Part shown: positions 1 through 35,596 of the stretch, piece by piece
Numbering within the stretch: position 1 is the first letter of the stretch
How the letters are laid out: every line of letters begins with the position of its first letter
Source of the DNA: Parcubacteria group bacterium CG2_30_36_38
Lineage (GTDB): Bacteria; Patescibacteriota; Patescibacteriia; UBA2591; CG2-30-36-38
Assembly: GCA_001873465.1 (NCBI GenBank)
Contig: MNZE01000036.1
Span: 1 to 35,596, forward strand
Direction: 5' to 3'
Length of the DNA stretch: 35,596 nt
Program-made: the position numbers and the translations under genes
The notes under the pieces: model-generated
The model's input: only the letters and a program-made list of their open reading frames with translations
Databases searched by the model: none
Told to the model about the DNA's origin: nothing

Positions 1-1
1 A

Positions 2-601
2 GTTACTTATTCTGGCCCACATTACTCAACTTTTGGACAGAAATTGTATTTTGATTACACGCTAGAATATTTTGGGAAGTGTCTAATGAATAAAGAGCCA
101 TTTGAGATATTACCTAGTAGTGAATGGAGTGATGACAAATGGTATAAAGACCAAGAAGAAAGAAATTTAATTACTAACAAAGGGTTTTGGGTAATAAACG
201 AAGGTCACGCTCAAGGAACCATTTTGGGAGCCAACTTGTGCACATTTAATTTACTTCAAGGGACACAATATATGCCAGACTTGAAGAGATCTGTGTTGTT
301 TTTAGAAGATGATTCTGAATCTCAACCTCATCACTTCGATCGAGATCTGCAATCCATAATCCATTTACAAGGATTTGAGGGTGTCAGCGGAATAGTTATT
401 GGTAGATTCCAAAAAGATAGCAAAATGAGCTTTAACTTGCTAAAACAAATAATCAAAACTAAAAAAGCGCTTGTCAATATTCCAGTGATTGGAAACGTAG
501 ATTTCGGACATACTGATCCTAAAATTACTTTTCCTGTCGGCGGCATTGTTTCTTTGGATGCTCTTGGGAACGATGTTAAATTAAGAATAATTCAGCATTA
601 A
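2..601 (+). CDS. LD-carboxypeptidase (peptidase S66, LdcA/MccF family), 5' end outside the window
   Basis: The frame is open from nt 2 (VTYSGPHYSTFGQK...), so the TTG at 44 in the ORF track is internal. The C-terminal S66 domain pattern is present: GANLCTFNLLQGT, FLEDDSE (catalytic Glu) and NVDFGHTDPKITFPVGG (catalytic His). Confidence 0.8.
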   Translation, partial: VTYSGPHYSTFGQKLYFDYTLEYFGKCLMNKEPFEILPSSEWSDDKWYKDQEERNLITNKGFWVINEGHAQGTILGANLCTFNLLQGTQYMPDLKRSVLFLEDDSESQPHHFDRDLQSIIHLQGFEGVSGIVIGRFQKDSKMSFNLLKQIIKTKKALVNIPVIGNVDFGHTDPKITFPVGGIVSLDALGNDVKLRIIQH

Positions 602-649
602 AGATTCTTGAAGTTCTCTACTTTTAAATACTCTTTTAAACTAAAAGGG

Positions 650-675
650 CCTCGCGAGATTCCCGCGGGGTTTTT
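650..675 (+). terminator. Rho-independent terminator after the LD-carboxypeptidase gene
   Basis: A 7-bp GC-rich stem (CCTCGCG / CGCGGGG) with a 7-nt loop is followed by TTTTT, about 50 nt after the stop codon. Confidence 0.65.
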
Positions 676-712
676 ATGATAAAAGACAAAAAATGCCGCT
701 AAAAGCAAATCT

Positions 713-1078
713 TCAAAATAAAGCGATTAATTTAGGTAGAAAAATAATCAATCCTAAAACTAGAGAAATCAGGCAGATAACCAAAACAGCAGCGGCAATT
801 AAATCTTTTATCTCTTTGACTCGGGGAGAATGATTCGGCTCGATAAAATCAAGTAATTTTTCTAAGACAGTATTAAAAACCTCCAAGCTCAAAATTAAAC
901 CTATTAATAAAATAACTATTAACCATTCTAGAAAAGAAATTTTCAAAAACCAGGCAAGAAATAAAACCAGAAGAGTAATCAGAATCATTAGTAAGAAACT
1001 GTGTTGGCCTAAAGCAATTTTTAGACCCCAAAAGGCGTTTTTTAGGCTTTGTTTTAGTTTTTGACAAGATAATTTCAT
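713..1078 (-). CDS. dgkA: Diacylglycerol / undecaprenol kinase family protein (DgkA-like)
   Basis: 121 aa with three hydrophobic helices. It has the prokaryotic DAGK-type motifs LEVFNTVLEKL (E..NT..E) and KEIKDLIAAAVL (KD..aaAV). Confidence 0.75.
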   Translation of the reverse strand: MKLSCQKLKQSLKNAFWGLKIALGQHSFLLMILITLLVLFLAWFLKISFLEWLIVILLIGLILSLEVFNTVLEKLLDFIEPNHSPRVKEIKDLIAAAVLVICLISLVLGLIIFLPKLIALF

Positions 1079-1134
1079 ATTTTATGACGCTTAATATACC
1101 TATAAATATTGAAATTTTTGATTTTTGTTGAATT

Positions 1135-2025
1135 TTAATGGCCTCTTTTTCCACGTGGAACAAAACCCACATATTCAATCTCCTCTTCTAAATCAAGGCC
1201 AAATTTCGCTTTTACTTTTCGTTTAATAAAATCAATTAAACCCATGACCTGTTGAGCTGTGGCTTTCTTGTGATTGACAATGAAATTGGCATGCTGCTTG
1301 CTTACTTCTGCCTTCCCGAGCTGAAAACCCTTTAAACCGCATTGTTCAATCAACCAACCGGCGGACAAGCCAGGCGGATTCTTAAAAATACAACCGGCAC
1401 TCGGTTCTTTCGGCTGTGTCTTTCTTCTCTTTTGTAAATAACCTCTAATTTTGTTTTTTGACTCCTCTCTCTTGCCTTTTTCTAGCTGAATTTCTGCTCC
1501 CAAGATGATCAAATCTTTTCTTTGCTTAAAAATACTCTCTCGATAAGCAAATTTACACTCCTTCACGTCTTTTTCTTCAACCTTTAAAGTTTTACTATTA
1601 AAAACCTCTACTTTTTTAATAAAATCGCTGATGGAATGATTAAAAGCGCCGGCATTACCGCGGATCGCGCCGCCTAAAGTGCCTGGAATGCCGACCAAAC
1701 ACTCTAAACCGGCCAATCCTTTTTTTATTGAAAATTCTAATAATTTATTTAGAGGCAAGCCTGCTCCAGCATAAATCAACCCTTGTTTTTGACATTTGAT
1801 GGCTGACATCTGGCATTTTATCACCAATCCCTTAAAGCCTTGATCAGAAACCAGGATATTGCTTCCGCTGCCTAAAATAAAAAAGGGGGTTTCTTTTTGT
1901 TTGGCCCATTTTATGGCTTCAATCAAATCAGGCTTATTTTCAGCCTGGAAATAATATTGAGAAGGACCCCCAATTTTAAAAGTAGTCAAAGGCGCTAATA
2001 AAATTTTTCCACGTGGAAAAAACAT
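1135..2025 (-). CDS. murB: UDP-N-acetylenolpyruvoylglucosamine reductase
   Basis: 296 aa. The N-terminal TTFKIGGPSQYYF, FILGSGSNILV and GIPGTLGGAIRGNAGA motifs match the FAD-binding domain. The C-terminal SAGCIFKNP...AGWLIEQCGLKG and HANFIVN match the MurB C-terminal domain. Confidence 0.92.
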   Translation of the reverse strand: MFFPRGKILLAPLTTFKIGGPSQYYFQAENKPDLIEAIKWAKQKETPFFILGSGSNILVSDQGFKGLVIKCQMSAIKCQKQGLIYAGAGLPLNKLLEFSIKKGLAGLECLVGIPGTLGGAIRGNAGAFNHSISDFIKKVEVFNSKTLKVEEKDVKECKFAYRESIFKQRKDLIILGAEIQLEKGKREESKNKIRGYLQKRRKTQPKEPSAGCIFKNPPGLSAGWLIEQCGLKGFQLGKAEVSKQHANFIVNHKKATAQQVMGLIDFIKRKVKAKFGLDLEEEIEYVGFVPRGKRGH

Positions 2026-2086
2026 CTTTGAAAATATTGATAAAACTATTTTTTCGCCATTCTATCGGTTCTTCTTGCGTCGTAAA

Positions 2087-2461
2087 TTATTTATTCATTA
2101 TAAAATATCCAGCTAGAATGCCAAGGCTATCAAACCCTACGTCTCTTAAACAACCTTCCCGACCAAAAATAAAAGATTGGTGATATTCATCAGAAACAGC
2201 GTAAAGCAAAGAAAAAATAAAAGCCAAAACAAGGCGTCTTTTAAAAGGTAAATCTAGAACCTGAAACCAGAGAAAAAATAAAATTAGATATTCTGTAATA
2301 TGAGCAAGCTTGCGAAAAATCAAGTCCCAAAAAAGAGGCAGTCCGCTTTTTAACTCAGGAATTGAAGAGAGATAAAAAATTAAGGCTGGCCATAAAATTA
2401 GACTCAACCATTTAACAAGGACTGGTAAACGTCGTTGGTTTTTTGTGCTGTTTTTTGCCAT
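2087..2461 (-). CDS. VanZ family membrane protein
   Basis: 124 aa with four hydrophobic segments. It has KLAHITEYLILF and SDEYHQSFIFGREGCLRDVGFDSLGILAG, typical of VanZ-like proteins. It overlaps the upstream GT gene by 58 nt, so the start is uncertain. Confidence 0.7.
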   Translation of the reverse strand: MAKNSTKNQRRLPVLVKWLSLILWPALIFYLSSIPELKSGLPLFWDLIFRKLAHITEYLILFFLWFQVLDLPFKRRLVLAFIFSLLYAVSDEYHQSFIFGREGCLRDVGFDSLGILAGYFIMNK

Positions 2462-3531
2462 AAATATTTTTCTACTTGCTTTAATCCTTTTTTAGATAAT
2501 TCTTCTCTTAAATGAGGATCTTTAATGATCTCTGCAATTTTCTGAGCCATCTCAACTATATCTTCCGGATTGAAATATAGAGCCGCATCAGAGTAAATTT
2601 CAGGCATTGGTCCGGCCCCTGAAGAGACAACCGGTAAGCCATAAGCCATCGCCTCCAGCCCTGGCAAGCCAAAACCCTCAATTAATGAAGGAAAAACGTA
2701 AGCCAAGGCATTTTGATAAAGCCAGGCCAGCTCAGCATCGGAAACTTTGCCGGGGAAAATGACATTATTGTTAATGCCCATTTCAGCCGCTAAATGTTGC
2801 AATCTCTTGAAAAATGGGTCAATTGCCCCAACTAAAACTAAAGACAATTGGGGAAGATCGCCGGATGAGTAAATTATTTTAAAGGCCTGCAACAATCGCT
2901 CTAAATTCTTATGAACATAAGCATTGCCTACATAGAGTAAATAAGGGATATTCTTCAGCAAGTCAAGCTCTTTGTATTTTTCCAAAAGTCCTTTTTGCGG
3001 CAGATCAGCAGCTTCATAAATAACCTGAACTTTTTGCGGATCAACCGCTGTCAAACTAATAATCTGCTCGCGGCTGAAGAGAGAAACAGTTAAAATCTTT
3101 TCTGCCTTTTTTACGTCATGATTGATGACCAATTTATAGGCTTGTTTTTTCAGCCAATAAATAAAAAAATTGCGGCTAGAACCCTGTCTCCCTGGCAGAC
3201 GATGAATCAGGTCATGAATCGTGACTATAAATTTGCCGGAATAAAGAAGGGGAACATTAAAATGTAAAAAATGGACTAAATCGAGCTTAAATTTTCGCAA
3301 AAGAGCGGGGAAAAAAATCTGTTCTTGCCAGGAATACCATGAATAAGGAGCAAGAACCTTATGGAAATTAGGGCTTTGCGGCTGATAGAAAGCAAAGTTT
3401 TCCTGGCCGAGAAAAACAAAATATTCGTTATTCTGGTCAATTTTTTCTAAATTTTCAATTAATTTTTGGCTGTAACGGCCAATCCCTTTGCCGATCGGGC
3501 CGTAAAGCCGAGCATCAAGACCTATGCGCAT
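2404..3531 (-). CDS. Glycosyltransferase family 4 (GT-B fold, glycos_transf_1)
   Basis: 375 aa. The N-terminal MRIGLDAR...GIGRY is GT4-like. The C-terminal region has FPSLIEGFGLPGLEAMAYGLPVVSS, the E-x7-E region of retaining GT4 enzymes. Confidence 0.85.
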   Translation of the reverse strand: MRIGLDARLYGPIGKGIGRYSQKLIENLEKIDQNNEYFVFLGQENFAFYQPQSPNFHKVLAPYSWYSWQEQIFFPALLRKFKLDLVHFLHFNVPLLYSGKFIVTIHDLIHRLPGRQGSSRNFFIYWLKKQAYKLVINHDVKKAEKILTVSLFSREQIISLTAVDPQKVQVIYEAADLPQKGLLEKYKELDLLKNIPYLLYVGNAYVHKNLERLLQAFKIIYSSGDLPQLSLVLVGAIDPFFKRLQHLAAEMGINNNVIFPGKVSDAELAWLYQNALAYVFPSLIEGFGLPGLEAMAYGLPVVSSGAGPMPEIYSDAALYFNPEDIVEMAQKIAEIIKDPHLREELSKKGLKQVEKYLWQKTAQKTNDVYQSLLNG

Positions 3532-3567
3532 AGGCTTTATTATATCATAAAGCCAAATGATGAAAAG
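3532..3567 (-). promoter_or_regulatory. Extended -10 promoter directly abutting the GT4 start codon (leaderless candidate)
   Basis: The minus strand reads TTTTCA-16nt-TGaTATAAT-aaagcct-ATG. The -10 hexamer is perfect and has a TGn extension. Only 7 nt separate the -10 from the ATG, and there is no Shine-Dalgarno site. Confidence 0.5.
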
Positions 3568-3571
3568 AAAA

Positions 3572-3602
3572 AGCCCTGTTTAGGATTTGCCTAAACAGGG
3601 CT
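3572..3602 (-). terminator. Hairpin terminator after the zinc-ribbon gene
   Basis: A perfect 13-bp stem (AGCCCTGTTTAGG / CCTAAACAGGGCT) with a 5-nt loop. On the minus strand it is followed by TTTTTCTTTTC. Confidence 0.7.
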
Positions 3603-3633
3603 AATACTTTTTATTTGGGTTTTGCCAGAGATG

Positions 3634-3969
3634 TCAATGGACTGGTGTCAATATGACGGTTGTCCCACATTTAGGACATTTTAAAGCTGACGTCCTTGTA
3701 TGAAAAGAACCGGGGTTGCTCACATAACCGCATTTCGCACATCTGGCATAAGGCCACCCATTCCTTCTATGAATCTCCGCTAAAGCATCGCCTACAATTT
3801 TTCTGACTTCATTTTCTTGTTTCTTAAGAAATTGCCGCAAGCCCTTCTTAGACCTTACCCCTTTTTCCGTATAAATCTCGACCGTGTCCCACTCCTTATT
3901 TAAAAGCGCGTCAAAGCCTGTCTGAACGCCCAATTTATACCACTTTCTTTCTCCCTCTGTCATTTCCAT
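3634..3969 (-). CDS. Hypothetical protein with C-terminal CxxC...CxxC zinc ribbon
   Basis: 111 aa with CAKCG...CPKCG cysteine pairs. A strong SD (AAGGAGGAG) lies 4 nt upstream of the ATG. I recognise no family. Confidence 0.6.
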   Translation of the reverse strand: MEMTEGERKWYKLGVQTGFDALLNKEWDTVEIYTEKGVRSKKGLRQFLKKQENEVRKIVGDALAEIHRRNGWPYARCAKCGYVSNPGSFHTRTSALKCPKCGTTVILTPVH

Positions 3970-4029
3970 ATTCTCCTCCTTTTTTTGTTAATTCTCTCTT
4001 CTAAATTTTAAAAGAAACCATTATATTAT

Positions 4030-4058
4030 TAGAATAGACAAAAAATCCAAAATGTCAA
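4030..4058 (-). promoter_or_regulatory. Candidate sigma70-type promoter of the zinc-ribbon gene
   Basis: The minus strand has TTGACA-16nt-TATTCT about 55 nt upstream of the SD-led ATG. Confidence 0.35.
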
Positions 4059-4076
4059 GAACTTGGTTTTTTAAAT

Positions 4077-4109
4077 AAAAAAGTGCCAGAATTATTTTCT
4101 GGCACTTTT
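4077..4109 (-). terminator. Hairpin terminator overlapping the aroD stop codon
   Basis: An inverted repeat AAAAGTGCCAGA / TCTGGCACTTTT surrounds the stop. On the minus strand it is followed by a T-rich run. Confidence 0.55.
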
Positions 4110-4745
4110 ATGATAATTCGCCATTTGTGATTTTCTAAAGAGCAGCATCTCATCGATAGTAAATTGACCAGGAGCAGAACCTTCCGCCGTGTTTAAACAG
4201 GCAAAGGTCAAATAATTTTTAGGATGCAGTCTGGTGATTTTTCCTATCTCACCCATACAAATACCAATCATGTCTTTTCTGGAACTCTCAAGCAATTTGA
4301 TCACCCTCTTAACATCCTTTTTATTATTCGCTTTACACGCAATTTTCACAATATCCGCCTTCTTGGCTAGAATTTTCTGATAAATCTCTTTTAAGTTGAT
4401 TGGCGTCTCGTAAAAATTGTGATAAGAAACGATAATTTTGGTTCTTTTTTTCTCAAGCTTAATGTAATGGCTCAATTCAATGTCAATGTAGGCTGCTCCT
4501 AAATCTATGGCTTTTTTCAGGGAAGACAATCTTTTTTCTTCCGTGCCCTTGAAGTGTCCGCCCTCGTCTTGCGCTCTGTTTGTCACAATCATGGGGACGC
4601 TGGAGCTAGATAGCAATCTCTTCAGGTCCGGCCTCTTAAGATAGTCAATTCTCAGCTCTATGAAGTCCGCACTTTTAGAAGCTTCTTTGATGTCTTTTAA
4701 AGCCTTTTTCATACTTGAAGCAGTTATTGGTATGGCGATTCTCAT
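4092..4745 (-). CDS. aroD: Type I 3-dehydroquinate dehydratase
   Basis: Motifs IELRIDYL, VSYHNFYETP (catalytic His) and DIVKIACKA (Schiff-base Lys) are present. The ATG at 4745 is preceded by the SD AAGGAGGTGA with a 5-nt spacer. I prefer it over the upstream TTG at 4775 used by the ORF track. Confidence 0.88.
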   Translation of the reverse strand: MRIAIPITASSMKKALKDIKEASKSADFIELRIDYLKRPDLKRLLSSSSVPMIVTNRAQDEGGHFKGTEEKRLSSLKKAIDLGAAYIDIELSHYIKLEKKRTKIIVSYHNFYETPINLKEIYQKILAKKADIVKIACKANNKKDVKRVIKLLESSRKDMIGICMGEIGKITRLHPKNYLTFACLNTAEGSAPGQFTIDEMLLFRKSQMANYHKSARK

Positions 4746-4822
4746 AACTCTCACCTCCTTTTTTGACTTTATCAATTTTTTATAAGATGAATAATTATTA
4801 AGGTGCAGGTTGATTGCAAATA

Positions 4823-5695
4823 TTATAACCTATTTTTAAATTTAATCAATTCCCCATCTGTTTCGAAAATGATGTCTCCTGATTTGTCCGTTCGAAAAAT
4901 TTGAGCGCCAATTTTTTCTAGATCTTCAATCACTCTTGGGTCGGGGTGGCCAAAACGATTGTCTCTGCCGCAAGAAATAACTGCGTATTTTGGTTTTGTC
5001 TTTTCTAAAAAATATAAGCTCGAAGAATTTTTGGATCCATGATGAGAAACTTTCAGAACATCAACTTTTAAATCTGCTCCTCTTTTTCTTATCTCGTTCT
5101 CTGCTTCTAGGTCAACATCGCCAGTAAAAAGAAAAGAAACTTTATCAAATGTCATTTTAAAAACAAGAGAAAAATGATTATTATCTCCTCTGCCACTCTC
5201 TTCTAAATCTTGTGGCGGCCAAAAGAAATCTAGATCTAAATTTCTTCCTAAATTTATTTTTGAAGGCCCTTCAGCCACTAAGGGGATTAAATTTTTCTCC
5301 TCAGCTAATTTTTTAAAAAGAGAAAAGACGTCGTCTAACGGACTATTGACTATCAATTTTTTGACCTTAAAACGTTTGAGGACTTCGATTAAACCATTAA
5401 GATGGTCGGGGTCAGGATGGGTTAAAATCATTAAATCTACGACTCGATTGTTAAAGGACAAATAATTATCTATTTTATAGATGACTCCTTTGTCCGGTCC
5501 TCCGTCAATCAGGATGTTTTTATTTTGCGGCGTTTTGATTAAAATTGCATCGCCCTGGCCAATGTCTAAAAAAATAACCCTTAGTTGATTAAGGGGCGGA
5601 GAATAAAAAGAAAAATAAATTAAAAAAACAAAACTGATAAACAAAAGGACGGAAAAAAATTTAACGAGCCTATTTAAAATTTTTCTTTTTTCCAT
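4823..5695 (-). CDS. ComEC/Rec2-related metallo-beta-lactamase domain protein (TM anchor plus MBL domain only)
   Basis: 290 aa with an N-terminal hydrophobic helix. Motifs DIGQGDAILI, LTHPDPDHLNGL and KVSHHGSKNS match the ComEC C-terminal MBL domain. Confidence 0.8.
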   Translation of the reverse strand: MEKRKILNRLVKFFSVLLFISFVFLIYFSFYSPPLNQLRVIFLDIGQGDAILIKTPQNKNILIDGGPDKGVIYKIDNYLSFNNRVVDLMILTHPDPDHLNGLIEVLKRFKVKKLIVNSPLDDVFSLFKKLAEEKNLIPLVAEGPSKINLGRNLDLDFFWPPQDLEESGRGDNNHFSLVFKMTFDKVSFLFTGDVDLEAENEIRKRGADLKVDVLKVSHHGSKNSSSLYFLEKTKPKYAVISCGRDNRFGHPDPRVIEDLEKIGAQIFRTDKSGDIIFETDGELIKFKNRL

Positions 5696-6096
5696 AACAG
5701 TAACACTAACAAAAGTAGAATGCCAGCAGAAATTAATAGGTCGGCTAAATTAAAAACCGCTAGGGGAATTCGCCAATAATCAATAATCGCGCTGTAGAGA
5801 ATCCTGTCGATAAAATTTGAGACAGCGCCAGTAATAATAAGGCCGAAACTAAAAACAAAAAGATTTTTTTTCTTTTTAAGGCTTAAAATCAAGCCCAAAA
5901 TTAAAAAGAAAGAAACTAAAAAAAAGAGTAAATAAAAAATGCCTTCTTTTAAATAAAGATTAAAGGCAAGGTTTCGATTATAAAAAGCTTCCCCGGAAAA
6001 AAGAAAAAACTTTTTTAAATACCGATCAAGAATAAATAAAAAAAGAAGAAAAAAATAAAGAATTATTCTTTTAGTTTTTTCTCGCAATTTAAACAT
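5674..6096 (-). CDS. lspA: Lipoprotein signal peptidase (signal peptidase II)
   Basis: 140 aa and polytopic. TGAVSNFIDRI...IDYW...FNLADLLISAG matches the LspA Asn/Asp catalytic motifs. Confidence 0.85.
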   Translation of the reverse strand: MFKLREKTKRIILYFFLLFLFILDRYLKKFFLFSGEAFYNRNLAFNLYLKEGIFYLLFFLVSFFLILGLILSLKKKKNLFVFSFGLIITGAVSNFIDRILYSAIIDYWRIPLAVFNLADLLISAGILLLLVLLLWKKEKF

Positions 6097-6428
6097 AATC
6101 GAGCTGAAGAGGCCACCCCCAACCTTTTAAGAGGAATCTCTTTCCCGCAGTTCTCGCAGATTCCATAATTTCCTTTCTCTGTCTTCTTCAAGGCCTCGTC
6201 TATCTCAGCCAGAGATTCTTCGAGTCCTATCTTCACGGGCAAAAGATTGCTGAAATCTTCCACTTCGTCAATATTTTCGTCTTCTGCCTGCCCAAATTGG
6301 GGGAATCTTGCTTCATAATTATTCTGACCGCGAGGATCCTTTTCGGCCAGTTCTAAAAGCTGGTGGTTAATTTCTTTTTTTTGTTTTTCTAATTGTTCTT
6401 TAATTTGGAGAAGTTCTTTCTTGTTCAT
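6063..6428 (-). CDS. DksA/TraR family C4-type zinc-finger protein
   Basis: 121 aa. A coiled-coil N-terminus is followed by CENCGKEIPLKRL...ARLCLNC. Confidence 0.8.
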   Translation of the reverse strand: MNKKELLQIKEQLEKQKKEINHQLLELAEKDPRGQNNYEARFPQFGQAEDENIDEVEDFSNLLPVKIGLEESLAEIDEALKKTEKGNYGICENCGKEIPLKRLGVASSARLCLNCEKKLKE

Positions 6429-6551
6429 AATTTTAAGAAATAAGATTAAAAAATAAAAAAGCCGTTTTCAGCTTATAAATTGTCTTAAATTAATAAAAAT
6501 TATATTGTGAAATATTTTTTTGGCAAGAGAAGTTATCCACACCCATACTTT

Positions 6552-7583
6552 CTAATCCATCCTTAAAATAGCAATAATTTCCCCTTTTTTTTCATAAATA
6601 AAAACATCATTTAGGTTGCCAAAATTAATTGACCAATAAAAAAAGGGGAAAGGGTTCGAAAAAGAAATGTTTTTTTCTAAAGAAGAAGAACTATTAGAAA
6701 AAAAGAGGCAATCATCCCGCTTCGCTAAAAACATTCTTTTTTCTTCTAAAGAATAGAGGGTGGTATCCCCCAATTTTTTTTCTTGAAAATTAAATCGCTC
6801 TGGGTCAACCACTAATTCTTTAAATTCTGTCCCGTCTGGCAAGCGAGATTCCTTCTCAAGCAGATTCTTCCAGGCCAAAGATTCTTTTATCCTAAATAAA
6901 GTTTCTTCTATTGACTCTTTCTCTCGCTGCGAGAAAATGAAGTCTCCCTTTAAAATCTCAGAGAGATTAAATAATTTTTCAAGAGAAAAAGTTTCGGATT
7001 GGAATAAACTTCTTTTTAAAAAGGCGGCCTCGTTAGTCAAAAATTTCCCTTTTAAAATTATTTTATTTTGTCGCATCTCTGGGGTGAAATAAATATATTG
7101 AGGCCTTGCCTGCCCTCTAGACAAGCTGGCCTGGTTTAAAAAAAAGTCTTTTGAACTGGAAATAGCAAAAATGGCCCGGCTTAAAGCCTGAGGATAAAAA
7201 TAGCTCTCCCCTTTCTTTGTAAGAAAAGGATAGTCACGCCCTTTCTGCTTTGTTAGTAAAAGCAAGGCTATCTCTTTATCTTTAATAACTATGCCAATTT
7301 CTTCAACTTGCGACAAGGTATCTTTATGGAGATTGCATCCCAAGAGCGAGAATTTATCTTCTTTTTTCTCTAACCAATTTGAAAATTCTTCTGGCCAAAA
7401 TTTATTAAGCCATTCTGTTTCTTTCTTGCCTTGATAAAAAAATTTATTAAGATCAAAGTGCAAATAAATATCTGCATCGGCAGGTACAAAACCGATCAGA
7501 TTATCAGGAGAATAAGTAAAAAAGAAAATGATGCCTAAACCAAAAAAGATAGAAAAAATAATGACAAGTGCTATTTTCTTCAT
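6552..7583 (-). CDS. Hypothetical membrane-anchored protein
   Basis: 343 aa with an N-terminal TM helix (ALVIIFSIFFGLGIIFFF). I recognise no motif. Confidence 0.55.
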   Translation of the reverse strand: MKKIALVIIFSIFFGLGIIFFFTYSPDNLIGFVPADADIYLHFDLNKFFYQGKKETEWLNKFWPEEFSNWLEKKEDKFSLLGCNLHKDTLSQVEEIGIVIKDKEIALLLLTKQKGRDYPFLTKKGESYFYPQALSRAIFAISSSKDFFLNQASLSRGQARPQYIYFTPEMRQNKIILKGKFLTNEAAFLKRSLFQSETFSLEKLFNLSEILKGDFIFSQREKESIEETLFRIKESLAWKNLLEKESRLPDGTEFKELVVDPERFNFQEKKLGDTTLYSLEEKRMFLAKRDDCLFFSNSSSSLEKNISFSNPFPFFYWSINFGNLNDVFIYEKKGEIIAILRMD

Positions 7584-7634
7584 AAGAAATATTTTCCTTT
7601 ATTTTTTAAAAAAGTCAACCCTCCTTGATTTCTA

Positions 7635-7663
7635 TTGACTTATTTTAGTAAAACCTATAAAAT
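7635..7663 (+). promoter_or_regulatory. Near-consensus promoter of rpsA-ftsH, positioned for a leaderless transcript
   Basis: TTGACT-17nt-TAAAAT, then 7 nt (aaacttt) before the ATG at 7671. There is no SD. Confidence 0.55.
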
Positions 7664-7670
7664 AAACTTT

Positions 7671-8732
7671 ATGGCTACAGAAGAAAAAAAAGAAGAAGAA
7701 AATAAAAAAATAAAATTCCCGCTCCGAGATGGAGATTTGGTCGAAGGAACAATTATTGCTCTTAAACAAGACGGAATCTATTTAGATATTGGAGGTCTTT
7801 TAACCGGCATTATCAGGGGCCCTGAAGCAATAGACGAATCGGGCAAACTAAGAAGCGCTAAAAAAGGGGACAAAATGGAAGCAACTGTCATAGAGGTAGA
7901 AAATGAAAAAGGATTGGTCGAGCTTTCGCTGCGTTACGCTAGCCATAAAAAGGCCTGGGACAGCTTAAAAGAAATCTTTGGAAAAGGCGAGGTTGTTAAG
8001 ATAAAAATTGTTGATGCTAATAAAGGTGGCTTAATCGTCAAATATAAAAATTTTCAAGGATTTTTGCCGGCTTCTCAACTTCAACCCCAGCATTATCCGC
8101 GCGTCGAAGACGGAGATAAAATGAAAATTTTAGAAAAACTTAAAGCTTTTGTCGGCAAAGAACTAGACGCAAAAATTATTACTCTTGAAGAAACAGAAGA
8201 AAAAATTATCTTTTCAGAAAAACAAATCCAGCCAGAAGAGGAAACAATAAAATATAAAAAGGGGGATATAGTCGAGGCAAAAGTTACTGGTCTGGCTAGT
8301 TTTGGCGCTTTTGTCACTTTTGATAAAGGAGGAGAGGGACTAATTCATATTTCTGAATTAGATTGGAAAAGAATAGAAAAACCTGAAGAGGCAGTAAAAA
8401 TAGGACAAGTCGCTAAGGCAAAAATTATTGATTTTGCCAAAGATGGCAAAGCTGCTTTATCAATAAAACAACTGCGTGATGATCCTTGGAAAAAAATAAA
8501 TGAAAAATATCATGTTGACCAAATAGTCAAAGGCAAGGTTCTGAAGATCAACCCCTTCGGCTTGTTTGTTTTACTTGATTCTGATATCCATGGTTTATGC
8601 CATGTTTCTGAGCTTGATCTTAAAGAAGGAGAAAAAATAGAATCAAAATTCAAGCTAGGAGAAGAAAAGCAGTTTAAAATTATCTCTCTAGAACCAGAAG
8701 ACCATCGCCTTTCCTTGTCTCCCTCTAAATGA
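7671..8732 (+). CDS. rpsA: 30S ribosomal protein S1 (four S1 RNA-binding domains)
   Basis: Repeated S1-domain signatures: G.lVEGTI..., [26 protein letters not shown]...[23 protein letters not shown]...GLCHVSEL. I prefer the ATG at 7671 because the TTG at 7635 lies inside the -35 box. Confidence 0.88.
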
Positions 8733-8745
8733 TTATTTAATTTCT

Positions 8746-11700
8746 ATGAAAACTTTAATAAAAAACTTTTTACTTTTCCTGATCATTTTTTTAATTATTT
8801 CTGGACTATTTAGTCTCTTTATCTCTCCCTCAGCCCAGGTTGAAGAAATAGCCTTGGGCCAATTTATCTCTTTAGTTAACAATGAACAAGTAAAAAAGAT
8901 AGTTGTTGAAGGAAACAAAATTAATTTATCCCTTATTGATGGACAAAAAAATTTTGTTTTTAAGGAGGAATCTGAAACTCTGGGAGATATCTTCAAAAAC
9001 TACGAGGTCCCTAAAGAAAAAATAGAAAAAATAACAGTTAAAGTCAAACTGCCTTCAAGCGGTTTTTGGCTTAATGTGCTCCCCTTTTTAATCGGCGCCA
9101 TTCTCATGATTGGCTTTTTTATTTTTTTAAATAGACAATTACAAAAAAGCGGGGCTGAGGTAATGAGATTTGGTGAAAGCGGAGTGAGAGAAGTTCAGCC
9201 AGATGAACAAAAAAATAGATTAACCTTTCGCGATGTCGCTGGGGTACGTGAAGCAAAAGAAGAGCTTAAAGAAATCGTTGATTTTCTTAAAAAACCCGAA
9301 AAATTTATTAAACTTGGGGCAAAAATCCCTAAAGGAGTGTTGCTCATTGGCATGCCGGGCACAGGAAAAACACTCCTGGCTAAAGCAGTAGCCGGCGAGG
9401 CAAATGTGCCTTTTTTCCATATCTCCGGCTCAGAATTTGTCGAGCTTTTTGTCGGGATTGGCGCTTCTCGCGTGAGAGACGCTTTTAAAAAAGCGAAAAA
9501 AAGCGTTCCGGCTATTTTATTTATTGACGAGCTTGACGCTATTGGTCGTTTACGCGGCGCTGGACTCGGCGGGTCTCATGATGAAAGGGAGCAAACTTTA
9601 AATCAAATTTTAGTTGAGTTAGACGGATTTGAACCAAATATCGGCTTGGTAGTGATGTCCGCCAGTGTTGCCTCAAACACTCCGGTATTGGTTAAACAAA
9701 ACGGATCGTACAATCTCTCGCCTATTTCTGAAATTATTGATCCTTACTACGAAAACAATGAAGAAGGAATCGAAAAAAAAGTTAAAGGGCTTGAAATACT
9801 TGGATTCGAAAATAATCCTGGGAAAAAATTTGCTAATCACGATTTGCGCTTTCAAAATAGCGCTTTTAAAAAAGTAAATAGTGTTTATCGTCACAAAGTA
9901 AACGAAATCTATGAAATAGAATATTGGGGAGGAAAAATAAAAACTACCGGAAATCATTCTCTTTTTGTCCGTACCCGAGGAAAAATAGAAAAAAAATTAG
10001 TTTCAGAAATGAAACCGGGCGATATTTTGGTTAATCTGCCCTTAAAAACAAACAGAACGAATAAAAAATTTAGACAAATTAGAGCTCATAAATTTAATGA
10101 GAATCTCAACCTTGATCTGCCTGTGTGGCAACCTTTATTTAGAAACTTCCAAAACGTTGAAAACGCTTATCAATATGCTTTAATCCACACTAATAATATT
10201 TCTCAATCTCAACTGGGTAGAATGTTTGGAATTTCTCAAAGAACGATTGGCAAGTGGCAACAGGGAATATGCGAACCGCGAGAACTATCCAGAAATTATT
10301 ATCAACATCAATACTTGCTACCTGAAAAGGTCAGAGTAACTCCGGAGCTAATGCGTCTTTTTGGATATTATGTAGCTGAAGGATATGCTCGGAAAGAAGT
10401 CGATTTTTGTTTGAATATTAAAGAAAAAGAGTTTATTAAAGATATTAAATTCTTAATGGAAAAAATATTTAATCTCGTCCCCAGTCGTAAAAGATATATC
10501 ACCTCTAATGCTATTAATATTATCTATTATTCAAAACCATTGGCTGAATTTTTTAGCTATCATTGCGGCAAGGGAGCGCATCATAAACATATTCCAAGTT
10601 TTTTATTTGAAGCTCCAAAAGAATATTTTATTGAATTTTTGAAAGGGTACGCAGCAGGAGATGGCCATGAAGATCAGAAAAAAAGATTAGAATTAACCTC
10701 GGTGAGTAAACAGCTAATTTTAGAATTAAATTGGTTGTCTGCTATGCACGGATTTAAAAGTTATATTAGTCATTTTCAGGCGAAGGAAGGAAGAAAAATT
10801 AAAGATGGCAAACCTTTATCTGAAACTAAGGCTTACCGTTTAGGATTTGGAAAAAGTCAGAATCCCTTAAAGACTTCTGATGAAATGAGAATAAAAGGCA
10901 ATGTCTGTCGAGTAATTATTAAAAAAATTAAGAAAGTTCCCTACCATGGCTATGTTTATGATTTCTGCGGTTGTGAGAATGAAGCATTTTTTGCTGGTGA
11001 AAATCCAATTTTAGCCCATAACACGAATCGCCCAGATGTTTTGGATCCTGCCTTATTGAGACCCGGTCGATTTGACAGAAAAGTAATTCTTGATATGCCT
11101 GACGTGAAAGATAGAGAAGAAATTTTAAAAATTCACGCCAAGAACAAGCCGTTAGCTACTGATATAAAATTTGAAGAAGTCGCCCAAAGAACCCCCGGTT
11201 TCTCTGGTGCCGACTTAGCCAACCTGATGAATGAAGCCGCTATTTTAGCCGCTAGAAGAAACAAAAATGCAATTAGCCAACCGGAGCTGCTGGAAAGTAT
11301 TGAAAAAGTAATTTTAGGTCCTGAGAGAAAAAGTTATATTTTGGGAGAGCAGGAAAAGAAAATTGTTGCCTTTCATGAAACTGGTCATGCAGTTGTGACT
11401 TATGGTCTACCTTCTTGTGGGCCGGTCAGAAAAATTTCCATCATTGCTAGAGGCAGAGCAGCGGGTTATACCATTAAAACCCCCAAGGAAACTAAATACC
11501 TTTATTCAAAAACAGAGCTCCAAGATAACCTCTCTTCTTTACTGGGCGGTTATGCGGCAGAAAAAATTTTCTTTAATGAAGTCACCACCGGCGCGGCCGA
11601 GGATCTGAAAGAAGTAACTAAAATTGCCAGGAAGGCAGTAACTAAATATGGGATGAATGAATCATTGGGTCCCAGAACGTTTGGTAAGGAAGAAGAGCTA

Positions 11701-11925
11701 ATCTTTTTAGGCAAAGAATTTACTGAGGAAAAGGACTATTCAGAAAAAACAGCGCAGATAATTGATAAAGAAGTAGCCAAAATTATTGATTTCTGCTATA
11801 ATAAAGCCTGTGAAATTATCAAAAAAAATAAGAAAAGGGTTGAAGAAGTGGCTGATTACTTAATAAAAAAAGAAACGATAGAAAAAGAGGATTTTGAAAA
11901 ATTAATGAAACAATCACATGCTTAA
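8746..11925 (+). CDS. ftsH: ATP-dependent zinc metalloprotease FtsH precursor, interrupted in-frame by an intein (1059 aa; about 606 aa after splicing)
   Basis: Two N-terminal TM helices; Walker A GMPGTGKT; Walker B ILFIDELD; [19 protein letters not shown]; zinc site HETGHA. The 453-aa insert lies between VVMSA and TNRPD. Confidence 0.95.
9664..11022 (+). mobile_element. FtsH intein with LAGLIDADG homing-endonuclease domain (453 aa, Ser1 ... His-Asn / Thr+1)
   Basis: Block A is [10 protein letters not shown] and block B is [10 protein letters not shown]. The LAGLIDADG motifs are [11 protein letters not shown] (about nt 10351-10390) and [11 protein letters not shown] (about nt 10633-10670). 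Block F is [15 protein letters not shown] and block G is NPILAHN, followed by T. The boundaries are codon-aligned with the ftsH frame. Confidence 0.9.
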
Positions 11926-12829
11926 AAGAATTTATAAAGAGGCTTTTAATTTAGCATGGAAAAATCCCTTTCTTTGGCTTTTTGGCTTTTTAGCCGCTTT
12001 TTTAGCCAATAATGAAATAATCGTTCTCTTTCTTAATTCTTCTAAAATACTGCAAATAGGCGGGCTGCCTATAAACCTTTCTTATTTAAGGGGAAATTAT
12101 TTATTAATTTTTAAGTCTTTACAAAAGTTCATTTTTTTAACCCCGACAAATTTACTCATCTTTCTTTTTGTTATTTTTATTAGTTTATTTGTCTTTTATT
12201 TGTCATCTCTTTCTCAAGGGATTTTAATTAAAAATACAGCTACCAAGAATAAGTTGTTAAAAAACAGTTTAAAAGGAGTGGATAAGTACTCTTTGAAAAT
12301 TTTCTTTTTAAATTTATTAGTCTTAGTCTTTGATTCTTTTCTTATTTATCTCTTTATCTTTAAATTCAACCTCAACGCAAATCCTGCCCTTGCTTTTACC
12401 CTGGTTTTCTTTATACTTTTAATTATCCTTGTTCTTTCTTTTATCGCCCGCTATTCCATCTGTTTCATTTGTTTAGAAGAGAAACCTCTTTTTTCTTCTT
12501 TAAAAGAAGCGACAAAGTTTTTCTTTAAAAACTGGTTGATTTCTGTCGTTAACTCTTTTATTATTTTTCTATTTAACATTCTTTTAGGGCTGCTTCTCTT
12601 TCTTATAGGCCTGAATTCTTATTATTCTTTCTCCATTACAGCCCAATTTTTAGGTTATTTTAACCTTACTAAGACTATTTGGTTTTTAATGTTCTTTAAT
12701 TTAACCTTAATAATTTTTGTTTTTGTTTTTTTTCTTTCTATTTTTTCTGCTTGGCAATATTCTGCCTGGGGGCTGCTTTATCAAAGTATAAAAAGTGGAA
12801 AAAAAGAAGAAAAAAAATCTAATATTTGA
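11918..12829 (+). CDS. Hypothetical polytopic membrane protein
   Basis: 303 aa with 6 or more long hydrophobic segments. It overlaps the ftsH stop by 8 nt (translational coupling). Confidence 0.6.
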
Positions 12830-12915
12830 TTTTAAAAATCTTAATTTTTAATTTTTCTCCACTTTTACACCCCCTTATTAATATCATCAAGTTTATATAT
12901 ATAAATATATAATAT

Positions 12916-14031
12916 ATGAAACTAATCTGTTTACAAGAAAAGCTTTTTCCTATTTTATCTGCCGTTTCGAGGATAGCTTCTTTAAATAAATCTGGCCTGC
13001 CTATTTTAAATAATATTTTATTATCCACAGAGAATAGCTATTTAAAGCTTGTAGCGACCAATCTAGAAATAGCCATTGAAGGAAAATTAAGAGCAAAAAT
13101 AGAAAAAGAAGGAAATATTACCATTCCTTCTCAAATTTTTAATAATTATATTAGTTCTTTGCCCAAAGAAAATATTAATTTAGAAGTAAAAGATAATGAA
13201 CTTTTAATTAAAACGAAGAGCCAAAAAGCAAAAATAAAAGCGATTTCTTCTGAAGAATTTCCAATTATCCCTCAACCAATAAAAAAAGAAAAAATTGTTT
13301 TAAAATCAGACGATTTTAAAAAAGCGCTCAAACAAACTTTATTTGCCATAGGAGAGAAAGAAGCAAGGGTTGAAATTAGCGGCGCCTTGTTCTCTCTGGC
13401 GGGAAAAAACTTAACCATTGTCGGCACAGACAGCTATCGTCTAATAGAAAAAACGATTAAAGTTAAAGAAAACGACTATCAGGGGAAAGAATTAATCATT
13501 CCTAAAAAGACGCTTGAAGAAGTTTTAAGAATTATTAAAGACGAAGACAAGGAAGATATTTTTATTTACCCCTCTGAAAATCAAATCCTTTTTTCTTATC
13601 AAGACTTTAGCCTTGTTTCGCAAATTATAAGCAGCGATTTTCCTAATTATAAAGAAATTATCCCCAAAAATTTTAAAACAAAAATTATTTTTAGAAAAGA
13701 GAGTCTTTTGCAAATAATTAAAACAGCCAGTCTTTTTGCTAGATCGGGGATTAATGATTTAAAAATTAAATTTTTACCAAAAGAAGAAAAAATAATCATT
13801 TCTTCTTTAAACAACCAGGTTGGCGAGAATGAAGCGGAGCTAAAAGTAGAAATTTCTGGCAATAACAACGATGTCTCTTTTAATTATCAATATTTGTTAG
13901 ATGGATTATTAAACCTAGGAGGAGATGAATTGTCCCTTGAAATTATTGATAGTAATTTGCCGGGAGTGATAAGATCAACTTCTGACGATTCTTTCTTATA
14001 TTTAATTATGCCTATTAAATCAAATGAATAA
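12916..14031 (+). CDS. dnaN: DNA polymerase III beta sliding clamp
   Basis: 371 aa. The N-terminus (MKLICLQEKLFPILSAVSRIAS...LPILNNILL) and the three-domain length match DnaN, as do ATNLEIAIE, GTDSYRL and the C-terminal LIMPIK. Confidence 0.9.
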   Translation: MKLICLQEKLFPILSAVSRIASLNKSGLPILNNILLSTENSYLKLVATNLEIAIEGKLRAKIEKEGNITIPSQIFNNYISSLPKENINLEVKDNELLIKTKSQKAKIKAISSEEFPIIPQPIKKEKIVLKSDDFKKALKQTLFAIGEKEARVEISGALFSLAGKNLTIVGTDSYRLIEKTIKVKENDYQGKELIIPKKTLEEVLRIIKDEDKEDIFIYPSENQILFSYQDFSLVSQIISSDFPNYKEIIPKNFKTKIIFRKESLLQIIKTASLFARSGINDLKIKFLPKEEKIIISSLNNQVGENEAELKVEISGNNNDVSFNYQYLLDGLLNLGGDELSLEIIDSNLPGVIRSTSDDSFLYLIMPIKSNE

Positions 14032-14139
14032 GCCTTTCGCGCTAAAAACTTTGGCACAAGGTAGTTTCCTGTTCCAAGACCTTCGGCGAGGGCGGGTAAA
14101 GGTCGAAAAAATAATTTTAATTAAATCATCTGAATCCAT

Positions 14140-14421
14140 ATGAATAAAAAAGAACTAGTGGAAAAATTAGCCGATGAGCTGAAAGAAGAAATAAAGACCA
14201 AAGCAGAAGCAGGCAGAATAGTTGATAAACTTCTTGAAATCGTTATTAATAATCTTAAAAAAGGAGAAAAAGTAAATATCGCTGGTTTTTGCGTTCTTCA
14301 GGTTAAACTGAGAAAGGCAAGAATGGGGATCAACCCAAAGACCCAAGAAAAAATTCAAATCCCTGCCAAGAAAGCGGTCAAATTTAGAGCTTTGAAAGAA
14401 TTGAAACAAGCAGTTCTCTAA
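14140..14421 (+). CDS. hup: HU family DNA-binding protein
   Basis: 93 aa: MNKKELVEKLA...GEKVNIAGF...RKARMGINPKTQEKIQIPAKKAVKFRALKELK (HU/IHF arm motif R.gRNP.T.e.i.ip). Confidence 0.9.
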   Translation: MNKKELVEKLADELKEEIKTKAEAGRIVDKLLEIVINNLKKGEKVNIAGFCVLQVKLRKARMGINPKTQEKIQIPAKKAVKFRALKELKQAVL

Positions 14422-14440
14422 ATTTAAAAAATAAAACTTA

Positions 14441-14535
14441 AAAACACCCTAAACTGTTTTTTCTTGCTCGGCCTCCATAATAGTATAATCTTAAAAGGCC
14501 GATAGAGATAAAGACAGCAATTTTTAGGGTGTTTT
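14441..14535. terminator. Nested long-range inverted repeat between convergent hup and the tRNA genes (possible bidirectional terminator or small structured RNA)
   Basis: A perfect 13-bp outer stem (AAAACACCCTAAA, 14441-14453, pairs with TTTAGGGTGTTTT, 14523-14535) encloses a 6-bp inner stem (TCGGCC / GGCCGA). T-runs follow on both strands. Confidence 0.4.
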
Positions 14536-14563
14536 TGTTTTAAGAAATTTTTAATTTTGATAG

Positions 14564-14634
14564 TACCCCCACTAGGAATCGAACCTAGGTCAGTCGCTTA
14601 AGAGGCGACTGCTTTACCATTAAGCTATGGGGGC
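14564..14634 (-). tRNA. tRNA-Lys (anticodon CTT)
   Basis: Hand-folded cloverleaf. The acceptor is GCCCCCA/TGGGGGT with discriminator A. The anticodon arm is GTCGC-CTCTTAA-GCGAC. The T arm is CTAGG-TTCGATT-CCTAG. No CCA is encoded. Confidence 0.88.
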
Positions 14635-14637
14635 GAA

Positions 14638-14710
14638 TGCCTCCGGCAGGAGTCGAACCTACAGTCTCCACGTCCGAAGCGTGGCGTCATATCCGTTAGA
14701 CTACGGAGGC
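14638..14710 (-). tRNA. tRNA-Arg (anticodon TCG)
   Basis: Hand-folded cloverleaf. The acceptor is GCCTCCG/CGGAGGC with discriminator A. The anticodon arm is CCACG-CTTCGGA-CGTGG. The T arm is GTAGG-TTCGACT-CCTGC. It lies 3 nt from tRNA-Lys and no CCA is encoded. Confidence 0.88.
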
Positions 14711-14723
14711 AGGAAAGTAAATA

Positions 14724-14762
14724 AAGTCAAAAGTTAAAAAGGGGATTAGAGACTTTTGACTT
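14724..14762 (-). terminator. Hairpin downstream of pilT
   Basis: An 11-bp perfect stem (AAGTCAAAAGT / ACTTTTGACTT) with a 17-nt loop. The downstream U-tract is weak. Confidence 0.35.
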
Positions 14763-14781
14763 TAGATTGAGTAAAAATTAA

Positions 14782-15807
14782 TTAGACTAAACCATTAATA
14801 ACGCTCTCTTCGCTAATAGCCCCTTGCTTGGCTAGCCGTTTGAGATCTTGAGATGTGGTGAACATTCCATAACGAGACCCGGTTTGAATGGCCGAAAGAA
14901 TCTGTTGGACCTGATTTTCCCTAATCAAATTAGAAATGGCCGTGTTGTTGATTAAAACCTCACGCGTTGCTACTCGGCCGCCACCCATTCTCGGGATTAA
15001 ACGCTGACAAAGAATCGCTTTAAGGGCAAGAGAGAGCTGTAGCCTGATCTGTGATTGTTGATTTGAGGGAAAGACGTCAATAATTCTAGAAACAGTTTGT
15101 GAAGCAGAAGGCGTATGTAAAGTGGCGAAGATTAAGTGTCCAGTTTCCGCCAAGGTTACGGCCAAAGAGATTGTTTCTAGGTCTCTCATTTCTCCGACCA
15201 TAATTACGTTTGGATCTTGCCTGACCACATGTTTCAAGGCTTGCTCGAAGGAAATCATATCCTGCCCTAATTCTCTTTGAGCAACAATACTTTTTTTTGA
15301 AGAAAAAACAAATTCAATTGGGTCTTCTAAGGTGACGATATGGCAATTTCTGTTATTATTTATATGTTCAACCATCGCGGCCAAAGTTGTTGATTTTCCG
15401 CAACCAGCCGGTCCTGTAACGATAATTAAGCCGTGAGAAAGCTTGCATAATTCATAAGCAACCGGCGGCATATCAATTTCTTCCATCGTTGGAATATGGG
15501 GCCAGATGATTCTGGCCGCGAGCGCTAAATTATTTTTTTCCCAAAAAATATTAACCCTTAAACGAGTGTTTTCTTGAGGAATGACAAAGGATAGGTCCAG
15601 TTCTTTGTTCTCAAGAAAATTTTTTTTCTGGATTTCATTAAGACTTTTTTCCAAAAAGCCCTGAAGGTCTTTTTGTAAAACAAGAGGAAATCCTTCTATT
15701 TTTTGGAGCAGACCGTCAACTCTTAAAATAGGAGGGAGACCAACAACTAAATGAACATCAGAAGCATTGCGTTTCACGGCTAAAGAAAAAATTTCTTCAA
15801 TGTTCAT
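14782..15807 (-). CDS. pilT: Type IV pilus retraction ATPase PilT
   Basis: 341 aa. ASDVHL, Walker A GPAGCGKST, TLEDPIEF, VGEMRD and the His box ATLHT are present, and the size matches PilT rather than PilB. Confidence 0.88.
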   Translation of the reverse strand: MNIEEIFSLAVKRNASDVHLVVGLPPILRVDGLLQKIEGFPLVLQKDLQGFLEKSLNEIQKKNFLENKELDLSFVIPQENTRLRVNIFWEKNNLALAARIIWPHIPTMEEIDMPPVAYELCKLSHGLIIVTGPAGCGKSTTLAAMVEHINNNRNCHIVTLEDPIEFVFSSKKSIVAQRELGQDMISFEQALKHVVRQDPNVIMVGEMRDLETISLAVTLAETGHLIFATLHTPSASQTVSRIIDVFPSNQQSQIRLQLSLALKAILCQRLIPRMGGGRVATREVLINNTAISNLIRENQVQQILSAIQTGSRYGMFTTSQDLKRLAKQGAISEESVINGLV

Positions 15808-15833
15808 AGATAGTTTTAATTATTAAAAATAAA

Positions 15834-16403
15834 TTAGTTTAAGATCCTTTCAACATATTCTCCGGTTTCAGTGTTAACGCGAACAATATCATTTTCTTCT
15901 ACAAAGATAGGGACAGAAAGCGACAAGCCCGTTTCTAGGGTGGCTATTTTAGATGGTTTGTTAACTGAGTTTCCCTTCAGGGCCGGTGGGGCAGAAACGA
16001 CTTTTAAATCAACTTTTTTAGGGAGTTCGACGCTAATTGGTTGATCTTCAAAATATAAAACAACGATTTCTAGCTCGTCTTTAAGAAAATTTGTTTTTTC
16101 TCCTAATAAATTTTGAGGAACCGTAAATTGTTCAAAATTTTTTGGATTGAGGAAATAAAATTCATTTCCGCTTTTATACAAAAAACTTGCTTTTTCTTTT
16201 TTAATATCAGCCTCTCTAATCTCATCGCCACTGTTAAAAGTTTTTTCCAAGACTTGGCCAGTGATTAAATTGCGGAGCTTTGTTTTAACCGTTGCTTTCC
16301 TTTGCGCTGTTCGGCCATGAGAAAAATTTAAGACCTGGAGAGGTTTGTCGCCAATCTTGATAATCAGGCCAATTTTTTTCAAGTCATTGATATCCATACC
16401 CAA
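15834..16403 (-). CDS. efp: Elongation factor P
   Basis: 189 aa. KLRNLITGQVLEKTF, FLYKSGNEFYFLN and KIATLETGLSLSVPIFVEENDIVRVNTETGEYVERI are EF-P signatures. The ORF-track start is a non-ATG codon, and an ATG two codons in (MDINDL) is equally possible. Confidence 0.88.
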   Translation of the reverse strand: MGMDINDLKKIGLIIKIGDKPLQVLNFSHGRTAQRKATVKTKLRNLITGQVLEKTFNSGDEIREADIKKEKASFLYKSGNEFYFLNPKNFEQFTVPQNLLGEKTNFLKDELEIVVLYFEDQPISVELPKKVDLKVVSAPPALKGNSVNKPSKIATLETGLSLSVPIFVEENDIVRVNTETGEYVERILN

Positions 16404-16434
16404 AATTTAGAAGAAAAGGATTGAACAAGGCCCT

Positions 16435-16638
16435 TTAGATAGTTGTGTAGGGTAAAAGGGACATAAATCTGGCTCTTTCAATCGCTTTATTTAATTTTCT
16501 TTGATGCTTAGCACAAGCCCCTGTTTTTTTACCTGACAAAATATCGCCATTTTCACTCATAAAATGGGCTAAAACTTCGATATCTTTATAATCAACTTCT
16601 TTTATGCCATTAGCACAAAAATAACAAGTTTTTGCCAT
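16435..16638 (-). CDS. rpsR: 30S ribosomal protein S18
   Basis: 67 aa: CYFC...VDYKD...L..FMSENGDILSGKKTG.CAKHQRKLNKAIERARFMSLLPY. Confidence 0.92.
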   Translation of the reverse strand: MAKTCYFCANGIKEVDYKDIEVLAHFMSENGDILSGKKTGACAKHQRKLNKAIERARFMSLLPYTTI

Positions 16639-16672
16639 ATATTAGAAATTAGAAATTTGTTATGATCATTAT

Positions 16673-17125
16673 TTAAAATGGTATTTCTTCCGGACTGATT
16701 TCTTCATTCCCTTCTTCAAGAGGAATTTCTTCTATTTCTTCTGTAGACGGCTTTTGGGCAGGCTCTTCTTGGGCTTCTCTCTGTTCGGGTCTTAAGCCCT
16801 TTGGCCCAAGCTGTATTCTTTCGGCAATAATATCTGTTTTGCTTCTTTTATTTCCTGACTGATCTGTCCAAGTTCTTGTTTGCAAACGGCCTTCAATATA
16901 AACTAGATTTCCTTTTTTGAGAAATTTTTGAGCTATTTCCGCGAGTTTTCTCCAACAAGTAACATTATGATATTCAACCATTTGTTTTTTTTCGCCAGTT
17001 TGTTTATCGGTCCAATATCGATTAGTGGCCATCCCGAAAGAGGCAACGCTCTGATTATTTGGCGTTGTTCTTATCTCAGGGTCCCTCGTGAGATTACCAA
17101 GGATTATCACCTTATTGACATTCAT
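16673..17125 (-). CDS. ssb: Single-stranded DNA-binding protein
   Basis: 150 aa. MNVNKVIILGNLTRDPEIR is the start of the OB fold. The acidic tail ends in EEIPF. It sits in the conserved rpsF-ssb-rpsR context. Confidence 0.92.
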   Translation of the reverse strand: MNVNKVIILGNLTRDPEIRTTPNNQSVASFGMATNRYWTDKQTGEKKQMVEYHNVTCWRKLAEIAQKFLKKGNLVYIEGRLQTRTWTDQSGNKRSKTDIIAERIQLGPKGLRPEQREAQEEPAQKPSTEEIEEIPLEEGNEEISPEEIPF

Positions 17126-17156
17126 AAGTTTTAAGATTAAAATTATTTTATTAAAA

Positions 17157-17432
17157 CTATTTCTTTATAATCAGAGATCTCAAAACCTCGGGCACTTGTA
17201 AGAGCTTTTCATTAAGCAGTTTTAATTTTAAAGGATCAACCTCAAGATTAAAAAGCAAATAAAAGCCCTTGGTAGCATGCTTGATTTTATAGGCAAATTT
17301 TCTTTCTCCTAAAATTTTTTCTCCCAAGACTTTTCCTCCCTGTTTTTCGACCAGGTCTTTAATTTTTATCGAGACAGGAGAAAGATCTTTTTCGGTGAAA
17401 GGCGCAGGAATAATAGTAAGTAGTTCGTACAT
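17157..17432 (-). CDS. rpsF: 30S ribosomal protein S6
   Basis: 91 aa: MYELLTII...GERKFAYKIKHATKGFYLLFN. It is the first gene of the rpsF-ssb-rpsR operon. Confidence 0.88.
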   Translation of the reverse strand: MYELLTIIPAPFTEKDLSPVSIKIKDLVEKQGGKVLGEKILGERKFAYKIKHATKGFYLLFNLEVDPLKLKLLNEKLLQVPEVLRSLIIKK

Positions 17433-17438
17433 AAATAA

Positions 17439-17466
17439 ATTATATTAGTAATTGAAAAAAATGCAA
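17439..17466 (-). promoter_or_regulatory. Near-consensus promoter of rpsF-ssb-rpsR, positioned for a leaderless transcript
   Basis: The minus strand reads TTGCAT-16nt-TATAAT-ttattt-ATG, with 6 nt between the -10 and the start and no SD. The -35 hexamer overlaps the ATG at 17461 of the divergent methyltransferase gene. Confidence 0.55.
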
Positions 17467-18648
17467 TATTTTTTTATTTTAGGCAGGATCCCGGATTTGT
17501 CAATAGCCGAGCTCTCTAAATTCGCCAATTTACAGGAAGAAGCCCCTTTGAAGATAAGGAAAAAATCTTCAAAATTTATCGTCATAGAAACAGACAAAGA
17601 AATAGACATTTCTTTTTGGCAGAAACAATTGGGCGGAGTTATAAAAAGCGGTAAAATTATAGGGAAAGCAGACAAAATTCAGGAAGAAGAAATCAAAGAT
17701 ATTCTTTTAGGTTACCAAAAAGAAAAAAGAATTTTTTTCGGTTTAAGTTTCTACTCGCCAGACAACAGATTCTCTTTTAGAGAAGCAAAAAATTATTCTC
17801 TCGGCCTTAAAAAAATTCTCAAAAAAGAAAAAATTTCCATCTCTTTTATCATAGAAAAAGATAGGCCGTTTTTATCCAGCGGTAATATTTTAAGGCAGAG
17901 ATTGTTAGAGAAGGGAGTTGAATTAGTTTTTTTAATAGAAGAAAAAGAAATTTTAATTGGGGCAACGCAGGCTCTGCAATCTATTAAAGAAGAGGCAGAG
18001 TTTGACTTTTTAAGACCATACCGCAATATTAGTCAAGGCTTAATCCCGCCAAAATTAGCTAAGATAATGATTAATTTGGCTAGCGTTAAAAAAGAAGAAA
18101 TTATTTTAGATCCTTTTTGCGGTTCCGGAACGATTCTTGGCGAAGCGCTTTTAATGGGCCATAAGAATTTGATCGGCTCGGATATAGACGAAAAATTAGT
18201 CGAAGAAACTCGGAAAAATTTAGAATGGCTGCAGGAATCGTTTTCTGGTAAAATTAGCAACCAGGTTAAAATAAAAATTTTTAGATCAGACATAAAAGAT
18301 ATTTGGCGTGAGATACCTCCAGGTTCAATTGACGCGATTATTACTGAGCCGTATTTAGGACCCATGCAGGTAAAGAAGATAAAAATTCAGAACATAGTCA
18401 ACGATTTAAGCTCCCTATACCTTCAGTCATTTAAATCATTTAAAAAGATTTTAAAACCAGATGGACGGATAGTTATAATTTTCCCTGTTTTTAGAATAGA
18501 AAAAAGGCAGTATTTTCTGCCCATCATAGAACAAATTCAATCTCTCGGCTTCAAAAAGGAAAATTTATCGTCAAGCGGTCGCGGCTCCCTTCTTTACTCA
18601 AGGCCAGATCAAACAGTTTTAAGAGAATTTTTTATTTTTCATTTATGA
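17452..18648 (+). CDS. Class I SAM-dependent methyltransferase, Trm11/UPF0020-like (probable RNA guanine-N2 methylase)
   Basis: 398 aa. Motif I is ILDPFCGSGTILGEA and the motif IV-like sequence is AIITEPYLGP. The N-terminal roughly 190 aa is a non-catalytic domain. The start is either the TTG at 17452 or the ATG at 17461. Confidence 0.6.
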   Translation: MKKMQYFFILGRIPDLSIAELSKFANLQEEAPLKIRKKSSKFIVIETDKEIDISFWQKQLGGVIKSGKIIGKADKIQEEEIKDILLGYQKEKRIFFGLSFYSPDNRFSFREAKNYSLGLKKILKKEKISISFIIEKDRPFLSSGNILRQRLLEKGVELVFLIEEKEILIGATQALQSIKEEAEFDFLRPYRNISQGLIPPKLAKIMINLASVKKEEIILDPFCGSGTILGEALLMGHKNLIGSDIDEKLVEETRKNLEWLQESFSGKISNQVKIKIFRSDIKDIWREIPPGSIDAIITEPYLGPMQVKKIKIQNIVNDLSSLYLQSFKSFKKILKPDGRIVIIFPVFRIEKRQYFLPIIEQIQSLGFKKENLSSSGRGSLLYSRPDQTVLREFFIFHL

Positions 18649-19019
18649 ACAAGAGATTTTTACTTTTAATTATTATCGGGATAATATTAATGGTGGTTAT
18701 TTCGACCTCCGAGATAAAAAGAGGCGCTCAATCGCCGTCGAAGGATGGCAGCGACAATCAAATTATTCTTTTCTATAGCGAAAAATGTCCTCATTGTCTT
18801 AAGGTTGAAGAATTTATCAAAGAAAATAAAATAAAGCTTGACTTTGAGCGAAAAGAGGCGTATTATAATAAAAATAATGCCGAGGAATTAATGAAAAAAG
18901 CCAGAGTTTGTGGTTTAGTCGGGGAGATTAACATTCCTTTTTTATGGGATGGGGCGAGATGTATTATCGGTGAGACAGATATAAAAAATTTTTTTAAACA
19001 AAAAATAAATGAAAAGTAA
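18645..19019 (+). CDS. Membrane-anchored glutaredoxin/thioredoxin-fold protein with CPHC active site
   Basis: 124 aa with an N-terminal TM helix, then ILFYSEKCPHCLKVEEFI (redox motif CPHC) and a second Cys pair further on (VCG ... RCIIG). Confidence 0.7.
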   Translation: MNKRFLLLIIIGIILMVVISTSEIKRGAQSPSKDGSDNQIILFYSEKCPHCLKVEEFIKENKIKLDFERKEAYYNKNNAEELMKKARVCGLVGEINIPFLWDGARCIIGETDIKNFFKQKINEK

Positions 19020-19530
19020 AAAAACATTAATTCTTTATTTTTTAATTTTTTGTTGTTTAGCGAGTCTTTATTCGACAAGCTCAGCAAAAGCGGTTTGTCC
19101 GATTTGTACGATTGCTGTCTGTGCTGGCGTTGGCCTATCTCGTTGGCTTGGGATTGACGACATGGTGACCGGTCTTTGGCTCGGCGGATTGTTTGTTTTG
19201 TTGAGCATCTCTACCATTGCTTGGCTTAAAAGAAAGAATTTTCACTTTAAGGCTGATAAAATAGTTATATCCCTAGGATATTATTTGATTGTTTTGATCC
19301 CTCTCTATTTAATGGGTATTATGGGGCATCCTTTAAATACTTTTTGGGGAATAGATAAATTATTATTTGGGATTATTATTGGGAGCGTTGCTTTTTCCGC
19401 GGGCGTTGTTTGGCATTATTATCTTAAGAAAAAAAATAATGGCCGATCTTATTTCCCTTTCCAAAAAGTTGTTTTACCTATAATCCCCCTTGTGATTTTA
19501 AGCATGCTTTCTTGTTTTTTATTTAAATAA
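19009..19530 (+). CDS. Hypothetical polytopic membrane protein with CxxCxxxxC after the first helix
   Basis: 173 aa. A signal-like helix ending in SSAKA is followed by VCPICTIAVCAG and about 4 further TM helices. It overlaps the upstream gene by 11 nt. Confidence 0.6.
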   Translation: MKSKKTLILYFLIFCCLASLYSTSSAKAVCPICTIAVCAGVGLSRWLGIDDMVTGLWLGGLFVLLSISTIAWLKRKNFHFKADKIVISLGYYLIVLIPLYLMGIMGHPLNTFWGIDKLLFGIIIGSVAFSAGVVWHYYLKKKNNGRSYFPFQKVVLPIIPLVILSMLSCFLFK

Positions 19531-19536
19531 AAGTTT

Positions 19537-20070
19537 ATGGAAGAAGACGTGATAAAAAAAATAAACGAATTTGTTCAAAAAGCCGGCCAAATGAAAAAAG
19601 AAGATAAACTAGATTTATCTTCTGATGAGGACTTGAGCCTGGCAATTATGAATTTGGTTTCTATTGAAGAGCATTTCTTTTTTACAGGGATGAAAACAGG
19701 AAAGCCGAAATATTTTGATTTTTTACGCGAAGTACGCGAGATGAGAAAAAGTCTTTTAAAAAAGATTGTCAAAAAAGAAGAGGGCGAGGTTTGGTGCCTT
19801 TCCAAACATCTCTTAGCTGCCTCAATGCGGCTTTTAGAAGTTGGCACCAAGCGTCTCGGCATGGGTAAAAAAGAAGAAGCAGACGATTTTTTTCAAAAGG
19901 CGTATAATCTTTACTCACTTTTTTGGGGCCTTAATCTGAACTTGGTAGACACCGAGGAAATTAAAAAAATTGACGAAGGCGCTTTAAATAAACATGACCA
20001 AGAAAAAAAAGGATTTTTAGGAAAACTTGGCGACCTAGTAAAGAGGGTTGTTAATTGTTGTATTGAATAG
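19537..20070 (+). CDS. Hypothetical soluble protein, C-terminal NCCIE
   Basis: 177 aa, predicted helical. I recognise no motif. It begins 6 nt after the previous stop. Confidence 0.55.
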   Translation: MEEDVIKKINEFVQKAGQMKKEDKLDLSSDEDLSLAIMNLVSIEEHFFFTGMKTGKPKYFDFLREVREMRKSLLKKIVKKEEGEVWCLSKHLLAASMRLLEVGTKRLGMGKKEEADDFFQKAYNLYSLFWGLNLNLVDTEEIKKIDEGALNKHDQEKKGFLGKLGDLVKRVVNCCIE

Positions 20071-20111
20071 TTTAACGATGGTCTGGGTGACAAGAGTTTA
20101 GCTATAATCTT

Positions 20112-20183
20112 TCGGGATGCCGGGAAATTGCACCCGGGCCTTACTCACCCCAAGAGCATGTACTACTCTTATACTACATCCCG
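20112..20183 (-). tRNA. tRNA-Pro (anticodon GGG) with atypical D and T loops
   Basis: The acceptor is CGGGATG/CATCCCG (C1:G72, typical of bacterial tRNA-Pro) with discriminator A. The D arm is GTAT-AAGAGTA-GTAC. The anticodon arm is TGCTC-TTGGGGT-GAGTA with G37. The T arm is CCGGG-TGCAATTT-CCCGG, an 8-nt loop with no TTC. Confidence 0.6.
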
Positions 20184-20191
20184 CAGAGAGA

Positions 20192-20377
20192 TTAATTGCT
20201 TTTTTCTTTTTTTATTTTCTTCAGACACCTGGCGCAGACTCTCAATTTTTTTCTGTCTATTTTTATAAGCTGGAGATTGAGATTTTGTCTTCTTTTGGTG
20301 GCGATATTTGAGTGGCTTCGCTTTTGACTTGTTTGTGGGATCCGACCACAGAGTTCACAAAATTTAGACATAAGCAT
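20192..20377 (-). CDS. rpmB: 50S ribosomal protein L28
   Basis: CELCGR...SHSNIATKRRQNLNLQ...VCARCLK matches L28. A second in-frame ATG at 20371 (MSKFCELCG) is the more typical N-terminus. Confidence 0.88.
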   Translation of the reverse strand: MLMSKFCELCGRIPQTSQKRSHSNIATKRRQNLNLQLIKIDRKKLRVCARCLKKIKKEKSN

Positions 20378-20407
20378 TGATTAATTAATAAATTAAGTTA
20401 TCATTAA

Positions 20408-20435
20408 ATTATAACAAAAAATTTAATTAGGTCAA
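20408..20435 (-). promoter_or_regulatory. Near-consensus promoter of rpmB / tRNA-Pro
   Basis: The minus strand has TTGACC-16nt-TATAAT, about 30 nt upstream of the first ATG. Confidence 0.5.
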
Positions 20436-20443
20436 TTTTATTT

Positions 20444-21049
20444 ATGTCTTCTATTTTTTTTCTCATCGTCATAATTTTCTCCGCGATTATTCATGAATAT
20501 TCTCATGCGGCGATGGCAGATTATTTAGGCGATCCGACGGCAAAAAACGCTGGTCGCTTGACGCTTAACCCCTTAGCCCATCTTGATTTCTTCGGCACTA
20601 TTTTAATGCCTCTCTTTTTACTTTTTGTTTCTGGGGGCTCCTTTCTTTTTGCTTACGCGAAACCCGTGCCTTTTAACCCTTATAATTTAAGAAATCGAAA
20701 ATATGGCGGGGCTTGCGTGGCTCTGGCCGGACCTTTTTCAAACCTCTCGGTCGCCCTAATTTTTGGCTTATTGATTCGTTTTTTCCCTTTAGGAATTTTA
20801 GCCGACGTTTTATCTATTGTTATTTACGCTAATCTTCTTTTGGCTGTTTTTAATTTAGTTCCTATTCCACCGCTTGACGGCTCGCATATTTTAATGGCTC
20901 TCTTGCCTGAAAAAACAATTAAGGCTAAAATATTTTTAGTCGCTTACGGACCATTTCTTTTATTAATGTTCATCTTTTTCGGTTTTAACCTTATTCGTCC
21001 AATTATTTTCTGGCTTTATCAACTTATCACTGGTTCGCCTTTAATTTGA
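20444..21049 (+). CDS. Site-2 protease family (M50) membrane metalloprotease
   Basis: 201 aa and polytopic. It has the HEXXH motif HEYSHA and FNLVPIPPLDGSH (the third zinc ligand motif). Confidence 0.85.
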   Translation: MSSIFFLIVIIFSAIIHEYSHAAMADYLGDPTAKNAGRLTLNPLAHLDFFGTILMPLFLLFVSGGSFLFAYAKPVPFNPYNLRNRKYGGACVALAGPFSNLSVALIFGLLIRFFPLGILADVLSIVIYANLLLAVFNLVPIPPLDGSHILMALLPEKTIKAKIFLVAYGPFLLLMFIFFGFNLIRPIIFWLYQLITGSPLI

Positions 21050-21089
21050 GAAGTTTTTGCTAAAAATTAATTTTGAACTAAATAAATAT

Positions 21090-21824
21090 ATGTCAGGGCA
21101 CTCTAAATGGGCCAAACTCAAGCACTTCAAAGGAGCTTTAGACGTAAAAAAAAGCTCTCTCTTCACTAAGCTGGGACATCTGATTACGGTGGCTGCCAGA
21201 CAAGGCGGGGGGAGCCCGGAAACAAATTTTAAATTAAGAATTGCTATTGAGCAAGCAAACAAGGCAAATATACCCAAAGAAAACGTTGAAAGAGCGATTA
21301 AGCGAGGTTTAGGCGAAGGAGAAAAGATGCAGATTGAAGAAGCGACCTACGAAGCATTTGGACCGGGAGGGGCAGCAATTGTCGTTGAAGCTTTAACTGA
21401 TAATAAAAACAGGACAACGGCCGATCTTCGTCGGATTTTCAATAAATATGAGGGGACATTAGGCGGGCAGAATTCAATTCTTTGGATGTTTGAAAAAAAA
21501 GGGACTTTAAGAATTGCTGAGGCGAAAAAAATAGAGAATAAGGAAGAGCTGGAGCTTGGATTAATTGATGCAGGAGCAAAAGACATTAAAGAAGAAGGGG
21601 AAGAAATAGCGATTTACACCCAACCGGAGAAGCTACAAGAAGTTAAAGAATTTTTAGAAAGCAAAGGAGTTGTGCCGGACTATGCGGAAATTGAATGGTT
21701 TGCAAAAAATTATGTTAAAATCAGCGAAGAAGATCAAAAGAAAATAGACGCGATCTTTGCCGAATTGGATGAAGACCCAGATGTCAATGATTACTATACA
21801 AATATCATCCCCTCGAATTTTTAA
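21090..21824 (+). CDS. yebC: YebC/PmpR family DNA-binding transcriptional regulator
   Basis: It starts MSGHSKWAKLKH, the canonical YebC N-terminus, and contains ARQGGGSPETNFKLR and NKNRTTADLR. The TTG at 21057 in the ORF track adds 11 non-conserved residues. Confidence 0.9.
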   Translation: MSGHSKWAKLKHFKGALDVKKSSLFTKLGHLITVAARQGGGSPETNFKLRIAIEQANKANIPKENVERAIKRGLGEGEKMQIEEATYEAFGPGGAAIVVEALTDNKNRTTADLRRIFNKYEGTLGGQNSILWMFEKKGTLRIAEAKKIENKEELELGLIDAGAKDIKEEGEEIAIYTQPEKLQEVKEFLESKGVVPDYAEIEWFAKNYVKISEEDQKKIDAIFAELDEDPDVNDYYTNIIPSNF

Positions 21825-21847
21825 TTTATAATTTCTAATAAATAGTT

Positions 21848-22351
21848 ATGGTTATTTTAGGCATTGATCCGGGAGTGGCAACTACAGGTTATGGCGTGAT
21901 AAAATTTTCTGAGAGCGGGGAATCTTGTATTTTTGTTTATGGCATTATTTCTTCAAGCGCTCGTGAGCGTTTTTCTAAAAGACTTTTAAAAATTTATCAG
22001 GAATTAAAAAAGATTATAAAGAAATATAAACCTGATCTTTTGGCAATAGAAAATATTTATTTCGCTAAGAATGCCAAAACGGCGATAAATGTTGGCAAAG
22101 CGATTGGTGTGATTTTACTGCTTGGCGAAGAGAAAAAAATTCCTTTTCTAGAACTTACTCCCCTGCAAGTTAAACAGTCTCTCACTGGTTTCGGCCGGGC
22201 AGACAAAGCCCAGGTCCAGAATATGGTGAAACGACTTCTTGGGCTCTCTAAAATTCCTAAGCCTGATGACGCGGCTGATGCCCTAGCCATGGCTTTGACT
22301 GCTCATCAATATAATAAAACCTATGAAAAAAATAAGGCTTGCTCATCTTAG
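21848..22351 (+). CDS. ruvC: Crossover junction endodeoxyribonuclease RuvC
   Basis: 167 aa: ILGIDPGVATTGYGVI, LAIENIYFAKN and PDDAADALAMAL are the catalytic acidic residues and motifs. Confidence 0.9.
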   Translation: MVILGIDPGVATTGYGVIKFSESGESCIFVYGIISSSARERFSKRLLKIYQELKKIIKKYKPDLLAIENIYFAKNAKTAINVGKAIGVILLLGEEKKIPFLELTPLQVKQSLTGFGRADKAQVQNMVKRLLGLSKIPKPDDAADALAMALTAHQYNKTYEKNKACSS

Positions 22352-23786
22352 TGCTGAAGTTTCTCCTTATTCTCAAACAGGCGGGCTGGCAGACGTGACG
22401 AGATCCTTGCCAAGGGCGCTTTGCAGAATGGGGCATCAGGTCATTGTTATTACCCCTTTTTATAAATTTATTAGAAAACAAAACCTACCGCTTGAAGATT
22501 TATCGCAAGCGGTTTCTTTATCTTTTGCAGATTATCATTTTAATTTTTCCTTTAAGAAAGTGATTAGTGAGGATAAATACCCTGTTTTTTTTGTTGTTCA
22601 AGATGAACTATTTTCAGAAAGAGACGTAATTTATAAAGCTCCAGACGATGCTTTGCGCTTCCTTTTTTTTGATTTAGCAGCCTTGGAACTGTTAAAAATT
22701 CTTAAATTTTCACCTGATGTCCTACATTGTCATGATTGGCACACGGGATTAGTGCCATATTTTCTCAAAACTCTTTATAAAGAAGGTCCTGAACTTTCAA
22801 AAATTGCTACTCTTTTCACAATTCATAATTTATCTTTTCAAGGTGCTTTTAATTGGTGGGAAGTCCCTAGAGAAAAAAAAGATGATGGCGGAGATATCTC
22901 GAAAATGAAAGAAGACAATTTTCATTGGATTAATTTTATGAAAAGAGGAATTATGTCTGCCGAGATAATTAATACAGTGAGCGAGCGCTATGCTCAGGAG
23001 ATTCTAACCAAGGAATTTGGCTGTGGCCTTGAAGGCTTCCTGCAAGAAAGAGAAGAAAGATTGTTTGGAATCATTAATGGTATTGATTATAAAGTTTTTA
23101 ACCCGAAATTTGATCCCGATGTTCACGTTAATTATGACGCTGATTCATTCGAGAGAAAAACTGAGAATAAAATTGCCCTGCAGCAAGAGTTTAACTTGAC
23201 AGTTGATGAGAGAACTCCTATGATAGGTTTGGCTCACCGTTTAACTGAACAGAAAGGGATTGAATTATTAATTAAAATTCTTGAGGAGCTTTTAAAATTA
23301 AACGTTCAAATAGTAATAGTCGGAACAGGAGAAGAGTCCTATGTAGAAGCGCTTAAAAAATTTAAAAAGAAACACACTAAAAAAATTGTTTTTATTACGC
23401 CATTTGAGGAATCTTGGGCAAGAAAAATTTATGCTGCTTCAGATATTTATCTTCTCCCTTCGCGATTTGAGCCCTGTGGCTTATCGCAACTTATTAGTTT
23501 AAGATATGGCTCTGTGCCGGTAGTGCGCGCTGTTGGTGGTTTATCTGACACAGTGACCAATTACAATCCGGGGACAGGGAGGGGGAACGGATTTGTTTTT
23601 CGTAATTATAGTGAGATAGAGCTTCTAGCGGCGATTGTGAGGGCTTTAGAAAATTATAAAAGAAAAAGCGCTTGGAAAAAATTAGCTTGTCGGGCAATGA
23701 AAGAGACATATTCTTGGAATTTGCCGGCGAAAAAATACGTGGCTTTATATAAAAAAGCACTCAAGAAAAAAATGAAAAATCTGTAA
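22323..23786 (+). CDS. glgA: Glycogen/starch synthase (GT5), paralog 1
   Basis: 487 aa: HLSAEVSPYSQTGGLADV (the KTGGL-type motif), HCHDWHTGL, TIHNLSFQG and PSRFEPCGLSQLISLRYGSVPVVRAVGGLSDTV. Confidence 0.9.
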   Translation: MKKIRLAHLSAEVSPYSQTGGLADVTRSLPRALCRMGHQVIVITPFYKFIRKQNLPLEDLSQAVSLSFADYHFNFSFKKVISEDKYPVFFVVQDELFSERDVIYKAPDDALRFLFFDLAALELLKILKFSPDVLHCHDWHTGLVPYFLKTLYKEGPELSKIATLFTIHNLSFQGAFNWWEVPREKKDDGGDISKMKEDNFHWINFMKRGIMSAEIINTVSERYAQEILTKEFGCGLEGFLQEREERLFGIINGIDYKVFNPKFDPDVHVNYDADSFERKTENKIALQQEFNLTVDERTPMIGLAHRLTEQKGIELLIKILEELLKLNVQIVIVGTGEESYVEALKKFKKKHTKKIVFITPFEESWARKIYAASDIYLLPSRFEPCGLSQLISLRYGSVPVVRAVGGLSDTVTNYNPGTGRGNGFVFRNYSEIELLAAIVRALENYKRKSAWKKLACRAMKETYSWNLPAKKYVALYKKALKKKMKNL

Positions 23787-23799
23787 TTTTATATTTCTT

Positions 23800-25287
23800 A
23801 TGTATTGGATTAATTTTCTCCACATTTATCAACCGAGAGGACAGGCGAAAGATATTTTTGACCGAGTTGTCAATGAGTCTTATAGGCCTTTAATTAAAGG
23901 CTTGAAAGAAAATAAAAGTTTAAAATTAAATTTAAATATTAATGCCTGCTTAACAGAGCGCCTTTTTAAAGACGGTTATCAAGATGTGGTTTCTGGTCTT
24001 AAATTTTTAGCGCAAAGAGGACAGGTAGAGTTTACTGATTCCGCGGCTTATCATGCTTTTCTGCCACTTTTGCCAGAAACAGAAATTAAGAGGCAAATTA
24101 ATCTTAACCGAGAAATCAACAGAAAATATTTTGGTAAAATTTATAACCCATCTGTTTTTTTCTCGCCAGAAATGGCTTATAACAAAAAGATTGCGAGAAT
24201 AGTTAAGAACTTAGGTTATCAATGGTTGATTCTCGACGAAATTGCTTACAATGGAAAATTGAATCAAGCCAGTTGGTTCTGTTTTTATGAGATCGAAGAG
24301 ACCCCGGGGCTGAAAGTTCTTTTTAAAAACAGAAGAATTAGTAATTTGCTGAGCAACGCCCTGACGCGCAATATTGGTTCCTTTAAAAAAGAAATTGGAC
24401 CAATTGTTAAAGAAGACGCTTATTTATTGACGGCTATGGACGGTGAAACATTTGGTCATCATCGGCCTGGGTTGGAGAAATTTCTTTTTCAAGTTTTATC
24501 AGCAAAGGCCTGGAAACATCTTTTTATCTCTGAAGCCTTAAAGCACTTCCAGTCTGGCGGAAAAATCAGCCCTCTTGATTCTACTTGGACGATTGAAGAG
24601 GAGGATCTAAAAGAAAAAAAGCCATATAAGCTTTGGCATTCAGCTGATAACCCTTTGCAGAAATTGCAATGGCAATTTAGCTATTTTGTCATTAAAACCG
24701 TGGAATCTTTAAATCATAAGACAGTCGACTACCAAAGGGCGAGGAGAAAACTCGATCAATCTCTTGAATCCTGCCAGTATTGGTGGGCTTCTTTATACTG
24801 GTGGAGTTTAGAGATGATCGAAGCATCCAGTTATAATCTAAGACAAATCATTTTTAATCTTAAAACATCTACTTCGTTCAAAAAGAAAGCAGAAAAATTT
24901 TATCGTCAGGTTCTTGATCTTGCTTTTAAGTGGCAAAGAACCGGCCTGGTCAGAGAATTTCATAAACAAGAAAAAAAATGGCAGGCGGTTCCTTTTAAGG
25001 AAAGAACAAATCCAGAGTGGTATAACCAAATGATTTTAGAATTTGAGGCAGAGATGAGAAGAGCGGCGAAGGACGAGGAGTATGAAAGAGCGATTAAATG
25101 GCGAGATGCGATTATTAAATTAAAAAGCGGCGCGGACGTTTATGACGTACTGCATGTAGTTAATGAGCTTTGGACAGTTAGGAGAATTCCCTCTTGCAAG
25201 CCATTTCTTAAGTATAAAAAATTTTCACGCTTTGCTAAAGAATATTTTTTGCCCTTTAATTATAAACCGAAATACTGGAAAAAATAA
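23800..25287 (+). CDS. Glycoside hydrolase family 57 protein with C-terminal UVR motif
   Basis: 495 aa. YWINFLHIYQP is the GH57 region 1. AMDGETFGHH carries the nucleophile Glu. The C-terminal EAEMRRAAKDEEYERAIKWRDAIIKLK is a UvrB/UvrC-type UVR helix hairpin. Confidence 0.8.
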   Translation: MYWINFLHIYQPRGQAKDIFDRVVNESYRPLIKGLKENKSLKLNLNINACLTERLFKDGYQDVVSGLKFLAQRGQVEFTDSAAYHAFLPLLPETEIKRQINLNREINRKYFGKIYNPSVFFSPEMAYNKKIARIVKNLGYQWLILDEIAYNGKLNQASWFCFYEIEETPGLKVLFKNRRISNLLSNALTRNIGSFKKEIGPIVKEDAYLLTAMDGETFGHHRPGLEKFLFQVLSAKAWKHLFISEALKHFQSGGKISPLDSTWTIEEEDLKEKKPYKLWHSADNPLQKLQWQFSYFVIKTVESLNHKTVDYQRARRKLDQSLESCQYWWASLYWWSLEMIEASSYNLRQIIFNLKTSTSFKKKAEKFYRQVLDLAFKWQRTGLVREFHKQEKKWQAVPFKERTNPEWYNQMILEFEAEMRRAAKDEEYERAIKWRDAIIKLKSGADVYDVLHVVNELWTVRRIPSCKPFLKYKKFSRFAKEYFLPFNYKPKYWKK

Positions 25288-25294
25288 TAAAGAT

Positions 25295-26380
25295 ATGATG
25301 AAAAGAAAAAGGATTCCCTTTAAAAAAATCAAAAAATTGCTAGATCCGGATTTTATAAATAAATTTTTTAATAAGCGCTACAGGCGATATTATAAAGAAG
25401 CGAAAGGATGTCGTTTTTTAGGAATTAAAAAAATAAAGCGATTTGCAGGAGGAAAATCGATTTCCGCTTCTTATTTTTTAAAATTAAAAATTGGCAAGGA
25501 GGAAAAAATAAAAATAATCGACGGCCGGGCTCGTCAACGTCTCTTTACTGACGAGAATAATCCTCAAAGGCATTATCTAGTCTTGAAGCATCTCTATACT
25601 AAAAATTTTAGCCGTGAAGTGCCGAGGCCCCTTGATTATCAAAAGCCATACAATCTTCTTCTTTACGAAGAAGTTGAGGGAGAGGCGTTGCAGCAGAAAT
25701 TGATGAGAGGTGAAATAAGTTTTGTTTTAAGCTTTATTCCTAAAATTGTTTTTTGGTTGAGGAAACTTCATCGGGAAAATTTATTAAAAGGCAGACTGGC
25801 GGCTCTGGAAGGAAGCAACAGAATTCTCCTGCGAGACAAAAAAGTAGAGGCGAAAGAAATGCGTCATGCTCTCTTTTTAACCAAGAAATTCTATCCTCAA
25901 GGAACACTTTCGGTCAAAAAAGTCGTAGAGAAATTAAATAAATTGCGGCGAAAGAAAAAAAATTGGTTTTTGGAAAAAGAAAATTATGCTCTTTGTCATT
26001 ATGATGTTCATTTCGGCAATTTTTTAACTAGCGATCGCCAATTGAAAGTTATTGATTTTAGTGATGCTTGTTTTTATGATCCGTTGGCAGACCTCGCTTG
26101 TTTTTTGGTTCAAACTGAATCAATGCTTGAATATTATCAGAGAAAAAAAGCAAAAATAATTTTGCCAAGAATTAAGAATCAAATTATTAATCTATATTTT
26201 AAACGCCAACCAGAGAGAAGAGAGATTTTTCGACTTAAATATTTTGAGATCCGGCGTCTCGTTTCGATGTTTACTAGTTTAATTTTTGTTGAGGGCGAAG
26301 AAAAAAATAAAAAATTGATGTTAGATGATTTTAAGAAGAAAATATCATTAAAATTTAAGCAAATAGAAGGAACTTTATGA
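25295..26380 (+). CDS. Aminoglycoside-phosphotransferase-fold (APH/choline-kinase-like) kinase
   Basis: It has the catalytic loop LCHYDVHFGNFL (HxDxxxxN) and the metal-binding VIDFSDACFYDPLADLA. I prefer the ATG at 25295, 8 nt after the GH57 stop, over the track start at 25163, which would overlap GH57 by 125 nt. Confidence 0.75.
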   Translation: MMKRKRIPFKKIKKLLDPDFINKFFNKRYRRYYKEAKGCRFLGIKKIKRFAGGKSISASYFLKLKIGKEEKIKIIDGRARQRLFTDENNPQRHYLVLKHLYTKNFSREVPRPLDYQKPYNLLLYEEVEGEALQQKLMRGEISFVLSFIPKIVFWLRKLHRENLLKGRLAALEGSNRILLRDKKVEAKEMRHALFLTKKFYPQGTLSVKKVVEKLNKLRRKKKNWFLEKENYALCHYDVHFGNFLTSDRQLKVIDFSDACFYDPLADLACFLVQTESMLEYYQRKKAKIILPRIKNQIINLYFKRQPERREIFRLKYFEIRRLVSMFTSLIFVEGEEKNKKLMLDDFKKKISLKFKQIEGTL

Positions 26381-27870
26381 AAATTTTATTTATTGCCTCA
26401 GAACTTAACCCCTTGGCTAAAGTTGGTGGCTTAGGAGACGTGGCTGGCGCCCTGCCTTTAGCTTTGAAAAAATTGGGGGCGGATATTAGGATCGCCTTGC
26501 CTAAATATGGGGTGATTGATGAAAAAAAATATCCTTGTGAATTGGTTGCCAAAGATATTAAAATAAAGATTGGTCGAGAAGAAGAAAAAATCAATCTTTA
26601 CAAAACTGAATTAGGCGAAGAAAAAGTAATTGTTTATTTAATTGATAATAAAAAATATTTAGGCGAGGACGGAGTTTATTTTGAGAAAACCGCTTTTTGC
26701 GGCTCTTTTGCCGAAATAAAGCGGTTTTTATTTTTTACCCATGCTGTTTTTTCTTTAATAGAAAAACTTGATTGGCAGCCGGAAATAATTCATTGTAATG
26801 ATTGGCATACGTCATTTTTGCCGGTCTTCCTAAAAATGAAATCAAAAATAAAAGATAAAAAATTAAAAACATTGTTAACTATTCATAATTTAGCCAATCA
26901 AGGGAGATGGAACGCCCAGGAAATTTTTGATTTTTTAGGACTTAAAGGCGATGAAACAGAAAGCCTTGGAAAAAGACAATTAGGTTCATACGGCGAAGAT
27001 CTTAATTTAATGCAGCAAGGGATTTTAAACGCTGATTTTATTAATACGGTGAGTCCAACTTACGCCAGAGAAATTCTGACCAAACCTTATTTTGGCCGTG
27101 GGTTTAAAGAAACTTTATTAAAAAGAAGAAATAATTTTGTTGGAATTCTAAACGGCTTAGATACAGAAACTTTTAATCCGGAGACAGATCCTTATATAAA
27201 AAGAAATTATTCTTTTAGAAATCCAGAAATAAAAAAAGAGAATAAAATCTATTTGGAAAAAAAGTTGGGTTTAAAAGTCGATCCTGATGTCCCTCTTTTT
27301 GCCTTGGTCTCAAGGCTGACCTTCCAGAAGGGGATTGAGTTAGTGGTCAATGGTCTAAAAAATCTTAGAGATTTTGATTTTCGAGCAGTTTTTTTAGGCG
27401 TTGGTGAAGAGCGATATGAGGAATCTATTAAAAATTTAGCCAAAAAATTTCCGGGCAAAATTGCAGCTGAGATTAAATATGATTCTCAATTAGCTCAGGA
27501 AATTTATGCTGGAGCTGATTTTTTTCTGATGCCATCAAAATTTGAACCGTGCGGCTTGACTCAATTGATTGCTTTGCGTTATGGCGCTATCCCGATTGTC
27601 AGAAGAGTTGGCGGACTGGCTGACACAATTAAAAACATAAGGGTTAAAAAGAGATTTTTAAATTTTTTAAAAAGAATAGAAGGCAATGGTTTCGTCTTGC
27701 GGGAATATGATGCAGACAAGTTTGTTAAGGTTTTAAAAAGAGCAACTTCTTTTTATCAAAATAAAGATCTATGGCGTAGATTGCAAATAAAAGCAATGGA
27801 AGAAGACCATTCCTGGCAACAGTCAGCCGGGGAATATTTAGAGCTTTATGAAAAAATATTGCAAACTTAG
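26377..27870 (+). CDS. glgA: Glycogen/starch synthase (GT5), paralog 2
   Basis: 497 aa: MKILFIASELNPLAKVGGLGDV, HCNDWHTSF, TIHNLANQG and PSKFEPCGLTQLIALRYGAIPIVRRVGGLADTI. There is a 4-nt start/stop overlap with the kinase gene. Confidence 0.9.
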   Translation: MKILFIASELNPLAKVGGLGDVAGALPLALKKLGADIRIALPKYGVIDEKKYPCELVAKDIKIKIGREEEKINLYKTELGEEKVIVYLIDNKKYLGEDGVYFEKTAFCGSFAEIKRFLFFTHAVFSLIEKLDWQPEIIHCNDWHTSFLPVFLKMKSKIKDKKLKTLLTIHNLANQGRWNAQEIFDFLGLKGDETESLGKRQLGSYGEDLNLMQQGILNADFINTVSPTYAREILTKPYFGRGFKETLLKRRNNFVGILNGLDTETFNPETDPYIKRNYSFRNPEIKKENKIYLEKKLGLKVDPDVPLFALVSRLTFQKGIELVVNGLKNLRDFDFRAVFLGVGEERYEESIKNLAKKFPGKIAAEIKYDSQLAQEIYAGADFFLMPSKFEPCGLTQLIALRYGAIPIVRRVGGLADTIKNIRVKKRFLNFLKRIEGNGFVLREYDADKFVKVLKRATSFYQNKDLWRRLQIKAMEEDHSWQQSAGEYLELYEKILQT

Positions 27871-27891
27871 GGTTTGGCTTTACAGAATAAG

Positions 27892-27930
27892 AAGGCCTTT
27901 AGTATAGCTTTGTACTAGAGGCCTTTTTTT
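27892..27930 (+). terminator. Rho-independent terminator after glgA paralog 2
   Basis: An interrupted stem (AAGGCCT.TAGTA ... TACTA.AGGCCTT) is followed by TTTTTTT. Confidence 0.7.
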
Positions 27931-27942
27931 ATTAATTTTATT

Positions 27943-27970
27943 TTGACTTTTTTTGTTTTTTTAGTATAAT
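27943..27970 (+). promoter_or_regulatory. Consensus promoter abutting the MBL-fold gene (leaderless candidate)
   Basis: TTGACT-16nt-TATAAT, then 7 nt (ataaagt) before the ATG at 27978. There is no SD. Confidence 0.55.
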
Positions 27971-27977
27971 ATAAAGT

Positions 27978-28613
27978 ATGCAAATTTATTGGTACGGAGA
28001 AACATGCTTCAAAATACAAAATAGCGACAGAACTATTTTAATTAATCCTGATTCCCCGAGAAAAGCAGGTTTAAGAGGGCCAAATTTTAAGTCAGATCTT
28101 CTGCTTTTATCCGACCCAAACGAAGAAAAAGAGACAGAGAAGAAAATCACTGACGAGACCTTTTTAATCAGCGCCCCAGGAGAATATGAAGTCAAGGGTG
28201 TTTTTATTGAAGGCATTCCTTTTAAAAGTCAAAAGAAAACGACAACCCTTTATCGACTTGTTTTTGATGAGATAAGTTTTGGTTTCTTAGGTCCAATCGA
28301 CGATTTGTTAGAAGATGAGCAAGTAGAAAAGCTCGGCACAATTGATGTTCTTTTTTTGCCAGTGGGCGGCGGAGACGTACTTGAAAGCAAAACAGCTGAA
28401 AAAGTTTTAAATTCTATTGAACCGAAAATAGTTATTCCTCACTCTTATCAAGTCCCTGGTCTTAAAACTAGTCGTGACAAAATAGAAAGTTTTTTAAAAA
28501 AATTAGGCAAGAAAGAGATAGAAGCGATAGAAAAATTTTCTTTAAGCAAGAAGGAATTATTACAAAATTTTTCCAAGGAAGAAATAATAATTTTACAGCC
28601 TAAAGTTTTATGA
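27978..28613 (+). CDS. MBL-fold (UPF0173-like) protein lacking the HxHxDH metal motif
   Basis: 211 aa. The N-terminus MQIYWYGETCFKIQ...ILINPD resembles the UPF0173/YtkL-type MBL hydrolases. The position of the His motif reads LLLSDPNEEK. Confidence 0.55.
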   Translation: MQIYWYGETCFKIQNSDRTILINPDSPRKAGLRGPNFKSDLLLLSDPNEEKETEKKITDETFLISAPGEYEVKGVFIEGIPFKSQKKTTTLYRLVFDEISFGFLGPIDDLLEDEQVEKLGTIDVLFLPVGGGDVLESKTAEKVLNSIEPKIVIPHSYQVPGLKTSRDKIESFLKKLGKKEIEAIEKFSLSKKELLQNFSKEEIIILQPKVL

Positions 28614-28921
28614 CGGGAAAGCCATTAGTTTGGATTTTGATTATTGCTATTATGGCGACGATTTTCATTTTTTGGCTTCGTAATTTAAATCTTCTTTTTT
28701 TTCAGTCATCATCAGTAAAAGAAGAGCCGCTTTTTTCTTTGTTTAAAGAGGGGTACGACGAGACAAGAGATATTTTTCGTGAGTTGGGCAAGCGGCTCGA
28801 AGGAACGCAGATTGCTTCTGTCTCCTCTACTTCTTCTGTTTCCTCTTCAGAGGAGGCCTTGACCGAAGAGCAAATAAAAATTTTAAAAGAAAAAATTTTA
28901 GAGAAATATGAAAAAAAATAA
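28610..28921 (+). CDS. Hypothetical membrane-anchored protein
   Basis: 103 aa with one N-terminal TM helix, a Ser-rich linker and a charged C-terminus. It overlaps both neighbours (4 nt and 14 nt). Confidence 0.5.
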   Translation: MTGKPLVWILIIAIMATIFIFWLRNLNLLFFQSSSVKEEPLFSLFKEGYDETRDIFRELGKRLEGTQIASVSSTSSVSSSEEALTEEQIKILKEKILEKYEKK

Positions 28922-31900
28922 ACCCCGACGCCTAAAGGGGTCGGGGCTCCGACCGAGAGCGTCGGAGGAAATTATAAAAAAAGAAGCTATAAATGCTTCA
29001 ATTAAAGAAGAAATGCAATCTTCTTATTTAGATTACGCCATGTCAGTGATAGTCTCGCGTGCCCTGCCCGATGCCCGGGATGGTCTGAAACCAGTTCAGA
29101 GAAGAATTTTATACACTATGCATAGAATGGGATTAAGCTCAGAAGCCAAGTTTAGAAAAGCGGCAGCCGTGGTTGGCGATACCCTTGGTCGTTTCCACCC
29201 ACATGGCGACATTTCCGTTTATAATTCCATGGTCAGGATGGCTCAAAATTTTTCTTTGCGCTATCCGTTAGTTGAAGCGCAGGGCAATGTGGGTTGTTTC
29301 ACGGCTGATACTAGGGTGAAACTTACAGACGGCAGAGATTTATCGTTCGCAGAGCTAGTGAAAGAGTACAAAGAGGGAAAGAGAAACTTTACCTTTACGG
29401 TTGACGAGAATGGGACGGTGAAGATAGCAGAGATAAAAAATCCCAGGATGACAAAAAAGAACGCAGAAATAATGAAAGTTGTTTTAGATAATGGGGAAGA
29501 GATAAAATGTACTCTTAGCCATAAATTTATGCTGAAATCTGGAGCAAAAGCAGGATTTGTTTATAAAGAAGCTAGAAATTTAAAACCAGGAGATTCTCTT
29601 ATGCCAGCATACTTTAGATTTTCTACCGGAGAAGACGATCCTAATATGATTGGTTATAATATGATTCTCCAGCCGAAATTAAATTTTTGGAATTTTGTTC
29701 ATATCCTTTCAGACAGTTGGAATATTGAGAATAAGATATATGAAAGATCAAGGGGAAGAATTAGACACCATCTTGATTTTAATAAGTTAAACAATAACCC
29801 AGAAAACATTCAAAGGATGGGCTGGAAAGAGCACTGGCAATCTCATTATAATTTGACTTCTCTAAGACATATCAATGACGAAAATTATAAAGCTAAACTC
29901 GCAGAAGGTAGGAGAAAATTTTGGGCGGAAGAAAAAAACAGAAAAATTTTTTCTCAAAGAATAAGAGGAAGAAATATTTTAAATTGGAAAAAGAAAGAAT
30001 ATCGTGAACGAATGAGAATTTTTTTAAGCGAAGTTAACAAAAAATATTTTAGAGAGCATCCTGAGGCTATTCAGAGAATCAGCAGAACAGCATCAAAAAC
30101 AATGAGAAGATTGTGGCAAAATCCAAAATATAAAAGATTATTTCATGAAAAGATTGTAGAGAGCAATAGAAACAGGAAGGGGAAGACAAATTCAAGTGGC
30201 AAAAAGAAATTCTTAAAAATATGTCATTATCTTAATGATAGAAATATAATTTTAAATAAAGATAACTTTGAGAAAGCAAGAAAGAGCGTATTCGGAATAA
30301 AAAGTTTTACTAGTTGGAACTTGGGCATTGCGAAACATTACAACAGAGATATTAATTTATTGTCATCTAAGATTAATAGAAATCACAAAGTAGTAAGAGT
30401 AGAATTTTTAAAAGAGTTTGCAAATGTTTATGACTTGACAATAGAAAAAACGCATAACTTTGCTTTATCTGCCGGTGTTTTCGTCCACAACTCGATTGAT
30501 GGTGATCCACCAAGCGCCATGCGTTATCTTGAGGCAAAATTATCTAAAGCAGGCGAAGAAATGTTGATTGATCTTGAAAAAGAAACGGTTTCTTTTGTGC
30601 CTAATTATGATGGGACACAACAAGAACCGACGGTTCTGCCGGCCGGCATACCCAATCTTCTTTTAAATGGCGCGATGGGCATCGCGGTTGGTATGGCTAC
30701 CAGCATCCCGCCTCATAATTTAAATGAGACTTGTGACGCTCTCGTTTACTTACTTCTTCACCCTGAAGCAGAAATAGACGAGATTTTTCAATTTGTTAAA
30801 GGGCCAGACTTCCCAACTGGCGGAATCATTTTTAATCTTAAACAAATTAAAGAAGCTTATGCCGCTGGACGAGGGGCGGTAACAGTAAGGGCTAAGACAG
30901 AGATAGAAGAAGGAGAAAAAGGCGAGACTATCATTATTAAAGAGATCCCCTATCAGATTAATAAAGCAGAGCTGCTTCTTAAAATAGCTGATTTGGTAAA
31001 AGAAAAACGCCTAGAAGGCGTGCGAGACATCCGGGACGAATCAACGGAGGAAGGGGTGAGAGTGGTGATTGAATTAAAAAAAGACGTTTCAGCCGAGAAG
31101 ATTTTAAATCAGCTTTTTGAATTAACCAACCTGCAAACAAACTTTAATCTTAATTTTGTAGCGCTTGAATCAGGTATCCAGCCAAGACTTTTCGGCTTTA
31201 AAGAATTATTAGTTAGTTATCTTTCTTGGCGGAAAGAGGTTGTTAGAAAAAGAACAGAGTTTGAGCTGAAGAAGACAGAAGAGCGGCTGCATATTTTAGA
31301 AGGGTTTCTTATTGCTTTAGTCAATATTGACAAGGTCGTTTCCTTAATTAGGCACTCTAAAGACAGAAAAGAAGCAAAGGACGGCTTGATGAAAAAGTTT
31401 AAGCTTTCAGGTCGCCAGACCGAAGCCATTTTAGAAATGAGGCTCCATCAGTTAGCTGGGCTGGAGCGGTTGGAGATAGAGAATGAAGCAAAAGAAAAGA
31501 AAAAACTAGAGAAAGAATTAAAAATTTTATTAGCTGATCCTAAAAAAATTTTTGCCAAAATTAAAGAGGAACTGAGGATTTTAAAAGAAAAATATCCAGA
31601 AAAAAGAAGAACAGAAATCAAAGAAAAAGGGGTTGATATATTGAAAGAAGAAGACTTAATTATTGACAAGCCAGTGCTTATTGCCATCACAGTTGATGAT
31701 TATATAAAAAGATTGCCGCCCGATGTTTTTAAAGTTCAGATGCGCGGAGGTAAGGGCATTTCAGGTTTTGAAATTAAAGAAGAAGATAAAATTAAAAAAA
31801 TTCTTTTTACCAACTTGCATTCAGACATCTTGTTTTTTACCAATAAAGGAAAAATATTTTCTTTAAAAGCCTATGAGATTCCTGAAACAAGCAGGGAAAG

Positions 31901-32606
31901 CAAAGGAAAGGCGTTGATCAATTTTTTATCTTTGAGTCCCGGCGAAATGGTTTTAGAAATTCTCAGAGCAAAGTCAATCGCTGATTTTTCTTATTTGATT
32001 ATAGCGACAAAATTTGGTATAATAAAAAAAATTGCGACAAAACTTTTAACCAATATCAGGAAATCGGGCTTAAACATTATCAGACTTAAAAAAGACGATT
32101 CTTTAGTAGAGGCAATTTTCTGCGAGAAAACTGACGAAATATTTTTAATCTCGTCCAGCGGTCAATCTATTCGTTTTAAAGAAGAAAATGTGCGGCCAAT
32201 GGGCAGAACAGCGACGGGCGTACGAGGCGTTACACTCAAAAAAGATGATTATTTAGAAGGGCTGGCGAGGACTCGCAAAGACAAAATAAAAGAAAATTAT
32301 CTTTTAATTATTACGGAGAACGGTTTTGGGAAAATGAGTCCTCTTAAAGAATATCGTTTGCAGACACGAGGCGGTAGTGGGGTAAAGACGGCAAAAATTA
32401 CTGCTAAGACCGGAAAAATAATTGCTTCTTTAATTCTTGAAGAGAAAGAAAGAGAAGAGAAAGACTTGATACTTATTTCAAGGCAAGGCGTTCTTTTGCG
32501 TCTCCCCTTGGCGCAGGTGCCAAAGATGGGGCGGCAAACGCAGGGCGTCAAATTGATGAGATTTAAAAAAGAAGGAGATAGAGTTGCTTCAATGGTTATA
32601 GTGTAA
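28908..32606 (+). CDS. gyrA: DNA gyrase subunit A precursor, interrupted in-frame by an intein (1232 aa; about 833 aa after splicing)
   Basis: [37 protein letters not shown] and the catalytic-Tyr motif [10 protein letters not shown] are present. The C-terminus has beta-pinwheel repeats ([28 protein letters not shown]). The insert lies between GNVG and SIDGD. Confidence 0.95.
29295..30491 (+). mobile_element. GyrA intein with HNH-type endonuclease domain (399 aa, Cys1 ... His-Asn / Ser+1)
   Basis: Block A is [13 protein letters not shown] and block B is [11 protein letters not shown]. The HNH motif is [30 protein letters not shown] (about nt 29755-29848). Block F is [17 protein letters not shown] and block G is VFVHN, followed by S. 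The boundaries are codon-aligned with the gyrA frame. Confidence 0.9.
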
Positions 32607-32617
32607 CATTAATATTT

Positions 32618-33265
32618 ATGCAAGATTTAATTCAACAACTTATCAATGACAATTATTTAAAGACGCCGGAGATTATTCAAGCTTTTAAAAAAATCAAAAG
32701 ACAAGATTTTGTACCGTCAGAACTAGAAATGGAATCAACAGGAAACTATCCTTTGCCCATTGGTTATGGCCAAACTATTTCTCAGCCCTTAACCATCGCT
32801 TTTATGATGGAGTTATTAGCTCTTGAGAGAGGCTGGAAAGTATTGGATGTCGGTAGCGGCTCTGGCTATACAACCGCCCTATTTTGTGAGATCGTCGGTA
32901 AAGAAGGAAAAGTATTTGCTATTGAGCGCATTGATGAACTAAGAAAATTCGGCGAGGACAATGTCAGAAAATATAATTTTGTAGAAGAAGGTAGGGCTGT
33001 TTTTATTACTGGCGATGGCACGAAAGGAATAAAAAAAGAAGCCCCGTTTAACGCTATCCATGTCGGAGCGGCCGCAGTTGATGTCCCGGAAGCTTTACTT
33101 GACCAACTGAGTATTGGCGGGAGAATGGTTATCCCCTTAGGCTATCAGACTCAAGAAATAACTTTAATAGAAAAAATTACTTCAAAAAGATTTAAGGAAA
33201 AAAGATTTCCTGGTTTTACTTTTGTCCCCTTAATTAAGGGGTTGCCGGGGAAAAATAAAATATGA
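32618..33265 (+). CDS. pcm: Protein-L-isoaspartate O-methyltransferase
   Basis: 215 aa: PIGYGQTISQPLTIAFMMELL, VLDVGSGSGYTTA and the C-terminal FVPL. Confidence 0.9.
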   Translation: MQDLIQQLINDNYLKTPEIIQAFKKIKRQDFVPSELEMESTGNYPLPIGYGQTISQPLTIAFMMELLALERGWKVLDVGSGSGYTTALFCEIVGKEGKVFAIERIDELRKFGEDNVRKYNFVEEGRAVFITGDGTKGIKKEAPFNAIHVGAAAVDVPEALLDQLSIGGRMVIPLGYQTQEITLIEKITSKRFKEKRFPGFTFVPLIKGLPGKNKI

Positions 33266-35187
33266 TTAAAAAAATATTCATTTTTAGTTTAATCTTTTTG
33301 ACAGCAGTAATACTGTGGAATCTTTTTTATCAGCCAGCTAGAGGTTTGTTAAATAAATCTGAGAATGAAACTAACGAAATTTTAGTTAAATTGAAGACTT
33401 CTTCTCAAATTTATAAAATAGAAATAAAAGATTTTTGTTTAGAAAAAATTTTAAAAATTCTCCTGAAGAGGCCTGAGATAGAAATGGCCGAACCAAACTG
33501 GTTAGTAGAAGCTTCTGCCATCTCTTCGCCTCCGAATGACCCTTATTATGATAAACTTTGGTATCTAAAACAGATAGGAGCCGAGGAGGCATGGAAAATA
33601 GTCGGTGGCGGTAAAGAAGAAGTAGTGGTGGCAATACTTGATACGGGCGTAGATATTGATCATCCTGATCTTAAGGAAAACATTTGGACTAATATTGATG
33701 AAATGCCGGGCAACGCCGCGGATGATGATAATAATGGTTATATAGATGATGTCCATGGTTGGGATTTCATTGAGAACGTGCCTGATCCTCGACCAAAATT
33801 TAAAGACAATTGGACAGAGAGCGGTATCCATCACGGTACTTTAATCGGCGGGTTGATTGCTGCTTCTGGCAATAACAGAGAGGGAACGATTGGTTTAAGT
33901 TATGAGGTAAGAATTATGCCTTTGCGTGTCTTGAACAATGAGGGGACAGGCAGCGTAGATCAGGTGATTAAAGGAATTAATTACGCTATTTATAATGGAG
34001 CGAAAATAATAAACTTAAGTTTTGTCGGGAGCGAAAAAAGTTATTTTTTGAAAGAAGCTTTGAAAAAAGCTTGGGATATGGGGGTCCTTGTGGTGGCCGC
34101 GGCCGGCAATGAAACAATAAACGCGCCTCTCGATTTAAATAAGACCCCAGTTTATCCTATTTGTCTTGATGCAGACGAGAAAGAGAATTTTATTCTTGGA
34201 GTAGCGGCGACTGATCTTCAAGACGAAAAAGCCATATTTTCCGACTATGGCTCTTCTTGCATTGATGTTTCTGCGCCGGGGATAAGGGTTTTTGGACCTT
34301 TGGTTTATCAGCCAGACAAAGGTTTTAATGAATATTATGGAGGTTATTGGTCGGGTACTTCTTTGTCTGCCCCGCTTGTTTCTTCTTTGGCTGCTTTAGT
34401 TTGGTCAGCTAATCCTTTACTTTCTCAAAAAGATGTCAGAGATATTATTTTAGGACAAACGAAAAAAATTGATTCTTTAAATCCCGACTTTGCTGGTCAA
34501 TTAGGCCAAGGAAGAATTGATGCTTATGAGGCAGTTAATTACGCTCTGACTCAAAAAGGGACCTTATCTTATGATAATTACATTATCACTGGCGCTGGAC
34601 CAGGCGGCGGACCCCACGTCAGAGTCTTTGATCTAAGTGGCAACCCAAAAGCTGGTTTCTTCGCTTATGACCCAAAATTTTCTGGCGGCGTGATTGTCGC
34701 CACTGGCGATGTTGATGGCGATGGAATTCAAGAAATTATCACTGGCGCTGGACCAGGCGGCGGACCCCTAGTGAGAGTTTTTGACCTAAAAGGCAATATT
34801 AAACTTCAATTCTTTGCTTTTAATGAGTCCTATAAAGGCGGGATTAATATTTTTTCAGGCGTTGACATTGATGGCGACAAATTAGATGATATTATTGTAG
34901 GAGTTAATAAATTAGCTGCTCCTTATATTAGAGTTTTTGAAGGACAATTTGCCACTTTGAGATTACAGTTCCTTTCTTATGACAGACTTTTCTATCAAGG
35001 AGTAAAGGCAGCCGGCGCTGACCTTAATGGAAATAAAAAGAGCGAAATTGTTGTTGGTTTGGGCCCGGGCAGAGAGCCGTATGTAAGAATTTTTGATAGT
35101 GAGGGGAATTTTTTAACCAAATTTCTTGCCTACTCTCCGCTTTTTAAAGGAGGAGTAAATGTGGCGACAATAAAAGTGAATAAATAA
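33262..35187 (+). CDS. Secreted S8 (subtilisin-like) serine peptidase with C-terminal FG-GAP/VCBS-like repeats
   Basis: 641 aa with an N-terminal signal/anchor. The catalytic triad motifs are VAILDTGVDIDHPDL (Asp), HHGTLIGG (His) and SGTSLSAPLVS (Ser). The C-terminus has about 5 repeats of the type GAGPGGGP.VRVFD..GN....F.A. Confidence 0.88.
   Translation: MIKKIFIFSLIFLTAVILWNLFYQPARGLLNKSENETNEILVKLKTSSQIYKIEIKDFCLEKILKILLKRPEIEMAEPNWLVEASAISSPPNDPYYDKLWYLKQIGAEEAWKIVGGGKEEVVVAILDTGVDIDHPDLKENIWTNIDEMPGNAADDDNNGYIDDVHGWDFIENVPDPRPKFKDNWTESGIHHGTLIGGLIAASGNNREGTIGLSYEVRIMPLRVLNNEGTGSVDQVIKGINYAIYNGAKIINLSFVGSEKSYFLKEALKKAWDMGVLVVAAAGNETINAPLDLNKTPVYPICLDADEKENFILGVAATDLQDEKAIFSDYGSSCIDVSAPGIRVFGPLVYQPDKGFNEYYGGYWSGTSLSAPLVSSLAALVWSANPLLSQKDVRDIILGQTKKIDSLNPDFAGQLGQGRIDAYEAVNYALTQKGTLSYDNYIITGAGPGGGPHVRVFDLSGNPKAGFFAYDPKFSGGVIVATGDVDGDGIQEIITGAGPGGGPLVRVFDLKGNIKLQFFAFNESYKGGINIFSGVDIDGDKLDDIIVGVNKLAAPYIRVFEGQFATLRLQFLSYDRLFYQGVKAAGADLNGNKKSEIVVGLGPGREPYVRIFDSEGNFLTKFLAYSPLFKGGVNVATIKVNK
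34582..34768 (+). repeat. Perfect 34-nt direct repeat inside the FG-GAP repeat region of the S8 peptidase
   Basis: ATTATCACTGGCGCTGGACCAGGCGGCGGACCCC occurs at about 34582-34615 and about 34735-34768. The copies are 153 nt (51 codons) apart and encode IITGAGPGGGP. Confidence 0.8.
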
Positions 35188-35189
35188 TT

Positions 35190-35596
35190 ATGAATTCAGA
35201 ACTTCGCAAAGATTATTTTTTGAATCGATATGTAATCATCACCCCAGGTCGTTTAAAACGGCCAAGGTCTGCTGTGACGCGGACTATTTTTGTCAAAGAG
35301 AAAGAGTGTCCTTTTTGTCCTAAACACATAGAAAAAAGTTTGATCATTAAATCTTATTTCAAAAATAAAAAAACCAAAACTTGGCAGATAATGGTTTTAG
35401 AAAATAAATTTCCGATCGTCTCTTTAAAATCATTTAAGGCGTACGGCCAGAATGAAGTTATCATCGAGGCTCCAGAACATGGCAGAGATCTTGCCGAGCT
35501 ATCTATTAAAGAAATAATAAATTTACTTGAAGTTTTTAAAGAAAGAACGAAGGAATTATCTAAATTAAAAAGAATTGAATATGTCTTGATTTTTAA
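35190..35596 (+). CDS. Galactose-1-phosphate uridylyltransferase-like (GalT/HIT superfamily) protein, 3' end outside the window
   Basis: It is not in the ORF track because no stop lies in the window. My translation is MNSELRKDYFLNRYVIITPGRLKRPRS...KECPFCPKH...MVLENKFPIV...EVIIEAPEH. The ELR.D....r.vii...R..RP plus CPFC pattern matches the GalT N-terminal half. Confidence 0.7.
   Translation, partial: MNSELRKDYFLNRYVIITPGRLKRPRSAVTRTIFVKEKECPFCPKHIEKSLIIKSYFKNKKTKTWQIMVLENKFPIVSLKSFKAYGQNEVIIEAPEHGRDLAELSIKEIINLLEVFKERTKELSKLKRIEYVLIF

Follow-up and report, generated by a model that had tools for sequence, protein, structure and literature searches.

The best solved relative of the element described here is PI-PkoII, intein 2 of the Thermococcus kodakarensis DNA polymerase (PDB 2cw7/2cw8), which combines a HINT splicing domain with a LAGLIDADG homing endonuclease and whose host is an archaeal family B DNA polymerase. 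Inteins of MCM, RFC and DnaB (PMC4760082) follow a common rule: in P-loop ATPases, the insertion falls where the nucleotide-binding motifs are best conserved, and these motifs offer a conserved homing site. These hosts are replication proteins, whereas FtsH, the host in our study, acts in protein quality control. The corresponding COG category (O) is poorly represented in that survey. LonB figures among the top archaeal intein hosts (PMC4760082, Table 2), and the Thermococcales LonB inteins also lie within the P-loop/AAA+ module of an ATP-dependent protease; however, LonB is an unrelated archaeal host family. Inteins of CDC48 that occupy orthologous sites in bacteria or archaea have been mentioned as well (PMC10710043).

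The window (i.e., the whole 35,596-nt stretch that was analysed) carries on its forward strand, as for all ftsH features given below, an ftsH precursor ORF at 8746..11925, in which 1059 aa plus stop hold an N-extein, an intein and a C-extein in one frame. The host was identified as FtsH by NCBIfam TIGR01241 (FtsH_fam equivalog, 746 bits vs a cut-off of 600), and Pfam recognized FtsH_ext, AAA, Intein_splicing, LAGLIDADG_3, AAA_lid_3 and Peptidase_M41 in the 1059-aa ORF. The N-extein (aa 1–306, 8746..9663) comprises the FtsH_ext and transmembrane region, Walker A (GMPGTGKT, nt 9349–9372) and Walker B (ILFIDELD, nt 9514–9537), while the C-extein (300 aa plus stop, 11023..11925) opens with Thr+1 (nt 11023–11025) and continues with sensor-1 and the second region of homology (SRH, nt 11023–11079), the AAA lid and the M41 protease, whose HEXXH motif reads HETGH (nt 11374–11388). 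All features of FtsH membership, from the N-terminal membrane region through the AAA module to the protease, are present.

In the sensor-1 motif AATNRPD, the intein separates Ala306 from the following Thr-Asn, with ...GLVVMSA↓ as the upstream junction and ...NPILAHN↓TNRPDVLDP as the downstream one (arrows mark the insertion points). A sequence-only reading of this DNA had claimed a 453-aa in-frame insert at 9664–11022 in an over-long ftsH whose excision would restore a normal 606-aa protein, and the ORF and its translation give exactly these coordinates: the insert (SVASNT...ILAHN) covers aa 307–759, i.e., 453 aa in frame at nt 9664..11022, and the joined exteins measure 606 aa. Restoration of the exteins is exact, since the spliced FtsH aligns to Thermotoga maritima FtsH (7tdo/2ce7) with no gap through the junction (E 1.9e-187) and, likewise with no gap at the junction, to an intein-less FtsH with an empty site (P0022, 65% identical over 349 aa). 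At the DNA level, the reconstructed intein-less ftsH site reads CCAAATATCGGCTTGGTAGTGATGTCCGCC↓ACGAATCGCCCAGATGTTTTGGATCCTGCC. The frame is continuous and stop-free through both junctions, which excludes an intron. The GC content is 33.2% for the intein, 38.3% for the exteins and 35.5% for the window, and there is no strong compositional anomaly of the intein.

The splicing domain is formed by a HINT N-terminal part (intein aa 1–130, 9664..10053), which is beta-rich in the model and aligns to PI-PkoII 11–123 as well as to TFIIB mini-inteins, and by a HINT C-terminal part (intein aa 401–453, 10864..11022), which carries blocks F and G. All the class 1 residues were located: Ser1 (codon AGT, nt 9664–9666), which starts the first HINT-N block (nt 9664–9693); T95 and H98 of block B (KTTGNHS at intein aa 93–99, nt 9940–9969); D433 of block F (intein aa 431–445, nt 10954–10998); H452 and N453 (nt 11020–11022) of block G (NPILAHN, intein aa 447–453, nt 11002–11022); and Thr+1. 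Pfam Intein_splicing (PF14890) reached 60.1 bits for a gathering score of 35.8 (E 2.9e-16), and NCBIfam intein_Nterm (TIGR01445) 25.0 vs a cut-off of 24.5. The AlphaFold2 model of the intein (mean pLDDT 95.0, pTM 0.92) matched intein endonucleases in Foldseek with E down to 2.8e-24, namely PI-PkoII, the TliVMA and PhoVMA inteins, PI-PfuI and PI-SceI. Such a set of motifs is far beyond chance, and we consider the insert a real class 1 intein that is probably splicing-competent. The motifs listed by the sequence-only reading (Ser1, TxxH, the LAGLIDADG pair, an HTH-like segment, block F and the terminal HN) were each found in the sequence, and its Cys-free junction chemistry, with Ser1 and Thr+1, holds. 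A class 3 intein (WCT) or a bacterial intein-like domain is excluded by Ser1, by Asp433 at block F position 4, by the +1 nucleophile and by the conserved host site. A point against our reading of the insert is that the block F histidine common in many inteins is replaced here (ENEAFF), although this replacement is conserved family-wide.

The homing-endonuclease domain (LAGLIDADG_3, intein aa 221–400, 10324..10863) is recognized by Pfam PF14528 with 38.6 bits for a gathering score of 22.5 (E 1.3e-9). It contains two LAGLIDADG motifs, at intein aa 229–242 (nt 10348–10389) and aa 322–335 (nt 10627–10668), whose acids E239 and D333 are both kept, as had been claimed beforehand. Its fold matches PI-PkoII, PI-PfuI, I-DmoI and I-Tsp061I in Foldseek, and the domain aligns to PI-PkoII residues 270–405. 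These features assign it to the LAGLIDADG (dodecapeptide) endonucleases of the two-motif monomeric type, whose fold is an alpha-beta-beta-alpha-beta-beta-alpha pseudo-dimer. Taken as a whole, PI-PkoII presents the same HINT and LAGLIDADG architecture, with a chain that also ends in (Y)AHN, and no solved structure came closer, either in sequence (E 2.9e-23) or in fold (E 2.8e-24 in Foldseek, with a TM-score of 0.66 when normalised to the FtsH intein as query); however, identity is only about 21%, and the stretch that separates HINT-N from the endonuclease takes up more residues in PI-PkoII (124–269 vs 127–220 in the FtsH intein). In the latter, this stretch (intein aa 131–220, 10054..10323) is a linker that holds a small helical insert, including an HTH-like motif at aa 179–201 (nt 10198–10266). 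The insert is predicted to be helical within the model (core pLDDT 96–98) and also when modelled alone; Pfam HTH_3 scored 16 bits (E 0.012–0.017), below its gathering score of 23, in 3 of the 9 family members, and the isolated insert retrieved in Foldseek mostly HTH DNA-binding domains, none of them significant (best E 0.55). Within the family, W198 and T194 are conserved in 70/71 and 69/71 inteins, respectively. We infer that the helical insert is a putative accessory DNA-binding module.

Our preferred reading, to which we give a probability of about 0.88, is that the insert would be a class 1 bifunctional intein, with a HINT splicing domain, a nested LAGLIDADG endonuclease and a small HTH-like helical insert, that would both splice and home at the sensor-1 motif of ftsH. 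This reading relies on the anatomy, the catalytic residues, the restoration of the exteins and the patchy site-specific distribution, as well as on the predicted fold. The ftsH gene would be translated as a 1059-aa precursor, from which the intein would be excised by (i) an N-O acyl shift at Ser1, (ii) transesterification onto the Thr+1 hydroxyl, (iii) cyclisation of Asn453 with the assistance of His452 and (iv) an O-N shift, which would release the 453-aa intein and leave FtsH at its normal 606 aa. These four steps are the established mechanism of class 1 splicing. Once free, the intein would act as a pseudo-dimeric LAGLIDADG endonuclease and cut intein-less ftsH at the conserved DNA for ..AA↓TNRPD.., and repair of the cut allele would copy the intein in (homing). 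Both splicing and DNA cleavage are predicted activities of the FtsH intein. Given where the intein is inserted, it is sound to infer that FtsH would be active only after splicing, although this rests on one window and the genome may hold a second, intein-free ftsH copy.

Relatives of the FtsH intein are encoded in 233 GTDB species-representative genomes, and their hosts span hundreds of uncultured bacterial and archaeal species. Many Patescibacteria carry them in FtsH at the sensor-1 site, while others sit at the homologous position of CDC48-type ATPases in archaea or at a second FtsH site (GVGA↓SRVRD). A family census was drawn from the fetched homologue loci plus the window (n=71 inteins), 43 of which sit in the sensor-1 FtsH site. 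T95, H98, E239 and D433 are invariant in 71/71 inteins and D333 is kept in 70/71, while the invariance of S1 and of H452/N453 in this census partly follows from the search patterns used for extraction. In the 9 full-length members, S1, T95 and H98 are invariant, and both Intein_splicing and LAGLIDADG_3 exceed their gathering scores (9/9). The nearest relatives show 65–68% protein identity, a distance at which synonymous sites would be saturated. Note that, as regards a phage origin or vector, 50,697 phage records searched with tblastn gave a single LAGLIDADG match, weak and partial (28.8% identity, with 34% of the query covered), which lends no support to this idea.

The archaeal CDC48/VAT-type AAA ATPase inteins belong to the same family (43–56% identity). 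In the homologous sensor-1 position, they have the junction ..(I/V)(A/G)A↓SVTGDTP...LLHN↓TNR.. in common with it, although their hosts belong to another AAA+ family and another domain of life, and the module that is interrupted is D1 or D2. CDC48_N and CDC48_2 domains were found in several intein hosts (P0029, P0043 and P0048). The sister FtsH inteins, whose GVGA↓SRVRD site lies after Walker A and before Walker B, have the same host, family (41–44% identity), domain order and Ser1, but differ by their site, by a +1 residue that is Ser instead of Thr and by a separate clade. Five ftsH genes harbour both inteins (L006, L025, L042, L057 and L061/P0003), and in the window gene the second site (GIGA↓SRVRD, nt 9460–9480) is empty. 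In a neighbour-joining tree without bootstrap, inteins group by insertion site, as expected for homing, and the CDC48/VAT inteins form their own sub-clades inside the sensor-1 clade. We consider it rather probable that one intein lineage has passed, at the sensor-1 site that both have, from bacterial FtsH to archaeal CDC48-type genes or the reverse, with a sister lineage at the second FtsH site, which would make FtsH an unrecognised multi-site host. FtsH joins the hosts with inteins in core ATPase motifs, and nature shows at least three sites of insertion. FtsH of Patescibacteria and CDC48-type ATPases of DPANN-type archaea, both groups with very small genomes, have one intein family in common, and this sharing provides a data point for intein ecology and inter-domain gene flow. 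The window holds a second intein, in GyrA, and BLASTP found no kinship between it and the FtsH intein (best E 1.1).

The main alternative, which we regard as rather unlikely, is that the intein splices while its endonuclease is inactive or decaying, so that the element would be a fixed, vertically inherited passenger whose homing cycle has ended. Degenerate relatives do occur in the family (P0045 is a mini-intein without endonuclease, L067 has an in-frame stop and the intein of L055 is shortened to 403 aa), and activity is therefore not guaranteed for any one copy; the lysine at position 349 is also variable (44/71 family inteins). However, both LAGLIDADG acids are kept here and in 70–71 of the 71 relatives, and mean pairwise identity is 0.55–0.61 for the endonuclease domain vs 0.54–0.57 for HINT, so that the former appears at least as conserved as HINT-N across the family. 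In addition, occupied and empty sites coexist among related FtsH genes, which speaks against a fixed passenger.

A second alternative leaves the anatomy as it is and gives the element another role: a redox-independent cue (temperature, nucleotide or substrate) would modulate splicing of the Cys-free intein, which would then act as a post-translational on-switch for the FtsH membrane protease. Conditional splicing is documented for other inteins, e.g., a recombinase intein (PMC5238726). The intein interrupts a catalytic motif of FtsH, a protease that well-studied bacteria cannot do without, and many lineages have retained it; these are circumstantial signs of such a switch, and, if it is true, the retention in FtsH and in archaeal CDC48 would not be purely selfish. 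We nevertheless hold it improbable, since the splice junctions have no cysteines and the known redox and zinc switches are therefore not directly applicable, and since the patchy presence and absence, together with the degenerate copies, suit a selfish element better. Even more improbable is that the insert has become a permanently retained FtsH domain, i.e., an intein that has lost its activity and now plays a structural or DNA-binding role: all the residues needed for class 1 splicing are kept, the insert parts a beta-strand from the sensor-1 Asn in the ATPase core where solved FtsH structures have no insertion, and the empty-site FtsH orthologues are otherwise collinear. Finally, ftsH might have been fused during assembly to an intein-bearing gene of another genome, which is conceivable because the window apparently comes from an uncultured low-GC organism of a kind usually assembled from metagenomes, where chimeras occur. 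This artefact has a negligible probability, as each junction keeps the frame, both fall precisely at the same codon boundary within a conserved motif, and dozens of other assemblies, obtained independently and including contigs longer than 50 kb, show the same architecture and junctions.

The splicing and homing intein proposed here is an ordinary kind of mobile intein in a host gene that the searchable intein literature does not mention. Indeed, a description of an FtsH intein was not found in the full-text-searchable intein literature, in which papers with both terms treat inteins in other genes, and FtsH is absent from the top-15 host tables of PMC4760082, whose supplementary tables may hold a rare entry. 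The claim of the sequence-only reading that FtsH is not a classical intein host is therefore valid for this literature but fails for sequence databases, and the case is much less singular than that reading implied because relatives exist in 233 species representatives and 43/71 inteins share the same site. Our findings leave the understanding of how inteins work unchanged, while a Cys-free Ser1/Thr+1 intein could be of interest for protein engineers.

As regards annotation, the gene should be considered as one intact ftsH, neither over-long nor fused. It should be noticed that pipelines often split intein-bearing genes or name them for the endonuclease. As an example, P0008 is named ‘LAGLIDADG family homing endonuclease’ even though its full 1068-aa ORF is intact in the locus L002. 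In the same way, the ~800-aa length limit of the first homologues was considered as a sign of split genes and rejected, the 1068-aa ORF of L002 being merely called short. One further decaying relative differs in this respect: in L001 the host gene is truly frameshifted in its N-extein, and Walker B is absent.

The ftsH precursor ORF of the window (8746..11925, + strand, 1059 aa) matches the FtsH equivalog model TIGR01241 of NCBIfam in two stretches (746 bits, cut-off 600), and its Pfam domains follow the order FtsH_ext (aa 9-70), AAA (aa 198-305), Intein_splicing (aa 350-759), LAGLIDADG_3 (aa 534-603, within the former), AAA_lid_3 (aa 806-848) and Peptidase_M41 (aa 866-1053). The sequence-only reading had interpreted the excess length of this ORF as an in-frame intein, and when ORF and motif positions were re-read, its insert coordinates, lengths and motifs were all correct: the insert (SVASNT...ILAHN) covers aa 307-759, i.e., nt 9664..11022 on the + strand, and is 453 aa long, while the exteins together make up 606 aa. 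The splicing and endonuclease profiles that it proposed to search for are indeed present in the insert, both above their gathering scores (Intein_splicing, 60.1 bits vs 35.8; LAGLIDADG_3, 38.6 bits vs 22.5).

By sequence, the insert matched an intein endonuclease of known structure, PI-PkoII (2cw7, E 2.9e-23), over three collinear segments corresponding to HINT-N (the N-terminal part of the splicing domain), the LAGLIDADG domain and HINT-C (its C-terminal part), and TFIIB mini-inteins were also found among the matches. The AlphaFold2 model of the insert, built with 67 sequences, reached a mean pLDDT of 95.0 and a pTM of 0.92, and its top Foldseek matches in the PDB were all intein endonucleases (PI-PkoII at 2.8e-24, the TliVMA and PhoVMA inteins, PI-PfuI and PI-SceI), with mini-inteins and free LAGLIDADG enzymes at lower ranks. 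In the intein-only alignment (A2), S1, the block B residues T95 and H98, both LAGLIDADG acids (E239 and D333), the block F residue D433, and H452 and N453, among others, were invariant across nine full-length relatives. In a census of 71 inteins extracted from the fetched loci, T95, H98, E239 and D433 were invariant and D333 was kept in 70/71; note that the invariance of S1 and of the terminal HN in this census is partly built in by the search patterns used for extraction. Mean pairwise identity among these 71 inteins was 0.55-0.61 for the endonuclease domain vs 0.54-0.57 for HINT-N. With Ser1 and an Asp at position 4 of block F, the insert is not a class 3 intein. Altogether, the insert of the window is real and its interpretation as an intein is supported.

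Regarding the insertion point, FtsH spliced in silico aligned over its full length with that of Thermotoga maritima (7tdo, E 1.9e-187; 2ce7 was also matched) without any gap at the junction, and a metagenomic FtsH (P0022), with 65% identity over 349 extein residues, was collinear across an empty site. Both alignments place the insertion between the last β-strand Ala and the sensor-1 Thr-Asn, in agreement with the sequence-only reading, and show exact restoration of the extein. By the established anatomy of FtsH and AAA proteins, the Asn after the junction is that of sensor-1 and the following RPGRFDR holds the arginine fingers. As the insert parts a core β-strand from sensor-1, the ATPase of unspliced FtsH is very likely inactive, judging from the insert position. 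In the best-supported reading, whose chemistry is that of the established class 1 mechanism, the 1059-aa precursor would be translated, class 1 splicing via Ser1, Thr+1 and Asn453 would release the 606-aa FtsH and the free intein, and the latter, a putative LAGLIDADG homing endonuclease, would act on alleles that lack the intein. The residues required for splicing and the fold are present and conserved.

Between HINT-N and the endonuclease lies a small, conserved insert of helices (intein aa 131-220, window 10054..10323), whose HTH signature is XRE-like. Pfam HTH_3 matched it weakly and below threshold (E 0.012, in 3 of 9 members), and the signature residues W198 and T194 were kept in 70/71 and 69/71 inteins, respectively. 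Modelled alone, it formed a confident small helical unit (core pLDDT 96-98) whose fold matches were mostly HTH DNA-binding domains (e.g., DeoR, P22 c2, HigA and HipB), none of them significant (best E 0.55). An accessory DNA-binding role may reasonably be suggested for this segment.

An intein-only query against 5.8 billion proteins returned 66 matches, of which the top ~50 were FtsH fragments from Patescibacteria (with MAG labels Parcubacteria, Minisyncoccia, Doudna-, Peregrini-, Uhr- and Levybacteria, among others); archaeal AAA proteins, some with CDC48_N and CDC48_2 domains, were also found. An exhaustive search among representatives at 50% identity gave 53 clusters at E <= 1e-30. Across GTDB, with each species represented by one genome, a relative was encoded in 233 genomes, the best being 68% identical, so that the window's own genome lies outside the 233. 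The site occupied in the window (site A, ..A(A/G)/S...HN/TNRPD) accounts for 43/71 extracted inteins, in FtsH of many Patescibacteria, and the same junction recurs in archaeal CDC48/VAT-type ATPases, where it falls at the homologous sensor-1 position of D1-like as well as D2-like modules (MAG labels Woese-, Aenigmat-, Micr- and Nanoarchaeota, Bathyarchaeia, Thermoplasmatales and Methanomicrobia). A second site (site B, FVGVGA/S...HN/SRVRDLF), flanked by Walker A and Walker B, is occupied in FtsH of Patescibacteria, Eisenbacteria, Blastocatellia, Gemmatales and Chloroflexi; its inteins are 41-44% identical to that of the window, in which site B is empty (GIGASRVRD). Both sites are occupied in five ftsH genes (L006, L025, L042, L057 and L061/P0003), and such sister lineages within single genes, also seen as two copies in one 1499-aa cluster representative (P0068), lead to precursors of ~1500 aa. 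In a Blastocatellia-labelled MAG (L073, JAKEHD010000528.1), ftsH carries a site-B family intein and an unrelated Cys1/Cys+1 LAGLIDADG intein immediately before Walker B (KKNAP/CLTGDT...ICHN/CIIFVDEID), which brings the intein insertion sites of FtsH in nature to at least three.

In a neighbour-joining tree (midpoint-rooted, without support values), the site-B clade was apart from the site-A clade, archaeal sub-clades fell within the latter, beside and among FtsH inteins, and the window's intein grouped with those of two Parcubacteria MAGs (L001 and L008). At the DNA level, consensus targets of FtsH and archaeal site A agree at most non-wobble positions, and site B differs. Degenerate copies include a mini-intein (P0045), an in-frame stop (L067) and the frameshifted host gene of L001. 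Clades that follow the insertion site, alleles with and without the intein, and degenerate copies together make up the pattern expected of a homing element. In L001, the nearest relative (L001:3157-4014, VMGR01000003.1, Parcubacteria bacterium Greene1014_47), the N-extein is frameshifted and devoid of the Walker B segment (..LFSTAK/..AIGRTRG..), and ftsH is annotated as two ORFs; this gene may be a pseudogene, the alternative being an error in the assembly.

An FtsH intein was described in none of the literature covered by our full-text search. In a 2015 survey of intein hosts (PMC4760082), FtsH is absent from the top bacterial hosts and from the text, and another study (PMC10710043) mentions CDC48 inteins that occupy orthologous sites in bacteria or archaea. 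Public annotation tags some homologues as 'intein/homing endonuclease' or 'LAGLIDADG family homing endonuclease', and one was named by JGI 'transcriptional regulator with XRE-family HTH domain'. First-pass homologues were all 792 aa or shorter, whereas full precursors are ~1050-1500 aa; as an example, an intact 1068-aa ORF (L002:3038-6244) is recorded only as a 747-aa product, with a start inside the intein and the name 'LAGLIDADG family homing endonuclease'. Public annotation often mis-calls ftsH genes that carry inteins. The window FtsH insert is an intein of a textbook kind, its allele is common in uncultured lineages and its host is under-described, and the family-level picture (three FtsH sites, genes with inteins at two of them, and an intein family common to FtsH and CDC48) is more informative than this single copy.

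The window holds a second intein in gyrA (28908..32606, + strand, 1232 aa), located at aa 130-528 (nt 29295..30491, + strand, 399 aa) with Cys1, Ser+1 and the junctions GNVG/CFTADT...VFVHN/SIDGD. It matches Pfam Intein_splicing at 75-80 bits, its ~250-aa lysine/arginine-rich centre gave no Pfam match to an endonuclease domain, and no similarity to the FtsH intein was found, the two being unrelated. Directly upstream of ftsH lies a gene for a four-S1-domain protein (7635..8732), and this S1-ftsH neighbourhood recurs in L001. Downstream, a 303-aa hydrophobic protein without Pfam match, probably a multi-pass membrane protein, is encoded at 11918..12829 with a start overlapping the ftsH stop by 8 nt, followed by dnaN (12916..14031). 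Further along, a glycogen-type gene cluster (22323..27870) comprises two GT5 starch-synthase-like genes, a GH57 gene with a UVR motif and an APH-like kinase.

What the first reader, a model, noticed from the sequence alone, without database searches (positions are those of the whole stretch)
29295..30491. HNH-endonuclease intein in GyrA at a site different from the classical mycobacterial GyrA intein
GyrA reads ...LVEAQGNVG | CFTADTRV ... GVFVHN | [17 protein letters not shown]. The 399-aa insert has Cys1, a TxxH block B (TLSH), block F ([14 protein letters not shown]) and HN followed by Ser+1. The well-known Mycobacterium GyrA inteins sit immediately after the catalytic Tyr (AMRY | C...HN | TEA). 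This one lies 11 residues upstream of that Tyr, between the equivalents of E. coli Gly110 and Ser111, just past the quinolone-resistance region. Its endonuclease is not LAGLIDADG. It is an intact-looking HNH motif ([27 protein letters not shown]) followed by three tandem basic repeats of the form W-x4-(Y/N)-(R/K) ([32 protein letters not shown]). These repeats look like DNA-binding helices. HNH inteins are the minority class, and this looks like an independent invasion of gyrA.
Basis: partly seen in the sequence, partly recalled or inferred. Interest (0 to 1): 0.75.

Follow-up and report, generated by a model that had tools for sequence, protein, structure and literature searches.

The report
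HNH-type intein in Patescibacteria GyrA
The gyrase A gene of this small-genome (Patescibacteria-like) bacterium carries a real, intact-looking self-splicing intein with an HNH homing endonuclease, 12 codons upstream of the classical mycobacterial site, but the same insertion occurs in at least 80 other public genomes, so it is a well-formed example of a known kind of mobile element and not a new one.

Summary
The ORF at 28908-32606 is GyrA (1232 aa). It contains a 399-aa in-frame insert (29295-30491) with every class-1 intein hallmark: Cys1, TLSH block B, blocks F/G, His-Asn and Ser+1. The insert lies between the equivalents of E. coli Gly110 and Ser111, 11 residues before catalytic Tyr122.

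The insert is unrelated to the classical GyrA inteins at the Tyr122|Thr123 site, which carry LAGLIDADG endonucleases. Identity over the Hint (splicing) domain is only 16-22%. It belongs instead to a large family of HNH_3-type inteins that also occupy GyrB (EGDSAGG|S), RadA and many other proteins.

The "three basic repeats" are real. They are part of 4-5 copies of a roughly 21-residue basic helical repeat whose copy number varies (about 11 by eye in 522-aa relatives). No Pfam model covers it.

The allele is not rare. All 80 best GTDB loci (CPR bacteria, DPANN archaea, Omnitrophota and others) have it at exactly this site. Syntenic close relatives have empty sites or a mini-intein with the endonuclease deleted. 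Intein similarity does not track extein similarity. This is the pattern expected of a homing cycle with horizontal spread.

This is a new member of a known kind.

The parts
28908..32606 (+). gyrA precursor ORF, 1232 aa including the intein; 833 aa after splicing.
   Evidence: NCBIfam gyrA equivalogs NF004043 (1018.6 bits, E reported as 0) and TIGR01063 (6.7e-301) match in two stretches either side of the insert. Pfam finds DNA_topoisoIV and DNA_gyraseA_C.
28908..29294 (+). N-extein, 129 aa, ending ...LVEAQGNVG (equivalent to E. coli Gly110).
29295..30491 (+). Intein, 399 aa, class 1 (Cys1 ... His398-Asn399).
   Evidence: Pfam PF14890 2.2e-22; TIGR01445 7e-12; TIGR01443 8e-6. AF2 model pLDDT 86.
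29295..29696 (+). N-terminal Hint lobe, residues 1-134. It contains Cys1 (29295-29297) and block B T73-L-S-H76 (29511-29522). A 5-aa insertion at residues 85-89 is unique to this copy.
   Evidence: Alignment A1 invariants C1, T73, H76. Foldseek matches RadA, DnaE and DnaB intein structures at E about 5e-6. Deviations from consensus are listed.
29655..29744 (+). Beta-hairpin plus helix that precedes the HNH motif, residues 121-150, with invariant Y121, H136 and L138. It resembles the NUMOD4 N-terminal element of I-HmuI-like enzymes.
   Evidence: AF2 strands 122-126 and 131-134 and helix 135-145. NUMOD4-annotated models appear among the Foldseek BFVD hits.
29766..29846 (+). HNH motif [27 protein letters not shown], residues 158-184. 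Invariant residues are H158, H159, K164, N167, P169, N171, H180 and H184.
   Evidence: Predicted beta-beta-alpha: strands 156-159 and 172-175, helix 177-194. PHROG 7545 at 1.4e-4 over residues 158-197. HNH_3 in 7 of 25 homologues.
29871..30188 (+). Basic helical repeat array, residues 193-298: 4-5 units of about 21 residues, anchored by W210, W231, F252 and W274. The 196-300 stretch has 33 K/R against 11 D/E. Presumed DNA-binding module.
   Evidence: Profile autocorrelation peaks at lag 21 and lag 43. Helices at 196-211, 213-232, 234-254, 257-274 and 277-295. Charge counts. No Pfam family matches.
30195..30380 (+). C-terminal helical subdomain of the endonuclease region, residues 301-362. Function unassigned; possibly a DNA-binding helical bundle.
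   Evidence: AF2 helices 301-315, 322-333, 341-349 and 353-360. No fold or HMM match.
30381..30491 (+). C-terminal Hint lobe, residues 363-399. It contains block F ([15 protein letters not shown]) and block G (GVFVHN).
   Evidence: TIGR01443. A1 invariants N363, H364, V378, N388, F389, F396, V397, H398 and N399.
30492..32606 (+). C-extein. It begins with the Ser+1 codon TCG (30492-30494). The catalytic Tyr codon TAT is at 30525-30527.

Best explanation
The insert is a full-length class-1 intein in GyrA, between the equivalents of E. coli Gly110 and Ser111. After translation the Hint domain should splice in four steps: an N-S acyl shift at Cys1, transesterification to Ser+1, cyclisation of Asn399, and an O-N shift. 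This excises the 399-aa intein and rejoins GNVG-SIDGD, so that the loop carrying catalytic Tyr122 becomes functional. Nested in the Hint fold is an I-HmuI/HNH_3-type His-Me-finger endonuclease. It is followed by a strongly basic array of about 21-residue helical repeats and a small helical bundle, which presumably read an extended DNA target. At the DNA level the element spreads by homing: the endonuclease nicks or cuts an intein-less gyrA allele at or near the GGN|TCN junction, and repair copies the intein in. The element belongs to the HNH intein family that includes the GyrB inteins at EGDSAGG|S. From memory, the Synechocystis GyrB intein is the prototype of that family. It is unrelated to the LAGLIDADG inteins at the classical Tyr122|Thr123 GyrA site. 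The anatomy, the homology, the insertion site, the presence/absence polymorphism and the intein/extein incongruence are shown here. Splicing, nuclease activity and the DNA-binding role of the repeats are inferred.
For: - **Intein HMMs and catalytic residues.**
- **Insertion site.** Mapped against E. coli K-12 GyrA.
- **HNH assignment.** HNH residues are invariant in 25 homologues. HNH_3 is found in 7 of 25 members, best 1.3e-7. PHROG HNH endonuclease scores 1.4e-4 on the window copy. AF2 predicts beta-beta-alpha over the motif. The Foldseek BFVD list is dominated by HNH, NUMOD4 and homing-endonuclease models, with a phage Hint-domain protein on top at 4.6e-8.
- **Relatives in GyrB.** Full-length homology to GyrB inteins at 33-37% identity, E about 1e-52 to 1e-59.
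- **A relative that splices.** The window intein shows 28.8% identity over its full length to the cyanophage CL131 dCTP-deaminase intein. That intein carries HintN plus HNH_3 and was shown to self-excise in E. coli (PMC6293099).
- **Not the classical allele.** Classical-site inteins are a separate clade. NCBIfam GyrA_w_intein scores 786 bits against a cut-off of 1850.
- **Homing-cycle signature.** Syntenic relatives L082 and L083 have the same gene order (MBL-fold gene, small ORF, gyrA, pcm) and 70-74% nucleotide identity in the flanks, but have empty sites. P0124 has a 168-aa mini-intein that is a deletion derivative of the 522-aa P0122 type. Mini-inteins of 147-208 aa occur at the same site elsewhere.
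- **Horizontal movement.** Loci labelled DPANN share 63-67% intein identity but only 40-45% C-extein identity. Several CPR loci share 54-59% extein identity but only 37-52% intein identity.
- **Little decay.** The window copy departs from the >=80% consensus at only four places: V42, S301, N377 and two short insertions.
Against: - No experiment shows splicing or cleavage for this copy.
- Pfam and NCBIfam HNH models do not reach E<=1 on the window copy itself.
- Sequence and Foldseek searches of the PDB with the endonuclease domain found nothing significant.
- The BFVD HNH matches have E only about 1e-2, although their probability is about 1.
- pTM is low (0.47-0.63), so the arrangement of the repeat helices is not reliable.
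- The nearest empty alleles differ at 6-9 of the 15 nt downstream of the site and use AGY instead of TCG for Ser+1. Whether they would be cleavable is unknown.
Confidence: 0.9

Rival explanations
1. It is a splicing-competent intein whose HNH endonuclease is no longer active. On this reading the element is a vertically inherited passenger late in the homing cycle, and the conservation of the endonuclease region reflects structural constraint on splicing or a recent origin.
For: Mini-inteins at the same site show that endonuclease loss is common. Pfam HNH models miss this copy. The copy has two private insertions, at residues 85-89 and 295-296. No intein-less allele with an identical target sequence was found; the nearest empties are diverged around the site.
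Against: All invariant HNH residues are retained, and there are only three substitutions at positions with >=80% consensus. The endonuclease domain is nearly as conserved as the Hint domain among G|S-site inteins, 38-64% against 46-66% identity to the window. Intein and extein similarities are incongruent, which needs recent mobility somewhere in this clade.
Confidence: 0.25
2. It is a member, or a shifted variant, of the classical mycobacterial GyrA intein allele (GyrA-a), and the 12-codon offset is an alignment artefact or a slide of the same element.
For: The host gene is the same and the location is within 36 bp of the classical site. NCBIfam has an 'intein-containing GyrA' exception model that partly matches.
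Against: The junction is unambiguous: G|C...HN|S, with the [12 protein letters not shown] segment intact downstream. NF038098 scores 786 bits, below its cut-off of 1850, and aligns only the exteins and the last approximately 24 intein residues. Genomes L020, L031, L043 and L056 carry both inteins at both sites. The classical-site inteins there are LAGLIDADG inteins of 434-440 aa, related to Mxe GyrA at 1e-13 to 1e-21 and not to the window intein. Hint-domain identity is 16-22%.
Confidence: 0.01
3. It is a non-splicing in-frame insertion that stays in mature GyrA, either a domesticated nuclease or DNA-binding domain or a bacterial intein-like (BIL) domain.
For: No splicing data exist for this copy.
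Against: The insert retains Cys1, block B His, the block F residues, His-Asn and a +1 Ser, all invariant or nearly so across the family. The insert splits the loop 11 residues before the catalytic Tyr of an essential enzyme. Orthologues lack it precisely. A full-length relative was shown to self-excise.
Confidence: 0.03

Closest known systems
HNH-type GyrB inteins at EGDSAGG|SAKQGRD. From memory, the prototype is the Synechocystis sp. PCC6803 GyrB intein, and it is the intein that Dalgaard et al. 1997 NAR 25:4626 identified as encoding an HNH-family endonuclease. The paper's title is cited, but the paper itself was not readable here.
   Same: The architecture is colinear along the full length: Hint-N, beta-hairpin plus helix, the [14 protein letters not shown](I/L)...H...H motif, W-containing basic helical repeats, a helical bundle, and a Hint-C ending THNFALxxGVFVHN|S. 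Identity is 33-37% overall and 51-61% over the Hint domain.
   Different: The host gene is gyrA, not gyrB, and so is the insertion site. The GyrB versions carry about 2 more repeat units (434-435 aa against 399).
Metagenomic GyrA inteins at the same Gly110|Ser111 site in CPR bacteria, DPANN archaea, Omnitrophota and others (for example JAGVWU010000066, MHOT01000010, LCOU01000033).
   Same: Identical insertion point, the same family, up to 67% identity, the same length class of 390-394 aa.
   Different: None in kind. The window copy has a private 5-aa insertion (residues 85-89). Its host extein has F109V and T123L.
Classical GyrA inteins at Tyr122|Thr123: Mycobacterium xenopi, M. leprae and others, called 'GyrA-a' in Kelley et al. 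2016 (PMC5050341), PDB 1AM2, NCBIfam NF038098.
   Same: The same host protein, within 12 codons of the same position. Both are class-1 inteins with Cys1 and His-Asn.
   Different: The insertion site differs. The +1 residue is Thr, not Ser. The endonuclease is LAGLIDADG, or is lost as in Mxe. Hint-domain identity is only 16-22% and there is no significant BLAST hit. 1AM2 ranks only 48th in Foldseek.
Cyanophage vB_AphaS-CL131 dCTP-deaminase intein (HintN plus HNH_3), shown experimentally to self-excise (PMC6293099).
   Same: It aligns over 100% of the window intein (28.8% identity, 2e-21) and has the same Hint plus HNH_3 architecture.
   Different: It is in a phage, in a different host protein, and is shorter (351 aa).
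I-HmuI / HNH_3 (PF13392) free-standing and intron-encoded phage homing endonucleases with NUMOD4 N-terminal elements.
   Same: A beta-hairpin plus a beta-beta-alpha-metal core. Structural matches to many such models at probability about 1. HNH_3 HMM hits in family members.
   Different: Here the endonuclease is embedded in a Hint domain. Its DNA-binding tail is a W-repeat helical array that Pfam does not recognise. I-HmuI itself is not recovered by sequence or Foldseek search of the PDB.

Membership tests
Intein (class 1, Hint fold) | Hint / intein splicing domain recognised by curated HMMs above their cut-offs. | tested here: met
   PF14890 scores 80 bits (cut-off 35.8). TIGR01445 scores 46.1 bits (cut-off 24.5). 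TIGR01443 scores 25.9 bits (cut-off 15.6).
Intein (class 1, Hint fold) | Catalytic residues: Cys/Ser1, block B TxxH, block F Asp/His, penultimate His, C-terminal Asn, and a +1 Cys/Ser/Thr. | tested here: met
   C1, T73..H76, D380, H387, H398, N399 and Ser+1 are present. All are invariant or >=90% conserved in A1.
Intein (class 1, Hint fold) | Precise in-frame insertion in a conserved host protein, with orthologues continuous across the junction. | tested here: met
   E. coli GyrA aligns across G110|S111. The syntenic loci L082 and L083 are empty at the site.
Intein (class 1, Hint fold) | Protein splicing actually occurs. | not testable with these tools
   The only support is by analogy: the homologous CL131 intein self-excises in E. 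coli (PMC6293099).
HNH / His-Me finger homing endonuclease (Pfam HNH_3 type) | Match to a curated HNH HMM. | tested here: inconclusive
   The window copy has no Pfam or NCBIfam HNH hit at E<=1. PHROG 7545 'HNH endonuclease' scores 1.4e-4 on it. HNH_3 hits 7 of 25 aligned homologues, best 1.3e-7, and is precomputed on P0118 and P0119.
HNH / His-Me finger homing endonuclease (Pfam HNH_3 type) | Conserved H-N-H catalytic and metal-binding residues on a beta-beta-alpha fold. | tested here: met
   H158, H159, N171, H180 and H184 are invariant. AF2 places strands at 156-159 and 172-175 and a helix at 177-194, with pLDDT above 90. This is predicted, not solved.
HNH / His-Me finger homing endonuclease (Pfam HNH_3 type) | Structural similarity to known HNH endonucleases. 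| tested here: inconclusive
   In BFVD, dozens of HNH, NUMOD4 and homing-endonuclease models match at probability about 1 but E about 1e-2 over roughly 75 columns. In the PDB, no hit below E=7.
HNH / His-Me finger homing endonuclease (Pfam HNH_3 type) | Site-specific DNA nicking or cleavage. | not testable with these tools
Classical GyrA intein allele (Tyr122|Thr123; NF038098 GyrA_w_intein) | Insertion immediately after the catalytic Tyr, with Thr+1. | tested here: not met
   The insertion is at G110|S111 with Ser+1. The AMRY-L sequence is uninterrupted.
Classical GyrA intein allele (Tyr122|Thr123; NF038098 GyrA_w_intein) | Score above the NCBIfam cut-off, or homology of the intein to Mxe/Mle GyrA inteins. 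| tested here: not met
   NF038098 scores 786 bits against a cut-off of 1850. There is no significant BLAST hit to classical-site inteins. Hint-domain identity is 16-22%.
GyrB-type HNH intein family (Ssp GyrB-like) | Full-length colinear homology of the Hint, HNH and repeat regions. | tested here: met
   Identity is 33-37% over 95-100% of the query, E about 1e-45 to 1e-59, to GyrB inteins at EGDSAGG|S.
GyrB-type HNH intein family (Ssp GyrB-like) | Host gene gyrB with insertion at EGDSAGG|SAKQGRD. | tested here: not met
   The host is gyrA, at GQGN(F/V)G|S(I/V)DGD. It is therefore the same intein family but a different allele.

The most novel reading that the evidence does not exclude
The Gly110|Ser111 HNH intein may be a second major gyrA intein allele that has never been formally catalogued. 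I found no paper that lists it. It appears to be the dominant gyrA intein of ultra-small CPR bacteria and DPANN archaea, and to move between the two domains: the window's bacterial copy is closer to copies labelled DPANN than its extein is. Its roughly 21-residue W-repeat array, which varies by eye from about 4 to about 11 units and has no Pfam model, could be an undescribed modular DNA-recognition repeat that sets the length of the homing site.
Probability: 0.3. Interest if true: 0.45.

Novelty: new member of a known kind. Interest (0 to 1): 0.3.

Why it matters
This is a clean example of an HNH-type intein sitting 11 residues from the catalytic tyrosine of an essential drug-target enzyme.

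- **Homing cycle.** The neighbourhood of relatives shows the whole cycle in one place: empty site, full-length intein, expanded-repeat intein, mini-intein.
- **Spread across lineages.** The data point to spread across very distant lineages of ultra-small symbionts.
- **Genome annotation.** GyrA and GyrB are phylogenetic markers in CPR and DPANN genomes. Near-identical inteins in the two genes seem to cause chimeric assemblies.
- **Protein engineering.** The family is a large untapped pool of Cys1/Ser+1 inteins and compact mini-inteins, related to the GyrB intein already used as a split intein.

It does not change what is known about inteins.

Tried and rejected
- **PDB sequence search with the endonuclease domain.** The only hit was a chance match at E 0.33.
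- **Foldseek of the endonuclease-domain model against the PDB.** Nothing below E=7. The long helices probably swamp the small beta-beta-alpha core.
- **Foldseek of the whole-intein model.** It returned only Hint domains and said nothing about the endonuclease.
- **NUMOD3 idea for the W-repeats.** I recalled that the motif might resemble NUMOD3. Pfam gave no NUMOD3 hit or any other repeat-family hit, even on the 522-aa relative at E<=10. I do not claim it.
- **Literature search for a catalogue of gyrA intein sites.** Novikova et al. 2016 list 50 bacterial GyrA inteins in four phyla, but the supplementary tables are not held. Kelley et al. 2016 use the label 'GyrA-a' for the M. xenopi allele. 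Dalgaard et al. 1997 could not be opened. Whether the G|S site already has a published letter designation stays open.
- **GC content as a sign of foreign origin.** The intein is at 0.32 and the exteins at 0.39. The K/N-rich composition explains this, and the ftsH intein shows the same offset, so it is weak evidence.
- **Checking that 'DPANN' loci are truly archaeal from their flanks.** The flanks hold only gyrB, an HD-domain phosphohydrolase and a CsaA-like protein, which are not diagnostic. The domain assignment rests on the record titles.
Full report
**1. Observation**

The ORF at 28908..32606 (+) encodes a 1232-aa protein. NCBIfam identifies it as DNA gyrase subunit A: NF004043 scores 1018.6 bits and TIGR01063 scores 6.7e-301. 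Each match is split into two stretches that flank a central insert. Pfam Intein_splicing scores 2.2e-22. The TIGRFAM N- and C-terminal splicing-region models are both above their cut-offs. I removed the insert and aligned the 833-aa product with E. coli K-12 GyrA, fetched as L081. The insertion falls between Gly110 and Ser111, and catalytic Tyr122 is 11 residues after Ser+1. A protein differing at 5 of 1232 residues was assembled independently (P0121, a cluster of 51 members, on a JGI contig of 24.8 kb), so the ORF is not an assembly artefact. No ORF of 60 aa or more lies on the opposite strand of the intein.

**2. The organism**

The window also encodes DnaN, ribosomal protein S1, FtsH and PilT. 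Its overall GC is 0.355. The nearest GyrA exteins carry Patescibacteria names (Buchanan-, Falkow-, Uhr- and Kerfeld-bacteria) at 54-58% identity. The host is therefore a CPR/Patescibacteria bacterium.

**3. The splicing domain**

An alignment of 25 full-length homologues (A1) keeps the following residues invariant or at least 90% conserved: C1, T73, H76 (block B TLSH), D380, H387 (block F), H398 and N399. An AlphaFold2 model has mean pLDDT 86. It shows the two Hint lobes at residues 1-134 and 363-399. Foldseek matches them to the RadA, DnaE, CDC21, RecA and DnaB intein structures at E about 5e-6 to 1e-4. The window copy departs from the strong family consensus only at V42, S301 and N377 and at two private insertions, residues 85-89 and 295-296. 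Asn at the position of N377 is also seen in the Npu DnaE block F aligned.

**4. The endonuclease**

- **No LAGLIDADG motif is present.**
- **Motif conservation.** The motif [27 protein letters not shown] (residues 158-184) is conserved almost letter for letter in GyrA- and GyrB-borne relatives. H158, H159, K164, N167, P169, N171, H180 and H184 are invariant.
- **HMM evidence is mixed.** Pfam and NCBIfam HNH models do not reach E<=1 on the window copy. PHROG 7545 'HNH endonuclease' does, at 1.4e-4 over residues 158-197. Pfam HNH_3 (PF13392) hits 7 of the 25 aligned homologues, best 1.3e-7. It is precomputed on P0118 and P0119.
- **Predicted fold.** The AF2 models put a beta-beta-alpha unit exactly on the motif (strands 156-159 and 172-175, helix 177-194). 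A beta-hairpin and a helix precede it at residues 122-145.
- **Structure searches.** The domain model has pLDDT 91. It found nothing in the PDB. In BFVD its best hit was a Hint-domain protein of Bacillus phage SP-15 at 4.6e-8. Most of the remaining hits listed carry HNH endonuclease, NUMOD4 or homing endonuclease annotations, at probability about 1 and E about 1e-2 over roughly 75 columns.

I conclude that this is an HNH_3/I-HmuI-like His-Me-finger domain. The assignment rests on family-level homology and a predicted fold, not on a direct curated-HMM hit to this copy.

**5. The repeats**

A profile autocorrelation over residues 190-300 of the 16 GyrA-type sequences gives isolated peaks at lag 21 (+0.19) and lag 43 (+0.21) against a background of about -0.65. 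The array therefore has 4-5 units of about 21 residues (193-213, 214-234, 235-255, 256-277, 278-298), with F252 standing in for the missing Trp. Each unit is predicted as one long helix. Residues 196-300 hold 33 K/R against 11 D/E. Copy number varies. GyrB inteins have about two more units. The 522-aa GyrA inteins, such as P0122 and L071-L080, have about 11 by my own reading of the sequence. Pfam recognises no family in them, even at E<=10. A DNA-binding role is an inference from charge, helicity and position downstream of the HNH core. By analogy it resembles the modular DNA-binding tails of I-HmuI/I-TevI-type enzymes, which is established knowledge that I did not test here.

**6. Relation to the classical GyrA intein**

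Four GTDB genomes that carry the G|S intein also carry a second intein at AMRY|C...HN|TE (L020, L031, L043, L056). Those inteins are 434-440 aa long and have LAGLIDADG-like sequence motifs, by my reading. The window intein has no significant BLAST match to any of them. Over the Hint domain alone, the window intein is 57-78% identical to G|S-site GyrA inteins, 51-61% to GyrB inteins, 68-73% to a set of RadA mini-inteins, and 16-22% to classical-site inteins. In a neighbour-joining tree without bootstrap the classical-site inteins form a separate deep clade. NCBIfam's GyrA_w_intein exception model scores 786 bits against a cut-off of 1850 and aligns only the exteins and the last approximately 24 intein residues. 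PDB 1AM2 ranks 48th in Foldseek. The claim of an independent invasion of gyrA is supported.

**7. How common it is**

The intein search returned 161 proteins at E<=1e-3. Every GyrA-borne hit with a visible junction has GQGN(F/W/M/Y)G|C...HN|S(I/V/L/M)DGD. The best 80 are all gyrA at this same site. By record title they come from DPANN archaea (Nano-, Woese-, Pace-, Micr-archaeota, Diapherotrites), CPR bacteria (Staskawicz-, Kaiser-, Yanofsky-, Magasanik- and Berkel-bacteria), Omnitrophota, Elusimicrobiota and others. An exhaustive profile search with the endonuclease domain found 6244 50%-identity cluster representatives at E<=1e-3 and 91 at E<=1e-30. Judging from junction contexts I read off with an ad hoc pattern, they include GyrA, GyrB and many large proteins that carry multiple inteins. 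Full-length relatives also sit in phage genes. One of these, the CL131 dCTP-deaminase intein (HintN plus HNH_3), was shown to self-excise in E. coli (PMC6293099). This is a populous family and a populous allele. I could not find a paper that names the allele (see section 10).

**8. Evidence of mobility**

Among the nearest extein relatives:

| Protein | Extein identity to window | State of the G|S site |
|---|---|---|
| P0122 | 75% | 522-aa HNH intein of another subtype (48% identity to the window intein over the first ~300 residues) |
| P0124 | 72% | 168-aa mini-intein, a deletion derivative of the P0122 type |
| P0123, P0125, P0126, P0127 | 63-73% | empty |

The contigs of P0123 and P0125 (L082, L083) are syntenic with the window. 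They share the gene order MBL-fold gene, small ORF, gyrA, pcm, and 70-74% nucleotide identity, but have an uninterrupted site. Intein and extein similarities are discordant. Loci labelled DPANN share 63-67% intein identity but only 40-45% C-extein identity. Several CPR loci share 54-59% extein identity but only 37-52% intein identity. Together these give the expected signature of a homing cycle with horizontal transfer. They suggest, by record titles only, exchange between CPR bacteria and DPANN archaea.

**9. Mechanism**

Shown here: the anatomy, the catalytic residues, the homology, the insertion site, the presence/absence polymorphism and the intein/extein incongruence.

Inferred: class-1 splicing (Cys1 thioester, transfer to Ser+1, Asn399 cyclisation) that restores the GNVG-SIDGD loop next to Tyr122; HNH-catalysed nicking or cleavage of intein-less gyrA near the GGN|TCN junction; the repeat array and the C-terminal helical bundle providing extended DNA recognition; and repair-mediated copying of the intein.

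Whether this particular endonuclease is still active cannot be decided here. I put it at about 0.6-0.7, given full retention of the invariant residues.

**10. Comparison with what is known, and novelty**

The element works like the HNH-type GyrB inteins and belongs to the same intein family, but it sits in a different host gene and site. It is not a member of the classical GyrA-a allele. That the Synechocystis GyrB intein is the HNH prototype is my recollection. Only the title of Dalgaard et al. 1997 could be verified. That Ssp GyrB is a natural GyrB intein is confirmed in PMC3443213. Novikova et al. 2016 counted 50 bacterial GyrA inteins in Actinobacteria, Aquificae, Chloroflexi and Proteobacteria, but the site tables are not available here. 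Because the same allele is already present in many public genome records, I rate it a new member of a known kind, with interest about 0.3.

The most novel reading still open has two parts. First, the G|S allele may be formally uncatalogued and may move between CPR bacteria and DPANN archaea. Second, the W-repeat array may be an undescribed modular DNA-recognition repeat.

Noticed in passing
window 9664-11022 (+), inside ftsH 8746-11925: A second intein lies in the same window. FtsH is 1059 aa and carries a 453-aa insert with the junctions VVMSA|SVASNT...ILAHN|TNRPD. The insert begins with Ser1. By eye it has a TGNH block B, two LAGLIDADG-like motifs ([14 protein letters not shown] and [14 protein letters not shown]) and a helix-turn-helix-like stretch. 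NCBIfam intein-containing models hit residues 307-727. Its GC is 0.33 against 0.38 for the ftsH exteins.
   Followed up: partly
L020, L031, L043, L056 (and proteins P0014, P0025): Some GyrA genes carry both inteins: the HNH intein at G110|S111 and a 434-440-aa LAGLIDADG intein at Y122|T123. This leaves a 12-residue extein island, S(I/V/L)DGDxxAAxRY, which holds the catalytic Tyr between two inteins. It bears on the published idea that neighbouring inteins interfere with each other's homing (PMC10643990).
   Followed up: partly
proteins P0077 and P0104 (contigs of 2.3 and 1.6 kb): These are chimeric predicted proteins with a GyrA N-extein (GQGNFG|C...) and a GyrB C-extein (...HN|SSKMARD / SARQARN) joined through a roughly 150-166-aa intein. 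The most likely cause is metagenome mis-assembly across near-identical inteins in gyrA and gyrB of one population. A real recombinant is not excluded.
   Followed up: no
proteins P0079, P0081, P0095, P0099, P0101 (RadA) and P0113 (GyrA): RadA mini-inteins (GHA|C...HN|STYR) are 68-73% identical to the window GyrA intein over the Hint domain and nest inside the GyrA clade. One GyrA mini-intein (P0113) groups with GyrB inteins. This suggests repeated jumps between host genes. The tree has no bootstrap support.
   Followed up: partly
window 29286-29291 and 30528-30530: The host extein has two unusual substitutions next to the two intein sites. GNVG replaces the near-universal GN(F/W)G (E. coli F109). 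RY-L-EA replaces RY-T-E (E. coli T123), which removes the +1 nucleophile that a classical-site intein would need. Whether this reflects co-adaptation or immunity is unknown.
   Followed up: no
L082 and L083 against window 29250-29294 / 30492-30536: The empty-site alleles in the syntenic relatives encode Ser+1 with AGT/AGC instead of TCG. They differ at 6-9 of the 15 nt downstream of the insertion point. The target site may have diverged enough to resist homing.
   Followed up: partly
L004 62-1081: In a genome labelled Woesearchaeota, the gyrB gene just upstream of the intein-bearing gyrA also ends an intein (TIGR01443 C-terminal splicing region, followed by the GyrB C-terminus). Both gyrase subunits of that genome are therefore invaded.
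   Followed up: no
window 22323-23786 and 26377-27870: There appear to be two glycogen-synthase-like genes about 2.6 kb apart. The first is confirmed as GlgA (TIGR02095, 5.7e-156). The second was judged only by eye from its translation. Between them lie a weak branching-enzyme-like ORF and a kinase-like ORF.
   Followed up: no
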